Source: Bradymonadia bacterium | GTDB taxonomy: Bacteria > Myxococcota_A > Bradymonadia > UBA7976 > UBA1532 | Direction: 5' to 3' | Assembly (NCBI GenBank): GCA_046290225.1 | Contig: JBKAGE010000001.1 | Location: forward strand, 32,001 to 96,000 | DNA: 64,000 nucleotides | Shown: one piece after another, positions 1-64,000 of the stretch | Numbering within the stretch: position 1 is the stretch's first letter | How the letters are laid out: each line of letters starts with the position of its first letter | Translations under genes and position numbers: made by a program | Notes under the pieces: model-generated | The model's input: the letters and a program-made list of their open reading frames with translations, nothing else | Told to the model about the DNA's origin: nothing | Database searches by the model: none

Positions 1-285
1 AACCCCGGCGCATTCACCGGCGCTCGGGCCCCAGCCTTCGTCTCCCAGGCTCTGGCTCAGTCAGAGGCAGAAGCCCAAGAGGTCGAAGCGGCAGTGCCGG
101 GCCTCGCCGACCTCTCCATGCGGGAGCGAGAGCTGGTGCAGATGCTCACCGAGGGCTACCGGCTCCCACAGATCGCCGAGCAGATGGGCATCAGCCACCA
201 CACCGCCCGCAACCACCTGAAGTCGGTCTTCGCCAAGACCGGCATCCATTCTCAGGGAGAGCTCGTCGCCGCGCTCCGGCGTTGA
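1..285 (+). CDS. LuxR-type helix-turn-helix transcriptional regulator, 5'-truncated by the window edge
   Basis: Frame 1 is open from base 1 to TGA at 283-285. C-terminal LSMRERELVQMLTEGYRLPQIAEQMGISHHTARNHLKSVFAKTG is a typical LuxR/GerE HTH. Confidence 0.9.
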   Translation, partial: NPGAFTGARAPAFVSQALAQSEAEAQEVEAAVPGLADLSMRERELVQMLTEGYRLPQIAEQMGISHHTARNHLKSVFAKTGIHSQGELVAALRR

Positions 286-436
286 GACACAGAATTATGG
301 TTCCGATCTGCCGAACTTGATCTCAAGGGCAAGCAGCTGGGATACCGAACGCTCCTGAAGGGTCTGAGTTTTCGTCAGACCTGTGCCCATTGGCTCTGGA
401 GCGCCTCACTTGGCTCAACTTCGTCCCCGCTTTGAG

Positions 437-1768
437 ATGGACCTACGCGCCGTCGTCGCCGCCATCGCCATCCTGGCCATGGCGCCGTTGGTGGCTCTGG
501 GGGTCACCTCGAGCCCGCTCCTCGCTGGGGGCGCCATCCTCGCCGTGGCCGCAGGCCTGCTGCTCCTCGCCCGCGAGCAGTGGATCGCCCCTCTGCTGGC
601 TCTGGGCTTCATGTACAACGCCGTCTTCGTCTCCTTGGGCTTTGCCTTCCTCGGCGTAGGCGACGGTGTGGCTCTGATGAGCTTCGGCGCCTGGTTCATT
701 CATCGGCTCGGGCGCCCCCGACCCTTCCGGCTCAAACACATCTCTCTCATGATCCTGTTCATGATCATCTGCTACGTCAGCTTGGTGAACGGTGTCATGC
801 CAGGGGCGAGCAAAGGGCCCTACATGCGGCAGGTGGTCTACATGCTCGGCCTCGTGATCATGATGGACACCCTCAGGAACTTCACCCAGCTGCGGTGGGT
901 GATGTACGCCCTGGCCATCGCTTCGGTGATCCATTGCGTCTACGCGGTGGTGTCATATGACGGCGTGCGGCGTCTGAGAGGCTTTGTCGATCAGCCCAAC
1001 ACCCTGGCTCACCTCGTGGCCTTTGGCATGCTCCCCACCCTGGAGCGTTTTCAGAACAACACCGACTCCACCCGCCGCGTGCTGTGGATGGGCGCCTTCA
1101 TGTTGCAGGTGGCGGTCATCGTGATGAGTGTCTCTCGAGGCACCATCCTCGCCCTCGCCGTGGCCTTGCTGTGGTGGGTGCGGGCCAACCGTGGGCAAGT
1201 CCTCATCATCCTCGTCGGCGGCCTCGCGGTCTTCATCGCCATGAAGGGCATCGAAGACCGGCCCACTCAGAACATCGTGCAAGATCGCCTGGCGATGAAA
1301 GATGCGAGCTTGCACCACCGCACCGAGATCTTCGGCTATGGCGTCGAGGCGTTGTTCACGCACCCCTGGCTCGGGGTGGGCTTCAACCAGTTCACCGAGC
1401 TCGACCGCGCCATCGATCTCAGCCAGAACGCCTCGGGCCGCGCGGCCCACAACTACTATCTGAACATCGCCGTCTCCGTGGGCTTGCCCGGGGTCTTCCT
1501 GCTGCTGGGCTTCTGCTGGCTGCACAGCCGCCGTGTCTGGCAACATCACCGGTGGCTGTCCCAGCTCAGATCTCGCACCCCGGAACAGAATGAAGCGATG
1601 GTGCTCCTGAGCCTGTTGCAGTGTGTCATCTTGTTCGAAACCGTAGGTTTGATGACCAAGGGTGACATGATGGGCCTGCTCTGGATGCTGATGGGTGTCA
1701 CCGCCGCCGCATCTCAGCTCGAGTTGCCGACCTCTGACGACGACCGTTCCTCTGTGACCACACCGTGA
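437..1768 (+). CDS. O-antigen ligase / Wzy-like polysaccharide polymerase family membrane protein
   Basis: Many hydrophobic segments plus motifs RLRGFVDQPNTLA, SVSRG, HPWLGVG and AHNYYL. Start placed at ATG 437 (ORF track opens at 383). Confidence 0.85.
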   Translation: MDLRAVVAAIAILAMAPLVALGVTSSPLLAGGAILAVAAGLLLLAREQWIAPLLALGFMYNAVFVSLGFAFLGVGDGVALMSFGAWFIHRLGRPRPFRLKHISLMILFMIICYVSLVNGVMPGASKGPYMRQVVYMLGLVIMMDTLRNFTQLRWVMYALAIASVIHCVYAVVSYDGVRRLRGFVDQPNTLAHLVAFGMLPTLERFQNNTDSTRRVLWMGAFMLQVAVIVMSVSRGTILALAVALLWWVRANRGQVLIILVGGLAVFIAMKGIEDRPTQNIVQDRLAMKDASLHHRTEIFGYGVEALFTHPWLGVGFNQFTELDRAIDLSQNASGRAAHNYYLNIAVSVGLPGVFLLLGFCWLHSRRVWQHHRWLSQLRSRTPEQNEAMVLLSLLQCVILFETVGLMTKGDMMGLLWMLMGVTAAASQLELPTSDDDRSSVTTP

Positions 1769-1778
1769 GAGCAGCCTC

Positions 1779-2531
1779 ATGAACCAGATCCTGATGTCCG
1801 CCGAAGATCGCATGCGCCGCCACCTGCCAGAGATGGACGACACCACGTGGCGCCGGGTGAGCAGCCGGGCCCGGCAGTATTTTCACGATCTCCCCCTCAA
1901 AGGCCGACGGGTCCTGGACATCGGTGCCGGCAGCGGGGTCTTCAGCCTCTGGATGAAAGAGGTCTGCGGCGCAGCTGAGGTGGTGGCCGTGGAGCCTGGC
2001 GAAGGTGTGGGCACCACCGCAGGGGTAGACGAGGCCTCTCACGCCCTCTTCGAGCGCTCGGGCATCCCCGGCCTGCGCCTGGTGAGCGCCCGAATCCAAG
2101 ACTTCGTGCCCGATGAACCCTTCGACGTGATCGTGTCGATCAACTCGATCAACCACGTCGACGAGGTCACCCATCGCCTCGATCGGGAGAGCGATGCCCG
2201 CGACCGCTTCATCACCTTGTTCCGTCAACTGCACGACATGTTGGTGGTGGGCGGCGATCTGATGGTGACAGACGCAGATCGCTACTGCCTGGAGCGCTAC
2301 ACCGCCCGCCTGGGCCTGCCCCGCCTGTTCACGCCCACGATCGACTACGATTTGCACCAGAAGGCAGAGACCTGGGCAGAGCTGGCAGAGATGGGCGGCT
2401 TTGGTGACTTCCACATCCGCGGGGTGGCCTCGAGCTCACTCGAACCGCGTCTGGGTCCCTGGCGCGACAACCGAATCGCGGCATTCCTGACCACGGGCGT
2501 GTTCCTGATGCGGGCCCGCCGCATCAGCTGA
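1779..2531 (+). CDS. Class I SAM-dependent methyltransferase
   Basis: Motif I VLDIGAGSG, VVAVE and FDVIVS; starts 10 bp after the O-antigen ligase-like gene. Confidence 0.85.
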   Translation: MNQILMSAEDRMRRHLPEMDDTTWRRVSSRARQYFHDLPLKGRRVLDIGAGSGVFSLWMKEVCGAAEVVAVEPGEGVGTTAGVDEASHALFERSGIPGLRLVSARIQDFVPDEPFDVIVSINSINHVDEVTHRLDRESDARDRFITLFRQLHDMLVVGGDLMVTDADRYCLERYTARLGLPRLFTPTIDYDLHQKAETWAELAEMGGFGDFHIRGVASSSLEPRLGPWRDNRIAAFLTTGVFLMRARRIS

Positions 2532-2543
2532 TACGGCATACGA

Positions 2544-4223
2544 TCAGAACACCCGCACAGGCCGGCAGCCCATACCGTCACCGCGCTCGTTGGCGGGAAA
2601 ATCCCCACGGCGGGTGGTGCGCAGATCGTAGTCGGGGCGGAACCACGCGCCGCCTCGAGCCACGCGGTGCTTGCCACCCGTGAGACGAGGGCGACCATCC
2701 GCTGGGGCGCCTTCGTAGCCCGCCACGTAGACATCCGAGACCCACTCCCAGACGTTCCCTGCCATATCGCACAAGCCTTGAGCGGTATGCCCTTCTTTCA
2801 GGCTGCACACCGGCTGGGTGCTGCGGCTGCCACAACCTGGTCGATCTCGATCGCGGAACACCGTACGTCCACAAGTGGCCATCGAGTTGCCCCAGGGGAA
2901 CCGGATGGGCTCGCCGGCGCCACGGGCGGCGTACTCCCACTCCGCCTCACTCGGCAGGCGGCCACCGATCCACCAGGAGAAGTCCCTCGCCTGGGCCCAG
3001 CTCAGGCAGTTGATGGGATGGTCGTCTCGATTGGGTCGGCCCCAGTTGCACACCGCTCCCTTGCTCAACCCCTCGTCGCTGCACGCGCCGGCCTCGACGC
3101 AGGCGCGGTACTGCGCCACGGTGACCTCGGCCTGAGCCATGGCGAACCCCGGCAGCTTCACCGTGCGCACCGGGCCCTCGGTGGCGTCGCTGCGAGATCC
3201 CATGTCGAACTCACCGGCGGGGAGCTTCACCCAGGTGACCCCCACCGCCTCGGCGATGGCGTCGGCCCGCTGGCTCGCCTCTTCGATGAGCTTTCGCCAG
3301 GGCTGATAGGTGGCGTTGAACTCTGCGGTGAGCGCCCGCTTCTTCTTTTGGGGCAGCACATCGTCATCGAGCTGGAGCAGCCGCTTGAGCTTGGTCTCGT
3401 CTCGAGCCATGGCCTCGGCCACCTCCACCAGGCGACGGTGCTGAGCGCGGCGCGTGCGGGCCACGCTCACCCATTGGCGGGCGCGTCGCTCTGCTTCGGC
3501 CTTCATCTCTGGAGAGATCTTGTGGTGTCGAGCCACAGCCCACCAGCGCGTGGCCAGCACGTCGGGGTGAGCGCCGGGCTTCTTCTCCATGCGCCGGGCT
3601 TCTTGCAGGCGCTCCAGCAGATCGACGTCCAGCGCGGCGAGGCCCCCTGGGGGCGCAGGCAGCTCACCGGGGATCTGGGCCTCGAAGTTCTGGGGCATCG
3701 GCAAGCCCGAGCCAAAATGGGCGTCGTCTCCGCCCAGAGGGCCAATGGCCGAGAGCAAGCTGGTGCTGATGCCCTCGACGACTTCTTCGAGGCCCTTCAC
3801 GTCTTCAGATCCCCCCTGGCGTTGTGCCAGCAAGGCGCCCGACTCGGTGTTGTAGAGCTTGAGGTTCACCCGCAGGGCGTCACCGAGACGGATGACCTCA
3901 CCAGAGACCACGTAGTGTGCGCCGATGTTGCGGCCGGTCTCCACCTCGCACTCCCCTTCGCAGGCGGCGAGATCCACCCCAGGGGGCAACATCTCCACGA
4001 GGTTCTCCCGAGTGATCACGGTGAACTTGCCCTGGTCGAGCCTCAAGGCCACCCCACGGGAGAGATCGGTCAAGTAGGCCAGAGTGTCTTCTCGAAGCTC
4101 TGCGGCGTTGTGCAGCTCGAGCACGGCGATGCGCTTCGGCGCAGCGGCGCCGGCGGTGGACAAGCAGACAGCGGTGAGCGCGAGGGCGAAGATCAGCCCC
4201 CTCTTGAAGATACTCAGACCCAT
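2544..4223 (-). CDS. Secreted formylglycine-generating enzyme (SUMF1/FGE-sulfatase) domain protein with N-terminal TolB_N/CsgG-like domain
   Basis: Signal peptide; RIAVLEL...ETGRNIGAHYVVSGEV N-terminal domain; FGE motifs F-x-MGS, EVTVAQY, RLPSEAEWEYAARG, GLCDMAGNVWEWV and RGGAW. Start at ATG 4223 after a GGGGA RBS. Confidence 0.85.
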   Translation of the reverse strand: MGLSIFKRGLIFALALTAVCLSTAGAAAPKRIAVLELHNAAELREDTLAYLTDLSRGVALRLDQGKFTVITRENLVEMLPPGVDLAACEGECEVETGRNIGAHYVVSGEVIRLGDALRVNLKLYNTESGALLAQRQGGSEDVKGLEEVVEGISTSLLSAIGPLGGDDAHFGSGLPMPQNFEAQIPGELPAPPGGLAALDVDLLERLQEARRMEKKPGAHPDVLATRWWAVARHHKISPEMKAEAERRARQWVSVARTRRAQHRRLVEVAEAMARDETKLKRLLQLDDDVLPQKKKRALTAEFNATYQPWRKLIEEASQRADAIAEAVGVTWVKLPAGEFDMGSRSDATEGPVRTVKLPGFAMAQAEVTVAQYRACVEAGACSDEGLSKGAVCNWGRPNRDDHPINCLSWAQARDFSWWIGGRLPSEAEWEYAARGAGEPIRFPWGNSMATCGRTVFRDRDRPGCGSRSTQPVCSLKEGHTAQGLCDMAGNVWEWVSDVYVAGYEGAPADGRPRLTGGKHRVARGGAWFRPDYDLRTTRRGDFPANERGDGMGCRPVRVF

Positions 4224-4334
4224 GAAATCCCCTGCGTGCATCGGTGGCAGTACAGACTCAGCAACTTAGCAGACAGATCTACGACGCTGGAGGGGGCAGG
4301 TTCTTCTATGACGGATTCATGACACCGATACGCG

Positions 4335-5621
4335 TCACTCTGAAGGGGCCGCCACGAAAGGATCGCTGAACTTCTCGTCGGCGAGCATGGCGCGATCGGT
4401 GAGCGTCTCCATGAAGGCCACCAGGGCTTCTTTTTCGCTCTGAGTGAAGTCGAAGCGGATCGGCCCGCTCACCCCACGCAACGGCGGGATCAACGTGGGA
4501 TGGTCCTGGATGCCCGTGCTGTAGTGCTCCACCACCTCCATGAGGGTGGCGAAGCGGCCATCGTGCATATAGGGCGGCCGAACAGCGACGTTCTTGAGCG
4601 AAGGCACTTTGAACTTGCCGATGTCGTTGTGGTTCATCGTCGACTCATACACCCCCAGATCATCAATGGACTGGGCGTCGAGGCCGTTGTTGGTCGCCGT
4701 GGACGTGCCCTGACGCCCATTGGGTACAGGGCCAACAAAGGCTTCGGTGGTGTGGCACACGGCGCAATTGGCCTGGCCGCCGCCCTCGACCTGCCTGGCG
4801 ACGAAGAACAGCCGCTTGCCGAGGTTCTCCTGCGCAGTAAAGCCCGGGAAGTTGACTACAGGAGAGTCCACCTCAGCCCTGGCCACATCGTACTTCGAGG
4901 TGGTGCTCACCATGCTCCGGATGAACTGCGCCAGCGCCTTCGAGATCCTGTCGCTCGAGATCGAGTCGTCGCCAAAGGCATCCTCGAACAACTGCGGGTA
5001 GTACGGCTGGCTACGCACAATCTCCTCGAGCCGTTCGAGGGTGAGGCCCATCTCCACATCATCTTGAAAGGGCATGAGCACCTGCGCTTCGAGGCGCTCT
5101 GCCCGCTCGTCCCAGAAGAACTTGCCGCTGAAGTAGAAGCGCCCGTTGGCCAGCCCCATGGAGTGCCGCCGCGTATGACCGCCCTCGAAGCCTTCGCTGT
5201 GCACCTCAGGATCAGAGAAGCCATGGGCCTGCTGATGGCACGAGGCACATGCGATGGTGCCATTGGCGCTCAGCTTCTTGTCGTAGAAGAGCACCCGCCC
5301 CAAAGTGGCCCCAGCATCGGTCACGGGGTTGTCTTCGGGGGTGTTGTCGAAGTCGAGGGCTGCACGCTGAAAACGAAACCGCTCCGGGAACTCGTTCTGA
5401 GTCAGGAAGCGTGGAAGCACGATGTCGGCGTAGGTGAAGGGGGGCTCAGGCAGCACAGGAGCGCCGGGCTGCACCACCGCAGCGTCTTCTGGCGGCACCA
5501 CCCCCATGTCGACCACAGGCGCCATGCCATCGAGGGCAGCATCATCGATGGACGCCGCATCATCGCAGCCCACAACAACCAGTGAGAGCAGCACAATCTG
5601 TGTGGCGCGGATGAGGCTCAT
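4335..5621 (-). CDS. Di-heme cytochrome c peroxidase / MauG-superfamily lipoprotein
   Basis: Two heme c motifs (CASCH, CAVCH), LGRVLFYDKKLS, FFWDERA and FKVPSLKNVAVRPPYMHDG; lipobox VVGC. Confidence 0.9.
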   Translation of the reverse strand: MSLIRATQIVLLSLVVVGCDDAASIDDAALDGMAPVVDMGVVPPEDAAVVQPGAPVLPEPPFTYADIVLPRFLTQNEFPERFRFQRAALDFDNTPEDNPVTDAGATLGRVLFYDKKLSANGTIACASCHQQAHGFSDPEVHSEGFEGGHTRRHSMGLANGRFYFSGKFFWDERAERLEAQVLMPFQDDVEMGLTLERLEEIVRSQPYYPQLFEDAFGDDSISSDRISKALAQFIRSMVSTTSKYDVARAEVDSPVVNFPGFTAQENLGKRLFFVARQVEGGGQANCAVCHTTEAFVGPVPNGRQGTSTATNNGLDAQSIDDLGVYESTMNHNDIGKFKVPSLKNVAVRPPYMHDGRFATLMEVVEHYSTGIQDHPTLIPPLRGVSGPIRFDFTQSEKEALVAFMETLTDRAMLADEKFSDPFVAAPSE

Positions 5622-5639
5622 GCGTTCCCTCAATGTGGT

Positions 5640-6485
5640 CTACCCGTCTTCGAGCTCACCTGACTTGCCCACGTTGAAGCTGAAGCTGCGCTCGCCGCTG
5701 GTCAAGGTCACCTTGCTCACCGCATCGTCGACACGCTCGAACTCCATGGTGATGGTACGCACAGGCGTCGTGAGAATGTAGGTGCCCGCCTGGGGCATGG
5801 CATCTTGCCCGCGCATCTGCACTCCATTGCTGGCCAAGCTCCACACAAGGCCGTCCTCGGCCCATCCCCATGTGCTGTCTCCGTCGATGAGCATGCCCCC
5901 AGAGATGCCAGCGTCGGGATCTATGAGCCTCTGGGTATGCGTGCCGGCGCCCACCCTGTCGCTTCTGTCTGTCTTCCAGGTGAAGTCGTGGGCCACCTCG
6001 CGGCTCTGCTCGCCGGGGATCCAGGTCACGGTGGCGTTGCCCGTGAGCACGACGGTGCCCTGGGTGAAGTCGGTCCAGGCGTGCTCGACCTGCACACCCT
6101 CGCCGTCATTCCGAGCGATGGTGATGGTGTGGCTGCCACCCCAGGTTCTGTCGCGCCATACGCAGTCGTCGTCGAGGGTGCCATGATCGATGGTGAGCTG
6201 AGCCTTTTCGGCGTCGAGGGCCACCTCGGCACACGGGATCTGACTCTGGTAGAAATCAGCAAGCTCTTCTGCGCCCTTGGCTACGCCCTCGCCAAGGGTG
6301 AACTCGGTGCTGATCTCGATGGACTCGCTGGTGAGGGCACTGGCCTGGCTCGCGGTGATGGCCTGTCGGGCGCCGCTCTCTGCCTCCCCTTTGCTCATCT
6401 CCTGATAGTCCGGTGGTGGGCAACCCCAGAGGCTGCCCACGGCGAGGGTGGCGATGAGGGCGCGGCTCAGTGAAGTGATGTGCAC
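5640..6485 (-). CDS. Hypothetical lipoprotein, beta-strand rich
   Basis: GTG start 7 nt after a GAGGAG RBS and lipobox LWGC. The ORF-track extension to 6920 only translates the upstream repeat element. Confidence 0.75.
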   Translation of the reverse strand: MHITSLSRALIATLAVGSLWGCPPPDYQEMSKGEAESGARQAITASQASALTSESIEISTEFTLGEGVAKGAEELADFYQSQIPCAEVALDAEKAQLTIDHGTLDDDCVWRDRTWGGSHTITIARNDGEGVQVEHAWTDFTQGTVVLTGNATVTWIPGEQSREVAHDFTWKTDRSDRVGAGTHTQRLIDPDAGISGGMLIDGDSTWGWAEDGLVWSLASNGVQMRGQDAMPQAGTYILTTPVRTITMEFERVDDAVSKVTLTSGERSFSFNVGKSGELEDG

Positions 6486-6532
6486 GGTGGATCTCCTCGA
6501 AGGTGTGAAGCCTGTTTCGAATGCACAGTACA

Positions 6533-6547
6533 GCACTCGCCATGCCA
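6533..6547 (-). promoter_or_regulatory. Putative sigma54 (-24/-12) promoter for the 5640-6485 lipoprotein gene
   Basis: Minus strand reads TGGCAT-GGCGA-GTGC with the exact GG-N10-GC spacing, about 50 bp upstream of the start. Confidence 0.5.
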
Positions 6548-6719
6548 ATTGCGCGTATGGCCATTCTTCGGGGGGTTGGGTGGACAGTGTCAACGGGGGG
6601 TTACAGAGGGGGCGTGTCTGGTGCTTTTGTTGTGGTGTATTCGGGGGCCCGCTTCGCGGGTAAGAGAGTTTTCGGGCACGGGCACGGGCACGGGCACGGG
6701 CACGAGTTTTACGGGTGTG

Positions 6720-6923
6720 GACAGTGCAGCCTGAGGCTGCATGTCTTGGAGCGAGTGTAGGCCTGCGTAGCCGGCCGGAGGGAGCGGAAAGGCACCCGAA
6801 GGGCTGGCCACTGTTCGACCTGACAGTGCAGCCTGAGGCTGCATGTCTTGGAGCGAGTGTAGGCCTGCGTAGCCGGCCGGAGGGAGCGGAAAGACACCCG
6901 GAGGGCTGGCCACTGGTCAACCT
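6720..6923. repeat. Two tandem 102-bp REP/REPIN-like palindromic units
   Basis: 6720-6821 and 6822-6923 differ at 4 of 102 positions. Each has a GACA-G-TGCAGCCT-G-AGGCTGCA-TGTC hairpin and a GTAG-initiated imperfect long hairpin. Confidence 0.9.
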
Positions 6924-7112
6924 GACCCGTGGCCCTGCCTGAACTCAGGACGAAGGCTGCAATTGAAGCTGAGATGATGTGTTTCAGAACGACCTGAGAG
7001 TTCAGGTCTTGAAGTACACGGAGGTCCAAAACCTCCACCGAGAACAATGTGGGGCTGAGTAGAGCCTCCACCATTACAGACCCACGAGCGGAGCCATGCA
7101 GGGCCACGGGTC
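6924..7112. ncRNA. Candidate structured RNA/ssDNA element (unassigned)
   Basis: Perfect 15-bp closing stem (6924-6938 / 7098-7112) enclosing several short hairpins. No family recognised and transcription not shown. Confidence 0.35.
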
Positions 7113-7190
7113 CAGGTACGTATCAACTCGTGCCCGTGCCCGTGCCCGTGCCCGTGCCCGAAAACTCTCTTACCCGCGAAGCGGGCCCCC

Positions 7191-7775
7191 TCACTTAGCC
7201 AACTGACCCTCCACCGCCTTCACCAAAGCAGGATCCATCGGATCCACCGACGATTCGAAGCGGGCCACCACCTCCCCCTTGGGGCTCACCAGGAACTTGG
7301 TGAAGTTCCAGCGGACCTCCCCCTGAGTCTTCGAGGACTTCTCCGTGAGCAGAGTGTAGAGCGGGGCCTTCTCGGGGCCCTTGGCGTGCACCTTGTCGAA
7401 GAGCGGGAAGGTGATCGAGAAGTTGTCGGCGACGAAACCTTGGATCATCTTCGCGTCGCCGGGCTCCTGACCACCGAAGTCGTTCGACGGGAAGGCCAGC
7501 ACCACCAGCCCCTTGTCCTTGTAGGTGCGGTGCAGGCGCTCCAGACCCGCGTACTGCGGGGTGAAACCACACTGCGAGGCCGTGTTGACGATGAGCATCG
7601 CCTTGCCTGCGTAGTCTTTGAGGCTCACCGGCTTGCCTTGGATGTCAGTCACCGTGAGGGCGTGAATCGGCGCTGTTTGAGCAGCGGGCTTCTCGGCGGC
7701 AGGCTCGGCGCAGATGGGGGTGGCCCAGAAGGCCAGGGCGCCGGTGAGGGCGAGCATCAGGTGGGTGGGGCGCAT
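7191..7775 (-). CDS. Secreted glutathione peroxidase family protein
   Basis: Motifs NTASQCGFTPQY, VLAFPSNDFGGQEPG and WNFTKFLV; N-terminal signal peptide; GGAGG-like region absent but GAGG RBS upstream. Confidence 0.93.
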   Translation of the reverse strand: MRPTHLMLALTGALAFWATPICAEPAAEKPAAQTAPIHALTVTDIQGKPVSLKDYAGKAMLIVNTASQCGFTPQYAGLERLHRTYKDKGLVVLAFPSNDFGGQEPGDAKMIQGFVADNFSITFPLFDKVHAKGPEKAPLYTLLTEKSSKTQGEVRWNFTKFLVSPKGEVVARFESSVDPMDPALVKAVEGQLAK

Positions 7776-7866
7776 GGAGGACCTCTCGAATCAGTGTGCC
7801 CTTCAGAGATGAGCACTTCGAGAGATGGTCGCGCGTTCAGGAGAGAGTGGGTGAGTTGTGGGCGGC

Positions 7867-10440
7867 TCAGTCGATGGGCGACATGCCCACCTGCTCGCCG
7901 CCGCTGCTCATGCCCAGAGAAATGTAGCTCGTCGACATCGACAGCGTGGAGTAGCTCACGTAGGTCGCAGCATCCCAGATGAGGGAGCTGGAGCCCAAGC
8001 CGTTCCCGTAAACAATCCAGGTGGACTGGGTGCTGGTCACCGAGAGGCTGCTGTAATCGTTGAGCATCAGGCTGCTGAAGTCGCTGGGGATCGAGCTCGA
8101 CCCCAACCCGTTGCCGAAGGAGTACATCATCGCCTCCTGCGTCTGGTACATCAGCGTCCAGTTGGCGTCGAAGACGAGAGAGCTCGAACCCAGGCCATTG
8201 CCGTCGGCGATGGCGGCGGCTTCGTCATTCTCAAACCGGGTGGAGTTCAGCACCGAGACCCCTGGGGGCAGGGCCGTGGCCGGACCCAGGTTCCGCACGT
8301 TGTAGGTGACATCGGTGCTGTTGCCGGTTCTGCCGAAGAAGTGCTCGGCGATCTCCGAGTCGGGGTTCAGGGCGAAGATCACCCCGCGGCGCTCACCCTC
8401 TGCGTTGAGGATCGCCTGAGCCTCACCCTGGCTGAGGCCATAGTAGCCCAGAGCGGGAGAGGCCCAGCGGTGCATGTCGTCAGCAGCTTCTCGCTGTACC
8501 CGGTCGACGAAGAAGGTGGCCAGCTTGCCCGGCTCGTTGGGCAACTCGGCGGAATACACCAGACAATGATCCGAGCCTGCCTGAACCGAACAGCTCACGC
8601 TGCCTTCTACCTGACCTGACCAATGGCCGAAGATGGTCACGTCTTCAGTGAGCCCTCGGGCATCATCGTCACCGTGGTTCTCACGTACGGTGATGGCCGC
8701 CGCGAGCTTCACCTTGCTCTCGTTGCTCTTCTGCAAGGCGATGGGGCTCACGTGGAACCGCTTGAGCATCGCCAGATCGCCAGGGTAGTTGGCGTGATCG
8801 CGGTACAGCAGGGCCAGTGCAGGGCGCATCACCCCGTTGCCGTGGTTGGGCGAGAAGCCAGCACCCTGGCGCTCGCCTGTGGCGGAGATGATGGGTCGGA
8901 TCAGCTCTCGGGGGATCCCACGCTCGATCATGAGGGCGGCGAGGCCGGTGACCGCCACGGCGGCCTGTGAGGTGCCCGCAGCCATCCAGTACCCGTAGGA
9001 CCCGGGCTCGCTGGGATCGAAGGCCTCGGCGAGGATGCCGTCGACGATGCCGTCTCCGTCAAGGTCGCTGGCCATGTTCCCGCCGGGGGCGAGGATCTCC
9101 AGAGCCGTACCGGTGTTGCTGTACTCCGCAACAGAAGGCACCACGGTGGTCCGATCCCGGTAGGTCGGGCGGTCGTGGGCACCCACGGCGATCACGTGGG
9201 GCGCAGCAGCGGGCCAGCCTACCTGATCAGCGCCAGAGTTACCTGCGGAGCCCACCATGATGCTGCCCGCCTCGGAGGCATGACGCAGCGCCCGCTGCAT
9301 CATCTGACCCGGCTGATAGCCGACGCCGAAGGACAAGCTCATGTTGATGACATCTGCCCCCTGATCGGCGGCGTAGATCAAGCCCTCGGAGACCTGGAAC
9401 TCGGTGCCGCTCAACTCGGCGCCGAGGACCTTCACCGGCAAGATACGCGCGCCCACGGCGTAGCCGCGAGTCAGGGCCCCACACCGGGGATCGGCGCCGA
9501 GCAGCGAGGCGAGGTGGGTGCCGTGCTGGTGATCGTCGGTGGGATCAGCATCGTCGTTGACGAAGTCGTACCCGTCGCCACGCTCGGTGCAGCCCAGAGA
9601 GGGCGCATCTGCGAGGCCACTGTCCAAGATCGCCACCGTGACACTGCTGGCCCGAGGCACGACCTGGAAAGCCGTGGGCCACCCGTCGGCCTGCAATCGG
9701 CTCAGGCCCTGCATGTGCCACATCAGACCCGCCAGAGGCGGCGCATCGACACTCGTGAGCTCGGGGGCCTGCAAACCCTCGAAGAGAATTTGATCAGCCT
9801 CCTGCATCTGCCCGACGGCCAGCGCTTCGTTGGCACCCAGGCCGGCATCAGCCGCCTTATCCTTATCCTTATCCTTATCCGTTGCGCCGTAGGCGATGGC
9901 GTTGGGATCAGCGCTTTCAACACCAGGCAAACGACTCACAGTCTGCAGCGCGAGGGCGAGATCGCCCCCATCTGTCAGACGCACGCGCCAGATGCCCAGA
10001 ATCTCGTTATGTTGCAGGACCTCGACGTGGGCAGCCTCCCAGATGGCTGCTCGCGCCGCGGCGTCAACGTGCTGGCCCACACGGACCAGCATCTCACCCC
10101 GGGCCACCTCGACGACGTGCTTGCCGTACTCGAGGGCCTCGACCTCGGGGGTGCCAGGGGCGCGGTTCTCTCCAGGACCGGGCTCGATGGCGTTCTGAAT
10201 GATGCGTTGAGCGAAGGCGGCCTGTTGAGCCCTCTCCGCACGCTCGAGGGGGGTGATGTCCCCCCCTCCACCGTGGCTGCCCCCTTCGGCGACGAAGGGG
10301 TGGTGCTCGTTCGTCTGGCTCCCGTCTCCAGAATGGCCTTGCTCGCCGCCGAGCGACAGAAGCATCGCGCCGGCGGCCAAACCCGCAAGTGGGAGAGTCC
10401 AGCGCCGATTGCGCTGCCCTGATGGCAAGCCTCTCTTCAT
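7867..10440 (-). CDS. Secreted S8 (subtilisin-like) serine peptidase with propeptide and repeated C-terminal tail
   Basis: Catalytic triad motifs ILDSG, HGTHLA and GTSQAA; oxyanion motif SAGN; GAGGAGG RBS before ATG 10440. Confidence 0.9.
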   Translation of the reverse strand: MKRGLPSGQRNRRWTLPLAGLAAGAMLLSLGGEQGHSGDGSQTNEHHPFVAEGGSHGGGGDITPLERAERAQQAAFAQRIIQNAIEPGPGENRAPGTPEVEALEYGKHVVEVARGEMLVRVGQHVDAAARAAIWEAAHVEVLQHNEILGIWRVRLTDGGDLALALQTVSRLPGVESADPNAIAYGATDKDKDKDKAADAGLGANEALAVGQMQEADQILFEGLQAPELTSVDAPPLAGLMWHMQGLSRLQADGWPTAFQVVPRASSVTVAILDSGLADAPSLGCTERGDGYDFVNDDADPTDDHQHGTHLASLLGADPRCGALTRGYAVGARILPVKVLGAELSGTEFQVSEGLIYAADQGADVINMSLSFGVGYQPGQMMQRALRHASEAGSIMVGSAGNSGADQVGWPAAAPHVIAVGAHDRPTYRDRTTVVPSVAEYSNTGTALEILAPGGNMASDLDGDGIVDGILAEAFDPSEPGSYGYWMAAGTSQAAVAVTGLAALMIERGIPRELIRPIISATGERQGAGFSPNHGNGVMRPALALLYRDHANYPGDLAMLKRFHVSPIALQKSNESKVKLAAAITVRENHGDDDARGLTEDVTIFGHWSGQVEGSVSCSVQAGSDHCLVYSAELPNEPGKLATFFVDRVQREAADDMHRWASPALGYYGLSQGEAQAILNAEGERRGVIFALNPDSEIAEHFFGRTGNSTDVTYNVRNLGPATALPPGVSVLNSTRFENDEAAAIADGNGLGSSSLVFDANWTLMYQTQEAMMYSFGNGLGSSSIPSDFSSLMLNDYSSLSVTSTQSTWIVYGNGLGSSSLIWDAATYVSYSTLSMSTSYISLGMSSGGEQVGMSPID

Positions 10441-10560
10441 ATGTTTCCTCCTCAGCAGCCACACGTGTGGCGTCAGCAAAGGAAAAAACGGAACCTTCAG
10501 AAGCAAACTTGAGACACTTTAGAAAAAAGTGAGTCAGGAGCGACCCCCATTGGCTCGAAA

Positions 10561-11193
10561 TCAGAGGCTCTTGATCCAGCCCGTGAATCGCTCTGCGGCC
10601 TTGAACCGTGCGGGACCCACGCGGATCACCGCCCCCCGATGACGCAGCCACGCCTTGAAGCTTCGGGGTGGCACACTTGTTCCGAAGATTTGATTGTAGA
10701 GCAGCCGCACATGGCGGGTACGGAACGTGTCACCGAGCAATCCCAGGGGCCATGGGCCCACCTGCGCCTGTGTCATGAGACGCTGTCTCGCGGCCTCGAT
10801 GATCTCGTCGTGATCGAAGGCGAGGCCCGGCAGCGCGTCGAGGGGGAACCACCGCGCCTTGGCGGCGTCATCCCCAGCTTGGGCCTCGCAGTCCGCCGGT
10901 GCCAGGCCGAGCCAGGCGCTGGTGACCACCCACCCCCGTGGATCGCGACCAGGGGTGCCGAAGACACCGATCTCCATCAAGGGCAGGCCCTTGACCCCAG
11001 TCTCTTCCTCGAGCTCGCGGTGGGCGGCTGTCTGAGGGGTCTCGTCGGGATCGACGAAACCACCAGGCAGGGCGTAGCACCCCTTGAAGGGGGCCCTGGC
11101 CCGCTCGATGAGCAACACCTCGAGCCGGCCCCGGAGCCGCAAGGCCACCACATCGGCGGTGAGGGCGGGGCGTGGATACTCTTTCTCGGCCAT
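10561..11193 (-). CDS. NUDIX hydrolase, NrtR-like (NUDIX plus degenerate C-terminal winged-helix region)
   Basis: YPRPALTADVV, NUDIX box GGFVDPDETPQTAAHRELEEETG, RDPRG, AGDDA and LAFDHDEII. Confidence 0.88.
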   Translation of the reverse strand: MAEKEYPRPALTADVVALRLRGRLEVLLIERARAPFKGCYALPGGFVDPDETPQTAAHRELEEETGVKGLPLMEIGVFGTPGRDPRGWVVTSAWLGLAPADCEAQAGDDAAKARWFPLDALPGLAFDHDEIIEAARQRLMTQAQVGPWPLGLLGDTFRTRHVRLLYNQIFGTSVPPRSFKAWLRHRGAVIRVGPARFKAAERFTGWIKSL

Positions 11194-11229
11194 GGGGCCT
11201 CCCGTGCACCTGTGCGCTGCGGCGGGGGA

Positions 11230-11247
11230 TAACACGAATTTGTGATA
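11230..11247. promoter_or_regulatory. Imperfect AT-rich palindrome, candidate operator between the divergent NUDIX and COG0523 genes
   Basis: TAACACGAATTTGTGATA is self-complementary at 14 of 18 positions and lies in a 65-bp intergenic gap. Confidence 0.45.
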
Positions 11248-11258
11248 CACCCCAACCC

Positions 11259-12545
11259 ATGCGTCTCCCTGGACTCGTCGACCTCGTAGGACAATGGCTT
11301 GCCGCAGCGGTGGCCCTGTCACCCTTGCTCCTGCCCGAGAGCACCCCCTATCTGGTGGCCGCATCGATGGTGCTGGCCCTTCTGGGTGCGGGCCTGTGGG
11401 CCATACGCCACCGCGCAGTGGCTCTGCTCCATCTCTCGGCGCTGGCAGCCCTCAGTACATGGGCGGTGATCTACCCCTCGACGGGGCTCGCCCTGGCACC
11501 TCTGCTCGTCGGCGCCTTGTTGCAATACGCAGCCCACAGCGTGGGACGACAAATCGCCCGTCGAGGCACGCGCCCTCCACTGCACGTGCTCACGGGTTTT
11601 CTGGGGAGCGGCAAGACCACGCTGCTCAATCGACTGCTCTCCGATCCGTCACTGGCAGGCACGGCGGTCATCGTGAACGAGTTCGGTGAAGTGGGGGTCG
11701 ACCACGTGCTGCTCGAGGCGGTGGACGAGCAGATGATGCTCTTGAGCAGCGGATGTGTGTGCTGCACGGTGCGGGGTGATCTGGTGCAGACCGTGGAAGC
11801 CCTGCACCAGAAGGTGGCCACGGGGGTGATCCCTCCCTTCGACCGCATCGTGCTCGAAACCACGGGGGTCGCCGATCCGGCGCCGATTCTCCAGACCCTC
11901 ATGGCCTCGCGGCGCTTGCGGGCTCGCTGCACTCCTGGGGTGGTCGTCACGGTGGTGGACGCCATGCGGCCGACGTTGCTCGATGCCCAGACCCTCGATC
12001 CGGTGGCCATCGCTCAGGTTGCCCTCGCGGATCGGCTGGTCCTGTCGAAGCTCGATCTCGACCCTGAGGCGGAGTCGCTGAGTACCCTGCAGAGCACGCT
12101 GAGATCGCTCAACGGACGGGCAGAGTATCTCTCGGGTGACGATGTGCGCCCTCGATCACTCTTTGCCCCTGTGAGAGGTCATGGCGTCGACCACGAGCAT
12201 CACCACCACACGCATGCGCATCACAATGTGTCCACGTTCACAGTGGAGCTGCCCGACCTCTTGAGCCGAGGGCAACTCGAGAGCTGGTTGCTCACCCTCA
12301 TGGAGCAGTACGGGCCCGACTTGTTGAGGGTAAAGGGCCTCGCCCGCCTGCGGGAGCGGCCACGCAAGCCTGCGGTGATCCACGTGGTGCAGCACATGGT
12401 GGCGCCCTTGTCGTGGCTGGACCGCTGGCCCTCGGACAGCCAGGTGGGCCGATGTGTCTTCATCGGCCGTGGTCTCGACCGGGCCATGATTGAGGGTTTA
12501 CTTCACGGTCGAGTGTCGCCTCAGATTCACACCCGCACAGAGTGA
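11259..12545 (+). CDS. CobW/COG0523 (G3E) metallochaperone GTPase with N-terminal membrane segments
   Basis: GFLGSGKTT, VNEFGEVGVD, GCVCCTV, ETTG, a His-rich linker HEHHHHTHAHH and a C-terminal LLRVKG motif; about 95 hydrophobic N-terminal residues. Confidence 0.9.
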   Translation: MRLPGLVDLVGQWLAAAVALSPLLLPESTPYLVAASMVLALLGAGLWAIRHRAVALLHLSALAALSTWAVIYPSTGLALAPLLVGALLQYAAHSVGRQIARRGTRPPLHVLTGFLGSGKTTLLNRLLSDPSLAGTAVIVNEFGEVGVDHVLLEAVDEQMMLLSSGCVCCTVRGDLVQTVEALHQKVATGVIPPFDRIVLETTGVADPAPILQTLMASRRLRARCTPGVVVTVVDAMRPTLLDAQTLDPVAIAQVALADRLVLSKLDLDPEAESLSTLQSTLRSLNGRAEYLSGDDVRPRSLFAPVRGHGVDHEHHHHTHAHHNVSTFTVELPDLLSRGQLESWLLTLMEQYGPDLLRVKGLARLRERPRKPAVIHVVQHMVAPLSWLDRWPSDSQVGRCVFIGRGLDRAMIEGLLHGRVSPQIHTRTE

Positions 12546-12581
12546 CCACGAGAAATGGCGTCTTTTCATGAGGCTTCTACA

Positions 12582-12596
12582 TGGTACGGCGCTTGC
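12582..12596 (+). promoter_or_regulatory. Putative sigma54 (-24/-12) promoter
   Basis: TGGTAC-GGCGC-TTGC matches the TGGCAC-N5-TTGC consensus with one mismatch, 56 bp upstream of ATG 12653. Confidence 0.65.
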
Positions 12597-12652
12597 CACG
12601 AGGGATGGCCGAATGCATATAGCCACCCCCTCGACGCATCTGAGAGGCCGAT

Positions 12653-13399
12653 ATGAACACCTGTACGCGACACCTCATCACTCTGCTGTGCACCTTGACC
12701 CCGCTCACGGCCATGGCAGCCCCCAGGAACCTCGTCGAGGCCGATCGGGAGAATGACGCCTCGGTGGATCGCGGCCTGCTCTCCTCTCACGCCGAGACCC
12801 TGCGAGCAGGCGAGATCACCTTCAACAGCTATCAATTGTTTCTCGCGGGACTGAGCGCTGGTGTCACCGACGACCTGCAGCTCTCGGGCACCTTCTTGCT
12901 CCCAGCCTTCGAGGTCTTCCCGTTCTTTGGCATCTTTCAGGGCAAGTACAGCCTGAGCCGCTCGGAGACCACTTCGATCTCGGTCACCGCCAACGCGATC
13001 TACACCGAAGGCGGCTTCACCAGCTTCGGCCCGGGCCTCTCCATCGACCATCACCTGGGCGCGGTGTCGCTCCATGGCACCCTCATCGTGAACGCCGCCC
13101 TCGGTGAAGATGAGTTCGATGACGACCGGGAGGTCGAATCGGGGTTTCTGGTCGTCGCCGACCTCGGCTTCACCGCCCGCTTGAGCAAACGCTTCAAGCT
13201 TCTCGGCGAGCTCAAGGTGCCCATGCTCCTCGCTGCGGGGGAGAACAGCGGCTTCAGCGAAGATCTGGCTCTGGCCACCTATGGCGTGCGTTTTCACGGG
13301 TCCAACCTCGCCGCAGATCTCGCGTTCCTCAGGCCCGTCACCGACTATGAAGACTTTGTCCTCGGCGTACCCTATGTGGCCTTCTCCGCCCGTTTTTGA
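12653..13399 (+). CDS. Putative outer-membrane beta-barrel protein
   Basis: Signal peptide (AMA|A), alternating amphipathic strands and a C-terminal YVAFSARF ending in Phe. Confidence 0.65.
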   Translation: MNTCTRHLITLLCTLTPLTAMAAPRNLVEADRENDASVDRGLLSSHAETLRAGEITFNSYQLFLAGLSAGVTDDLQLSGTFLLPAFEVFPFFGIFQGKYSLSRSETTSISVTANAIYTEGGFTSFGPGLSIDHHLGAVSLHGTLIVNAALGEDEFDDDREVESGFLVVADLGFTARLSKRFKLLGELKVPMLLAAGENSGFSEDLALATYGVRFHGSNLAADLAFLRPVTDYEDFVLGVPYVAFSARF

Positions 13400-13477
13400 G
13401 ATGCTCAGAGGCTGATTCACTCAGAGGCGCGCACACACCTGCGAACCTCTCAGACCTCTCTGATCGAGCACAGTCCG

Positions 13478-14020
13478 ATGTCACGCTCTCGTAAAGCTGA
13501 TCCCGAAGACGCCTTCGCCTTTGAAACGGCCATGGCCGACGTCACCCCTCTCCTGCCACGGGCGGGCAACCGCCTGCCGGGCAAGGCCCCAGAGAAGGGG
13601 CCGGTCGACCCTGGCATCGACGCCCGTAAACCGGTGGACAAGGGCACGCTCCGAGCCATGGAGCGCAACCTCGCCCACACCCGCTCCGCACTCCACGGCG
13701 CTCGGGCAGAGCTCGCCGCGGTCAAAGAGGAGCGAGATGAGTGGATCGAGCGCGCCCGCGCGGCGGAAGGTATGTGGTCCACCCTCAAGGTGGAGATCAG
13801 CCACCTGATGCAGACCCAACCTCCGACGGTGCCTCTGGTCGATCTGCTGGCCAAGGACACCCCTGGTGGGGCCGAGGCCTGGGCAGAGCGGATGCTGGAG
13901 CTGCTGCTCACCGAGCGCCGAGAGGCGCTGCTCGACGCTCTGCGCATCACCGCTGAAGGTTTCGAGACCTGGCGCGCAGCCCTCGAAGCGCCCACCGACG
14001 GAGATGCTGAGCAGGCATGA
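13478..14020 (+). CDS. Hypothetical coiled-coil protein
   Basis: Genome-like codon usage; central heptad-like segment; stop overlaps the next start (ATGA). Confidence 0.65.
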   Translation: MSRSRKADPEDAFAFETAMADVTPLLPRAGNRLPGKAPEKGPVDPGIDARKPVDKGTLRAMERNLAHTRSALHGARAELAAVKEERDEWIERARAAEGMWSTLKVEISHLMQTQPPTVPLVDLLAKDTPGGAEAWAERMLELLLTERREALLDALRITAEGFETWRAALEAPTDGDAEQA

Positions 14021-15576
14021 AGGCCACAAGGCCTCACCTTCCGCGCTGGTCAACGCTCTCGTGGTGTGTGTGGGCCTGCCTGTGGGGGTGCGCCGGGGAG
14101 CGCTCTAAAACATTCCAACCCCTCGTCGAGCCACCAGGCCTCGATGCGGGCCCCCCAGACGCTCAGATCGAGCAACCAGACCTCTCAGTGGTCGAGGACG
14201 CCGGCTTCGACGCATCACCACCACCTCCGCCCATGCCGATCAGCCGTACCCACTGGTTCGTGATCTACGCTGATCGCTGGTCTGAAGGGTTCAGAGGGCA
14301 GCTCGAGCCTGCTCATCGGCCTCTCCGACCCGACACTGGGGCTGAGGGCGCACCACGGGTGGCCGCCCTCTCCGAAACCCTGGCAGCCCTGGGTGAGCCA
14401 CCTGTGCTGCTGCACTGGCAAGGGCCCAACCACCCCAGTGACACCCTGCTCACGGCCCTGCTCGAAGCGGGCGTGACCGTGGGTGTGGACTACCCGCTCG
14501 ATGCACGCATCACCGATCAGCCTCAGCCTGCAGACGTGATCCGCTCTGATGTGGCCTGGCTCGCCGCTCGGGCGTTCGAGCGCCCCACATCACTCATGGT
14601 GAGCGGCCACCCCGTCATCCGTGTGCGCCCTCCAGAAGATGCGGCGCTGTGGTCGGTGTTCCTGAGCGCTCTCGATGATGTGAACGTGTCGGCTTTTCTC
14701 GTGGTGGAGATCGATCTCTCGTCACCGCCTGCTCTGCCCCCAGGGGCCTCGGCCCTGGTGCCGACGAACGGACCCGGGTACGCCGGTGACGAGGCCTTCG
14801 GTCGTCGTATGGAAGACCTCGAAGGCTGGCGTCGCTTCGCCACCGAATCCGAAGTCTCGTGGCTGGCCCTGGCCCATCCACCCATCAACCCTCGCCTCGC
14901 CGACCCCGGAGGCGCCTTCGACGGCCACGAGGGCGGGCTGGCCTGGCGCCGAGCCATCGCCCTGGCTCGACAGGAGGTGAGCGCAGAGGCACCTCTGATG
15001 ATCGTGGAGAGCCTCGGCGGTTGGGCTGACGATCGACAGCTCGAAGGGGTGCGGGGGGCAGACACGGCACACCCCGAGATGCTGACCGACGGGCTGGCCT
15101 ATCGTGCGTACGACACGCAACGACTCGATGCAGTGGCGGCACTGCTCCTGGCCCCTGCCACGGACACCCCTGCCCCACCGCCCGGTGAAGCGATCTCCAT
15201 CCTGCGTCAAAGCCGAGGTCTGTCTCTCAACATGCTGGAGCGCGATGCGGGGCGCGTGAGTCTGGGTGTCAGGCATCCCCCTGGCGGGGCGCAACGCCTC
15301 GAGGCACTCGTGGATGCACGACCCTTCATCGTGCCCCCTGGCCTGCAGCTCCAATATCGCCGCAGCGATGCGGCCCTGAGCCTGGGCGTGCTCTTCGAGA
15401 ATGGCAGCCGAAGCATGGAAGGGGTCGTCCGGCTGATGGATGCAGAAGGCGAGATCATGGCCCTCGATCTCTCCGCAGAGGCCGGGCGCCGGGTCGAAGG
15501 CCTGCTCTTGCGCTACACCGGTGACGGAGAGGGCCTCACCGGGGCCGTGGACGCGATCAGATACGTCACCCCATAA
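14017..15576 (+). CDS. Lipoprotein with a degenerate GH99-like TIM-barrel domain
   Basis: Lipobox LWGC. Segments LLHWQGP, LMVSGHPVIRV and IVESLGGWADDRQLE resemble GH99-family motifs, but the canonical NEWHE is not retained. Confidence 0.55.
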   Translation: MKATRPHLPRWSTLSWCVWACLWGCAGERSKTFQPLVEPPGLDAGPPDAQIEQPDLSVVEDAGFDASPPPPPMPISRTHWFVIYADRWSEGFRGQLEPAHRPLRPDTGAEGAPRVAALSETLAALGEPPVLLHWQGPNHPSDTLLTALLEAGVTVGVDYPLDARITDQPQPADVIRSDVAWLAARAFERPTSLMVSGHPVIRVRPPEDAALWSVFLSALDDVNVSAFLVVEIDLSSPPALPPGASALVPTNGPGYAGDEAFGRRMEDLEGWRRFATESEVSWLALAHPPINPRLADPGGAFDGHEGGLAWRRAIALARQEVSAEAPLMIVESLGGWADDRQLEGVRGADTAHPEMLTDGLAYRAYDTQRLDAVAALLLAPATDTPAPPPGEAISILRQSRGLSLNMLERDAGRVSLGVRHPPGGAQRLEALVDARPFIVPPGLQLQYRRSDAALSLGVLFENGSRSMEGVVRLMDAEGEIMALDLSAEAGRRVEGLLLRYTGDGEGLTGAVDAIRYVTP

Positions 15577-15685
15577 GGGCTCGCGATTCTCGTTGAGAGC
15601 CAAGGGTGCGCCGCTCGAAGAAATCCAGTAGAGTAGCCGGGATGCAGGCGTAGAGAGCCGGTCTGGGAGAGGGTCGCCAAGCCGC

Positions 15686-18600
15686 ATGAACCACAGCGAC
15701 GCCACCACGAAGGAGTCACCAGAGGCGCAACCCGATGGCACCTCTGAGACTGCTCGAGATCGCATCGAACACCTCGAGCCCCTGGTGAAGGCCGATCCGG
15801 GGCATCACGGCTTTTTCGAACTGGCCACCCTCTACTTCGAAGAGTCCGATGATCCCAAGCGCGCCCTCGAGGTGCTTCGTGGCGCCCTCGACATTCATCC
15901 TGATCACATCGATGCCCGGCTGCTCCTGGGCCGCATCTACCTGAGCAGGGGCCGCCACCGCTCGTGTGTGCGCCACATGGCCCGGCTGCTCCACAGTCAC
16001 CCCACCCTGGTGCCCGCGATGAAGCTGCTGGGCCGCGGCCTGCTCGCCGAGGGCAAGGCTGAAGAGGCCTGGGTGGTTCTTCGCCGCGCTCAGGACACCC
16101 TCGGCATGGCCGATCCGGAGCTGTCCCGGCTCCTGCGACAGGCGGGGGGGCAACTGCGCAGGCCTCAGGCCACGGAAGATGGTGTGTTGTCCACTGGGCG
16201 ACGTGGGGAGCGCATCACCCAGATCACGTCGGCGAGCACGGGCAAGCCCACTCGCCCCAAAGGCTTCACCCAATACATCCGTCAGGTGGCCATCGAGCCC
16301 ACGACCCACGTGGGCCTCGAGGCCATCGATCCCAGCGAAGCCATGGGGACCGATCCCCACATCCGCCTCGACGAAGCCCATGAGACCCCTGCCCAAGAGA
16401 TCTCTGCCGTGGAGGTCGAAGAGCAACCGACGAAGTCGACGCTCAATCAGCAGCCTCCGCCTCTAGAGCCCCCAACGCTCGAGGCTCTGGAGGACGAAGA
16501 AGAGACTCAGGTGCACGATCAGTCTTCCATCCTCTCTGCGGTGACCCCGGAGGACGAAGACGAAGAAGACACGGTGGTGCACCCCTCGATGTCCGACGAG
16601 GAGATCGCCGAAGTCCTCGAAGAGAGTAGCTCGAGCTTCCCCGACGAGCCCACCCGAGCCGACTTGAGCGGGCCCTGGCCGATCCTCGGACAGAAGGCCG
16701 AGGGCACCACCCTCGACCCTTCGGAGACCGGGGAGCGCAGGATCCATGGGATCATCCACCGACTGCCAGAGGACGTCACCCGAGAGCAAACACCCATCAG
16801 CGAGTCGGTGGTCATCGCCGACGTCACCGAGTCGCTCTCCGACTTCGACCAGGCGGCCATCGCCGAGGCCATCAAGCCCCCGGCCCCCTCAGAAGAGATC
16901 CCCATCGACTTCGACGATGAGGAAGAGCCCACCTCGGTGCTGACGCCATCACCTGAGTCGGTGAACGCTGCCTCCCTCGACACGAGCATGCCCCTGCCCC
17001 TCGACGGCGATATGGGCCTACAGAGCGGGCTGGGCGTGGACATGAGGTCTGGGGAGCTGGCCCCCGAAGCTCAAGATGCCTCGATGGTGGTCCGCCGCGA
17101 GCTGGTCCTGCCCGACGCCAGCATGGATCACACCTCGGACTTGACCACGTCGCTGCCCGAGAGAGCCACAGCGCCGGTGAAGAGCCGCGCGCCGCTCGCA
17201 CAGCCCGGCAGCCGCACCGACGACTTCGATGCGCCCACAGAGGCGCTCACCCGCGAGCGCGCGCTGAAGGCGTCGCCTGCCCCTGCGGTAGAGAACGAAA
17301 CCCCTGAGGTGCCGATCCCCGCCACCCGCATGCTCAGCCTCGACATCGAGGGGCCTGATCAAACGGGTCCGATCACGCCCCGGGCTGAAGATGCTGACGA
17401 GGAGGTCATTTCGTCGGCACTGCATTTGCCAGACGCGCTCTCGCGCTCTCTGGGCTCCACGATGGATCCGGAGTCTTCGGCGGAGGCGTCTTTCGAGCAG
17501 TCGGCGGAGACATCTGCAGAAGAGAGTCAACGACCCAACACTGTGCACCTCGGCCGCCGCCGTGGACGCCCGACCTCTTCCAAGCCCCCACCAGAGGCCC
17601 GTGCGGTCGCCCATCCACTCGCCGAGCATGATGGCGAAAGCACGACTCAACGACGCAACCAGCGGGCACCCGAGCGACCTCCAGTACCCGGCTCACTGCG
17701 CACCCGTCTGCCAGATCACCCGAAGGGTCGGGTGCAGGCTGATCCCGAGGCGGAGACACAGCACCGACAAGACCAGAGCCAGCGCGCCGAGGCACCTGCA
17801 GTGCCCAACCGGCGAGGCCCGGTCAACCTGCTCGACATCCCCCTCGATCCGGACGATTTTCAGCCACCGCCTCCTCAGGCGCCGGCGCAGACAGCGCCCA
17901 AGGCGACACCGGCCCCCCAACCTCCAGCGATCCAGCCTCCAGCGATCCGGCCACCAGCGCTGCGACCAGCACCAAGGGCTCAAGCTCCGAGAGCGCCTGC
18001 GCCACGGCCTGCCCCACCGCCCATCCCCCGATCCGAGGGTGAGCCACTGCCTTCGGTCGAGGCCCGTCAACCTCCAGCGCCGGTGCCGACACCGGTGCCG
18101 ATGGGGGGCATCGCAGTCCCGGAGCAGCCTGAGGCGCCGATCCCTGATTATGGTGAAGAGAGCAGCAGCCCCTTCGGCAGCTACTATGATGGCCGTGGTC
18201 AAGGCGATCAGGAGAGTGCCCGTCACGACGCAGTCGACCACATCGTCGATGCTCCAGAACCCCAACGGCCCCGTAAGCCCTCTCGCGATCACCCGGGCAC
18301 TGTAGCTGCCCCCTCGGTCCCCAACCACCGTGGCACAGTGCTCAAGGCTCTCGGCCTTGGGGGTCTGGTGATGGCGCTGGTGCTCGGGCTGCTGTCGACG
18401 TGGCGCTACATCGCCGTGGCCGACGCCCTCGACGACACCCTCGCCGAGACCGAGAAATCGCTCCAGGACGGCAACTTCATCAGCCGCGTCGATGGCAGCG
18501 AGCGCCTGCCCGAGGCCATCGAAGCGGGTGATCCGCTGGCCCGAGCCGGTGACGCGCTGATGCAGCTGCTCGGCAAGGGTGGCATCGAGGCTCGCCAGGC

Positions 18601-20806
18601 CAGGGGCCAGGCCCTGCTGGCTCGCCTGCACGCCGAGCGCGTGGCGCTGTATGGCGACTTGCCTGATCTCGAAGCGGCTCAGACTACCCTCGCCCGGGCA
18701 AGGACCGCGGCCCCCGAGGCCATCGACACCGGCCTCGCCGAGGCGCTGATGGCCCTGCACGGCCACCAGTACGACTCTGCCCGCACCCTGTTGCAGAATC
18801 TGGCCACCAAGGCCTCCGGGCACCCTGAGATCGAGTACGTCCTCGCCCGGGTGGCCCTCGCCGAGGGTCAGCGCGAGGTGGCCCTCGACCGCTTGCGGGC
18901 CACCCTCAAGCTCGACCCGGAGCACGTGAACGCCCACATGCTCATGGCCCGTGTGAAGCGTGGTGACGCTCAAGAGGCGCTGCAGGCGTACGACGAGATC
19001 CTCGAGGCGCGCAACGCCCAGCACGTGGACACACGCATCGCTCGAGGCCGACTGCAGATCGAAAGCCGGCCGAACCAGTCCATCGAAGCAGTCGAGCAGC
19101 TCAAGATGATGCTGCAGGTGGAGCAGCCTCAGATGAGCCAGGCCCAGGTGGCCCGGATTCACGAGGCCATCGGCACCTTCTACCTCAAGAACAACGACGT
19201 CGACGTGGCTCGGCGCGCCTTCAAGTCCGCCGTAGACGCCGCTCCTGACGATCCACGCTTCGCCACCGGCCTCGCCCGCCTCGATCTTGCGGAGTTCAAG
19301 CTCACCGAGGCCGAGGCGATGCTGGCTCGAGCCATCTCCCTGGTACCCGAGAGCGCCACGCACCGCGCCATCATGGCCCGGCTGCGCCTGCTCCAGGGTG
19401 ATCCCGGAGGGGCGCTCAAGCAGCTCGACGCCATCGAGCGCCCTGATGCCGAGGCGTTGATGCTCCGTGGCCAGGCTCATCTCGACCTCGCCCAGTGGCG
19501 GGAAGCAGAGCGGGCCCTCGAGAAGGCGGTGCGTGCCGACTCAGGCCTGCTCGATGCCGAGATCAGACTCCAGCTCGCCGCCTATCTGAACGGCAGGGCG
19601 CTGGGCTTGAGCCGGCTCGAAGAGATCCAGAAGGGGCAGGTCCGCTCCGGCATGCGCCTCGAAGATCCCACCTTGCCTCATCGGGCCTTTGGCCAGGCCC
19701 TCGCTCGGAGCAAGTCGCGGGACGATGTGCGCAAGGCCATGGCTCAGTTCAAACAAGCGGTGCTCTCCCAGCCCGACGACTTCCGCGGGCAGTACGCCAT
19801 GTGCCGTCTCTACATGCGCCTCGCCAACGCCGACGGCGCTCTGACCCACTGCAAGACCACAGTACGCATCAACCCGCACTTCGCCCCGGCGGTCCTCGAT
19901 CAGTCGGCGATCTCAGAGGCGCAGCGCGACGCCGGCGGCGTGATCGCCAGCCTCGCCCCGTTCATCGAGCAGCGCCCGAGCCACCCGCAGAACAGCCCCG
20001 CGGTCCGACGCCTCGCCCGGGCTTATGTACATCGAGGGCTCACCCTCGCGGGCAGCAATGACGGTGAGCGGTTCCTGCGCAAGGCCGAGGGCTTGATCAA
20101 CAACAGCAAGCTCAACGTGAACGAGGCCTCCCGGCGCTATGTTCGGGGGCTGCTCTTCTCCGCTCGGGGCGAGCAGAAACGCGCCCTGCCCGAGCTCGCC
20201 GCGGCGAGCGATCAGCTGTCGAACGATCCGTATGTGCACTTGTCCCATGCCGACGTGCTCATGCGACAGCAGGCCCCGGGGAAGGCTGCGAGCTACTACC
20301 GACGAGCAGTCAAAGCCGGAGGCCTCGCCGATGCCGCCCTCGGCGCTGCCCGAGCGGCCCTGAGCCTCGGCGACGGCAAGATGGCCCTGAACAGCGCCAA
20401 CGAGGCCGAGCGCCTGGCCCTGCGCAGCCTGTCGCATCCCCGGGTTCGGGCAGAGGCCCTCTCGATCCAGGCCCAGGTGGCCTTCGAGCGGGGCGGACGT
20501 CGCGATCGGGCCAAGGCAGAGCGGCTCGCTCAGAGAGCCCTCAAGATCAGTGCCGACTTGCCCTCGGCTTTGATCACCCTCGGCCGACTCGCCGAAGGAT
20601 CGGGTGCCCTCGACGTCGCCGCCGCCCGGTTCCAGCGGGCCACCCAGGTCGACCTGCGCAACCCCGAGGCTCAATATCGGCTGGGGCGCCTCCTGGTCAC
20701 GCAAGACGAAACCCGCGGACAGGGCATGGAGATGCTCAGTCAGGTCATCAACCTCGATCCCGACGGCCGCTGGGGGCAGCTCGCCCGACGGGAAAGGCAG
20801 CAATGA
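15686..20806 (+). CDS. Giant tetratricopeptide-repeat protein: N-terminal TPRs, long acidic/Pro-rich linker, one TM helix, C-terminal TPR array
   Basis: TPR-like units (ALDIHPDHIDARLLLGRIY, LKLDPEHVNAH, DLRNPEAQYRLG) and TM segment LGLGGLVMALVLGLL. Confidence 0.85.
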   Translation: MNHSDATTKESPEAQPDGTSETARDRIEHLEPLVKADPGHHGFFELATLYFEESDDPKRALEVLRGALDIHPDHIDARLLLGRIYLSRGRHRSCVRHMARLLHSHPTLVPAMKLLGRGLLAEGKAEEAWVVLRRAQDTLGMADPELSRLLRQAGGQLRRPQATEDGVLSTGRRGERITQITSASTGKPTRPKGFTQYIRQVAIEPTTHVGLEAIDPSEAMGTDPHIRLDEAHETPAQEISAVEVEEQPTKSTLNQQPPPLEPPTLEALEDEEETQVHDQSSILSAVTPEDEDEEDTVVHPSMSDEEIAEVLEESSSSFPDEPTRADLSGPWPILGQKAEGTTLDPSETGERRIHGIIHRLPEDVTREQTPISESVVIADVTESLSDFDQAAIAEAIKPPAPSEEIPIDFDDEEEPTSVLTPSPESVNAASLDTSMPLPLDGDMGLQSGLGVDMRSGELAPEAQDASMVVRRELVLPDASMDHTSDLTTSLPERATAPVKSRAPLAQPGSRTDDFDAPTEALTRERALKASPAPAVENETPEVPIPATRMLSLDIEGPDQTGPITPRAEDADEEVISSALHLPDALSRSLGSTMDPESSAEASFEQSAETSAEESQRPNTVHLGRRRGRPTSSKPPPEARAVAHPLAEHDGESTTQRRNQRAPERPPVPGSLRTRLPDHPKGRVQADPEAETQHRQDQSQRAEAPAVPNRRGPVNLLDIPLDPDDFQPPPPQAPAQTAPKATPAPQPPAIQPPAIRPPALRPAPRAQAPRAPAPRPAPPPIPRSEGEPLPSVEARQPPAPVPTPVPMGGIAVPEQPEAPIPDYGEESSSPFGSYYDGRGQGDQESARHDAVDHIVDAPEPQRPRKPSRDHPGTVAAPSVPNHRGTVLKALGLGGLVMALVLGLLSTWRYIAVADALDDTLAETEKSLQDGNFISRVDGSERLPEAIEAGDPLARAGDALMQLLGKGGIEARQARGQALLARLHAERVALYGDLPDLEAAQTTLARARTAAPEAIDTGLAEALMALHGHQYDSARTLLQNLATKASGHPEIEYVLARVALAEGQREVALDRLRATLKLDPEHVNAHMLMARVKRGDAQEALQAYDEILEARNAQHVDTRIARGRLQIESRPNQSIEAVEQLKMMLQVEQPQMSQAQVARIHEAIGTFYLKNNDVDVARRAFKSAVDAAPDDPRFATGLARLDLAEFKLTEAEAMLARAISLVPESATHRAIMARLRLLQGDPGGALKQLDAIERPDAEALMLRGQAHLDLAQWREAERALEKAVRADSGLLDAEIRLQLAAYLNGRALGLSRLEEIQKGQVRSGMRLEDPTLPHRAFGQALARSKSRDDVRKAMAQFKQAVLSQPDDFRGQYAMCRLYMRLANADGALTHCKTTVRINPHFAPAVLDQSAISEAQRDAGGVIASLAPFIEQRPSHPQNSPAVRRLARAYVHRGLTLAGSNDGERFLRKAEGLINNSKLNVNEASRRYVRGLLFSARGEQKRALPELAAASDQLSNDPYVHLSHADVLMRQQAPGKAASYYRRAVKAGGLADAALGAARAALSLGDGKMALNSANEAERLALRSLSHPRVRAEALSIQAQVAFERGGRRDRAKAERLAQRALKISADLPSALITLGRLAEGSGALDVAAARFQRATQVDLRNPEAQYRLGRLLVTQDETRGQGMEMLSQVINLDPDGRWGQLARRERQQ

Positions 20807-21597
20807 GCAGCGCACAGAAGCGGACTGCAGACGCGAGTACGGCAGACCGGTACGACTCCGGGCAGTACCACCTCGACAACCCCGACTGGCACGCCAGCCA
20901 CGCCCCCTGGAAGGCGGATCACATCGAGATGATGATCCGACACCACGGCCTGCACGATCAGATCAGCACGCTGGCAGAGATTGGCTGCGGCTCTGGTGAG
21001 ATCCTCGTCGAGCTGCACCGTCGGCTGCCCGATCACATCGATCTGACAGGGTACGACATCAGCCCTCAGGCCCACGGCATCTGTAGCCCCAAGGCAGGGC
21101 CGAGGCTGCAGTTCGCCCTCGGCGACGCCTTGAACGGCCCACTGGCCGACGAGGCACCCCGTCACGATCTGGTGATGATGATCGACGTCTTCGAGCACAT
21201 CGAGGACTACATGGCGGCCTTGAGACGGCTGCACCACCGTGGGCGCATGGCCATCTTCCACATCCCACTCGACCTCTCGGTGCAGGGGCTGCTGCGGATG
21301 AAAGCCATCATGCAGGCTCGAGAGCAGGTGGGCCACCTGCACTACTTCACCCGAGAGACAGCCCTGGCCACCCTCGCCGATACAGGTTGGCAGGTGATGG
21401 ACGAGCGCTACACGTGTGGCTCGCTGAGCCTGCCGGCGAAGCACGTACGCACCCGAGTGGCCCGGCTCCCCCGGGCTCTGGGATCACGTGTGGCCCCCCA
21501 CCTCGCAGCGCGGATTCTCGGCGGCTTCAGCCTGCTGGTGCTCGCGCAGAGCAACCTTTCAGATGAAACCGAGGGTCAGGGTCGGGGCGGCAGCTGA
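20803..21597 (+). CDS. Class I SAM-dependent methyltransferase
   Basis: [13 protein letters not shown] and DVFEHI; ATGA overlap with the upstream gene. Confidence 0.85.
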
Positions 21598-22421
21598 CCT
21601 GCAGGGTACACGCCCAGCCCCACCCAGCTCTCGTGTCCGATGTTCACTTTGCGGACGGTACGCCAGCGGCCATCATCTCCCTTCTCCACCTCATCCATGA
21701 ATTGCGCCGGCACCAGGACCATGCTCGGCTCTGGTGAAGGCTGCTGGCCTTCCTCAACAGGCGTGGCTGCGATGAAATGGGGGATGACGGCAAAGCTGGT
21801 GATGGTGGCGTGGCGGTCGTCGATCAATTGAACGTCGATGTTCCCGACGAGGTGTCGCGTCGTCGTGTACTGCTGGGCATCAACCGTGGCAAAGACGAAG
21901 TTGATCCATGCATCGAAGCCAGTGCCAGTAAACACAGGCTCGAGCTGATCTGAGAATGCATAGGACTCGAACTCCGCATCCTCGACAAAACACTCTTCCA
22001 GCATTTGTAGCCCGTCTGCACGGCGTTGTTCGGCATTTCTACGCCCTGCATCTGTGAGGGTGTCCAGCACCCTGCCCCAGCAGTTGGCGACCTCGATCAA
22101 TGCCATTCGGTCTGCCAGCTCACCATGTGATTGCTCGAGGGCCTCCAACCGGGTCTCCAGGGTGTCATCACTCGCCCCCGGAGGGCCTGGCTCTCCTTGT
22201 GGCCCTTGCTCACCTCGTTCGCCCTGAGGCCCTTCGGGCCCTCGCTCACCTTGAGGGCCCGCTTCTCCTTGAGGGCCCGCAGGACCTTGCTCACCCTGGG
22301 CGCCGGCCGACCCAGCTTCCCCATCATCTCCACTGCATCCCGAGAGGGTCAGTGACATCATACCTGCCACCATCAACATCGCAGCCATCTTGCCAGTGAG
22401 TCGTCCATTATCCAGGCGCAT
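21576..22421 (-). CDS. Lipoprotein with a collagen-like (Gly-X-Y)17 stalk, short coiled coil and SnoaL/NTF2-like domain
   Basis: AGGAG RBS; lipobox LSGC; 17 Gly-X-Y triplets at 22170-22322; CFVEDA...[10 protein letters not shown]...[12 protein letters not shown] is SnoaL_4-like. Confidence 0.8.
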
Positions 22422-22736
22422 ACATCTATCTCCTGTTGTGCCATACTTCTGGCACACAAACAGTCTAGAGCAGTATAAGGAAGGAACTGATACGGCAGGC
22501 GAAGAACATCGGCGAGAGGCCACGTGAAGAAAGCGCAGGCGATGCCAAAGCATCACCGAGCATTTCTGAGCTTGGAATCTCGTCGATGGGCGAGCCTGGT
22601 GTGTCAGGTCATTCCTTATACTGCTCTATTCCTTGTGAATCGCGAACCTCTGAGCAAGAACGCTCAGGATCAGAGCAGCCACAATTGGCCAGTATTCATC
22701 AGTCATCTATGGTGAGGGAGATTTCAGTGGCTCACA

Positions 22737-23663
22737 TCACATGTATCCTCCCTTCAACAGTCCATGGCCTTCGGTCCGCTCTTCCGCTGAATCGATTGTG
22801 GATGGCTTTGCGCTGCCCATTCGTCCCAGGCTCGGATCGACATAGAGTTCGCCGGGTGTAAACTGATCATGTGACCATTCAAGCACGCGCAGCTGATGAA
22901 TATAGCTCTCGGCATAGTCCTCGTCGAGATCCGACGCCACCGAGGCGATGAAGGGGATGCTCAGCCCATCTATTTCTCTCATTTCGTCGAAATAGATCCA
23001 TGACTTCACAAAATCGAATTTGTCTCTGACGGTAAACTGACACAGTTCGACGAGGTGCGTGTCAGTGTTGATCCACACAATATACTGATCTGCGTCGGAG
23101 TGTGGTGCCAACGCCCCCCAGGTCGCAAACACCCGATGGTACTTTTGCCCACGAAACACACCGTCTTCCAAGGCCACCACGTGCTCCGCGGTGCCCAATC
23201 GATATGCGAGTTCGAGAAAGTAGATGTATGCGCTCAGGTTGAAGCGAGTGTCCTCGTCGGGCTCGATGGTGAGCGACTCACCGGGCTCGATGTGCCATGT
23301 GTGGCCGTTCTGGAGGCCTTGCCGCTCACCGACCCGCTCTCCTTCTACAAAGGTCAGATCAGCATCGAAGGTCCCAGCCACCCATCTCAGGGTGAACACA
23401 TCCTCTTCGTCCCATGGTTTGACGAGCGCGCCTGCGAACCCCTGCCAGTCATCTTGTAGTCGGGCTTCTATCGTCGTGATGCCCGCCCAGGCATCAATGC
23501 CATGTGCCCTGGCCGCGTCTCTGAGCAGCGCCCTGCCACGCTGAACATCGATGTGCTGTGGTCCCTGAGTGGCGAGGGTGTCAGGCCGCAGATCTGCCGA
23601 CCCGCATGCCGCCGTGAACAGAAGGAGACTCGACAGTATAGGGATCTTCAGTCCATCTCTCAT
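22737..23663 (-). CDS. Hypothetical lipoprotein
   Basis: Lipobox TAAC; GGAG RBS; downstream of the TetR gene on the same strand. Confidence 0.7.
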   Translation of the reverse strand: MRDGLKIPILSSLLLFTAACGSADLRPDTLATQGPQHIDVQRGRALLRDAARAHGIDAWAGITTIEARLQDDWQGFAGALVKPWDEEDVFTLRWVAGTFDADLTFVEGERVGERQGLQNGHTWHIEPGESLTIEPDEDTRFNLSAYIYFLELAYRLGTAEHVVALEDGVFRGQKYHRVFATWGALAPHSDADQYIVWINTDTHLVELCQFTVRDKFDFVKSWIYFDEMREIDGLSIPFIASVASDLDEDYAESYIHQLRVLEWSHDQFTPGELYVDPSLGRMGSAKPSTIDSAEERTEGHGLLKGGYM

Positions 23664-23743
23664 GGCACAACTCCGCAAATTCTGATGTGGGTCCGAAACT
23701 CGAAAACGTTATGGACAACAATGTCCAAAACAAACCAAAAAAA

Positions 23744-24307
23744 TCACAAACCAATGCCGGCGAGGGCCAGACGACCAATGCCCTTCAATTGCATCTTCGA
23801 GTATCCACCACGTGAGAGCGCGACCATGCCGGCGGTCGCCGATACCAAAGACAATGCCTGCTCTTCGATGGACCCTGATGCCATGCCCATCTCGTGTGCC
23901 CTGCTCAGGGTCTCGGAGAAGGCGAGATTGAATGCTTCGACGCCACGTTGGCCCAGGGGACCCGCAGCGCCCTGTTCGACGAAGGTGTTGAAGATCAGAC
24001 ACCCAGCCCGATCGGGATCGTCAGTGAGGCCATTGGCGAGTTTGTCGAAATACGCATGAAGGCCTTCACCTGGATCGGGCATGTGAAGCAATGCGTTGAT
24101 CCACACGAAGGCCCGGGCCTTGTATCGCTCGAATGCCTCGTGAAACAGCTGCTCCTTGTCGCCGAAAGTCGAATAGAGACTCTGCCGACCGATGCCCATG
24201 GCCAGCCGCAAATCGCTCATCGTCGTCTGCTCGTAACCACGGGTCCAAAACAGGCGAATCGCGATCTCGAGTGCGGCGTCTCGCTCGAATTTCCTCGGTC
24301 TGGCCAT
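23744..24307 (-). CDS. TetR/AcrR family transcriptional regulator (NemR/ComR-like)
   Basis: MARPRKFERDAALEIAIRLFWTRGYEQTTMSDL...SLYSTFGDKEQLF and a C-terminal GCL motif. Confidence 0.92.
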   Translation of the reverse strand: MARPRKFERDAALEIAIRLFWTRGYEQTTMSDLRLAMGIGRQSLYSTFGDKEQLFHEAFERYKARAFVWINALLHMPDPGEGLHAYFDKLANGLTDDPDRAGCLIFNTFVEQGAAGPLGQRGVEAFNLAFSETLSRAHEMGMASGSIEEQALSLVSATAGMVALSRGGYSKMQLKGIGRLALAGIGL

Positions 24308-24314
24308 GACACTC

Positions 24315-24343
24315 AAACTAGCGAATTGGACACGCGTGTCAAT
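24315..24343 (-). promoter_or_regulatory. Sigma70-type promoter with an overlapping palindromic operator, probably leaderless tetR transcript
   Basis: Minus strand TTGACA-N16-TAGTTT ends 7 nt before the ATG. The perfect palindrome GACACGCGTGTC (24329-24340) overlaps the -35 box. Confidence 0.65.
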
Positions 24344-24526
24344 AACCGATTTCGCGGCGCTTCGATTTCTCTCCCTCAAGGCTGACCATGCCCTTTCGGC
24401 TGAAGACACAACCCGGCACGTCGAGGCCCAGGCCCACACAACGTGTCCATAGCAATTGCGATAGGGCAATCAGGGGAGTATAAAGCCCAGCCCCCAGCGG
24501 CCAACCGTCGAGCCAAGGAGACAGCA

Positions 24527-25891
24527 GTGGCCTCCCTCCTCATCAGCGCCTTCGAAGGTCTGAGCACCGAAGATTTCGAGGTGTACGCACCCAAGTGCTG
24601 GTCCAACAACCTGCACAACCTCGATCGCATGCGCACCAAAGATCGCCTGATGGCGCTGCTCGGCGCGGTGCAGGAGCAGGTCGATGGCGCCCAGGGCCTC
24701 AGCGCCGCCGCCACCAGCGAGATCCCCAGCGTCTGGAACGGCCGGAAGGTGAAGGACCAGTGGGCGTATCTGATCCGTGGCACCGAAGCCCGAAACCAGA
24801 TCTTCCCGCTGCTCGCCGCAGACATGGGCCTCGCCGCCCGGCTGCAGGAGCCTGCTGATCATCAGCGGCACGGCGTCGTCTATGTGTCGATCGATCTCGA
24901 AGGCCTCACCGTGGGTCTCACGCTGCACAAGCACGCCACCATCGATCTCAAGAACGCCGTGGCGCGCAAAGACGAAGCAGATCTCGCTGGCCTGCTTGAG
25001 GCAGCGGCCTCCGCCGGGCTCACCCTCAACGGCGAAGCGCCCGCTGCGGCGACGCTGGCCGCTCGGTGCACCCAGGCCCTCGAAGGCGTCATCGACGAGG
25101 TCACCCTGAGCCGCCGCTGGCCCCAAGGTGAGATCCTCGACTTCGGCGCTGGTCTGGTCGATGAGGTGAAGGGTCTTTTCGAGGCGCTGATCCCCATCTA
25201 CGCCTTCATCGCCTGGTCAGCAGAGAATGATCATGCCGGGGTGAGCGATCGCTTGTCGGCTTTTGCTGAGAGCAAGGCTCGCCACGAGGCCGAGGCCGAG
25301 GCCCGCCTCGCCGAGCTCGAAGAGAAGCGGGCGGCCCGGGCCGCAGAGGCCCAGGCCCGTGCAGCAGAGAAGGCTGCGGAGATGGCCGAGTGGCGCGCTC
25401 GCCGCCGACGCGCTCGCCCGCCCATGGAAGAGATGGGGCCTTCTACGCGCAGCAAGCGCCCCTCAGAAGATCAGGCTGATGCCTCAAAGGCAGAAGATCC
25501 TGAAGCAGGGGGCGCTGAAGCAGAGGGTGCCGAGGGCGCAACTGAGGCGCCCGCAGCGCCCAAGGCCCGGCCTCAGGCTCGACCCCAGAGTCGATCCCAG
25601 GGCCGACCCCAGGCGCGACAGCCCCGGGCACCCCGTGGTGAGCGCCCACCCCGAGGCGAGAAGAAAGCCGGCAAGGCCCCTCGGGGCAAGAGCGCCAAGG
25701 CCGCAGAGGCCGCTTCGGCGAGCGCAGCCCGCCCGGCGGCCGCTCTCAAGGTCGGTGACAGCTGCCGCCTGCTCCGCGGACTCTTCGCGGGCAAAGAAGG
25801 CGTGGTCGCTGGCGTGGAGAAGGGCCTCTACGAGGTCAAGGTGGGCAACCTTCAGGTGAAGGTCAAAGCGCAGGAGCTCGAGGCCCTGTGA
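24527..25891 (+). CDS. Hypothetical protein: YktB/DUF1054-like N-terminus, charged linker, C-terminal KOW-like motif
   Basis: AAGGAG RBS before GTG; FEGLSTEDFEVY N-terminus; LKVGDSCRLLRGLFAGKEGVV is KOW-like. Confidence 0.6.
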   Translation: MASLLISAFEGLSTEDFEVYAPKCWSNNLHNLDRMRTKDRLMALLGAVQEQVDGAQGLSAAATSEIPSVWNGRKVKDQWAYLIRGTEARNQIFPLLAADMGLAARLQEPADHQRHGVVYVSIDLEGLTVGLTLHKHATIDLKNAVARKDEADLAGLLEAAASAGLTLNGEAPAAATLAARCTQALEGVIDEVTLSRRWPQGEILDFGAGLVDEVKGLFEALIPIYAFIAWSAENDHAGVSDRLSAFAESKARHEAEAEARLAELEEKRAARAAEAQARAAEKAAEMAEWRARRRRARPPMEEMGPSTRSKRPSEDQADASKAEDPEAGGAEAEGAEGATEAPAAPKARPQARPQSRSQGRPQARQPRAPRGERPPRGEKKAGKAPRGKSAKAAEAASASAARPAAALKVGDSCRLLRGLFAGKEGVVAGVEKGLYEVKVGNLQVKVKAQELEAL

Positions 25892-27123
25892 GCGCTGGGG
25901 CCAAGAGCAGCGGACCTCTCAAGCCCCCTGTGATCCGGCTCACCAAGAAGGGCCTGCGGCGGCTTCGCTCCGGGCACCCCTGGATCTTCCAGAGCGACAT
26001 CGCCGACGTGCCCGACTCCACCGTCGGTGGTGATCTCGTGAAGGTCGCCGGGCCTGATGGCCGCGCCCTCGCCGTGGCGGCTTACTCTGCCACGTCTCTC
26101 ATCACCCTGCGCTGTATACCCCTCACCCTCAAAGAGGACTTCGAGGCTGGGTGGATGCGCCTCATCGACGCCGCCATTCAGCGCCGCGGAGGCGGCCGTC
26201 AGGGTCAGCGACTCGTCAACGGTGATGCCGACGGACTGCCGGGCCTCATCGTCGATCAATATGACGACGCCATCAGCATTCAAGCGCTGAGCCAGGCGGC
26301 TGACCGCCGCCTCGACCCCCTCGTCGAGCACCTCAAGGCGTCGCTGGGCCCCACCCTCCTCGTGGCGCGGAACGATCCCCGGGTACGCACCCTCGAAGGG
26401 CTCCCCCAAGAAAAGAAGATCCTCTACTCAGCGGAGGGCCGCGCCGAGAGCACCCGCAGCCTCGTGCAGCTCGGCGAAGTGAAGATGGAGATCGACCTCT
26501 TCGAAGGGCAGAAAACCGGCGCGTTCCTCGATCAAGTGGGCAACTGGGTCCGGGCCGGTGAGATCGCCCAACACATGCTCGCAGAGCAGGGCGAGGGCGC
26601 CACGCTCAAGGCCCTCGACTGCTGTTGTTACAACGGGGGCTTCTCGCTGCACCTCGCTCAGGCAGGTGCCGAGGTCACTGCCATCGACGCCAGCGCGGTG
26701 GCCTTGGAGCGCGTGCGCGCCAACGCCGAGACCAACGGGCTGAGCGATCGTGTCACCCCCCTCGAGGCGAACGTCTTCGATCAGCTGAGGGCCTACGAGG
26801 CCGAAGGGACCACCTTCGACCTCATCGTGCTCGATCCCCCAGCCTTCGCCAAGCGCAAGAGCGCGCTGAAGTCGGGGCAGCGCGCCTACAAGGAGATCAA
26901 CCTCCGGGCGCTGAAGCTGCTCCGCCCCGGCGGGCGACTGATCACGTGCTCGTGCAGCGCTCAGATGACTCGGCCCCGCTTCGAAGAGATGCTCCGCGAG
27001 GCCGCCGCCGACGCCCGGCGTTGGGTGCGGATCCTCGAGCGCAGAGGCGCAGGGCCTGATCACCCTACGCTGATCACCGCCCCGGAGACGGACTACCTGA
27101 AGGTGCTCGTCGCCGAAGCCTGA
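25888..27123 (+). CDS. rlmI: RlmI/RlmK-family rRNA methyltransferase (PUA domain plus class I MTase)
   Basis: GHPWIF, DGLPGLIVDQY, GQKTGAFLDQ, FDLIVLDPPAF, TCSCS, DHP and YLK. Confidence 0.85.
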   Translation: MSAGAKSSGPLKPPVIRLTKKGLRRLRSGHPWIFQSDIADVPDSTVGGDLVKVAGPDGRALAVAAYSATSLITLRCIPLTLKEDFEAGWMRLIDAAIQRRGGGRQGQRLVNGDADGLPGLIVDQYDDAISIQALSQAADRRLDPLVEHLKASLGPTLLVARNDPRVRTLEGLPQEKKILYSAEGRAESTRSLVQLGEVKMEIDLFEGQKTGAFLDQVGNWVRAGEIAQHMLAEQGEGATLKALDCCCYNGGFSLHLAQAGAEVTAIDASAVALERVRANAETNGLSDRVTPLEANVFDQLRAYEAEGTTFDLIVLDPPAFAKRKSALKSGQRAYKEINLRALKLLRPGGRLITCSCSAQMTRPRFEEMLREAAADARRWVRILERRGAGPDHPTLITAPETDYLKVLVAEA

Positions 27124-27156
27124 TCGACGGCGAGCCGAGCGCGGAGTTTCATCGGC

Positions 27157-28194
27157 ATGTATGCACTCACCCGCCCACTGCTCTTCTCCTTGTCGCCGGA
27201 GCGCGCCCACAATCTGGTCATGGGCAGCCTCGCCGCCGCGGGCCCCCTCGCCCGGCTCACCGCACGGCTCACTTCGGGCACACCAGATCCCGCGCTGGCG
27301 ACGGAGATCGCCGGCCTGAAGCTGCCGAGCCCGGTGGGGCTCGCTGCAGGCCTCGACAAAGATGGGCGGCTGATCCCCTTCTGGCCTGCGCTGGGGTTTG
27401 GGTTCATCGAGGTGGGTACGGTGACGGCCCACCCTCAGGCGGGCAACCCCAAGCCCCGCATGTTCCGGTTTCCCGAGCAGAGGGCTCTCATCAACCGGAT
27501 GGGGTTCAACAATCAGGGCAGCGCTGCCCTCGCCGAGCGTCTCAAGCGCTTGCGAGAAAGCGGGCCCGAGCTGCCCGTGCCTCTGGGCGTCAATCTGGGC
27601 AAGTCGAAGATCACCCCCCTCGAAGACGCCGTAGAGGACTACGCCATCAGCACTGAGCGGGTGGCCCGCTACGCCGACTATCTGGTCATCAACGTCAGCT
27701 CACCGAACACACCCGGGCTGCGCAGCCTGCAGGGCGCCGAAACCCTGGGTGAGATCGTCGCCGCCGTGGTGGCTCGCCGAGAGGGCCGCCCAGTCTTCGT
27801 GAAGCTGGCGCCCGATCTCACCTTCGAGGCCCTCGACGAGGCCGTGGCGGTGGCAGAAGACAACGGCGCGGAAGGCATCATCGCCACCAACACCACCATC
27901 GAGCGCCACGGCATCACCGAGGATGTGGGCAATGGCGGGCTCTCCGGAGCGCCCCTGCGCCCTCGAGCCCTCGAGGTGGTCCGTCATGTGGTGCCGAAAA
28001 CGAAGCTGCCGGTGATCGCCGTGGGGGGCATCTCCACGGCAGCCCATGTGCTCGAAGCGTTGGAGGCGGGCGCCAAAGCGGTGCAGATCTACTCGGCCCT
28101 GATCTTCGAGGGCCCAGGGCTGGTCAAGCGCCTCAACCGCGGCATCGCCGACGGTTTGGGCCCGGGGCTGCTCAAGGCGCCAGGCGACCGCTGA
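27157..28194 (+). CDS. pyrD: Quinone-dependent dihydroorotate dehydrogenase
   Basis: GLAAGLDKDG, GNPKPRMFR, INRMGFNN, NVSSPNTPGLR, KLAPD, ATNTT and GGLSG. Confidence 0.97.
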   Translation: MYALTRPLLFSLSPERAHNLVMGSLAAAGPLARLTARLTSGTPDPALATEIAGLKLPSPVGLAAGLDKDGRLIPFWPALGFGFIEVGTVTAHPQAGNPKPRMFRFPEQRALINRMGFNNQGSAALAERLKRLRESGPELPVPLGVNLGKSKITPLEDAVEDYAISTERVARYADYLVINVSSPNTPGLRSLQGAETLGEIVAAVVARREGRPVFVKLAPDLTFEALDEAVAVAEDNGAEGIIATNTTIERHGITEDVGNGGLSGAPLRPRALEVVRHVVPKTKLPVIAVGGISTAAHVLEALEAGAKAVQIYSALIFEGPGLVKRLNRGIADGLGPGLLKAPGDR

Positions 28195-29167
28195 GATACT
28201 GCGCCACACGCTCGATGGATTCGGGGCGCTCGCCGAACATACGGGTGCCGTGGGCCCCAGGATCGAACTCCTCAAAATTCCAGATCTGCGGGGCGCCCTC
28301 TTGGAAGCCCGCACTCCATGCCCGCTCCGCTGTGGAGAAGACGAACTGCATGTGCTGTTGATCGAGGGTGGCTCGGTGATCAGCGATGTTGTTCTGGTTC
28401 TCGGTGTACCCGCCCCCAGTGAGCAGTACGAGGGCCCGAAGGGGCAGCGCCCCCTCGCCGAGGGTGTAGTCGAGGATGGAGGTGGTGCCGTTCGATGCGC
28501 CCACCAGGGCCAGACGGCTGCCATCGATGGCACATGGTGCCTCGTCGTTGAGCCAGCGCAAGGCCGCGACGACATCGAGACGCCCCTTGGGGCCTTCATA
28601 GGCTTCTTGAGCCACGCCTTCGGAACCGCCAGCCCCCCGACGATCGACGTTGAGCACCGTGATGCCGGCGCTGGTCAGGGCGTCGATGAAGGCCCGGGGG
28701 TAGTTGCTGCGATCATTGCTCGGCGGGATCATGTGGAACAACGCCACGGCAGGAGCGCCGGTTTGAGCGGCGGGATACCAGTCTGCCTGGAGCGTGACAC
28801 CGTCTTCTGTGGTGAAGGAGACCGGCCCTGCAGGTTGATTGCACGCCACCGGGGCAGCAGCATCAGGAGCAGACGCAGCATCTGAGCCGCCCATGGCGCC
28901 GGCATCTGCTGGCCCGGGCTGTCCCGCTGCGCCGCCCTGGCCACCGGCATTCTGGCCACCAGCGTTTTGGCCACCAGCATTCTGACCGCCTGCGTTTTGA
29001 CCCCCAGTGTTTTGACCCCCAGTGTTCTGGCCACCGGTGTTCTGGCCACCAGAGGCGCCCTGACCTGCAGCTCCAGTCCCACCGGCAGCGCCGTCATCGT
29101 CATCGTCACAGCCAGGGGTCCACAGACACACCGCGCCGAGCGCCACCATCAACCAGAATTGCCGCAC
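28172..29167 (-). CDS. Alpha/beta hydrolase lipoprotein with a GGQN(T/A) repeat linker
   Basis: AAGGA RBS before GTG; lipobox-like TPGC; nucleophile motif GASNG; His motif GAHGT. Confidence 0.8.
   Translation of the reverse strand: MRQFWLMVALGAVCLWTPGCDDDDDGAAGGTGAAGQGASGGQNTGGQNTGGQNTGGQNAGGQNAGGQNAGGQNAGGQGGAAGQPGPADAGAMGGSDAASAPDAAAPVACNQPAGPVSFTTEDGVTLQADWYPAAQTGAPAVALFHMIPPSNDRSNYPRAFIDALTSAGITVLNVDRRGAGGSEGVAQEAYEGPKGRLDVVAALRWLNDEAPCAIDGSRLALVGASNGTTSILDYTLGEGALPLRALVLLTGGGYTENQNNIADHRATLDQQHMQFVFSTAERAWSAGFQEGAPQIWNFEEFDPGAHGTRMFGERPESIERVAQYLSGRLAP
28937..29050 (-). repeat. In-frame 15-bp degenerate tandem repeat encoding (GGQN[T/A])7
   Basis: Translated run GGQNT x3, GGQNA x4, then GGQ. 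Confidence 0.9.
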
Positions 29168-29300
29168 GGGATTCCTTTCTGAACGCGCCCGCTCACCGCC
29201 TGGTGGCTGAGCGCATGCTCGATTCTTGGGGCCGCTTGCCTTCGGTGTTGCCTTCACAGGCCCCATCGCCCATCGTTCGGCCCAGCAACGAGGGAGCCTG

Positions 29301-30161
29301 ATGTCGGACTTTCTGCCCACGTATACTCTGCTGCCCCCCGGGGATGTTACACCGAGCCACACCGCCGTGGTGCTCCACGGCATCTGGGGCTCGCGCCGGA
29401 ACTGGCAATCGTACATGCGCCGCATGTGCGAGCGACACCCCGACTGGCGATTCGTGCTCGTCGATCTGCGCAACCACGGTGACGCGCCGCCGGCACCTGC
29501 GCCTCATACCCTCTCCGCCTGCGCCGACGACATCGCCCGGTTGATGGATCACCTCGAGATGCGCCCTGACGTCATCATGGGCCACTCCTTCGGGGGCAAG
29601 GTGGCCATGGCCTTCGGTGATCAATATCCCGATGGTACCGACGCCATCTGGGTGCTCGACGCCTTGCCCGGTGCCCGAGTGGGTGTCGAAGCCGCAGACC
29701 AGGGTGAGGCGGTCCGGCTCATCGAGAACCTCCGCGCTGTTCCGCTCCCACTGGAGAGCCGAGAGGCCCTCGTCGAGGCCTTGAGCGCTCGCGGGTTCAG
29801 CCAGATGATCGCCCAGTGGATGACCACTAACCTGGTCCGCGGCCAGCATGACGGCGCTCAGGGCTTCGTGTGGCGCTTCAACATCGACGGCATCGAGGCC
29901 ATGCTCGCCGACTACTTCCAGCACGACTACTGGCCTTTCCTCGAAGCGAGAGCTGCGGGGTTCCCAGGGCCTGAGATCAAGCTGCTTCGGGCGGCGCGGA
30001 GCGATCGCTGGACCCCGGAGATCATCGCCCGGTTCGAAGAGATAGCCTCCGAGCACGTGAGCGTGCATCTGCTCCCCGACGCCGGTCATTGGGTGCACGT
30101 CGACAACCCCGAAGGCCTCGCCATCCTGCTCACCGAATGGTTCGACGCCGTCGGCCACTGA
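29301..30161 (+). CDS. Alpha/beta hydrolase (YbfF/ABHD11-like esterase)
   Basis: LHGIWGS, DLRNHG, GHSFGGKVA and AGHWVHVDNP. Confidence 0.9.
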   Translation: MSDFLPTYTLLPPGDVTPSHTAVVLHGIWGSRRNWQSYMRRMCERHPDWRFVLVDLRNHGDAPPAPAPHTLSACADDIARLMDHLEMRPDVIMGHSFGGKVAMAFGDQYPDGTDAIWVLDALPGARVGVEAADQGEAVRLIENLRAVPLPLESREALVEALSARGFSQMIAQWMTTNLVRGQHDGAQGFVWRFNIDGIEAMLADYFQHDYWPFLEARAAGFPGPEIKLLRAARSDRWTPEIIARFEEIASEHVSVHLLPDAGHWVHVDNPEGLAILLTEWFDAVGH

Positions 30162-30194
30162 CGACACCGCCAGAGACGCCCAACGAGATCGATC

Positions 30195-31367
30195 ATGCCC
30201 AGATTCCCAGCGCTTTCCCCCACGATCACCGCCATGAGCGGCTCCCGCTTCTCCGAGGTGGTGCAGCGCGCCCGCCAGAGTGGGCAGCCCATCTGCCCGC
30301 TGCACATCGGTGACACCTGGATGCCGCCTGCCCAGGGCTGTCGGATGGAGGACTTCACCGCCGCCGAGCACCCCGGACTCAACCGCTATGCTCCGGTACA
30401 GGGCGTGCCCGCGCTCCTCGCAGCCATCACGGCTCAGTGCACCGAGCGCATGCAGGTCCCCACGGCCTCTGATCAGATCCTGGTGACCGCTGGCGCCACC
30501 GGGGGTCTGGGCGCCGCCCTGGGCGCCATGCTCGACCCTGGCGACGAGGTCATCATCCCCACCCCATACTGGCCCCTCATCGCCGGCATCGTGCGCACGT
30601 TCCGGGGCAAGGCGGTGGAGGCCCCCTTCTTCGGTGAGGCACAAACCGCCGAGCAGGCAGTGGCGCTGCTCGAAGCCGGGCGCACCGACCGCACGGTGGC
30701 TGTCTACATCAACTCCCCGAACAACCCCACAGGGCGCCTGATCCCCCGCAGCTGGATGCAGGCCATTGTTCAGTGGGCCACAGATCACGATCTGTGGCTC
30801 ATCGCCGACGAGGTGTACGAGCACTGTGTCTTCGCCGAGGGTCACGTCTATGTGCGATCGCTGGCACCCGATCGCACATTCTCGGTGCACTCATTCTCCA
30901 AGGCCTTCGGCATGGCGGGGAACCGTTGTGGTTACGTCGTCTGTCCACCTGCAGCCATGGTGGATGTGCGCAAGGTGAGCACGCACACCTTCTATTCGGC
31001 GCCCACGGCCTCTCAGCTCGCCGCAGCGCGCGTACTCGAAGGCCCCGGGCTCGCCTGGGCCGCCGAGGCCCGTGAGAAGTACCGCGCCCTCGGCGAGATG
31101 GCTGCCGAGCGCCTCGGGCTCCCAGCGCCCGAGGGCAGCACCTTCCTGTTCGTCGACGTCTCCAGCCAGCTCAGCGATCAGCTGCCCGAAGGCGAGTCCG
31201 GAGCCCTCGGCGCCTTCATGAATCAGCTTGCTGACCAGGGGCTGCTGCTGGCCCCCGGGCCCCGGTTCGGGCCCTACCCCAACCATGTCCGGGTGTGCTT
31301 CACCTCTGCCGCCCCGGAGATCATCACCCGCGGCATCGATATTTTGTGTCGCGCCCTCGACCGTTGA
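30195..31367 (+). CDS. PLP-dependent aminotransferase class I/II
   Basis: VTAGAT, NSPNNPTG, DEVY and SFSKAFGMAGNRCG. Confidence 0.92.
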   Translation: MPRFPALSPTITAMSGSRFSEVVQRARQSGQPICPLHIGDTWMPPAQGCRMEDFTAAEHPGLNRYAPVQGVPALLAAITAQCTERMQVPTASDQILVTAGATGGLGAALGAMLDPGDEVIIPTPYWPLIAGIVRTFRGKAVEAPFFGEAQTAEQAVALLEAGRTDRTVAVYINSPNNPTGRLIPRSWMQAIVQWATDHDLWLIADEVYEHCVFAEGHVYVRSLAPDRTFSVHSFSKAFGMAGNRCGYVVCPPAAMVDVRKVSTHTFYSAPTASQLAAARVLEGPGLAWAAEAREKYRALGEMAAERLGLPAPEGSTFLFVDVSSQLSDQLPEGESGALGAFMNQLADQGLLLAPGPRFGPYPNHVRVCFTSAAPEIITRGIDILCRALDR

Positions 31368-31529
31368 CACCCCGCCGCTGACGATCTGCCCGCCGCCTGC
31401 CCTTTTTTCTTTAGAGGGCTTGCCAGCTCACCGAATCAAGTAGACGCTTGGCACCCCAGGGTGCAGCTCAAGGGGGGCCGTCCATCCCTCCGAGACTGTA
31501 TTGGGCAGCCCTTGAGGGAGGGTCGGTAC

Positions 31530-33098
31530 ATGAGTCATGACGTCGAACCATTGTTGCTCATCGAGGATGATGAGCTTGATGCATTTGCCATCCAGAGGCG
31601 CCTCAAAAAAGAAGGCTGCCTGACACCTGTGCACCACCTCATGTCTCTCACCGAGGCAGAAGCCTGGCTCGAACACAACACCCCCTCCATCATTCTGAGC
31701 GATCTCAACCTCACTGACTCTCGCGGCATGGAGACGGTGAGGCGTATTCGTCAGGCAGCCCCTGATGTCGGGCTGGTGGTGCTCACGGGGCTCGCCGGCG
31801 ACGACATCGGTGTCGAGGCGGTGCGTCAGGGCGCCCAGGAGTACCTAGTCAAAGGGCAGCTTGAGAACCAGCTCAACCGCACCCTCCGGTACGCCACCGA
31901 GCGCGCCCGGGTGGAGCAAGCCCTCAAAGCCAGCCAGCAGGCCCTGCTGGAAGCCCACAAACAAGAGGCCATCGGGCGCCTCGCCGCTAAGGTGGCCCAC
32001 GATCTCAACAACATGCTCACCCTGATCCTCCCCTGCGCTGACATGCTCAAGATGCGGCTGCACGGCGATGAAGAGGCCCTCGGTGACGTCAAGATGATCC
32101 TCGAAGCGGCACGGCGCTCGAAGAGCCTCGTCCGCGGCCTGCTGGCCTTTGGCCGCAAACAGATCCTCCGGCCCGCCCCCCTCGACCTCTGCGCGCTGCT
32201 CGAGCGGTTCAACCCCCTCATCGATCGCACGCTCGGTGGCAGCATCACCCTCGAATACGCTCTGGACGACGATCTGCCCCCGGTGCTCTTCGACACCTCG
32301 CAGATGGAGCTGATCCTGGTGAACCTCGCGGCCAACGCCCGCGAGGCGGTGAAGCCTGGTGGTGGCCGCGCCCGCATCACGGTGCGACACGCCTCAAAGG
32401 ACCGCCCCGTGGGCGTGCCCGACGGCCCCTTCGCCGAGCTGATCTTCGAAGATGAAGGTCAAGGCATCGCCCCTGACGTGCTCCCTCGCCTCTTCGAGCC
32501 GTTCTTCACCACCAAGCCCGCCTCGGGCCACGGTGTGGGCCTGGCAAGTGTGTACGGCGTGATGCGCCAAAGCGGAGGGCACATTTGCGTGGAGAGCGAG
32601 TACGGTCGTTGGACCCGCTTTACGCTCTATGTGCCCTTTGCCGAAGCAGCGGCTCAGGCCCCGACGATGGAGATCTCCGAGATCATCGAGCAGCCTCCTG
32701 GGGGGTCAGAGCGTATTCTGGTGGTCGAAGACGAGGCTGGTGTGCGGCAAGTGGTGGTGCGCACCCTCATTCAAGCGGGCTACACAGTGCTCGACGCCGG
32801 CAACGGCCCTGAGGCGCTACAGGTCGAAGCCTGCAGCGACAAACACCGGCTCGATCTGCTGCTCAGCGATGTGGTGATGCCCCACACCAACACCGGCGCC
32901 TTCGTCAAAGAGATGTGCCGGCGTCGGCCAGGGATGAAGGTGATGTTCATGTCTGGGTATGCCGCTGACGAGACGGTGCGTCATGGCGTCGAGCTCGGCG
33001 AGCACGGCTTCTTGCACAAGCCCTTCACGGGGAATGGGCTCCTCCGAGCGGTTCGGAAAGCCCTCGATCAGAGTCAGTCGGCGGCCTTCACCGGCTGA
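31530..33098 (+). CDS. Cytoplasmic hybrid histidine kinase (REC-HisKA-HATPase-REC)
   Basis: REC (IEDD...SDLNL...YLVKG), H-box VAHDLNN, N-box NLAANAREA, FEPFFTTK, GVGL and a second REC (VEDE...SDVVMP...KPF). Confidence 0.93.
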   Translation: MSHDVEPLLLIEDDELDAFAIQRRLKKEGCLTPVHHLMSLTEAEAWLEHNTPSIILSDLNLTDSRGMETVRRIRQAAPDVGLVVLTGLAGDDIGVEAVRQGAQEYLVKGQLENQLNRTLRYATERARVEQALKASQQALLEAHKQEAIGRLAAKVAHDLNNMLTLILPCADMLKMRLHGDEEALGDVKMILEAARRSKSLVRGLLAFGRKQILRPAPLDLCALLERFNPLIDRTLGGSITLEYALDDDLPPVLFDTSQMELILVNLAANAREAVKPGGGRARITVRHASKDRPVGVPDGPFAELIFEDEGQGIAPDVLPRLFEPFFTTKPASGHGVGLASVYGVMRQSGGHICVESEYGRWTRFTLYVPFAEAAAQAPTMEISEIIEQPPGGSERILVVEDEAGVRQVVVRTLIQAGYTVLDAGNGPEALQVEACSDKHRLDLLLSDVVMPHTNTGAFVKEMCRRRPGMKVMFMSGYAADETVRHGVELGEHGFLHKPFTGNGLLRAVRKALDQSQSAAFTG

Positions 33099-33796
33099 AA
33101 CCACTGGAACACCTGCACCCCGTACAGCCGGGGCATGCCCTCTTCGAACCGCAGCGCCACACCACACCCCATTTGTTTGCCCTGATCGCTGAGGATGTTC
33201 TCGCGATGCCCCGGTGATTTCATCCACTGCTCGACGATGGCCTTCGCAAAGGATCGATAGCTGTGCGGTGGGATGGGCTTACCCCCGGGGCGAGTGGCGA
33301 AATGACCCCTCTCCCGGTCGATCACGTACACCGCGCTGCCATTCGGCAAGTCGAGCCCTGTGCGCACAGCGACGTTCTCGGCGATGTACGGGTTGCTGAT
33401 ACCGGCGAGGCGCGCCCGCTCAGTGGGCCCTTTGCGCTTGGTGCTGTAGCGATCAGTGTGGCCGAAGAACTTCAGCCGGGCCATCCGACCAGCGTGGCCC
33501 TGGGCAGCCCGGGCGAGGCGCTTCTCGGTCGGCAACGCCTCGAGACCATGACGGGTGCGGGTGGTGTTGGTGATCTCACAAATGGCAGCACTCAAGCGCG
33601 GCAGATCGAGATCGTCGAAGTTCATGCGCGCATCTGGCACCTGGCGGTCTGGTGGATGCGCTGAGTCCCCCGGCGATGTCGCTGGCCGCTCTGCTGCAGC
33701 CTGACTGCTCATGAGACACACGCTCAGGGCGGTGGTGATCAACAGGGGGAAAGATCGCACGAGGGTCAGGGTGGGTCGATTCGTTGTGAGGTGCAT
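33074..33796 (-). CDS. Secreted CAP/SCP-domain protein
   Basis: TNTTRTRHGL, AAQGHA, FFGH, AENVA and WMKSPGHRENIL. Confidence 0.9.
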   Translation of the reverse strand: MHLTTNRPTLTLVRSFPLLITTALSVCLMSSQAAAERPATSPGDSAHPPDRQVPDARMNFDDLDLPRLSAAICEITNTTRTRHGLEALPTEKRLARAAQGHAGRMARLKFFGHTDRYSTKRKGPTERARLAGISNPYIAENVAVRTGLDLPNGSAVYVIDRERGHFATRPGGKPIPPHSYRSFAKAIVEQWMKSPGHRENILSDQGKQMGCGVALRFEEGMPRLYGVQVFQWFQPVKAAD

Positions 33797-33893
33797 CAGG
33801 ATCTCCTCTTCGGCATACGCGTCTTCATCTCATCGAGATGACAGACGTGGGCCGAGGGAGAGTCATTCCTAGAAGAGTCAACTCTTCGGAAAC

Positions 33894-36188
33894 TCACTCT
33901 TCGGGGGCGCCCTCATCCTCACCCTCACCGAGGCCCTCGGGGGCCAGCGTGGTGAGAAAGGCTTCCGAGCCGGTCAAGGCCACAATCATCTCCGCGAGGC
34001 CTCCATCTTCGGCATCCAGGCGCTCGGCCATGAAGGCGATGCTGGCATCGTCGATCTCGTCTCCGAGGCCTTCCCAGCGGCCCATGCCATAGCGGAACCA
34101 CTGCCGCGCCATGCAGTTGAGGGCGTCGGGGTGCTGCGACAAAGCATCCGCCAGAGCCAGCGGCCCGTTGAAGTTGTCTTCGAGGCCGATGGTGCCGGCG
34201 ACGTGCCCTGAGTCGTCGATGGGCAGGCCCGCCTCGGTCAACCTAAAACGCCCGACGGCGTCGTACTTCTCGAACAAGAAGCCCACAGGGTTGATGAGGG
34301 CGTGGCAGTTGGCGCAGCTGTCGCCCCGCTGAGTGGTCATGGCGTCCCACCGCTGACGGGTGGTCATGGCGTCGTTCAGCTGGGGGGGCTGGGTGTTGAA
34401 GTCGGGGGGCGGCGGCATCTCCCGACACAAGATCTGCTCCTGAATGAACATGCCCCGGGCCACCGGAGACGTCTGAATGTGCTTGGAGGTCACCGAGAGC
34501 AAGCTGGCGTGGGTGAGCAGCCCCAGCCGCTGCTCTGTGGGCAGCGGGGTGTCGACGAAGTCGTTGGGCCCCAGGGAGCCCTGCACATCGACCCCATAGA
34601 AACGCCCGAGGCGGGTGTTCATGAACGACGAGGTGCTCACCATGAGATCGGCGTAGTCGCCCCCCTTGTCGAAGACGATGTATTCGATGAACGACAGCGT
34701 CTCTTTGAGGATGTCGCCTTTGAAGAGATCGAGGTTGCCGTCGTAGATCTCTTCGCTCCGGGAGATGGTGGGCACCTCGTAGAGCATCAGCCAGCGGGAG
34801 AAGAAGTCGAGGATCCGAGTCCGCGCCCGGGGATCTCCGAGCATACGCCGCGCCTGGCTCATGACCCCTTCACGGGTGTCGAGCTCACCGGCAGCGGCGG
34901 CCTGGAGCAACGCGTCGTCGGGCAACGAGCCCCAGAGGGCCTGCGCCAGCCGCCCGGCGAGTGACCAGCCGTCGAGAGGCACGCGACCGTTCTCGAGACG
35001 GGCGACGTCACCCCGCTCGAGCACGTAGAGGAACCGGGGAGAGAAGAAGACCCCGGCGAGCATGGCCTCGATGCCGGTGTGGAACCCGCCATCGGCGGCA
35101 CCAGCCTGATAAATGCGCCGCAGCTGCACCAGCTCCTCTTCGTCGAGCGGACGCCGCCACGCCCGCAACCCCACCCACTCGATGAATTGATCGAGGCAGG
35201 CCCGGCGCCGAGCATCGGCGTCTTCCACGGTCTGATCGATGGGCCCTTCGAACTCCAACCACTGCAGGTAGAAGTTGATGTCGCCTACGCCTTCCACGGA
35301 ATCATCGTTGATGAAGCGCACGTGGAACCGGGTCACCCCTTCGTCGAGGACTACGGCGTCGCTCTCGTAGGTGAACGGCTCGAGGCTGTTGACGTCGAAT
35401 TCGTGTACTGGCTCACCGTTCACTTCGATGACCACGTCGGGCCCTTCAAGGGCGAGTTGCTCCCCCCAAGCCCGCATGTGGAACCGGTACGCCCCAGGCT
35501 CGGTGATGTTGTAGTCGAAGAGCACGAAGCCGTTGATGAGATATGTGGCGAATTCGTCGCCGATGTCCTGACCGTCTGCACGGGTCATCTGCACGGACTG
35601 AATGCGCACCCGAGGGGCGGGCTCGCCGCAGTCGACGAAGCTCTCGATGGGGGGCAGCTTCTCGGCGAGGCGGTTGGCGATGACCTGGGCCGCCGTCCAG
35701 TGGGCCTCCACCATGATGTCGCTCGAGGACTGGCGCGAGGCGAGGTTCTCGAAACCCTTGAAGACAGCATCTGGTGGCAGCGCCGCGGTGACCTCGTCGA
35801 TGAAAGGCGATTCTTGCAACAGCAGATCCTCGCCGAGGAAGGCGATGAGATCTTTCATGCTGTTGTTGTACTCCTGCCGGGTCAGCCGCCTCAGGGTCAC
35901 GGGCCCACCAACGACATCATCAACACGCGCGTCGGGGAGAGGGCCCACCATGCTGGCGTCAGGCTCCAAGATCAGCGCGTCGGCGTCCGGCCCATCGCCC
36001 GACTCACCGCCGCTCGTTCGATCGAGGCAAACTTCGTTGAGGCAGATCTGGCCCTGCTCACAATCAGCCTGGGTGCTGCAGGTGTTGGGGTCGAGTAGCA
36101 GGCTGCACCCGCTGAACCACACCACCGCCATGATCCAGAGGCACATCGCCACTGCCGACATGCCCCGCATTTTGCGGTGGGGTTTCAT
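33894..36188 (-). CDS. DUF1587/DUF1595/DUF1592/DUF1588/DUF1585 multidomain lipoprotein with a heme c motif
   Basis: Lipobox FSGC; LRRLTRQEYNNS, RAWRRPL, SPRFLY, LWGSLPDDALL, GLLTHASLL, TSPVARG, CANCH and FEKYDAVGRFR. Confidence 0.88.
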   Translation of the reverse strand: MKPHRKMRGMSAVAMCLWIMAVVWFSGCSLLLDPNTCSTQADCEQGQICLNEVCLDRTSGGESGDGPDADALILEPDASMVGPLPDARVDDVVGGPVTLRRLTRQEYNNSMKDLIAFLGEDLLLQESPFIDEVTAALPPDAVFKGFENLASRQSSSDIMVEAHWTAAQVIANRLAEKLPPIESFVDCGEPAPRVRIQSVQMTRADGQDIGDEFATYLINGFVLFDYNITEPGAYRFHMRAWGEQLALEGPDVVIEVNGEPVHEFDVNSLEPFTYESDAVVLDEGVTRFHVRFINDDSVEGVGDINFYLQWLEFEGPIDQTVEDADARRRACLDQFIEWVGLRAWRRPLDEEELVQLRRIYQAGAADGGFHTGIEAMLAGVFFSPRFLYVLERGDVARLENGRVPLDGWSLAGRLAQALWGSLPDDALLQAAAAGELDTREGVMSQARRMLGDPRARTRILDFFSRWLMLYEVPTISRSEEIYDGNLDLFKGDILKETLSFIEYIVFDKGGDYADLMVSTSSFMNTRLGRFYGVDVQGSLGPNDFVDTPLPTEQRLGLLTHASLLSVTSKHIQTSPVARGMFIQEQILCREMPPPPDFNTQPPQLNDAMTTRQRWDAMTTQRGDSCANCHALINPVGFLFEKYDAVGRFRLTEAGLPIDDSGHVAGTIGLEDNFNGPLALADALSQHPDALNCMARQWFRYGMGRWEGLGDEIDDASIAFMAERLDAEDGGLAEMIVALTGSEAFLTTLAPEGLGEGEDEGAPEE

Positions 36189-36452
36189 CCAGCCCCCTGA
36201 GACATTTCGAACCAATGAAAAATGTAGAACACTATTTTGGAAGAGCCTCACGTTTTTCCCGCTGGTGTGAGTCAGATTGGGTCAATCCGACTCTGTCCCA
36301 CTCTTCCCCCCCCTGAGTGTGATTGTAGGTAGCAAAATCCTTTGATTTTCTCAATCGTGGCGACCCCCTTGTGCAGAGATTTTAGCCGCTTGTAGATCGA
36401 AGTTGGTGCTTGCTCGTTCCCCACACAGCCCACCCGAGAATCAGGAGATCTC

Positions 36453-39400
36453 ATGGCCCCCGCCCGATGGCTCTCACAGGCTCTGCTCGCTCTGGCGCTC
36501 TCTCTCTGCGCCCTTCCTGCCGCAATGGCCCAGAATGACTCTGGTGATCCCGGCGAGCAGGTGCGCCTCTCTCTGGAGCGCTATGCCAAACTGCTCGCCA
36601 CGGCTCAACGCCAGGGGGGCCCACGGGCGACGTGGAGTCCGGGCTCGGTGAGCGTCTCTTTGCCCCAGGAGGGCAAGCGCTTTGCCCGTGTTGTGGTGCA
36701 AAGCCAGCTGAAGGTGGTGGGCGAAGGCGAAGCGATCGTACCGCTGCTGCCCAACGAGGTGGTGCTGCAGAGCGCCACCTTCAACGGCAGCCAGGCTGCC
36801 CTCACGCAGTCGAGCGGCACTCACGCATTGCTCCTGGGCAAAGATCGCCGCGAGGGCTTGGTTCGGCTGGAGTATCTGGTGGCCGTGGGCCCCGACGACG
36901 CAGGGGGCAGGAGCACGCTGGTGCCGGTGCCGCCTCTTCCAGGGGCCTCACTGACGGTGGACGGCCCTGGGGCCTCAGAGGCAGAGGCCTGGCCTGCGGC
37001 GGAGATCCGTCGCAGCGGGAACCTGCAGGGCCGCATCCCCGGCGTGTCCGCGGTGGCACTGCGTTGGGGCATGGGCAGTAAGGGCCACGATGTCCGCCAG
37101 GCAAACTACGCCCTCACCCCCGACGCCAGCGGCGGCGGCATGGATGTCTCTGCTGAGCTGACGGTGGTCCTCGAAGCCCGACGGGCAAAGGTTCGCGTGG
37201 CCCCGGCTTCTGTGGCCCTGATGTCGATCACCGACAACAACCGCCCCGTGCCGGTGGTGGTGATCGACGGCTGGCATACGGCTCGGCTCCAGGGGAAGGG
37301 CAACCACACCCTCACGGCGCAGTTCCGGCTGCCCATCGACCGCACTCAGGGCCAACCTCAGGTGAGCCTGGGGCTCACTCGGGTGCCCATCACCCGGGTC
37401 GAAGTGAAGGTGCCCGGCAAGCGCTCCATCGAGTTCGCCCCCGAGGTGCCCGCCCTCACCACCACCGTGGGCAAGGGCGACAACATCCAGACCCTCGCCG
37501 TGGCCCACCTGCCCCCGAGCAACGATCTCCGCGTGAAATGGACCGAGTCCAGGGCCGCTCCGGAGTCCACGGTGCGGGTGAACACCGAGACGTTCCAGCT
37601 GCTCACGTTGCAAGAAGGCGTACTCCGCAGCCGTGTCGTCATGCAGTACGAGGTGATCCGCGGTCGCCTGAAGGAGATCCCCGTGGAGATCCCCAACGGG
37701 GTGGTGGTCTACAAGGTCACCGGTGAAGGCATCGAAGACTGGCTGCCCTTCCCCAAGACCGAGGACGAGCCCCGACAGGTGCGCATCACCCTGGGCCGTG
37801 AGCTTCAGGGCAAGACCACCATCGAGATGATCCTGGAACAGAAGGTGCCCCTCACTGAAGGCGCAGCCCTGAACCTGCCCCTGGTGAAGCCCATGAAGGT
37901 GTTCCGCGAGATGGGGGTGGTGGCGCTCTTCGACGGCGAGAAGGTGGGCTTTGCCCCGGCAAAGGCCGACGCCTTCACCAAGGTGGGGCAAGATGCCCTG
38001 CCCACCTCGATCCGTCAGACCCTCAAAGACAAGGTGAACCAGGCCTACAAGCACATCGGACCGCCCGGGAGCATCACCAGTGCCGTGGCCCCGGCGAAGG
38101 CCCGCAAGGCCCGCTTCGATGCAGTGGTGCAGTCTCTCTACACCATCAAGGAGGGTGCCCTCGCCGCCAACGCGGTGATCACGATGAATGTGAAGAGCGG
38201 CCGCAAGGACACGCTGATCTTCAGCATCCCCGAGGGTGTGACCGAGCCTCAGGTGAACGCCCCGAAGCAGAACAAGGTGGAGCAGAAGAAGGACTTCGAC
38301 GCGGGCCCGGGGCGTAAGGCCTATGAGCTGCGGTTCACGCAGGCTCTCAAGGGTGAGATCACCATCATCGTGGACTTCGAGCAGCTGCTGCCCAAGGAGC
38401 TCGGCAAGATCGCGCTCCCCGACGTGCGGGTGCACGAGGCCGAGGTGGAGAGCGGTCAGCTGGCGGTGACCGCAGACACCGAGATCGAGATCACCCCCCT
38501 CGAGAACAAAGATCTGCGCCGCATCGACATCACCGAGCTGCCCCGCTCGCTGCTCAAGCGCACCGAGCAGGATCTACGCCTGGGCTACCAGTACACCCTG
38601 GGGCCCTGGGGCCTCACCCTCGAGGTAAAGCGCAACGAGACAGTACAGACCCTCGAGGCGGTGGTCTCACGGGCCTGGCTCGACACCCACGTGCTCGAGA
38701 GTGGTTACATCGTGAGCCGGGCCACCTACGAGGTGGTGAACCAGGATCGCCAGTATCTGCGGGTGAACCTGCCTGAGGGGGCCAAGGTGCTCGGCGTCTC
38801 GGTGGGCGCACGCCAGGTGAAGGCAGTGACCGACGAGAATCAGGCCATCGCCGTGCCTCTACTCCGTCGCCGGGCGGCGCTGGTGGATATCGCCTACCAG
38901 ATCAAGGCTGATCCTCTGGGCAGCTTCACCAGCCTCGATCTGCTCAGCCCCCGCCTCGATCTGCGCATGAGCGATCTGCAGTGGCGGGTGCGCACCCCCT
39001 GGGATCTCGGCGTGCTGAGCACCGACACCGATCTCGAGCAGCTCGGCTCAGGGCAGTGGAGCGGGGTGGACCGCGCCGAGGGCGACGCCCTCGCGGCGAT
39101 TCAGATGCCCAACCAGCGCTCCGCCCGCACCCAGGTCTTCGCCTACGCGGTCCACGACGCCAACAGCCCCGCCCTCGAGGTGAGCTTCTTCATGGCCAGG
39201 ACCCTGGGCTCTGGCACCGCTGACATCTTGGGCATCCTGGGCCTGCTCGCCCTGATCTGGGTGATCCGTCTGCGCCGCAACAACGCCCAGCTCGGCGGAC
39301 TCGGCTGGACCCTGGTGGTCTTCGGCCTCGGCGCCATCGTCCTGCGTACGGTGTTCTGGGGCATGAACGTGCCTGAAGGCTTGCTCGCGCTGGCGGTCCT

Positions 39401-39470
39401 GGTGGCGGCGGCGGCCTGGCCCCGCAAGCTCCCGAAGTCAGCGCCTGCTGACGACGGTGCGTCGGCATGA
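36453..39470 (+). CDS. Large exported hypothetical protein with signal peptide and three C-terminal TM helices
   Basis: AGGAG RBS; signal peptide AMA|Q; repeated beta-rich blocks; hydrophobic C-terminus. Confidence 0.8.
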   Translation: MAPARWLSQALLALALSLCALPAAMAQNDSGDPGEQVRLSLERYAKLLATAQRQGGPRATWSPGSVSVSLPQEGKRFARVVVQSQLKVVGEGEAIVPLLPNEVVLQSATFNGSQAALTQSSGTHALLLGKDRREGLVRLEYLVAVGPDDAGGRSTLVPVPPLPGASLTVDGPGASEAEAWPAAEIRRSGNLQGRIPGVSAVALRWGMGSKGHDVRQANYALTPDASGGGMDVSAELTVVLEARRAKVRVAPASVALMSITDNNRPVPVVVIDGWHTARLQGKGNHTLTAQFRLPIDRTQGQPQVSLGLTRVPITRVEVKVPGKRSIEFAPEVPALTTTVGKGDNIQTLAVAHLPPSNDLRVKWTESRAAPESTVRVNTETFQLLTLQEGVLRSRVVMQYEVIRGRLKEIPVEIPNGVVVYKVTGEGIEDWLPFPKTEDEPRQVRITLGRELQGKTTIEMILEQKVPLTEGAALNLPLVKPMKVFREMGVVALFDGEKVGFAPAKADAFTKVGQDALPTSIRQTLKDKVNQAYKHIGPPGSITSAVAPAKARKARFDAVVQSLYTIKEGALAANAVITMNVKSGRKDTLIFSIPEGVTEPQVNAPKQNKVEQKKDFDAGPGRKAYELRFTQALKGEITIIVDFEQLLPKELGKIALPDVRVHEAEVESGQLAVTADTEIEITPLENKDLRRIDITELPRSLLKRTEQDLRLGYQYTLGPWGLTLEVKRNETVQTLEAVVSRAWLDTHVLESGYIVSRATYEVVNQDRQYLRVNLPEGAKVLGVSVGARQVKAVTDENQAIAVPLLRRRAALVDIAYQIKADPLGSFTSLDLLSPRLDLRMSDLQWRVRTPWDLGVLSTDTDLEQLGSGQWSGVDRAEGDALAAIQMPNQRSARTQVFAYAVHDANSPALEVSFFMARTLGSGTADILGILGLLALIWVIRLRRNNAQLGGLGWTLVVFGLGAIVLRTVFWGMNVPEGLLALAVLVAAAAWPRKLPKSAPADDGASA

Positions 39471-42112
39471 GCGCGGCGATGCACCACACACGACACCTCG
39501 GAGTGGCCCTGGCCCTGTGCGCACTCTGGAGCTGCGCATATGACAGCATGGCCCCTGCAGGGGGCGAAGAGGCGCCCCCAGCGACCCAGACAGCACGCTC
39601 GGCCAGAGGTGCAGCCAAGGGCAAGGCGATGCAGCCGAGGCCCGAAGAGCCCATGGTCGGCCACAGCAGCGCCCTCACTGGCGAGCCCGCCGACGCCCCC
39701 GCTGTGCCACAGGATGCTCTGGAAACGGGAGGCAGAGCGATGCCCTCTGCCAAGCCTGCCACGCCAGCGAAGCCAAAGATCGCTGCGGCCTTCGAGCCAC
39801 CGTCTCCGCCGGTGGTCGACCCCTCCGCCAACATGCCTTCTGGTGGTGATGGCAAGATGGGCTGGAACGCAGAGAAGAAGGCCGCCGACAGGAAGGCCGA
39901 AGACAAGTCGAAGGTGGCCGACTTCGAGCGTACGCCTCGAAACAAGGTGGCGGCCCCGCCGATGTTTCAGGCGAACATGCGGGGCGGAGGGCTCGACGAT
40001 CAGGCACAAGTTGGCCAAGCCCAAGGCGGTGAGGTGGCCCTGGGGCTCGTTGACGGGCGCTTCGGGCAACCTGTCAGCAGCACGGCGCAAGGGCTGAGCG
40101 GCAAGAAGAGCAACGCCGATGGCCTGACGATCGACTTGCCACCTGCTCAACTGGCCGAGCAGCCCGAGCTTGAGCGCTTTGCCCGTGTGAAGGCAGAAGC
40201 GCAGAAACGCCAGGTTGTCGAAGAGCTCGCCAAAGAGAAGCTCGCGGAGAAGTCTCAACAGGAGGTCGAGCTGCTCAAGAAGCAACGCAAGAAGAAGCGC
40301 AAGAAGAAGCGTGGCCGCCGGCAGCTGCTCTCCGACGGCGATCTCGCCGACAACACAGTGGGCAAGGATCGCATCATCGTGCTCGACGAGATCACCGTCG
40401 ACGAAGATGTGCGATACGCATGGGATCTCGAGCCTGAGGCCATAGAGGAAGAAGAGCAGGACGACGACGATGGCGAGGCCGACAACGATCAATGGCGCGC
40501 CGCCACGCGCAACAAGAACACCCAGCGCGGCCGCGGCTACAGGGGTGAAGAGGGCGAGACCCGCGGTCCCATGGGCGACCTCGCCAACCCCCTCCCCGCC
40601 CGGGACGACATGCCCCTGATCCTCGAGACCGAGAAGCCCGCAGAGTTCCTACCCCGCATGTGCTACTTCGAGAACACATACCTCGGAGGCAACGCCGCCT
40701 ACCTCGAGCAGCTGCGGCGACTCGACGCCAGTTTCCAGTCCATCGATCCTCAATCTGTGAGCCCTCGCCCTCACCGGCTGGCTCGCTTGCCAGTGCAGAG
40801 CTTCGACGCCCCCTCGAAGAGCGGCATCCAGATCGACGCCACGTTGCACACCCGCACCCTCGACGCCCCCGGGCGGGTCTTCTTGCAAATCGGCCTCAAG
40901 GGCAGCCAGCGGTACGGCTGGCGACGCCCGCCCCTCGACGTGATGCTCGTCGTGGATCAAAGCGCCCTGGACATGCGCTCGAGCGCTGGTCAGGAGGCCG
41001 TAGAGGCCTTGATTCAGCAGCTCGGTGCCGCTGATCGCGTCGGAGTGATTCTCGTGGATGCCTCGGGGGCGGCGTTGTCTACCCCGCTCAAGCCTCAGCC
41101 CGAGGTGCGCTTCTCCTTGGGCAAGCAGCTCGCAGGGGTCGAATCTGCCGGTCGCGGCGGCGCCGCCGCCCTGGCCAGCGCCCTCGATCGTGCAGGGATT
41201 CGCCTCGCCGAGGCCGCCGAAGATCAGGCGCGGATCCCCGGCAGCCGTACGGTGATCCTGCTCACGGGCCCTGGGGACGCCCACCGGGCAGATCTCGCCC
41301 AACAGGCAGCCCACCGCCTCACGCTTCAGGGCGCCGTGACGTCGGTCATCGAGGTGGGCCAGGCCGGCAGCTTCGGCGGCCGCTGGTGGTCAGTGGCCAA
41401 CGCAGGCCACGGCAACTACCACCGGGCCACCGGAGATGTGGGCACCCTCGTCAATGAGGAGCTCGAAGCCCTGAGCCGGGTCGTGGCGCGGCTGCTTCGC
41501 CTCAACATCCGCCTCGGCAAGCACGCTGATGGGGTGCGCATCCTGGGCAGCCGTGTGCTCGAGCAAAAAGAGGTGAAGGCTGTGAAGGCCCGAGAAGAGG
41601 CCACTGATCGCAGCCTGAGCGAGAGCCTCGGCGTCGACTCCGATCGCGGCGATGATGATGACGGCATCCAGACGGTGATCCCCTACTTCTACGGTGGGGA
41701 CGATCACGTGATCCTGGTGGAACTCTGGGTGGAGAAGTCCGGGCTGGTGGCCGACATCTCGCTCAAATACAAAGACATGGTCAACCTGACCAACGCCACG
41801 GCACAGACCTCGGTGAGTCTGCGCTCGGGCAACCACCCCGACACCCCGGCGCAGGCCCTCGTCAAGCGCAACATCCGGGCGTTCCAGGTGGCGGAGCACC
41901 TGGCCCAGGCGGGCAAGCTGGCCCGCACTCAGGGTGTCTACGCCGCCCGGGCGGCGCTGAACGAGGCTCGAGCCCTTGCTCGGATCCCTGCTGATCGTCG
42001 GGTGGTGGACGCCTTCGACACCATCATCAACCGCTTCCCTGGCCAGAACGCCATGGTGGCCGAGGCCCTGGAACTGGCGGCGAAGCGCCGCGTGGGTCAA
42101 TCACCGGATTGA
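39467..42112 (+). CDS. Lipoprotein with a von Willebrand factor A-like domain (degenerate MIDAS)
   Basis: Lipobox WSC; RPPLDVMLVVDQSA, DRVGVI, VILLTG and ANAGHGNYH; ATGA overlap with the upstream gene. Confidence 0.75.
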   Translation: MSAAMHHTRHLGVALALCALWSCAYDSMAPAGGEEAPPATQTARSARGAAKGKAMQPRPEEPMVGHSSALTGEPADAPAVPQDALETGGRAMPSAKPATPAKPKIAAAFEPPSPPVVDPSANMPSGGDGKMGWNAEKKAADRKAEDKSKVADFERTPRNKVAAPPMFQANMRGGGLDDQAQVGQAQGGEVALGLVDGRFGQPVSSTAQGLSGKKSNADGLTIDLPPAQLAEQPELERFARVKAEAQKRQVVEELAKEKLAEKSQQEVELLKKQRKKKRKKKRGRRQLLSDGDLADNTVGKDRIIVLDEITVDEDVRYAWDLEPEAIEEEEQDDDDGEADNDQWRAATRNKNTQRGRGYRGEEGETRGPMGDLANPLPARDDMPLILETEKPAEFLPRMCYFENTYLGGNAAYLEQLRRLDASFQSIDPQSVSPRPHRLARLPVQSFDAPSKSGIQIDATLHTRTLDAPGRVFLQIGLKGSQRYGWRRPPLDVMLVVDQSALDMRSSAGQEAVEALIQQLGAADRVGVILVDASGAALSTPLKPQPEVRFSLGKQLAGVESAGRGGAAALASALDRAGIRLAEAAEDQARIPGSRTVILLTGPGDAHRADLAQQAAHRLTLQGAVTSVIEVGQAGSFGGRWWSVANAGHGNYHRATGDVGTLVNEELEALSRVVARLLRLNIRLGKHADGVRILGSRVLEQKEVKAVKAREEATDRSLSESLGVDSDRGDDDDGIQTVIPYFYGGDDHVILVELWVEKSGLVADISLKYKDMVNLTNATAQTSVSLRSGNHPDTPAQALVKRNIRAFQVAEHLAQAGKLARTQGVYAARAALNEARALARIPADRRVVDAFDTIINRFPGQNAMVAEALELAAKRRVGQSPD

Positions 42113-42958
42113 TCGCGAGAGACACTCACCGATGCGCGCTGCGGTGTCAGCGGGTGACTCCAGGTGGGCAGCGTGACCCGCACCGGGGATGACGATGTGG
42201 TGCCCTCGGGGCAGTGCCTCGAGCATCCGCTCGGCGATGCCTGTGAACTTCTCGTCCTCTGCCCCCGTAACGAGCCACACTGGCAGCGCGAGGGGGCTCA
42301 GCGCACCCCATAGAGACGGCATGGCTCCAGTGCCCATCCCCAAGAGACTGTTGGCCAGCCCCGTCGAGCTGTTCTGACGACGCCGCACCTCCATCAGCAC
42401 GCGGTACCGCTCAGGCGTTCTGCTCTGTGTGGCGATGATGGGCACCTGCCGCCACCAATCAGCGAAGGCTTCAACCCCGATGTCTCTGATCATCCGGGCG
42501 CGCTCGGCATCGACCGCTCGCCGAGCTGCACGCTCGGGCTCCCCCTCAATGCCCGGCGTCGCCCCGATGAGCACCAGGGCCGACCATCGACGCGGATCTC
42601 GGGCCGCGAGTGTCAGCGCCACCCGGCCGCCCATGCTGTAGCCGAGCAGTACGGGCTTCACCGCACCGAAACACGCTTCGGAGATGGCGAGCACATCGTC
42701 AGCGCAACGACCGATGGCGTAGCGCTCCACCGACTCGGGGGCCTCGGTCTGGCCGTGGCCCACGAGATCCGGAGCTGCGACGGACACCCCCTCGGGCAGA
42801 TGCTCCCAGAGCGCCTCGAAGTCTTCACCGCTCCCCGTGAAGCCGTGCAACGCCACCACGGGGACGCCCTCTTCCCCCCATCGCCAGACAGCATGGCGTA
42901 CATCATCGTGAAATACGTTGATGCGCTGTTTCGTGCCTCGGAGGTATGCTCGGCTCAT
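42101..42958 (-). CDS. menH: MenH-like alpha/beta hydrolase (SHCHC synthase family)
   Basis: LHGFTGS, DLVGHG, GYSMGGRVAL, RR-x-x-D, GAEDEKF and AGHAAHLESP. Start is uncertain and no other men genes are in the window. Confidence 0.7.
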   Translation of the reverse strand: MSRAYLRGTKQRINVFHDDVRHAVWRWGEEGVPVVALHGFTGSGEDFEALWEHLPEGVSVAAPDLVGHGQTEAPESVERYAIGRCADDVLAISEACFGAVKPVLLGYSMGGRVALTLAARDPRRWSALVLIGATPGIEGEPERAARRAVDAERARMIRDIGVEAFADWWRQVPIIATQSRTPERYRVLMEVRRRQNSSTGLANSLLGMGTGAMPSLWGALSPLALPVWLVTGAEDEKFTGIAERMLEALPRGHHIVIPGAGHAAHLESPADTAARIGECLSRSIR

Positions 42959-43577
42959 GGCCTCACGGTACACCATCGAACGACCGGTCACGCACGAGAT
43001 CGAGCCCATCAAAGGCTCCCGCTTCATCGTGGTGATCGACGTGGCGCTGAGCGGCGCCGACGGCAAAGCCCTTGTAGAGCAGTGTCGGGCCCGGTGGCCC
43101 GACGCCAGCCACCATTGCTTCGCGTGGCGAGCGGGCCCCGGACCCTTCGACACCCGATGCAGCGACGACGGCGAGCCCAAGGGCACCGCGGGCATGCCCA
43201 TGCTCCGGGTGCTTGAGGGCCGGCAGATGGTCTGCACCGCTGTTGTGGTCACCCGGTGGTTCGGCGGCACCAAACTGGGCACGGGGGGCCTCGCCCGTGC
43301 CTATGGCCAGGCCACTGCCGAGGGCCTCGAGCTCGCGGGTGCCAAACCACTGCGCACCGAATACGAGCTCTATGTGCAGTGCCCCTACGATCTGATGGGG
43401 CTGGTGAACCGCATCTGCGAGCAGCATCGCATCTCGCCCACCATGATGGGCTATACCGAGCAGGTCACTTTGAAGATCAAGGTGGCCGAGGCGGATCTCC
43501 CTGCGCTGCGTGCAGACATTCAGGAAGCCACCGCCGGCCGCATCATCTTGCCCGATCCCTCCACTTCATCACGATGA
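42957..43577 (+). CDS. yigZ: YigZ/IMPACT family protein
   Basis: IKGSRFI, DASHHCFAW, SDDGEPKGTAG and VVTRWFGGTKLGTGGLARAY. Confidence 0.93.
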   Translation: MASRYTIERPVTHEIEPIKGSRFIVVIDVALSGADGKALVEQCRARWPDASHHCFAWRAGPGPFDTRCSDDGEPKGTAGMPMLRVLEGRQMVCTAVVVTRWFGGTKLGTGGLARAYGQATAEGLELAGAKPLRTEYELYVQCPYDLMGLVNRICEQHRISPTMMGYTEQVTLKIKVAEADLPALRADIQEATAGRIILPDPSTSSR

Positions 43578-43595
43578 CACCACTGTGAGGCATTC

Positions 43596-44663
43596 ATGAG
43601 TCGTCGCCGCATCTTCAACGCCGGGCCCACGGCCCTCCCCCTCCCCGTGCTCCAGCGCGCGCAGGCTGACCTGCTCGATTATCAAGGCCAGGGTCTCTCG
43701 GTGATGGAGATGAGCCATCGCAGCCCGGGCTTCCAGGCCATCTTCGACGAGTCGGTGGCCGCCCTCACCGAGGTGCTGAGCATCCCCGACACCCACGAGG
43801 TGTTGTTCCTACAGGGAGGCGCCAGCCTGCAGTTCGCCATGCTGGCCTACAACCTCGGCGACGGCGGCGCCTACTTGAACACCGGAGCGTGGTCCACCAA
43901 GGCCCTCAAAGAGGCGAACATCCTCGGCAAGGGCTCGGAGATCTGGAGCAGCGCCGACACGGGCTTCAACGCCGTGCCTCAACCCGACGAAGCCCTCAAT
44001 CTGCCCTCGGACACCACCTACCTGCACTACACCAGCAACAACACGATCTACGGCACACAATACAGCGCGCCGCCCAAGGTCGATGTGCCGTTGGTGTGCG
44101 ACATGTCCAGCGACATCATGTCGAGGCCCGTGGACATCGGGGCCCACGACTTCATCTACGCCGGAGCCCAGAAGAACGCCGGCCCCTCAGGGGTGACCAT
44201 CATCATCGCCAGGAAGGAGATCCTGCACGGGGCTCCAAAGCGCGAGGGCGTGCCCACGATGTTGCGCTACGACACCCACGCCAAGAAGGGGTCGATGTTC
44301 AACACCCCGAACACCTTCGGCATCTACCTGATCGGCCTGGTGGCTCGATGGGTGCTCGATCAGGGGGGCGTCGAAGCCATGGCCCGGCTCAACACCCAGA
44401 AGTCGAGCTTGCTCTACGACATCTTCGACGATCGTGCCGACATCTTCGCCGGCCACGCCCAGCGCCACAGCCGCTCGCAGATGAACGTCACGTTCACCAT
44501 GCGAGACGACAGCGCCACCCCAGCCCTGCTCGCCGCAGCAGCTGATCGGGGCATCATCGGTCTCAAGGGGCACCGAAGCGTCGGTGGCCTGCGGGCGTCC
44601 ATCTACAACGCCGTGCCCCTCGAAGACGTCGAGGTGCTCGCCGAGCTGCTCCGCAGCGTGTGA
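43596..44663 (+). CDS. serC: Phosphoserine aminotransferase
   Basis: FNAGP, EMSHRS, FLQGGASLQF, DMSSD, YAGAQKNAGPSG, NTP and GHRSVGGLRASIYNA. Confidence 0.97.
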   Translation: MSRRRIFNAGPTALPLPVLQRAQADLLDYQGQGLSVMEMSHRSPGFQAIFDESVAALTEVLSIPDTHEVLFLQGGASLQFAMLAYNLGDGGAYLNTGAWSTKALKEANILGKGSEIWSSADTGFNAVPQPDEALNLPSDTTYLHYTSNNTIYGTQYSAPPKVDVPLVCDMSSDIMSRPVDIGAHDFIYAGAQKNAGPSGVTIIIARKEILHGAPKREGVPTMLRYDTHAKKGSMFNTPNTFGIYLIGLVARWVLDQGGVEAMARLNTQKSSLLYDIFDDRADIFAGHAQRHSRSQMNVTFTMRDDSATPALLAAAADRGIIGLKGHRSVGGLRASIYNAVPLEDVEVLAELLRSV

Positions 44664-44670
44664 GGTCATC

Positions 44671-45006
44671 ATGGGAGAAGACGATCAGGAGGAGGCGACC
44701 GTCATCGAAGAGATGGGGGTGGCCGAAGACGTCGAAGGCTATATCGACAACCTGGAGTGGTACGACTGGACGGCCATCTCCGTAGCAGGTGTCGTGCTGC
44801 TGTATTCCCTGGTGAAGTCCTCCAGCTTCGACGTCATCGTCGTCCGCGGTGGGGTTCTGGTGGGGCTCACCTGTCTCGTGCTGACCCGCTGGACCGACAA
44901 CAGCATCTTCAACTGGGCCTACATCTATCTGGGTGTCAGCCTGTTCATGTGGATCTTCCGCCCAGTGCTCGGGCAGTTCGTCTCGAACACCCCAAATCGT
45001 CTGTAG
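44671..45006 (+). CDS. Small hypothetical membrane protein
   Basis: ATG 7 bp after the serC stop with a GAGG RBS; acidic N-terminus followed by about 3 TM segments. Confidence 0.65.
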   Translation: MGEDDQEEATVIEEMGVAEDVEGYIDNLEWYDWTAISVAGVVLLYSLVKSSSFDVIVVRGGVLVGLTCLVLTRWTDNSIFNWAYIYLGVSLFMWIFRPVLGQFVSNTPNRL

Positions 45007-45163
45007 ATATTCTACCCAGTGCATAAACACCCTGCGCCCCTCGTCGGGCCGGCGCCTCCAGCGCCAGACGGGTGTTCCACTCAAACGAGACCGAATCTAT
45101 CAAAGCCCCTCTGAGCAGCTTTCTGGAGTGTTGAACATCAACGGCTCGATCAGGGAGTAGCCT

Positions 45164-46579
45164 TTGAGAATCGCGATTCAATTGTGCCTGTCTTCGCTCT
45201 TGTTCGGGTGCGCGGCCACCAGCTACGACGACGAGCCAACTGAATCAGCGCTTTTTCTTCAGAGCGAAAAGCAATCCCTGGTGAAGCGATTGCACGACTG
45301 GGCTGAAGACAACGCTCGCAAGACGTGCCCGCGCCCAGTGCTGCACGGACAGCCCACCCCCGGAAACGGTGAAGAGGCGCTTCTCGATGCCATCAGCCAT
45401 GATGGGCCCAACGCCCAATGTTATGAGGCGCTCAAGTCTGTTCGAGAGAAACAGCCCAAGACCTCGTACTCAGTCTCCGACATCTCCCTCACTGATCGGC
45501 TGAGCGCCGACGAGCGTTCGAAGGTGTTGGCAGCGTGCGCCTCGGTGCCTGATCAGATCACCCGCTTCGCCGCCTATGAGCAGATGTGCAACCCCATCAT
45601 GCAAGGCCGGCGCTCGGCACGCACCGACAACACTCGGAGTCAAGCGATTCAGCTGGCCCAAGCCACGGCACTCCATGGTCGCCACCTTGCCACGAAAGAT
45701 CCGACAGCGGCCCTGAAGTTGCTCCTCGACGGTGTGCGGGTGCAGCACGATCTCGAGCGGGGCGGCCGTCCTTTTCTCACGGCAGCGCTCAGCACGCATG
45801 CCACAAGATCTCTCGGCGCAGCGATCACCGTCGTCCTCGATGATCCTCGACTACAGACCGCCGACCTCGTCGAAGCTGAGCGCATGATCGATGTGCTACT
45901 CGACACTCTGCCTCCGGTGGGCGGTGTCGCAATAGACGAGCGACGTGACGTCGCCTACTCCATCGCCTTCATCGAAGATCAGCCCGCCAACCAGCCATCG
46001 AAGCCAGGCGTCGCCGACATCAAGCCAGATCGCTGGCCCTTCCTCATGTACTCCGACGAGTCTGCAGAGCTCCACACCCGTCTGTGCCCACATGAAGCGA
46101 CGCTCGAGGCGTGTCTGTCGGGGCTCGGTGATGCGGCGAAGCTCTACGACGAGATCGCCTCACGCCGAGACAAAGCCGTGCTCGAAGCCGGCGCCTCTAC
46201 ACCGGCTCGATACATTGAAAAGCGCCGCGGAGCCCTGCGACGCCTCAACGAACTCACCTCACCAGACATCAACTGGCTGCGGCAAATCGCCCGTCGAGAA
46301 GTGATCTTGAGGGCGCTGAAGCTTCAGGCGGCCACCCATCGACTCGCAGGGGGCAATGGTCGATGTCCGCAAGGCGATGCACGAAACAGCGACACGCGCA
46401 CAGCTCTGATGCGCATCCCCTCCATCGGCGACACCTTGCAGGTGCGCCCCCGTGACGATCAGGCAACTGGAGCGTGGTTCTACCTGCCAGGGCAATTGTT
46501 GGGGGACGATGCTGTAGACAAGATGGTCGTGGGCGGTATCCGCTGCGCACCTGAGAGTGCACTCGGCGCCCCACAGTAA
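45164..46579 (+). CDS. Hypothetical lipoprotein, alpha-helical and Cys-containing
   Basis: GGGAG RBS before TTG; lipobox LFGC; long uninterrupted ORF. Confidence 0.7.
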   Translation: MRIAIQLCLSSLLFGCAATSYDDEPTESALFLQSEKQSLVKRLHDWAEDNARKTCPRPVLHGQPTPGNGEEALLDAISHDGPNAQCYEALKSVREKQPKTSYSVSDISLTDRLSADERSKVLAACASVPDQITRFAAYEQMCNPIMQGRRSARTDNTRSQAIQLAQATALHGRHLATKDPTAALKLLLDGVRVQHDLERGGRPFLTAALSTHATRSLGAAITVVLDDPRLQTADLVEAERMIDVLLDTLPPVGGVAIDERRDVAYSIAFIEDQPANQPSKPGVADIKPDRWPFLMYSDESAELHTRLCPHEATLEACLSGLGDAAKLYDEIASRRDKAVLEAGASTPARYIEKRRGALRRLNELTSPDINWLRQIARREVILRALKLQAATHRLAGGNGRCPQGDARNSDTRTALMRIPSIGDTLQVRPRDDQATGAWFYLPGQLLGDDAVDKMVVGGIRCAPESALGAPQ

Positions 46580-46592
46580 AGCATCACCCCGC

Positions 46593-48302
46593 TCACTCTT
46601 CGGGGCGGTCGCTCCCGGCGAAGATGAACTCCTGGACCCGCGGATCGGGATGATCCTGCAGTGCCTCTGGCGTGCCCACCGCCACCAGGTGCCCTTTGTA
46701 GATCATCGAGATCTGATCGGCGATGCGGAACGTCGAGGGCATGTCGTGGCTGATAACGATCGAGGTGATGTTGAAGGTCTCTGCCGCCTCCACGATCATG
46801 TCGTCCACCCGCTTCATCATGATCGGATCCTGCCCGGTGGTGGGCTCGTCGTAGATCATGATCTCGGGCTTGGTCACGATGGCCCGGGCGAGGCCCACGC
46901 GCTTGCGCTCACCATTGCTCACCGCCGCGGGGTAGCGGTCGAGGATGTCTTTGACCTTGAGCTGCTCGGCCACTTCTTCCACGCGCTCTTTGACGGCCTT
47001 CTTCTTCCAGCGCAGACGCTCGGCGAGGGGGAAGCCGATGTTGTCTCTGACAGTCATCGAGTCGAAGAGGGCAGCGCTCTGGAACAACAGCCCGATGCGC
47101 GCCTGCACCTTCTGCATCTCCTGGCCGCTCAGCCCATTGAGGCGCTGACCGAAGACATCCACGGTGCCTGCCGTGGGCTGGAACAGCCCGATGATGTGCT
47201 TGATGAGCACAGATTTACCCGAGCCCGATCCACCGATGACCACGGAGATCTTCTGCTTGGGAAACTCGAGGGTGATCCCCTTGAGCACCTTGTTGGTGCC
47301 AAAGCTCTTGTGCAGGCCTTCCACCACCACGACGGGCTCGCCGCCAATGCTCCTGGGCACAGGCACGATGGGCCCACCCTCGAGATCGGGCACCACATCG
47401 ACGGTGCTGATGTCTTCCGAGACCGACGAGGCGTCGGGCAGGCCCTCGATGCGCTCGACCTCGGGCGCCTCATCTGTGTGGGCAGCCTCACCACGGGTCA
47501 AACGCTCGGTGGAGATGTTCGCCATGAAGGCCTTCACCGCGGGCAGATCACTCGACGCCACCTCGTCGAAGGTGCCCTCGGTGATGATCTTGCCCCCTGA
47601 CAACATGGCCATCTGATCGGCGAGTCGCTGGTTCGACGCCATGTCGTGGCTGATGATGACCGAGGTGATCTTGTACTCGCGCTGGGTACGGATGATCAGG
47701 TTGTCGACGAACTCGATCATCACCGGATCGAGGCCCGTCGTGGGCTCATCGAAGAGCACCACCTCGGGGTTGGTGATGACGGCCCGGGCGAGGCTGACGC
47801 GCTTCTTCATGCCCCCGGACAACTCGCTGGGCATGCGGTGCCGGGCGTGGGGCAGCTCGAGCATCTCGAGCAAATCGTCCACGAGCTTGGCGATCTCCGG
47901 GGCCTTCATGCGCGTGTTCTCCCGCAGCGGGAACGCGATGTTGGCGAAGACGTCCATGGAGTCGATGAGGGCGTAGCTCTGGAACACCATGGTGCAGCGC
48001 TTGCGCAGCTCGGTGCGGGCGGTCTCGCTGGACCGGGCGAGATCTTCCCCGAAGAGGCGCACCTTGCCGCTGTCGGGGATCACCAGACCGTTCATCATGC
48101 GCAACAAGACCGACTTGCCTGACCCGGACTCGCCGACGATGACCGTGGTCTTGCCAGTGCCGATCTTGAGGTTGAGGCCATCGATGATGGTCTCGCCGTC
48201 ATAGCGCTTGGTGACGTTCTCGAGCTCGATGACGGGCTCGCTGTCGGGCCACCGCGTGATGTCGGGCAGCAGCAGGTTCTTACGGGTGGTGGGGCTGTTC
48301 AC
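46593..48302 (-). CDS. ABC ATPase with two tandem MlaF/Mkl/Ttg2A-like nucleotide-binding domains
   Basis: NBD1: GESGSGKS, FQSYAL, LSGGMKKRVSLARA, FDEPTTGLDP, SHD. NBD2: GGSGSGKS, FQSAALFDSM, VSNGERKRVGLARA, YDEPTTGQDP, SHD. Start is approximate. Confidence 0.9.
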   Translation of the reverse strand: MNSPTTRKNLLLPDITRWPDSEPVIELENVTKRYDGETIIDGLNLKIGTGKTTVIVGESGSGKSVLLRMMNGLVIPDSGKVRLFGEDLARSSETARTELRKRCTMVFQSYALIDSMDVFANIAFPLRENTRMKAPEIAKLVDDLLEMLELPHARHRMPSELSGGMKKRVSLARAVITNPEVVLFDEPTTGLDPVMIEFVDNLIIRTQREYKITSVIISHDMASNQRLADQMAMLSGGKIITEGTFDEVASSDLPAVKAFMANISTERLTRGEAAHTDEAPEVERIEGLPDASSVSEDISTVDVVPDLEGGPIVPVPRSIGGEPVVVVEGLHKSFGTNKVLKGITLEFPKQKISVVIGGSGSGKSVLIKHIIGLFQPTAGTVDVFGQRLNGLSGQEMQKVQARIGLLFQSAALFDSMTVRDNIGFPLAERLRWKKKAVKERVEEVAEQLKVKDILDRYPAAVSNGERKRVGLARAIVTKPEIMIYDEPTTGQDPIMMKRVDDMIVEAAETFNITSIVISHDMPSTFRIADQISMIYKGHLVAVGTPEALQDHPDPRVQEFIFAGSDRPEE

Positions 48303-48342
48303 GGGGTGAGGATGGCGATGGTCTCGAGCGGATGCAAGGCCA

Positions 48343-48684
48343 TCAACGGGGCCGGGTATACGTCCGCTTCCGTTTCTTCTTGGGCAGGCGCACCGGCAGG
48401 GCCTCGACGACGACGTCACCGTGGACCTCGGACTGGCAGGCCAGACGCTCCTGGGTGAGATGGAAGATGTTCCCCAGCTGGCGCTTCTCAAGGGCATTGG
48501 GCGACGAGAGGTGCGCCATGCCTTCGAGGACCTTCACCTTGCACTGCACACAGGCGCCGGCACCGTTACAGAGGGTGTGCACCGGCGCCTCGACCTTGTG
48601 GGCCAGGCGCAACAATGTGTCGCCGTCTTCCGCCTCGACGGTCCAGCGCTCTTCTTCTTTGACGAATACGACGGTGTGGCTCAC
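48343..48684 (-). CDS. 2Fe-2S ferredoxin
   Basis: CNGAGACVQC...RLACQ cysteine pattern. Confidence 0.9.
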   Translation of the reverse strand: MSHTVVFVKEEERWTVEAEDGDTLLRLAHKVEAPVHTLCNGAGACVQCKVKVLEGMAHLSSPNALEKRQLGNIFHLTQERLACQSEVHGDVVVEALPVRLPKKKRKRTYTRPR

Positions 48685-48777
48685 GGCAGGCCCTGAGATC
48701 GATCACATGCAGAGGTTCAGATGCCCAAGTACCACATTTGGCCGCGTCGAACCTGAAGCTGATGTTCAGAGGCCCTC

Positions 48778-49572
48778 TCAGCCACCCGCGACGGCAGGCT
48801 GGCGGCTGGCTGCGGTGATGGGTGTGATGCGCCCCGCCACGGGGTGGTAGAGCGTGTCGGTGTAGATGCCGTGCACGGCATCGCGCAGGGCCTCGGCCCG
48901 GCTCTTGTCGTCGCCTTCTTCCGGCGCCCACACGGGGGGCAACACGGTGACGGTGATGTCTTCTCGGGCATGGGCCTCGGAGATCTCCAGACGCCCCTTG
49001 GCCATCAACCCGCCCGTCCCTCGAATCACCAGAGGCAGGATGGGCTTGTTCTCCGTCACCGCGGTGCGGAAGGCGCCGATACGGAAATCCTTGATCTGCC
49101 CGTCAGGGCTGCGCGTGCCTTCGGGGAAGATCAGCACGTCGGCGCCCTCTTCGAAGACCTCGTGGATCAAGTGTGGCAGCTGACGGTTCTCGGCTTTGGC
49201 CTTCTCACCCCGGGCCACGGGGATGTGCCCTGCCGCCGTGAGGTGCCACCCGAGGAAGGGCACCTTGAACACCCCTTCTTTGGCCATCCAGCGGTAGTCC
49301 CGCTTGACCACCGCCCCGAGCACCAGGATGTCGAGCAGGCTCAGGTGATTGCTCACCAGGACCGCCTGTGGTGCGCTGTCGAGCAGCTCGCCGTTGACGA
49401 GGCGCGGCTTGAGACCGACCCCCTTGCAGGCCAGCTTGCACCATTGGTGCATGCACCACTGAGAGACCTGGTTCTCCCGGGTCACCAGCGCCCCCATGAT
49501 GGAGACCGTACCAAAGCCCACTGCGGGCAAGGCCACCCAGCCCCAGTCTTTGGCCGCCTGGAGATAATTCAT
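48778..49572 (-). CDS. plsC: 1-acyl-sn-glycerol-3-phosphate acyltransferase family protein
   Basis: NHLSLLD (HX4D) and FPEGTRS motifs. Confidence 0.88.
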   Translation of the reverse strand: MNYLQAAKDWGWVALPAVGFGTVSIMGALVTRENQVSQWCMHQWCKLACKGVGLKPRLVNGELLDSAPQAVLVSNHLSLLDILVLGAVVKRDYRWMAKEGVFKVPFLGWHLTAAGHIPVARGEKAKAENRQLPHLIHEVFEEGADVLIFPEGTRSPDGQIKDFRIGAFRTAVTENKPILPLVIRGTGGLMAKGRLEISEAHAREDITVTVLPPVWAPEEGDDKSRAEALRDAVHGIYTDTLYHPVAGRITPITAASRQPAVAGG

Positions 49573-49621
49573 GCTCGCCTCGTGTCGAATCCGTGTCGAA
49601 ATCTAGAATCTGCAGGGTTTA

Positions 49622-49780
49622 GAGGTCCTAACACAACGGCGGACCGAGTCAGGAGGGTGAGGCGCGAGTGAGGCAGTCGAAAGAACCGCAGGCGGGCCCA
49701 AAGGCCCGTCGAGGACGCTTTCGGCTGCATCGCGAAGTGCATCACCCTCCTGGCGACGGGAGCTGTTTTGTTAGGAACTC
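49622..49780. mobile_element. 159-bp MITE, possibly IS5-family derived, with a TTA target-site duplication
   Basis: TIRs GAGGTCCTAACACAAC / GTTTTGTTAGGAACTC match at 14 of 16 positions. TTA lies at 49619-49621 and 49781-49783. The interior folds into a long rod. Confidence 0.75.
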
Positions 49781-49788
49781 TTAGATGC

Positions 49789-49818
49789 CGCCAGTGCGCA
49801 CATTGTTACACACTGGCG
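49789..49818 (-). terminator. Stem-loop downstream of the TonB-dependent receptor gene (possible terminator or stabilising hairpin)
   Basis: CGCCAGTG...CACTGGCG perfect 8-bp stem, extendable with G-U pairs on the minus strand; no clear U-tract. Confidence 0.35.
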
Positions 49819-49903
49819 AACACTCTGCGTCAAGACGTCAACTGTGGTGCAACACTTGAGTGTTCGGGCAGATGCCCACCTCGACACATCTCAGAGAGGT
49901 CTC

Positions 49904-52105
49904 TCAGTAGGGTCCCGGGTGCCACTCGAGCTGCACCATGAAGCCCCGGCCCGGACCGTTCACGGCACTGCCGTGGGTACGATAGGGCTGATCGGTGACG
50001 TTCTCGAGCACTGTGGCGAGCATGAAACGCCCAGGCAAGTCCACTCCGGCCCGCAGATCGAAGACCTCGTACCCAGGCGTGCCTCCGAAGGGAATGCGGG
50101 TGTCGCCGGCATCGCCCACGGAGAGTCGATCCTGCACAGTGGCCCACCGCATGGCGCCGCCCGCATAGATCCCCTTCTCCAGACTGCCCCACATCAACTC
50201 GGCGGTGCCGTTGAGGGGGGGGATCCGTGAGCGGGGCACTCGATCTGACCGACCGACGATGGGGTTCTGAGTCTCACCCCAGGCATAGGCGATGGTGGCC
50301 CGGGCGGTGACCCCATAGAACGGGCCCACCTTCGTCACCGCCTCGGCGCCGCGGATGATCGTGTCCCCCTCGACGTTGATGAGCGTGACCGGCACCGATC
50401 TCGACGCCCGACACTCGCGATCAGTCTCCGGGCAGTCCGCGGGTCGGCGCTCCATGAAATCACGGCCCCACATCTGAAACGCGCTGCCGGTGATCATGAA
50501 GCGCTTCTGAGCCCATTTGAGCGCCAGCTCTGCGGTGAGGGTCTTCTCCGCTGCAAGGTTGGGGTTTTCGAGCTGAAAGCCCTGACCCGTCTGCTGACGG
50601 GCGGTGAGATCGTCGAGGTTCGGCGGTCGATAGCCCTGCTCCAGGACCGCGCTCGCCGTGAGCCGCTTCGTCGCTCGCCAGGTCACACCGCCATGGCTCA
50701 CCACCGCCCACCACGTGTTCTCGAGGGGGCGGGTGAGGGTGGCCTCGTCTCCTGGCGCCTTCGCCGTGGCCATGGCGAAACGCACCCCCGTCCGCAGGGT
50801 GAGGTCCTCGGTGATGTCGAGGCGGGGCGAGGCCCATACGCCGCCTTGGGCATAGCGGCTGCCGTCGAGGTAGAGCCCCCGGCTCATCGTCCGGATGACC
50901 TCGAGGCGGGTCAGCTCGGTCCAGGCCGCAGACTGCACGGTCTCCCAGGTGCCGTCGGCGCCGTACTCCAGCCGCAGAGATCCGAGGGGGCCCACGGACC
51001 AGCGCTTGCTCTTGATGCGGGCTGTGGCCCCCCAGATGTTGAGGGCATCCCGGCTGCCATTCTTGACCCCGATGGTGTCGGAGCGATCGCGCTCACGCTT
51101 CTCGTGCTGACGCTGGAACCCGCCAGAGAGCATGATCGTGTAGGCCAGCTCAGCTCGGGGCATCAAATCGGCCCGACTGTAGAGATGGGTTCGAAACTGC
51201 TCGGTGAAGACGAGGCAATCGTTGAGCGGCGCCTCTGGTGGCGGACACTGATCGGTCCGAGGCGAGTCGAACTGCCGATACACATAAGCCGCCACGGTGA
51301 TGCGATCATCGGCGTTGAGCCGGTGCACCAGACGGGCATCGGCGGTGAACTCCCGAAAGCCAGTGCCCAGCATGGTCCGACCATCTTCGGCGAAGGTGGG
51401 CACCTCTTTTTCGAAGAGCGGCACCCCCACCTCTTCTTCGGTGAGCAGCAACGGGAGGGGCCCGGAAGATTCGAGCCGGCCCGCCTCTCGGTAGCCCATG
51501 CCCACGAGCAATCCTGTGCGACGCCCGAACTGGGTGTCCAACTCGAGTCGCCCTCCGGCCTCGCGATCGGCAGTGGCGTGCCGCGCGAAGACCGCCGGGC
51601 GAAAGGTCACCCCATCGGCAAAGGGATCGATGAGCGGATCACGCGGCTTCACCATCACCGCGCCGCCGAGGGCGTCTGCGCCGAGGATCACCCCGGCGCT
51701 CCCTCTGACCACCTCGATGCGATCGACGGTACGGCTGTCCACGGTGAACAGGTACTGGTTGGGGCCCTGACGGAAGAGGGCGTTGTTGATGCGCATGCCG
51801 TCGAAGACGAGCAGTACCTGCTGACCCGTGAGTCCTCTCACGTAGGGTGAGGCCTGACCGTGACCTGTCTGCTGAATGTAGACACCGGGTGTGTACTTGA
51901 GCGCGTCAGGCGTAGACCGGGCCTGCCGACGGGCCACCTCACGGGCGGTGATGATCTCGGTGGACCGCCCCTCAAGGGTCTCGTCGCGGGCTCTCAGCCC
52001 CTCGACGAGGATCTCTTTCTCTTCTGATTCAGGGGTGTTGTCGGCCACGCTCACCGGAGTGGCCATCAACCACATCAAACTCAGTACGGCAGGTGGGGTG
52101 AACAT
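49904..52105 (-). CDS. TonB-dependent outer-membrane receptor
   Basis: Signal peptide; TonB-box-like EILVEG; plug motifs PGVYIQQTG...SPYVRG...DGMRINN...RIEVVRG...DALGG; NPNLAAE; ENVTDQPY and GPGR. Confidence 0.93.
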   Translation of the reverse strand: MFTPPAVLSLMWLMATPVSVADNTPESEEKEILVEGLRARDETLEGRSTEIITAREVARRQARSTPDALKYTPGVYIQQTGHGQASPYVRGLTGQQVLLVFDGMRINNALFRQGPNQYLFTVDSRTVDRIEVVRGSAGVILGADALGGAVMVKPRDPLIDPFADGVTFRPAVFARHATADREAGGRLELDTQFGRRTGLLVGMGYREAGRLESSGPLPLLLTEEEVGVPLFEKEVPTFAEDGRTMLGTGFREFTADARLVHRLNADDRITVAAYVYRQFDSPRTDQCPPPEAPLNDCLVFTEQFRTHLYSRADLMPRAELAYTIMLSGGFQRQHEKRERDRSDTIGVKNGSRDALNIWGATARIKSKRWSVGPLGSLRLEYGADGTWETVQSAAWTELTRLEVIRTMSRGLYLDGSRYAQGGVWASPRLDITEDLTLRTGVRFAMATAKAPGDEATLTRPLENTWWAVVSHGGVTWRATKRLTASAVLEQGYRPPNLDDLTARQQTGQGFQLENPNLAAEKTLTAELALKWAQKRFMITGSAFQMWGRDFMERRPADCPETDRECRASRSVPVTLINVEGDTIIRGAEAVTKVGPFYGVTARATIAYAWGETQNPIVGRSDRVPRSRIPPLNGTAELMWGSLEKGIYAGGAMRWATVQDRLSVGDAGDTRIPFGGTPGYEVFDLRAGVDLPGRFMLATVLENVTDQPYRTHGSAVNGPGRGFMVQLEWHPGPY

Positions 52106-52300
52106 CGTTCGGTATGCTCTCACATAGAAAATATCAGCCGTATGCGTAGACCTACGAAACCCGCAGGGCATGCCGGTTCTGGCAGATAACACTTTGTCGT
52201 CGATTGGGTATTGACGCGTGAGCCTCGATGCACAATAAGACCGCCCACGGCCACACAGTGGCCTGAGTTTCCGACCTGACATTCTCGTTGGAGGAGAGGC

Positions 52301-52576
52301 ATGAAGCCTGAGCTGGGTTCGAAGCACACCTGTGGTGAATGCGGAGCCAAGTACTATGACTTCAACAAGGCAGATCCGGTCTGCCCGAAGTGTGGTGCGC
52401 CTGCACCGGCACCAGAGCCGGTGAAGATCAAATCGAGCAAGAAGTCCAGCCGCAAGGCTCCGCCGAAGGTGGTCAAGGATCCCGAGGCTGAAGAAGAGTT
52501 CGAGGGCGACGACATCGACCTCGGCGACGACATCGGCGACGACGACATCAACGACGACGACATCGATCTGGGTTGA
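52301..52576 (+). CDS. TIGR02300 / FYDLN-acid domain zinc-ribbon protein
   Basis: KPELGSKHTCGECGAKYYDFNKADPVCPKCG followed by an Asp/Glu-rich tail; GGAGAGG RBS. Confidence 0.9.
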   Translation: MKPELGSKHTCGECGAKYYDFNKADPVCPKCGAPAPAPEPVKIKSSKKSSRKAPPKVVKDPEAEEEFEGDDIDLGDDIGDDDINDDDIDLG

Positions 52577-52604
52577 CTTCCATCCGCCTGATGGGTGGCA
52601 TCTC

Positions 52605-54440
52605 TCATTTACCCTTCTGTAGACCCTCTCTGAGATAGAGCTGCTCGAGGTTCCAGTGCGTCTTCGGCCGTAAGGGGCTCGGGCGGAAATTGCCCACTCT
52701 ATCTTGAGCGGCGGCGAAGGACGACTCGACGACAAGCATGATCTGCGGCAGCTGATCGCTGAACAGATACATCAGCTCATCGAGGGCTTTCTTGCGCACG
52801 GCGTCGTCCCCCCCAGCGCTCGCCTGCTCGATGAGGGTGTTCATCCGGGCTTCCCAGGGCCGCCTGGGGCTCGACTGCCCCGGATCCCAGAGATGACTGC
52901 CACCACTCGACAAGAAGACGCTCTTGAGCAATGTGGGCTCTGGCGGCACCGAGGCACCCCACCCGAGCAATACCGCCTCGAAGGTTCTTGTCCGGGTCAA
53001 CTTGACCACCAGTTCCTGAAACGGCAGCGGCCGCACATGCATGGTGATGCCCAACCGATCGAGATCGTCTTTGATCAGATTGAGCAGCTGTACCCGGATG
53101 GCGTTCTCGGCGTTGGTGAGGGCGGTGAAGATCACCGGCTGGCCCTCAGGGCTGATGAGCGTCTTCTTGCCTGCCCGCTGCTCGATGGTGAACCCCTCGG
53201 CCTCGAGGAGAGCCCCAGCTCGCTCCAGGTCGTAGGGGTACTCCACCACATCGGCCCCTGACCACCGGGTATTCCCCGGGCTGATGAAGCTGTAGAGCGG
53301 CTCACCCCGATTGTGTAGGGCCACACGCACCATGGAGGCACGATCGATGGCGTGGCTGATGGCTTTGCGGAACCCCTGCCGTTCAAACCACTGCCGGCGC
53401 GTGGGATCGATCCTCGGCACACCATCAGCGTCGGGTCGTGGGTCGAGGTTGAACATGAAGTAATGCGTGTTGAGGGAGGGGCCCAGGGCCTTCACGGTGA
53501 AATTCCGTGTCTTCGACGCCCGCTGGAGCAGCTCGACGAACTCGTTGCGCACATCGTAGAGATCGATCTGCCCCTCGCGAAACAGCATGAAGGCCGAGTT
53601 CGGATCTGGGGTGATGAGATAGGTCACAGTGTCGAGGTACGGCAGCTGCTGACCCTGGGCATCAACCTGCCAATAATGGGGGTTCCTGGTGAGCACCAGG
53701 CGCTCGCTCTCTGTGTATTTATCGAGCATGAAAGGGCCAGAGGTGACGAGTTCTTCGGGCTTCGTCTCCATGCTCATCACCTCATCGAAAGTGCCTGCAT
53801 CTCGTGCGGCAGCCCACCGGGCCTTGGGCACAAAACGCACGGAGCTGGCGAGCAGTTCGAACTTGGGCACGGGTTGGGTCAGGATGTACTTGAACCGCCG
53901 CCCGTCGATCTTCTCGATCTGCACGTACCGCGGCTGGCCGTCATCGCCCTGCCCCTGATGGAACGCCGACTTGAGGGGGCTGGCCACCCTGGGGTCGAGG
54001 GCCAGCTCATGGCTGAAGACCGCATCATCAGCGGTGATGGGGGTACCATCTGACCACTTCGCCCCCGCTCGCAGCGTGAAGGTGTACGTCAGCCCGTCCT
54101 CGCTCAGCTCGAAGGACTCGCACAACGCCGGCATGCCCTCCTGCTTGCTGTAGTCGAAGGCCCAGCACGGGGCGAAGAGGGCGAACTGCACCACCTCGCC
54201 CGAGTGAGCGTCACGGATCTTCAAGGGGTTGAGGGTGGAGGGGGCAGAGGTGAGGCTCAGCACGAGATCCCCACCAGACTTGCCGACTTCACCGCCTCCA
54301 GGGGCGCTGCCACCCTTGGGCAGAGCGGGCTTTGGCGCAGTGCTCGGCGCAGAAGGCTCTGGTGGGCTCTTGCTGCACCCCCACGGCAGGCAGATGGCCA
54401 ACATCATGGCACTGTAGATGGAGTGAGCTCCCCCGGCCAT
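52605..54440 (-). CDS. ABC transporter substrate-binding lipoprotein, family 5 (peptide/nickel)
   Basis: Lipobox PWGC; GGDLV...PSTLNP, DGLTYTFTLR...WSDGTPITADD, SGPF, RNPHYW, LPYLD and FRKAISHAIDR. Confidence 0.92.
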   Translation of the reverse strand: MAGGAHSIYSAMMLAICLPWGCSKSPPEPSAPSTAPKPALPKGGSAPGGGEVGKSGGDLVLSLTSAPSTLNPLKIRDAHSGEVVQFALFAPCWAFDYSKQEGMPALCESFELSEDGLTYTFTLRAGAKWSDGTPITADDAVFSHELALDPRVASPLKSAFHQGQGDDGQPRYVQIEKIDGRRFKYILTQPVPKFELLASSVRFVPKARWAAARDAGTFDEVMSMETKPEELVTSGPFMLDKYTESERLVLTRNPHYWQVDAQGQQLPYLDTVTYLITPDPNSAFMLFREGQIDLYDVRNEFVELLQRASKTRNFTVKALGPSLNTHYFMFNLDPRPDADGVPRIDPTRRQWFERQGFRKAISHAIDRASMVRVALHNRGEPLYSFISPGNTRWSGADVVEYPYDLERAGALLEAEGFTIEQRAGKKTLISPEGQPVIFTALTNAENAIRVQLLNLIKDDLDRLGITMHVRPLPFQELVVKLTRTRTFEAVLLGWGASVPPEPTLLKSVFLSSGGSHLWDPGQSSPRRPWEARMNTLIEQASAGGDDAVRKKALDELMYLFSDQLPQIMLVVESSFAAAQDRVGNFRPSPLRPKTHWNLEQLYLREGLQKGK

Positions 54441-54568
54441 CGCGTATCCTCCCCGACCACGATTGCACATCGGGATTGATTACCACGGCTCTGGACCTCG
54501 CACGCAACACCAACACTCATCACGAACCACACCAGCGCTGTGGTGAGGCTCATCGTAGGGCAATCACC

Positions 54569-55243
54569 CTACCCGCAATGCGCCTCGGGACACTCTGCCA
54601 GGGCGCCGGCGATGTAGGCCCCAAGTCGGGCGGCGGTGTCGACGTCTTCAATGGCGCGATCGCCAAAGCGCTCGCCAGGGATCTCGCGCCACATGAACTT
54701 GTCCTCGGCGCTGCACCCCTTCCAGAGAGAGAAGCCCACCCGCTCCGGGCTCGATGAGCGCCACACATCGACGTAAATGTGCCGGCCCTCGCAATGTGTG
54801 TGGGCCGCCGGGCTGGCAAGCTCGGGGGAGAAGAACTTCTCAGGGCTCAACGACGTAAAGCTGGGGGCGCCCTCCACCATCAGCTCTGCGGCGACAGGCT
54901 GCTCCATGGCGGCGACGAGGCCGTCGGCGAGGGCCTCGAGCCAGAGGGTGCGAGTGTCCTGGTCCTTCACTTTGAGGCCCACGTCTTTGAACGAGATGAC
55001 GTCGGCCCAATAGGGCCCTTGCACCCGCACGGCGAAGGGTGAGTACACCGGGGTAAAGCGCTTGGTGGCACTCTTCATCTCCGCCTTGGCGGTCGGTGCC
55101 ATGGGTGGCGGCGCTGAAGCCCCTGTGGGGGTTTTCTTGCTGCAGCCCGAGAAGGCGAGGCAGGCCACGGCGAAGGCGCTCAGAGAGAGGCAGGCGGCCC
55201 GGCGCAGGGGGCGCCGAGGGTTGCGGTGTCGGGGGTCTGCCAT
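54569..55243 (-). CDS. Hypothetical lipoprotein
   Basis: Lipobox FSGC; GGAG RBS; divergent from the Zorya-like operon. Confidence 0.7.
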   Translation of the reverse strand: MADPRHRNPRRPLRRAACLSLSAFAVACLAFSGCSKKTPTGASAPPPMAPTAKAEMKSATKRFTPVYSPFAVRVQGPYWADVISFKDVGLKVKDQDTRTLWLEALADGLVAAMEQPVAAELMVEGAPSFTSLSPEKFFSPELASPAAHTHCEGRHIYVDVWRSSSPERVGFSLWKGCSAEDKFMWREIPGERFGDRAIEDVDTAARLGAYIAGALAECPEAHCG

Positions 55244-55290
55244 TAAAACTCTCCGTTTCGTTGAGCCTTTGCCCAGAGGAGGCGACGCCG

Positions 55291-56133
55291 TTGACGCCGG
55301 CCGATGCTGTAGATCTCAAGGCCCTCGTGCAGAGCCTGCTCGGCCCCGACGAGGGAGAGCAGGCGTTGCCATCGGGGCGCGCAGGCGCCGGCCTGGCTTC
55401 GATGCTCGATCCCGCAGGGGGGGTGCAGCTCGCCGAGGCCTTGAGCCATCCGCCCCTGCCCCTCGCGACCAGCGCCATCAGCGCGTATGCACCGGACACC
55501 GCTCAGGTGGAGCGGCAGATTCGCCGGGGGCTCGACGCCCTCGAGCGCCGGCTGCGCCGCACCTTCGACGACGCGTTCAAGGCGCGCTATCGGTTGCCTG
55601 GGCCCAGCAGATGCCTCGACCTGCTGCAGGAATCCGGGGCCCTGAGCGAGCGCAACGCCAAGGGGAAGCCCCTCGCCAAGGCCCTGAAGAAAGCCTGCCG
55701 CACCCTGTGGGCCCCCTTTGGGGCCTTCATCGAGACTCAGTATAAACGGGCGCGCTTCGACTTGCGTCAGCTCAGGGACGATCTCGGGGCCGCTCTCAGG
55801 GCCCGCGGCGGCGACGCCGCCCGCCTCGAGCACCTCGACGGGTTGCTCCGAGAGGCCATACGGGTGGAGGGGGAGCGCCGTTACCGTCGTCTGCTCCATG
55901 CCCTCGAGCAACGCTTCGCCACACAAATCGAAGCCCTCGCCACCGAGCTGACCGCCCAGGCCACCGTACACGATCTCGAGCCCGCCTTCGGCGACGACGG
56001 CCCCTTTGCGGAGCTGGTGCGTCTGGGGCGCTCGGTGGTGTTTTCGGTGATGCAACATGAGCGGGCCTTGTTGGAGGGCCTGATGAACGTCGTGACACCT
56101 GCATACGATCAACGACGCGAGGGGATCCATTGA
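55291..56133 (+). CDS. zorF: DUF3348-like protein (ZorF-like, Zorya type III)
   Basis: TTG start 8 nt after GAGGAGG. LASMLDPAGGVQLAEAL, LRARGGDAARLEHLDGLL and LLEGL resemble DUF3348 as recalled. First of four tightly coupled genes. Confidence 0.6.
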   Translation: MTPADAVDLKALVQSLLGPDEGEQALPSGRAGAGLASMLDPAGGVQLAEALSHPPLPLATSAISAYAPDTAQVERQIRRGLDALERRLRRTFDDAFKARYRLPGPSRCLDLLQESGALSERNAKGKPLAKALKKACRTLWAPFGAFIETQYKRARFDLRQLRDDLGAALRARGGDAARLEHLDGLLREAIRVEGERRYRRLLHALEQRFATQIEALATELTAQATVHDLEPAFGDDGPFAELVRLGRSVVFSVMQHERALLEGLMNVVTPAYDQRREGIH

Positions 56134-58277
56134 CGTCGATTTGGATCGCGATCTTCGGTGGAATCGGGGCCACGGTGGTGGCCCGGATCGGCTTCACAGC
56201 CTATGGGCGTGACCCGGTGGCCCTGGGGCTGTCGGTGCTCATCGGCGCCGGCCTCCTGTTGGGCCTCGTGGAATTATGGCGCCGAGCTCGCCGGGCCCAT
56301 CAAGCCCTCGACGCGCTCAACGCCGAGGTCGACTTCACTGACACGACACACCGCGAGCGCCTCCCCGCCCACGTCCGAGGGCCCCTCGAGGGCGCGCTCG
56401 CCGGCCACGGCGCCCCAGGCGAGATTCCAGGGTTCACCCCCTACCTCGCAGGGCTCGTGGTCATGCTGGGGCTCATCGGCACCTTCCTCGGCCTCGTGGA
56501 GGCACTCTCGGGAGCCCGTGAGGCCCTGGTGACCGGCGACGGCGCCGCTGATGTCGATGGCCTCCGCTCTGGCCTGGTGGCGCCGATGCAGGGCCTGACC
56601 CGCGCCTTTGGCACCTCGGTGGCCGGTGTGGCGGCCTCTGCCTCTCTCGGGCTGTGTCTCGTATGGGTACGTCGAGTAGAGGCCCGAGTACGACGCCGCC
56701 TTGATCAGCTGCTCGCGGGGCCCCTGGCCCACCTGACCCCCGCAGGGCGCCACCACGCAGCCCTCGACGCCCTCGTCTCTCAGAGCGCAGCCCTGCCTCA
56801 GGCCGCCGAGGCCCTGCAGGGGGCCGTCGAGCGACTGGATGTCCTCGGCAAGGATCTCGCCCGGGCCCATGGAGAGGCCACCCGCGCCACCACCAAAGCC
56901 CACCTCGACGCCGTGGCCGCCGCCGAGAAGGCTCATCGTGAAGCCACGATGGCCCTCGAGAAAGCACACCTGGAGGCCACGACCCGGGCAGAGAAGGCCC
57001 ATCGCGAAGCCACGGCCAGCGCCGAGCAAGCTCACCGAGAGGCCACCGCCAACGCTGAGAAGGCCCACCACGAAGCGGTCACAGCCGCGGCGAAGGCCCA
57101 CCACGACGCGGTCAAAGAGGCATCTGCCGCTCAGAGCGACGCCACACGAGCGACTGTTCAGGCCCTCACCGAAGGGGTGAAGGCGATCCGCGCCGATCTG
57201 CAAGAGGCCAGCATCATCGTGAGCACTGAGGCCGTCGCCGCCGTGCAGCCCCTCGTCGCCGAGGGGGTGGCGAAGCTCACCACCACTGCAGAGGAGCACG
57301 TCAGCCGGCTTCAACAACAGCTGAGTGAAGAGGCCACCGCTCGACAAGCAGAGAGCGCGGCCCACCTCGACCGGCTGCGAGAGGCCCTGCAGGCCACGGT
57401 GCAATCCATCCAATCGCAACAGGCTGCACAAGGTCAGCAGATCACCGAAGGTGTCACGGGGGTCATGACCTCTCTCGACGCCACCGCCCAGTCCGTCGCC
57501 GAGGGCCTCGGCACCCTCGAGCGTCAGGGGACGCAATGGATGATCGAGATCCGAGGCGATCTCTCAGGGCACCTCGAAGCGATCCAGCAGGCGGTGGTTG
57601 CGCCTCTCGAAGCCACCGCCGAGGCCCACCGGGCAAAGGCCGAGGCCCTTGATGGCCTCATCACCGCCTCCAACGCCCAGCTCGAAGCACAAGGGGAAGC
57701 CCTCGCCGCCCAGAGGCAGGCCATGCAGACGCAGCATGGTGAGATCACCGCGCAGCTCACGGAGAGCGCAGCCCAGGTGAGCGCCGCAGCTGAAGGATCC
57801 AGCGCGGCCATCGCAGCCCTCGGCGAGGCCCTCACCGAGACCGTGCGCCAGGGGCTCGACCGTCGGCTCACAGATCAGCAGACACTCGAAGCTCAGCTCA
57901 CCACTCAACATGAGAAGGCCCTCGCCGATCTCGGCGCCCGTCTGGTGGAGCACGCCCAGAGCATGAGCGCCGATCTGGCATCTACAGGAGACATCGTCCG
58001 CGAGGCAGCTGAGCTCGCCCGGGCGAGCGGCGTGGAGCTGTCGCTGGTGGCAGAGTTGTTCACCGAGGCCGTGGATCGTTATCGCGGCGCCAGCGAAGCC
58101 TGGCTCGACACCCTGGCCCGCCTCGAAGGGACCCTGAGCAGCAGCGGTGATGGCCAGAGCAGCGTGGCCCTCGGGCAATACCTCGATCAAACCCGCGAGG
58201 TCTTCAGCGACTCTCTCCGGGTGCAACAGGCCCTCTTCGCCGAGCTGCGCAGCCTGAAGGCTCGAGAGGCCAGCTGA
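56130..58277 (+). CDS. zorA: MotA/ExbB-like membrane protein with a long helical tail (DUF802-type, ZorA-like)
   Basis: FTPYLAGLVVMLGLIGTFLGLV and MQGLTRAFGTSVAGVAAS are MotA/ExbB/ZorA TM motifs, followed by an ~500-aa Ala/Glu/Gln-rich coiled-coil tail ending YLDQTREVF. Confidence 0.75.
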   Translation: MTSIWIAIFGGIGATVVARIGFTAYGRDPVALGLSVLIGAGLLLGLVELWRRARRAHQALDALNAEVDFTDTTHRERLPAHVRGPLEGALAGHGAPGEIPGFTPYLAGLVVMLGLIGTFLGLVEALSGAREALVTGDGAADVDGLRSGLVAPMQGLTRAFGTSVAGVAASASLGLCLVWVRRVEARVRRRLDQLLAGPLAHLTPAGRHHAALDALVSQSAALPQAAEALQGAVERLDVLGKDLARAHGEATRATTKAHLDAVAAAEKAHREATMALEKAHLEATTRAEKAHREATASAEQAHREATANAEKAHHEAVTAAAKAHHDAVKEASAAQSDATRATVQALTEGVKAIRADLQEASIIVSTEAVAAVQPLVAEGVAKLTTTAEEHVSRLQQQLSEEATARQAESAAHLDRLREALQATVQSIQSQQAAQGQQITEGVTGVMTSLDATAQSVAEGLGTLERQGTQWMIEIRGDLSGHLEAIQQAVVAPLEATAEAHRAKAEALDGLITASNAQLEAQGEALAAQRQAMQTQHGEITAQLTESAAQVSAAAEGSSAAIAALGEALTETVRQGLDRRLTDQQTLEAQLTTQHEKALADLGARLVEHAQSMSADLASTGDIVREAAELARASGVELSLVAELFTEAVDRYRGASEAWLDTLARLEGTLSSSGDGQSSVALGQYLDQTREVFSDSLRVQQALFAELRSLKAREAS

Positions 58278-58278
58278 C

Positions 58279-58998
58279 GTGTACGGCGGCCCCCCTCAGT
58301 CTCAGCGCTCAGGCGTTGTCGAGCCCGATGAGAGCCCTCCGGTCTGGCCGGTCTTCGGCGATCTCATGGCGGGCCTCTTCGGGCTCTTCGTGCTGTTCTT
58401 CATGTGGGCCATCACCTTCCAGACTGATCTGGCCAACACCCTCGAAGCCCGAGAGGCCGCCCTGGTGGCTCAGCAGAAGGCCCTGGCCCAGAAGCAGGCC
58501 GATCTCGACGCTGAGCGCGCCGCTCGAAAGAAAGAGAAGGCCCGGCTCGAGGCCCTGGAGCGCGCCCTCGCCGGGCCACTCTCTGAAGGCCTCATCACGC
58601 TCACTGAGGGACGCATCGGGATTCGGGGCAGCGTGCTCTTCAGTTCGAACTCCGCTGCCCTCACCGCCGAAGGCACCACCCTCATCGGCCAGCTCGCCGG
58701 CCCTCTCGAAGCGTTCCTCAAAGGCCGTGAAGAGATGGTCATGATCAGCGGCTACACCGACGACAAGCCCATCGCTCGGGGCAACGCCCGCTTCGCCGAC
58801 AACTGGGCGCTCTCCTCCGAGCGGGCCCTCACGGTGACCCGAGCGCTCACCGAGTCCGGCCTGCCTGGGGATCGCCTCATCGCCGCGGGCTTCGGGCCCA
58901 ATCACCCAGTGGCCACCAACGAGACCCCCGAGGGCCGCGCCCTGAATCGCCGAGTGGAGATTCAGCCGGTCCCTCGAGCCACCGCCGGGGGCCGGTGA
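58279..58998 (+). CDS. zorB: MotB/OmpA-family protein (ZorB-like)
   Basis: PVWPVFGDLMAGL TM helix with the conserved Asp; OmpA-like domain VLFSSNSA, ISGYTDD, NWALSSERA, AAGFG and NRRVEI. Confidence 0.8.
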   Translation: MYGGPPQSQRSGVVEPDESPPVWPVFGDLMAGLFGLFVLFFMWAITFQTDLANTLEAREAALVAQQKALAQKQADLDAERAARKKEKARLEALERALAGPLSEGLITLTEGRIGIRGSVLFSSNSAALTAEGTTLIGQLAGPLEAFLKGREEMVMISGYTDDKPIARGNARFADNWALSSERALTVTRALTESGLPGDRLIAAGFGPNHPVATNETPEGRALNRRVEIQPVPRATAGGR

Positions 58999-59789
58999 TG
59001 GCCTCCCCTGATCTCGCCACGGATCTCGTCGCCCGCCTCGACGCCCTGAAGGCACGCGGCGCCGAGGGCTTCGACGGCCCCGCGGTGCGCTTCATCGCCA
59101 ACCTCGTACAGAAAGCCACCACCATCGGGGGTGGCGCAGGCGATCGTCTGGTCGATCGCGCCCACGTGCGCCTGCAGGCCCTGGAGACCCAGCTCGACGA
59201 GGCCCTGGCGAAGTCCGAAGAGGCTTTGAGCGCCCTCGCAGCTGTGGCACAGGGGCCCGAGGGAGAGGGCGCCGTCGCCACCGTTCAAGCCCTCGTGGAC
59301 CAGGGTGATCACCGAGAGGCACTTCGGACCGCACAGCGCTTACGGCGTACGCTCGGCGATGGCCGCCAGCCTCAGGCGAAGGCCCGCGTCCGTCGCCAGC
59401 TGTCCCGGGCCGAGGCCGCCGACACCTCTGCCTTGTCACAACCACTCCGGCAGCGCATGCAGGCGGCCCTCGATGATCCGACGAGCCCGCCCGAGACCCT
59501 CGACGCCCTCGCTGACGAGGCAGCAAAGGCGATGTACCGCGCCGTGGCCGACGATGCCCACGCGACTCTCGCAGTGGCCCAGGCCGGTGACGAGGTCCCC
59601 GACGAAGCAGGGCCCTACAACCCCCAGGCGGTGAGCGCCCGGGCCCTCGCAGCCCTCGAAGCCCTGTCGCCAGCGCACCTGCGCCATTGGGTGCGACACC
59701 TCGAAGGCTTCGAATCCCTCTCAGCGCTCCCCGAGCCGCCGGCACCCAAGAAGCGAGGCAGCAAGCGAGGCGGAGGCCGCCGAAGGTGA
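58998..59789 (+). CDS. zorG: DUF2894-like protein (ZorG-like, Zorya type III)
   Basis: TGATG overlap with the upstream gene. LDALKARGAEGFDGPAVRFI and VPDEAGPYNPQAVSARALAALEALSPAHL resemble DUF2894 motifs as recalled. Confidence 0.65.
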   Translation: MASPDLATDLVARLDALKARGAEGFDGPAVRFIANLVQKATTIGGGAGDRLVDRAHVRLQALETQLDEALAKSEEALSALAAVAQGPEGEGAVATVQALVDQGDHREALRTAQRLRRTLGDGRQPQAKARVRRQLSRAEAADTSALSQPLRQRMQAALDDPTSPPETLDALADEAAKAMYRAVADDAHATLAVAQAGDEVPDEAGPYNPQAVSARALAALEALSPAHLRHWVRHLEGFESLSALPEPPAPKKRGSKRGGGRRR

Positions 59790-59793
59790 CGTC

Positions 59794-60942
59794 ATGGCTG
59801 ATCTGAAGGCAGAGCTCGACCGGCTGCTCGCGGAAGCCGATCACCAGGCCCACCTGAGCCGGGATCCGATCCGCTTCGTACACCGCTACCCCGATCCGCT
59901 CGATCGCGAGGTGGTGTCGATCTACGCCGCCCTCATGGCCTATGGCCGGGTCGATCTCATCGGCAGGGCCCTGGAAGATCTCGTGGCCCGCCTCGGGCCA
60001 AAACCCTTCGAGGCCCTGAAGCAGCGTCGGAGCGACGCCGAAGTGATCGCCCACTTCGACGGCTTCGTCTATCGACTCACCCGGGGGATCGATCTCGCCC
60101 GCCTCTGGCAGGGCCTCGCCGCCGTGGTCGACACCCACGGCAACCTCGGTGAGGCCATGGCGTGCTTCGACGACGCCGAGTCCCCCACCCTGCTCCACGC
60201 CGTGAGCACACTGCGCAAGGCCATCTACGACGCCACCTCGCACTTCGAGAGTCGGCGGGCCTTCAACCACTTTCTCGCTGATCCACAAGGGGCGAGCCCG
60301 TGCAAGCGCTGGTGCATGTGGCTGCGGTGGATGGTCCGGGGCCCTGACGAGATCGATCTGGGGCTGTGGCGTGATCTGGGGGCGCACCGTCTGGTCATGC
60401 CACTCGATACGCACATCCACCGGCTCGGCCGCTACCTGGGCCTCACCGCCCGAAAGAGCGGTGACCGGCGCACGGCCCTCGAGATCACCACCGCGCTCAA
60501 AGCCCTCGATCCGCTCGATCCGCTCAAGTACGACTTCGCGGTGGCCCACATGGGCATCAGTGGCCAGTGCCCTACCCGCCGAGTGGCGGAGATCTGCGCG
60601 CATTGCCCCATTCAAAAGGTGTGTCAGCTGCCGGACGGGCGCCGAAGCGGCCGTCCGCTCAACCCGGCAGAGGCTGCTTGTCCACGGCCCTTGGGGGCTG
60701 CGGTACGCCCTTGCGGTAGCGAGACTTTTCTCCTGGCCCCGAGTCGTCGATCCACGAGTACGACCGCTTGCGCACGTCGAGGTGCACGAACCGCGCGTTG
60801 GGGTAGTAGCCCGAGCCCACCTTCGGCAGCGTGCGCAGCACTGACCACACCTCTTTATGATCGACGCCGTCAACCCGCAGATCGATGGCCTTGCCCTGAT
60901 AGTGCCTGCTGCTCTTGCGCGTGGTGGATCGATGCCCGCTGA
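59794..60942 (+). CDS. TIGR02757 / DUF2400 family protein with a C-terminal four-Cys cluster; ORF runs on about 105 codons past the conserved region
   Basis: DPIRFVHRY, DREV...AYG, SPCKRWCMWLRWMVR, PLDTH, DPLDPLKYDFA and CPTRRVAEICAHCPIQKVC. Confidence 0.85.
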   Translation: MADLKAELDRLLAEADHQAHLSRDPIRFVHRYPDPLDREVVSIYAALMAYGRVDLIGRALEDLVARLGPKPFEALKQRRSDAEVIAHFDGFVYRLTRGIDLARLWQGLAAVVDTHGNLGEAMACFDDAESPTLLHAVSTLRKAIYDATSHFESRRAFNHFLADPQGASPCKRWCMWLRWMVRGPDEIDLGLWRDLGAHRLVMPLDTHIHRLGRYLGLTARKSGDRRTALEITTALKALDPLDPLKYDFAVAHMGISGQCPTRRVAEICAHCPIQKVCQLPDGRRSGRPLNPAEAACPRPLGAAVRPCGSETFLLAPSRRSTSTTACARRGARTARWGSSPSPPSAACAALTTPLYDRRRQPADRWPCPDSACCSCAWWIDAR

Positions 60943-61384
60943 TGATGTGGATACGGGCCTCGAAGTGCCGGGCGAGGGCGTGCAGGTGATGCAGTAGACG
61001 ATCAGGCGGGATCTTCTCGACCCCTTTGCGCCAGTCCCTCAAAAAATGCGCCATCTGTGTGCGACCCTCAGGGCGCACCACCCAGCCGTCCACAGCGTCC
61101 ATATCGGGCTCGAGCAGGCGGATCGAGGCCTCTTCCCGGGTGTTCACGTGACGCACGTGGATGTAGCCGGCATTGATGGCCTCGAGTTTTTTTCGCCCCA
61201 AGGGCTCGGGACGATCTTCTGCGGCGAGCGGCCCGAGATCGGACTCGTCGTCTGCATCACGGAATCCGCCATCAGGCCCTGCGGCAGATCGACCCTGACG
61301 ACCCGCGCAGCCAGTGGCCATCAGGCCGCCGAGCATCAACACCTCTCGGCGGGTGGGGATCACGATGTTCGAGGCTCGCCGCAT
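60659..61384 (-). CDS. YcbK/DUF882 (peptidase M15, MepK-like) Tat-exported protein
   Basis: Twin-arginine motif TRREVL; FLRDWR, IISGHRS, SRHYQGKAIDL and FVHLDV. Confidence 0.85.
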   Translation of the reverse strand: MRRASNIVIPTRREVLMLGGLMATGCAGRQGRSAAGPDGGFRDADDESDLGPLAAEDRPEPLGRKKLEAINAGYIHVRHVNTREEASIRLLEPDMDAVDGWVVRPEGRTQMAHFLRDWRKGVEKIPPDRLLHHLHALARHFEARIHIISGHRSTTRKSSRHYQGKAIDLRVDGVDHKEVWSVLRTLPKVGSGYYPNARFVHLDVRKRSYSWIDDSGPGEKSRYRKGVPQPPRAVDKQPLPG

Positions 61385-61553
61385 AATCAGAACTCCTCTT
61401 GTCTTTCAAAGGGTTCGCTCGATGCTCATGACGATGACACACCCCCTCCGACTTCACCAAAACCCCCTTGCACCTTCGATGCATCCTCCGGCATCCTCAG
61501 TAAAACCACATCAACCTACACCGACCTTATGACAGAGGTCCGAGGAGGCACAG

Positions 61554-61865
61554 ATGGCGACGTCGCTCACCCACGACACCCCCCGCTTCATCATCCGCCG
61601 CGCCCTCGCCCTCGTGGAAGACCCCCGCACCGACGCCCACCGCCTCGGCCGGCTGCTGGAAGGTCACCCCGATCTCGCCGCCTTCGTCATGAGCGCCGCC
61701 CGAGCAAAAGTGCAGGGCCGAGTGAACATCCGCACCGTCACCGACGCCGTGGTCTATCTCGGCTATGGCAGGCTGCCGGCCATCCTGAGGCGGTATGGCT
61801 ATGCCGCTGAAGAGCAAGACGAAATCTGGCGGCGCCAGATCAGGTACGGCCTCATCGAAGACTGA
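61554..61865 (+). CDS. Small stand-alone truncated HDOD-like protein
   Basis: GAGGAGG RBS; DPRTDAHRLGRLLEGHPDLAAFV...IRTVTDAVVYLG resembles the N-terminal half of HDOD. Confidence 0.65.
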   Translation: MATSLTHDTPRFIIRRALALVEDPRTDAHRLGRLLEGHPDLAAFVMSAARAKVQGRVNIRTVTDAVVYLGYGRLPAILRRYGYAAEEQDEIWRRQIRYGLIED

Positions 61866-62059
61866 CCGACGCCACGCTTTCCCCACTCCGCGGCGCACCC
61901 CAGACAATTTTAAGTGACAATTCCGGCCTTTCAGCTTCAACACCTGGGTGACGGCCGCGGTGTCAGGTGTCTCAATACTTGCGCCGCAGTAGATGCGTCA
62001 CCCCCGTGAGCTGTACTAGACTGCCGCGCACTCGGGGATTCACTGGAGATCTGCGCCTC

Positions 62060-64000
62060 ATGCAACCTTTGGCCGCTGCAGCCACATCGTGTCTCACTCT
62101 CGCCCTCGTGGGCGCTGCTTACACGTCCGCCCTCGCCCAGAGCGGCGCGCCTGCCGCTGAAGCCCCAGCTGCTGAGGCCCCAGCTGCGGCGCCTGCGGAG
62201 GGCGCGGCCACGGAGACGGCGGCTTCGACAGAGGCTGCGGCACCGGCCTCGGGCGACGATGGAGGCGCCACCAGTGAGGTGGTGAACACCATCGAGGGTG
62301 AAGTCTCCCTGGTGAGCGACGAGCGCGTGCCGCCTGATCAGCGCGGGCCGAACATGGAGGGCGGCAACGGCCTCAACCGCACGCTCTCTGCAGATCCTGG
62401 CCCCCAAGGGACCTTCCGCTTCCGGCTCAGCGGGTTCCTCTCCGAGTCCGAAGACTTCCCCGCCCCGGGCTCGTCGAACAGCTTCTCTGGTGCCAGCCTG
62501 GCCCTGGGCTACACCCCCATCGAGTTCCTCGAGGTGTTCTTCAACGCCCGGAACACCAGCAACGTCAACGAGGGCACCCGCCCCGACCTGTTGCAGACGC
62601 AGGGCGACATGTCGCTGGGCCTCAAGGGCGGCTACTTCATCCTCCCCGAGGTGGCCGTGGGCCTCGCGGCGAGCGCCCATCTCTACAGCGGCCTCGGTGA
62701 GGGCTCGTTCTCCCTCGACACCACAAGCTTCTGGGTGCGGCTCCTCACCACCGTCGATCTCAAGCGCAGCCAGAACATCCCGGTGCGCTTCACGCTCAAC
62801 GTCGGCTACTACAACGAGAACTCCGAGAACCTCTATGGAGACGGCGACAACCTCGACGTCATCCAGGAGTGGGGGCTGCAGACCTACCGTTATGATCGCC
62901 TCACCATCGGTGCGGGACTCGAGGTGCCCTTCAACGAGTATGTGAGCCCCTTCGTCGAGTACCGCCTCGACGGCCCCCTGAAGGTGAAGCTCAAGGACTT
63001 CGCCGCGAACTCCTCTTTCGAATACGACTTCAGCGCGGTGCCTCACACCTTCACGCCGGGCCTGCGCGGGTTCCCGCTGCCCGAGCTGATGCTCGAAGCC
63101 GCAGCGGAGATCGCCATCACCACGGAGACCACCTTCAGCGGCGTGCCCGCCACGCCGCCGTGGATGATCACCTTCGGCATCGCCTACACCCTCGACCCTC
63201 GCCCCGTGGTCATGTCGAAGGAGATCGTGAAGGAGGTGGCCCCCATCGCGCCTCCGCCGCCGCCCGTCGCGCCTGCCCCGAAGGAGGGCCGCATCGCCGG
63301 AAAGGTGCTCGACGCCAAGACCGGCAAGCCCATCAAGGACGCCCGCATCACCTATCCGGGCCGCACGGTGAGCGCTCAGCTCGCCGACGCCAGTGGCCGC
63401 TTCGGCAGCTACCCCTTCGAGCCCGGCAAGGTGAAGGTGCAGGTCATGGCCGACGGCTACCTCGCCATGAGCGGCGAGGCCGACGTCACTGCTGACAAGG
63501 ACACCCCCCTCGAGCTCAAGCTCAAGCTCGATCCGGAGCAGCAGAAGACCACCTTCACCATCGAGGTGGCCAACGAGAAGGGCAAGACGCTCCCCAAGGC
63601 CACCTACACCGTGGGCACCACCAAAGAGCCCGCCCTCAAGACGGGCCAGATGGGCCCCACGGGCATCGTCGCCGTGCGCGATCTGCCCCCGGGCACCTAC
63701 GATCTGACGGTGAAGGCCAAGCGCTACGAAGACTTCACCCGCAGCTACCGCCTGAAGGGGGGCACCCCCCTCACGGCGAAGGTGGTCATGACGAAGCCCG
63801 AGCGGAAGAAGCGCTCGCTGGTGGTGCTCAAGCGGAACCGCATCGTGATCCGCCGCAAAGTGCACTTCGCCACGGGGACCGCCAACCTGACCCGTGACTC
63901 GAAGGCCCTCCTCGCCGAGGTGGCCCAGGTCCTCAAGGACAACCCCCGCATCAGCAAGGTGCGCATCGACGGCCACACCGACGGCAAGGGCAGCCGCACC
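62060..64000 (+). CDS. OmpA-family outer-membrane protein (N-terminal beta-barrel, carboxypeptidase-regulatory-like repeats, C-terminal OmpA domain), 3'-truncated by the window
   Basis: Absent from the ORF track because it has no stop in the window. Begins MQPLAAAATSCLTLALVGAAYTSALAQ; includes GRIAGKVLDAKTGKPIKDARI; ends in frame at KVHFATGTANLTRDSKALLAEVAQVLKDNPRISKVRIDGHTDG. Confidence 0.88.
   Translation, partial: MQPLAAAATSCLTLALVGAAYTSALAQSGAPAAEAPAAEAPAAAPAEGAATETAASTEAAAPASGDDGGATSEVVNTIEGEVSLVSDERVPPDQRGPNMEGGNGLNRTLSADPGPQGTFRFRLSGFLSESEDFPAPGSSNSFSGASLALGYTPIEFLEVFFNARNTSNVNEGTRPDLLQTQGDMSLGLKGGYFILPEVAVGLAASAHLYSGLGEGSFSLDTTSFWVRLLTTVDLKRSQNIPVRFTLNVGYYNENSENLYGDGDNLDVIQEWGLQTYRYDRLTIGAGLEVPFNEYVSPFVEYRLDGPLKVKLKDFAANSSFEYDFSAVPHTFTPGLRGFPLPELMLEAAAEIAITTETTFSGVPATPPWMITFGIAYTLDPRPVVMSKEIVKEVAPIAPPPPPVAPAPKEGRIAGKVLDAKTGKPIKDARITYPGRTVSAQLADASGRFGSYPFEPGKVKVQVMADGYLAMSGEADVTADKDTPLELKLKLDPEQQKTTFTIEVANEKGKTLPKATYTVGTTKEPALKTGQMGPTGIVAVRDLPPGTYDLTVKAKRYEDFTRSYRLKGGTPLTAKVVMTKPERKKRSLVVLKRNRIVIRRKVHFATGTANLTRDSKALLAEVAQVLKDNPRISKVRIDGHTDGKGSRT

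Follow-up and report, generated by a model that had tools for sequence, protein, structure and literature searches.

A 548-bp non-coding element with perfect 66-nt inverted ends beside a sigma-54-type promoter in a Bradymonadia bacterium: a possible MITE-like insertion

Introduction

Prokaryotic MITEs, to the extent covered by the cited portion of the source, are 50-800 bp long with a duplication of 2-10 bp, and their reported median length is 104 bp (PMC11602168). BrickBuilt of Porphyromonas gingivalis is a MITE that encloses a tandem repeat array; the part of the paper cited here describes 23-nt units, small inverted ends, 19 copies per genome and locations that are always intergenic (PMC4596501). 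For the Correia elements of Neisseria, the section cited reports that the transcribed paired ends are bound or cut by RNase III and that the expression of neighbouring genes is altered (PMC2649163). In Myxococcus xanthus, repeated symmetric PexR sites are found upstream of a sigma-54 promoter of peroxide genes; in the cited excerpt the PexR box is an interrupted 5+6+5 palindrome and the sites are tens of bases apart (PMC12754779).

Here we describe a 548-bp element from a Bradymonadia bacterium, located in a 64-kb window (the whole stretch of 64,000 nucleotides that was analysed). Set against MITEs as portrayed in the cited portion, it is alike in having terminal inverted repeats, no transposase, an intergenic position and a length within 50-800 bp; it is different in being approximately five times the median length, in its 66-nt arms with a microsatellite, in the one copy found and in the lack of a known matching insertion sequence. 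BrickBuilt, as far as the part cited describes it, provides a precedent for a MITE that carries an internal tandem array, although the element of the window has two 102-bp units, 66-nt ends and one copy found. By analogy with the Correia elements, as characterized in the section cited, a small inverted-repeat element beside genes might have an RNase III consequence here as well, but there is no sequence likeness between the two. Compared with the PexR sites of the excerpt, the arms are much further apart (480 bases), and PexR boxes were rejected as activator sites near the element: the window has 13 matches with at most one mismatch, all of them elsewhere.

Correia elements are approximately 100-155 bp long, with shorter repeats, a duplicated TA and hundreds of copies. 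Long inverted ends made partly of short tandem repeats are known from the eukaryotic foldback elements and from Ac/Ds, in which hexamers bind the transposase; these elements are eukaryotic and unrelated in sequence to the one described here, and we know of no bacterial counterpart of foldback or Ac/Ds-type hexamer ends. Among bacterial systems, Tn3-derived miniature elements have ends of about 38 bp that start with GGGG and finish with TAAG, and a 5-bp duplication. Such an origin was rejected: the arm starts with GGGGG, TAAG is found only at bases 19-22 and the 5-bp flanks differ. REPINs consist of two short inverted REP units, approximately 100 bp overall, in many copies and with a RAYT gene; the element, at 548 bp with a 416-bp interior, one copy found and no Y1/HUH protein among 44 ORFs, does not belong there. 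Palindrome elements derived from IS200/IS605 have subterminal hairpins, no inverted ends and a fixed 4-5-nt insertion site, and were discarded as well, in view of the long true inverted ends and the lack of TnpA or TnpB in the window ORFs scanned. Our preferred reading, tentative and with appreciable doubt, sees in it a foldback-type (MITE-like) DNA element that is non-autonomous and represents a family not described before.

Results

Anatomy of the element

An inverted-repeat search of the window found the two arms of the element (Table 1) to be 100% complementary over 66 nt and 416 nt apart; the second-longest inverted repeat of the 64 kb is 43 nt at 74%. From the outside inwards, each arm is composed of GGGGG, a 13-nt hairpin motif and a 13-nt spacer with a terminal T run, and its inner part is made of five GGGCAC units followed by five bases. 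Beyond the perfect 66 nt the likeness between the two sides is only patchy, for approximately 14 bases. The mini-hairpin, with a 5-bp GC stem and a 3-nt loop, was predicted in a single-stranded DNA fold of the arm. The GGGCAC array was scored at 5.3 copies at 6673-6704 and is mirrored at 7129-7160, and an 18-mer made of three units has six matches in the window, all in the two arms, versus 0 expected from 100 shuffles. Canonical G-quadruplex motifs are rare in the window (six on both strands, versus a mean of 15.4 and a range of 8-28 in 50 mononucleotide shuffles), and the element arms are two of the six.

The interior consists of two tandem units, which differ at 4 of 102 positions (96% alike) and each fold into two hairpins, and of a core that is closed by an 18-nt stem with one mismatch and has a GC content of 0.48 in a window of 65% GC. 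Folding of the whole element was compared with that of shuffled sequences and gave z scores of -15.8 and -20.9 for the two strands, mostly due to the arms.

Table 1. Features of the element and its surroundings, in window coordinates
Feature	Position	Strand	Basis or remark
Di-haem cytochrome c peroxidase gene	4335-5633	-	Separated by 6 bp from the lipoprotein gene upstream
Lipoprotein-like gene, no Pfam family	5640-6485	-	Starts with GTG after a GAGGAG ribosome-binding site; 157 bp from the element, on its downstream side
Sigma-54-type -24/-12 box, outside the element	6532-6547	-	Sole pattern match in 64 kb
TC flank, left; possible 2-bp target duplication	6641-6642	.	Sequence
Whole element, 548 bp	6643-7190	.	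Edges defined by the two arms
Left arm, promoter-proximal, 66 nt	6643-6708	+	100% complementary to 7125-7190
Terminal mini-hairpin, left; 5-6 bp stem, 3-nt loop	6648-6660	+	Sequence and single-stranded DNA fold
Five GGGCAC units; canonical G-quadruplex motif	6674-6703	+	Sole + strand G-quadruplex motif of the 64-kb window
Tandem unit 1, 102 bp, two hairpins	6720-6821	+	Repeat and fold analysis
Tandem unit 2, four differences from unit 1	6822-6923	+	Repeat analysis
Core, 189 bp, closed by stem 6924-6941 / 7095-7112	6924-7112	.	GC down to 0.48
Right arm, distal, 66 nt	7125-7190	-	Outer base 7190 touches the peroxidase stop 7191-7193
Five GGGCAC units, mirrored	7130-7159	-	Repeat and G-quadruplex motif scans
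Terminal mini-hairpin, right; GAA loop on the + strand	7173-7185	-	Sequence and single-stranded DNA fold
TC flank, right; GA of the TGA stop on the - strand	7191-7192	.	Sequence
Glutathione peroxidase gene, full length	7191-7775	-	Pfam GSHPx, E 7.6e-34
S8 subtilase gene	7867-10506	-	ORF and Pfam

The arms have 0 differences over 66 nt, including a five-unit microsatellite in each, next to interior units that differ at 4 of 102 positions. By our arithmetic, the chance of finding 0 differences in 66 nt at the divergence of the interior units is approximately 0.07. Judged from this comparison, the arms must be young or kept identical to each other. The identity of all 66 nt, a mutable microsatellite included, beside units diverged by 4% points to recent copying at the DNA level or to ongoing arm-to-arm correction.

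Edges and neighbouring genes

The only repeat at the flanks is the TC on either side, a match of 2 bp that has a chance of 1 in 16; sequence inspection found no direct duplication of 3, 4, 5, 8 or 9 bp. If TC is a target duplication, its length would fall within the 2-10 bp of MITEs. The earlier note on this DNA had claimed exact reverse-complementary 66-nt ends with a hairpin and five GGGCAC hexamers in each, two tandem palindromic units, a separately closed structured core, TC at both ends and a right end set directly against the peroxidase stop codon, and the analysis found each of these features in place (Table 1).

All genes from 2544 to 10506 are on the minus strand, and the order of transcription is S8 subtilase, glutathione peroxidase, the element, the lipoprotein-like gene, cytochrome c peroxidase and a sulfatase-maturase-like gene. 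Residues 37-180 of the 194-residue glutathione peroxidase align to residues 12-157 of a solved homologue of 171 residues, and by this alignment its C-terminus is of natural length. Since the TGA (7193-7191) touches the arm and the gene is full-length, the element truncates no gene. The lipoprotein-like protein is a singleton; its nearest relatives are at most 47% identical, and the few that are named come from Labilithrix or Myxococcota MAGs. No transposase, recombinase, reverse transcriptase or HUH enzyme was found in the 44 window ORFs scanned with Pfam, in which a Pfam family was absent for 13 of the 39 ORFs of the larger scan and for one of the five ORFs of the smaller one.

Two further repeats of the window are within genes. 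A perfect AT-rich CCTTAT hexamer microsatellite (4.3 copies, 9855-9880) is located inside the GC-rich subtilase gene, and an array of 15-bp period (7.7 copies, 82% matches, 28937-29052) is located in an ORF at 28172-29473 (minus strand), where it presumably represents a five-residue protein repeat.

Search for further copies and for an empty site

No second copy of an arm, unit or core was detected in the 64-kb window by 18-mer and 26-mer searches with mismatches or by blastn at word size 7. An exact 22-mer covering spacer and array gave 0 matches in a collection of one genome per species for 185,579 species, and the whole element gave 0 blastn matches in 72,556 plasmid and 50,697 phage records. 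Likewise, arm and interior parts had no second copy in 1.23 Mb of relatives' loci, and a covariance model of the 102-bp unit run over 1.3 Mb returned only the two units themselves, all other rows being at E above 1. These searches reach the window and the reference collections, and the window amounts to at most approximately 0.6% of the genome if the latter is about 10 Mb, an assumed size that is usual for this group (one related contig alone is 5.7 Mb). On that assumption the window search excludes only families of well over 100 copies. The negative results therefore weigh little, because so small a share of the genome was covered, because there is no close relative and because other palindromes of the window are equally copy-less.

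The palindromes in question are two imperfect intergenic ones at 22466-22628 (163 bp, 72% self-complementary) and 49621-49781 (161 bp, 67%). Both start with TAGAG and end with its complement, and they are possibly old TA-flanked MITEs. The same searches of window and loci, used here as a control, found no second copy of either, and their presence suggests that this genome collects such elements.

The relatives' loci are 80 regions around lipoprotein homologues of 34-46% identity from Polyangiaceae, Polyangiales, Labilithrix, Polyangium and a few loosely labelled sources; every one is a MAG of Myxococcota type or a Polyangium record. A glutathione peroxidase, cytochrome c peroxidase or subtilase gene is near the lipoprotein homologue in none of the 80, and a sulfatase-maturase homologue in one. 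As synteny is not conserved, the relatives' loci offer no empty-site comparison.

The earlier note had proposed a recently inserted or actively homogenised non-autonomous cassette of a family mobilised in trans. The first part agrees with the non-coding sequence, sharp edges, identical arms and a promoter region that is intact after removal of the element. The second part gained nothing from the window, reference genomes, plasmids and phages: within this reach the 66-mer occurs only here, an outcome that the note itself had named as refuting its proposal, neither an autonomous copy with an ORF between the arms nor an unpaired arm copy was found, and no second copy, partner or transposase came to light.

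A conserved sigma-54-type promoter and the case for a regulatory palindrome

The GTG start of the lipoprotein gene follows the sigma-54-type box at a distance of 47 nt, and the left arm is 96-161 nt upstream of the box. Of 73 upstream regions of the lipoprotein family (the window and 72 loci whose upstream sequence was long enough), 29 have a box of this type at most 200 nt from the start; the background rate is 0.019 per 200 nt. The loci that carry it include L003, L004, L008, L010, L011, L016, L018, L019, L021-L023, L025, L026, L028, L029 and others, and the box of L022 is almost identical to that of the window. Judged by this conservation, the lipoprotein family, together with the co-transcribed cytochrome c peroxidase of the window, is probably sigma-54 dependent, and the conserved promoter is the firmest by-product of the analysis.

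Without the element and one TC, the spacer would be 155 bp long and would hold a complete sigma-54 promoter region, as in the relatives. This length is typical of the family, since the relatives' upstream gene (often ending ...IFARGDAK) stops 20-190 nt before the box in many loci. A candidate upstream site in the 155-bp spacer resembles, by eye, those of L018, L022 and L025, and the spacers of relatives are comparable in length and lack an element of this kind. The native control region thus looks complete without the element, which fits added DNA, as expected for an insertion. A half-site, G[GT]TCACG, was considered as a candidate activator site: it has 27 occurrences in the 73 upstream regions versus 0.18 expected per 300 nt, an approximately twofold enrichment that is confined to a subset of the loci, and the site as such is absent from the window.

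In the locus L003, the orthologous gene has a 177-bp palindrome (9718-9758 / 9854-9894; 41-nt arms, 90% identity) immediately before its sigma-54 box. It is the sole inverted repeat of at least 30 nt and at least 90% identity within 3 kb in the 80 loci. Its arms contain three G-rich 8-mers after a T run, the same arm design as in the window element (a G-rich short-repeat array plus a T run) on a smaller scale. The loci contain no further copy of the L003 palindrome, and the window arms do not align with those of L003 or L004, hence no homology was detected between them. L004, which shares flanking genes with L003 at 73-90% identity, has only the promoter-proximal array, starting at 9815. A search for inverted pairs of G-rich arrays in the 1.3 Mb of window and loci yielded the window, L003 and one low-scoring spurious pair in L069; both true pairs lie just upstream of orthologous lipoprotein genes. 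The coincidence in L003, which is suggestive only, could be explained equally well by a promoter-linked function or by survival mainly in such spacers, and we estimate the chance of the position at approximately 0.1, given intergenic DNA only. Short-period G/C arrays as a group are not enriched upstream of the lipoprotein family (6 of 73, one of them coding, versus approximately 3 expected).

Other loci gave more distant similarities. In L029, a 23-nt inverted pair is found before the sigma-54 box, 131-213 nt upstream of the lipoprotein homologue; each arm has a perfect 10-bp palindrome, and the arrangement looks like a classical pair of activator sites. In L011, from a Polyangia MAG, a run of three GGGCAC units at 721-758 is 84% identical to the arm over 38 nt (E 9e-5 in 1.2 Mb); it is unpaired, lies in a 79-bp spacer of convergent genes and has flanks somewhat similar to those in the arm. 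A blastn match at L069 7125-7174 was rejected as an arm relative, being the coding tail (Ala/Val-Pro repeats) of the upstream gene; the match is misleading because the GTGCCC reading of the array encodes Val-Pro repeats. Hexamer matches were also discarded in L012 (inside a gene) and in L008 and L023 (short or imperfect).

These observations bear on a different explanation, that the element is a local or domesticated cis-regulatory palindrome of the sigma-54 promoter, with the interior looped out and the GGGCAC arrays acting as sites for an activator or architectural protein or as G-quadruplex switches. The proximal arm is at the right place, as enhancer-binding proteins usually bind at such a distance from sigma-54 promoters, and the box type is the conserved one. 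The position of the only two true inverted array pairs, the retention of just the promoter-proximal array in L004, the pair of palindromic sites at the same place in L029 and the share of the arms among otherwise scarce G-quadruplex motifs all speak in its favour. Binding arrays, however, need no identity over 66 nt that includes hairpin and spacer, and the 416-bp structured interior is left unexplained. Moreover, the window arms fail to align with those of L003 and L004, arrays are not enriched upstream of the family, the L003 coincidence has the sizeable chance estimated above, the Pfam scan of 44 window ORFs revealed no enhancer-binding protein gene, and the candidate native upstream site sits outside the element. 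We consider a regulatory origin unlikely, though likelier than the other alternatives.

Coding, RNA and other explanations

Seven ORFs across the element were compared with Pfam at E up to 1, with nothing meaningful found. For the 132-aa ORF at 6709-7107 (minus strand), a phmmer search of 1.84 billion representative proteins returned one match, the repeat protein P0120 (2623 aa, from an organism of a different kind), with 34% identity to the unit-encoded peptide. The match was judged to be due to chance, since a short WP..R..F....PA.T-like stretch is multiplied by the repeats on both sides. The ORF gave no self-match in this search, which indicates that gene callers had not called it, and its protein is consequently a weak route to further copies. 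The 107-aa ORF at 6590-6913 (minus strand) has no protein relatives. We concluded that the element is non-coding and sharply bounded.

A known RNA family was rejected on the basis of Rfam 15: its 4227 families, searched over 5500-8500 at E up to 1, gave best E values of 0.66 and 0.75, far under the gathering scores, and the whole 64-kb window had 0 matches at gathering scores. There is no tRNA or tmRNA in the element, and a scan of 6200-7900 found 0 sigma-70 promoters and 0 intrinsic terminators. The element might still encode a structured non-coding RNA or serve in processing the 3' end. It would then be transcribed together with the peroxidase gene or behind it, and the long closing stem and the inner hairpins would be the functional parts. 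Extreme folding on both strands would be expected of such a module, as would the nested hairpins and a closed core with GC nearer 0.5, which is common for RNA genes in GC-rich genomes. In addition, the hairpin begins right after the stop codon and no other terminator was found between the two genes. On the other hand, conserved RNA stems do not look like a perfect helix of 66 bp that lacks any wobble or mismatch, and such a helix suggests an origin at the DNA level; besides the negative Rfam result, the unit covariance model, finding itself only in 1.3 Mb, supplied no relatives for covariation, and the element contains no promoter or terminator consensus. An RNA module is for these reasons improbable.

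An invertible DNA switch, in which recombination between the arms flips the 416-bp interior and alters expression of the lipoprotein operon, would account for perfect inverted repeats around a short intergenic segment upstream of exported-protein genes, and repeated recombination would maintain the identity of the arms. We regard it as very unlikely: the 44 window ORFs scanned include neither an invertase nor a recombinase of the tyrosine or serine type, there are 0 sigma-70-like promoters to be flipped inside and the sigma-54 box of the operon is outside the segment, and invertase sites are usually far shorter than 66 nt. An assembly artefact of this metagenome-assembled contig is the least probable explanation of all, for although the lipoprotein is a singleton on one contig with no independent assembly to confirm the region, and short-read assemblers have difficulty with repeats of 66 and 102 bp, the interior itself is not mirrored, the genes on either side are unique, intact and sensibly ordered, and known hairpin artefacts sit at contig ends while the element is at least 6.6 kb inside.

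Discussion

A MITE-like insertion is the most economical reading of this locus, because it brings together the arm identity, the sharp ends, the foreign-looking core, the intact neighbours and the lack of sequence with a function; a small share of the probability goes to none of the readings considered. MITEs are expected to end in inverted repeats of 10-15 bp or more, and those found here are perfect, sharp-edged and 66 nt long; the 548 bp contain ORFs without relatives or families and no Rfam family, and the low-GC core is in keeping with added DNA. Against insertion, the TC repeat is only 2 bp long, no transposase was found among the window ORFs scanned, the ends are unmatched in plasmid and phage records, and the element is single in the window, with 0 copies in the references; arms of 66 nt are also long for a bacterial MITE. 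That the element is mobile and belongs to a mobile family is something we infer from its build. The different palindrome at the same place in L003 hints at a promoter-linked role versus random insertion.

We propose that such an element would have inserted downstream of the glutathione peroxidase gene, in the short spacer that separates this gene from the sigma-54 promoter driving the lipoprotein/cytochrome c peroxidase operon. The insertion point would be the last two bases of the TGA stop codon, and the duplicated TC would restore the stop. The run of five Gs, the very stable mini-hairpin and the five subterminal GGGCAC units may be sites that are bound and cut by a transposase encoded elsewhere, and the two 102-bp units together with the closed core may be passenger DNA. 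Read-through from the peroxidase gene would bring both arms into one RNA, where they could form a perfect 66-bp duplex, a putative RNase III-type substrate. This duplex might lead to termination or processing of the peroxidase message before the downstream operon, which has its own promoter. An influence on RNA processing like that of Correia elements would be reasonable, given the predicted read-through duplex and the fact that no other terminator was found between the genes.

In a bolder version, the element would be the first member of a bacterial foldback-transposon class with G-rich array ends, an ultra-stable mini-hairpin and structured non-coding cargo, and the L003 palindrome would be a second, diverged member; we regard this as a long shot. 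If such a class exists, its members may prefer sigma-54 enhancer regions, or the elements may have been recruited as enhancers.

In the full text of open papers we found no description of MITEs in myxobacteria, nor of the two-unit hexamer string or of such ends, and the design of hairpin plus hexamer array at the ends is unusual. Polyangia have very large genomes that have hardly been studied for mobile DNA. A mobile element would stand for a non-autonomous family so far undescribed in Polyangia-type Myxococcota; an element with a promoter-linked role would instead reveal the architecture of sigma-54 enhancers at peroxide-defence genes of this host group.
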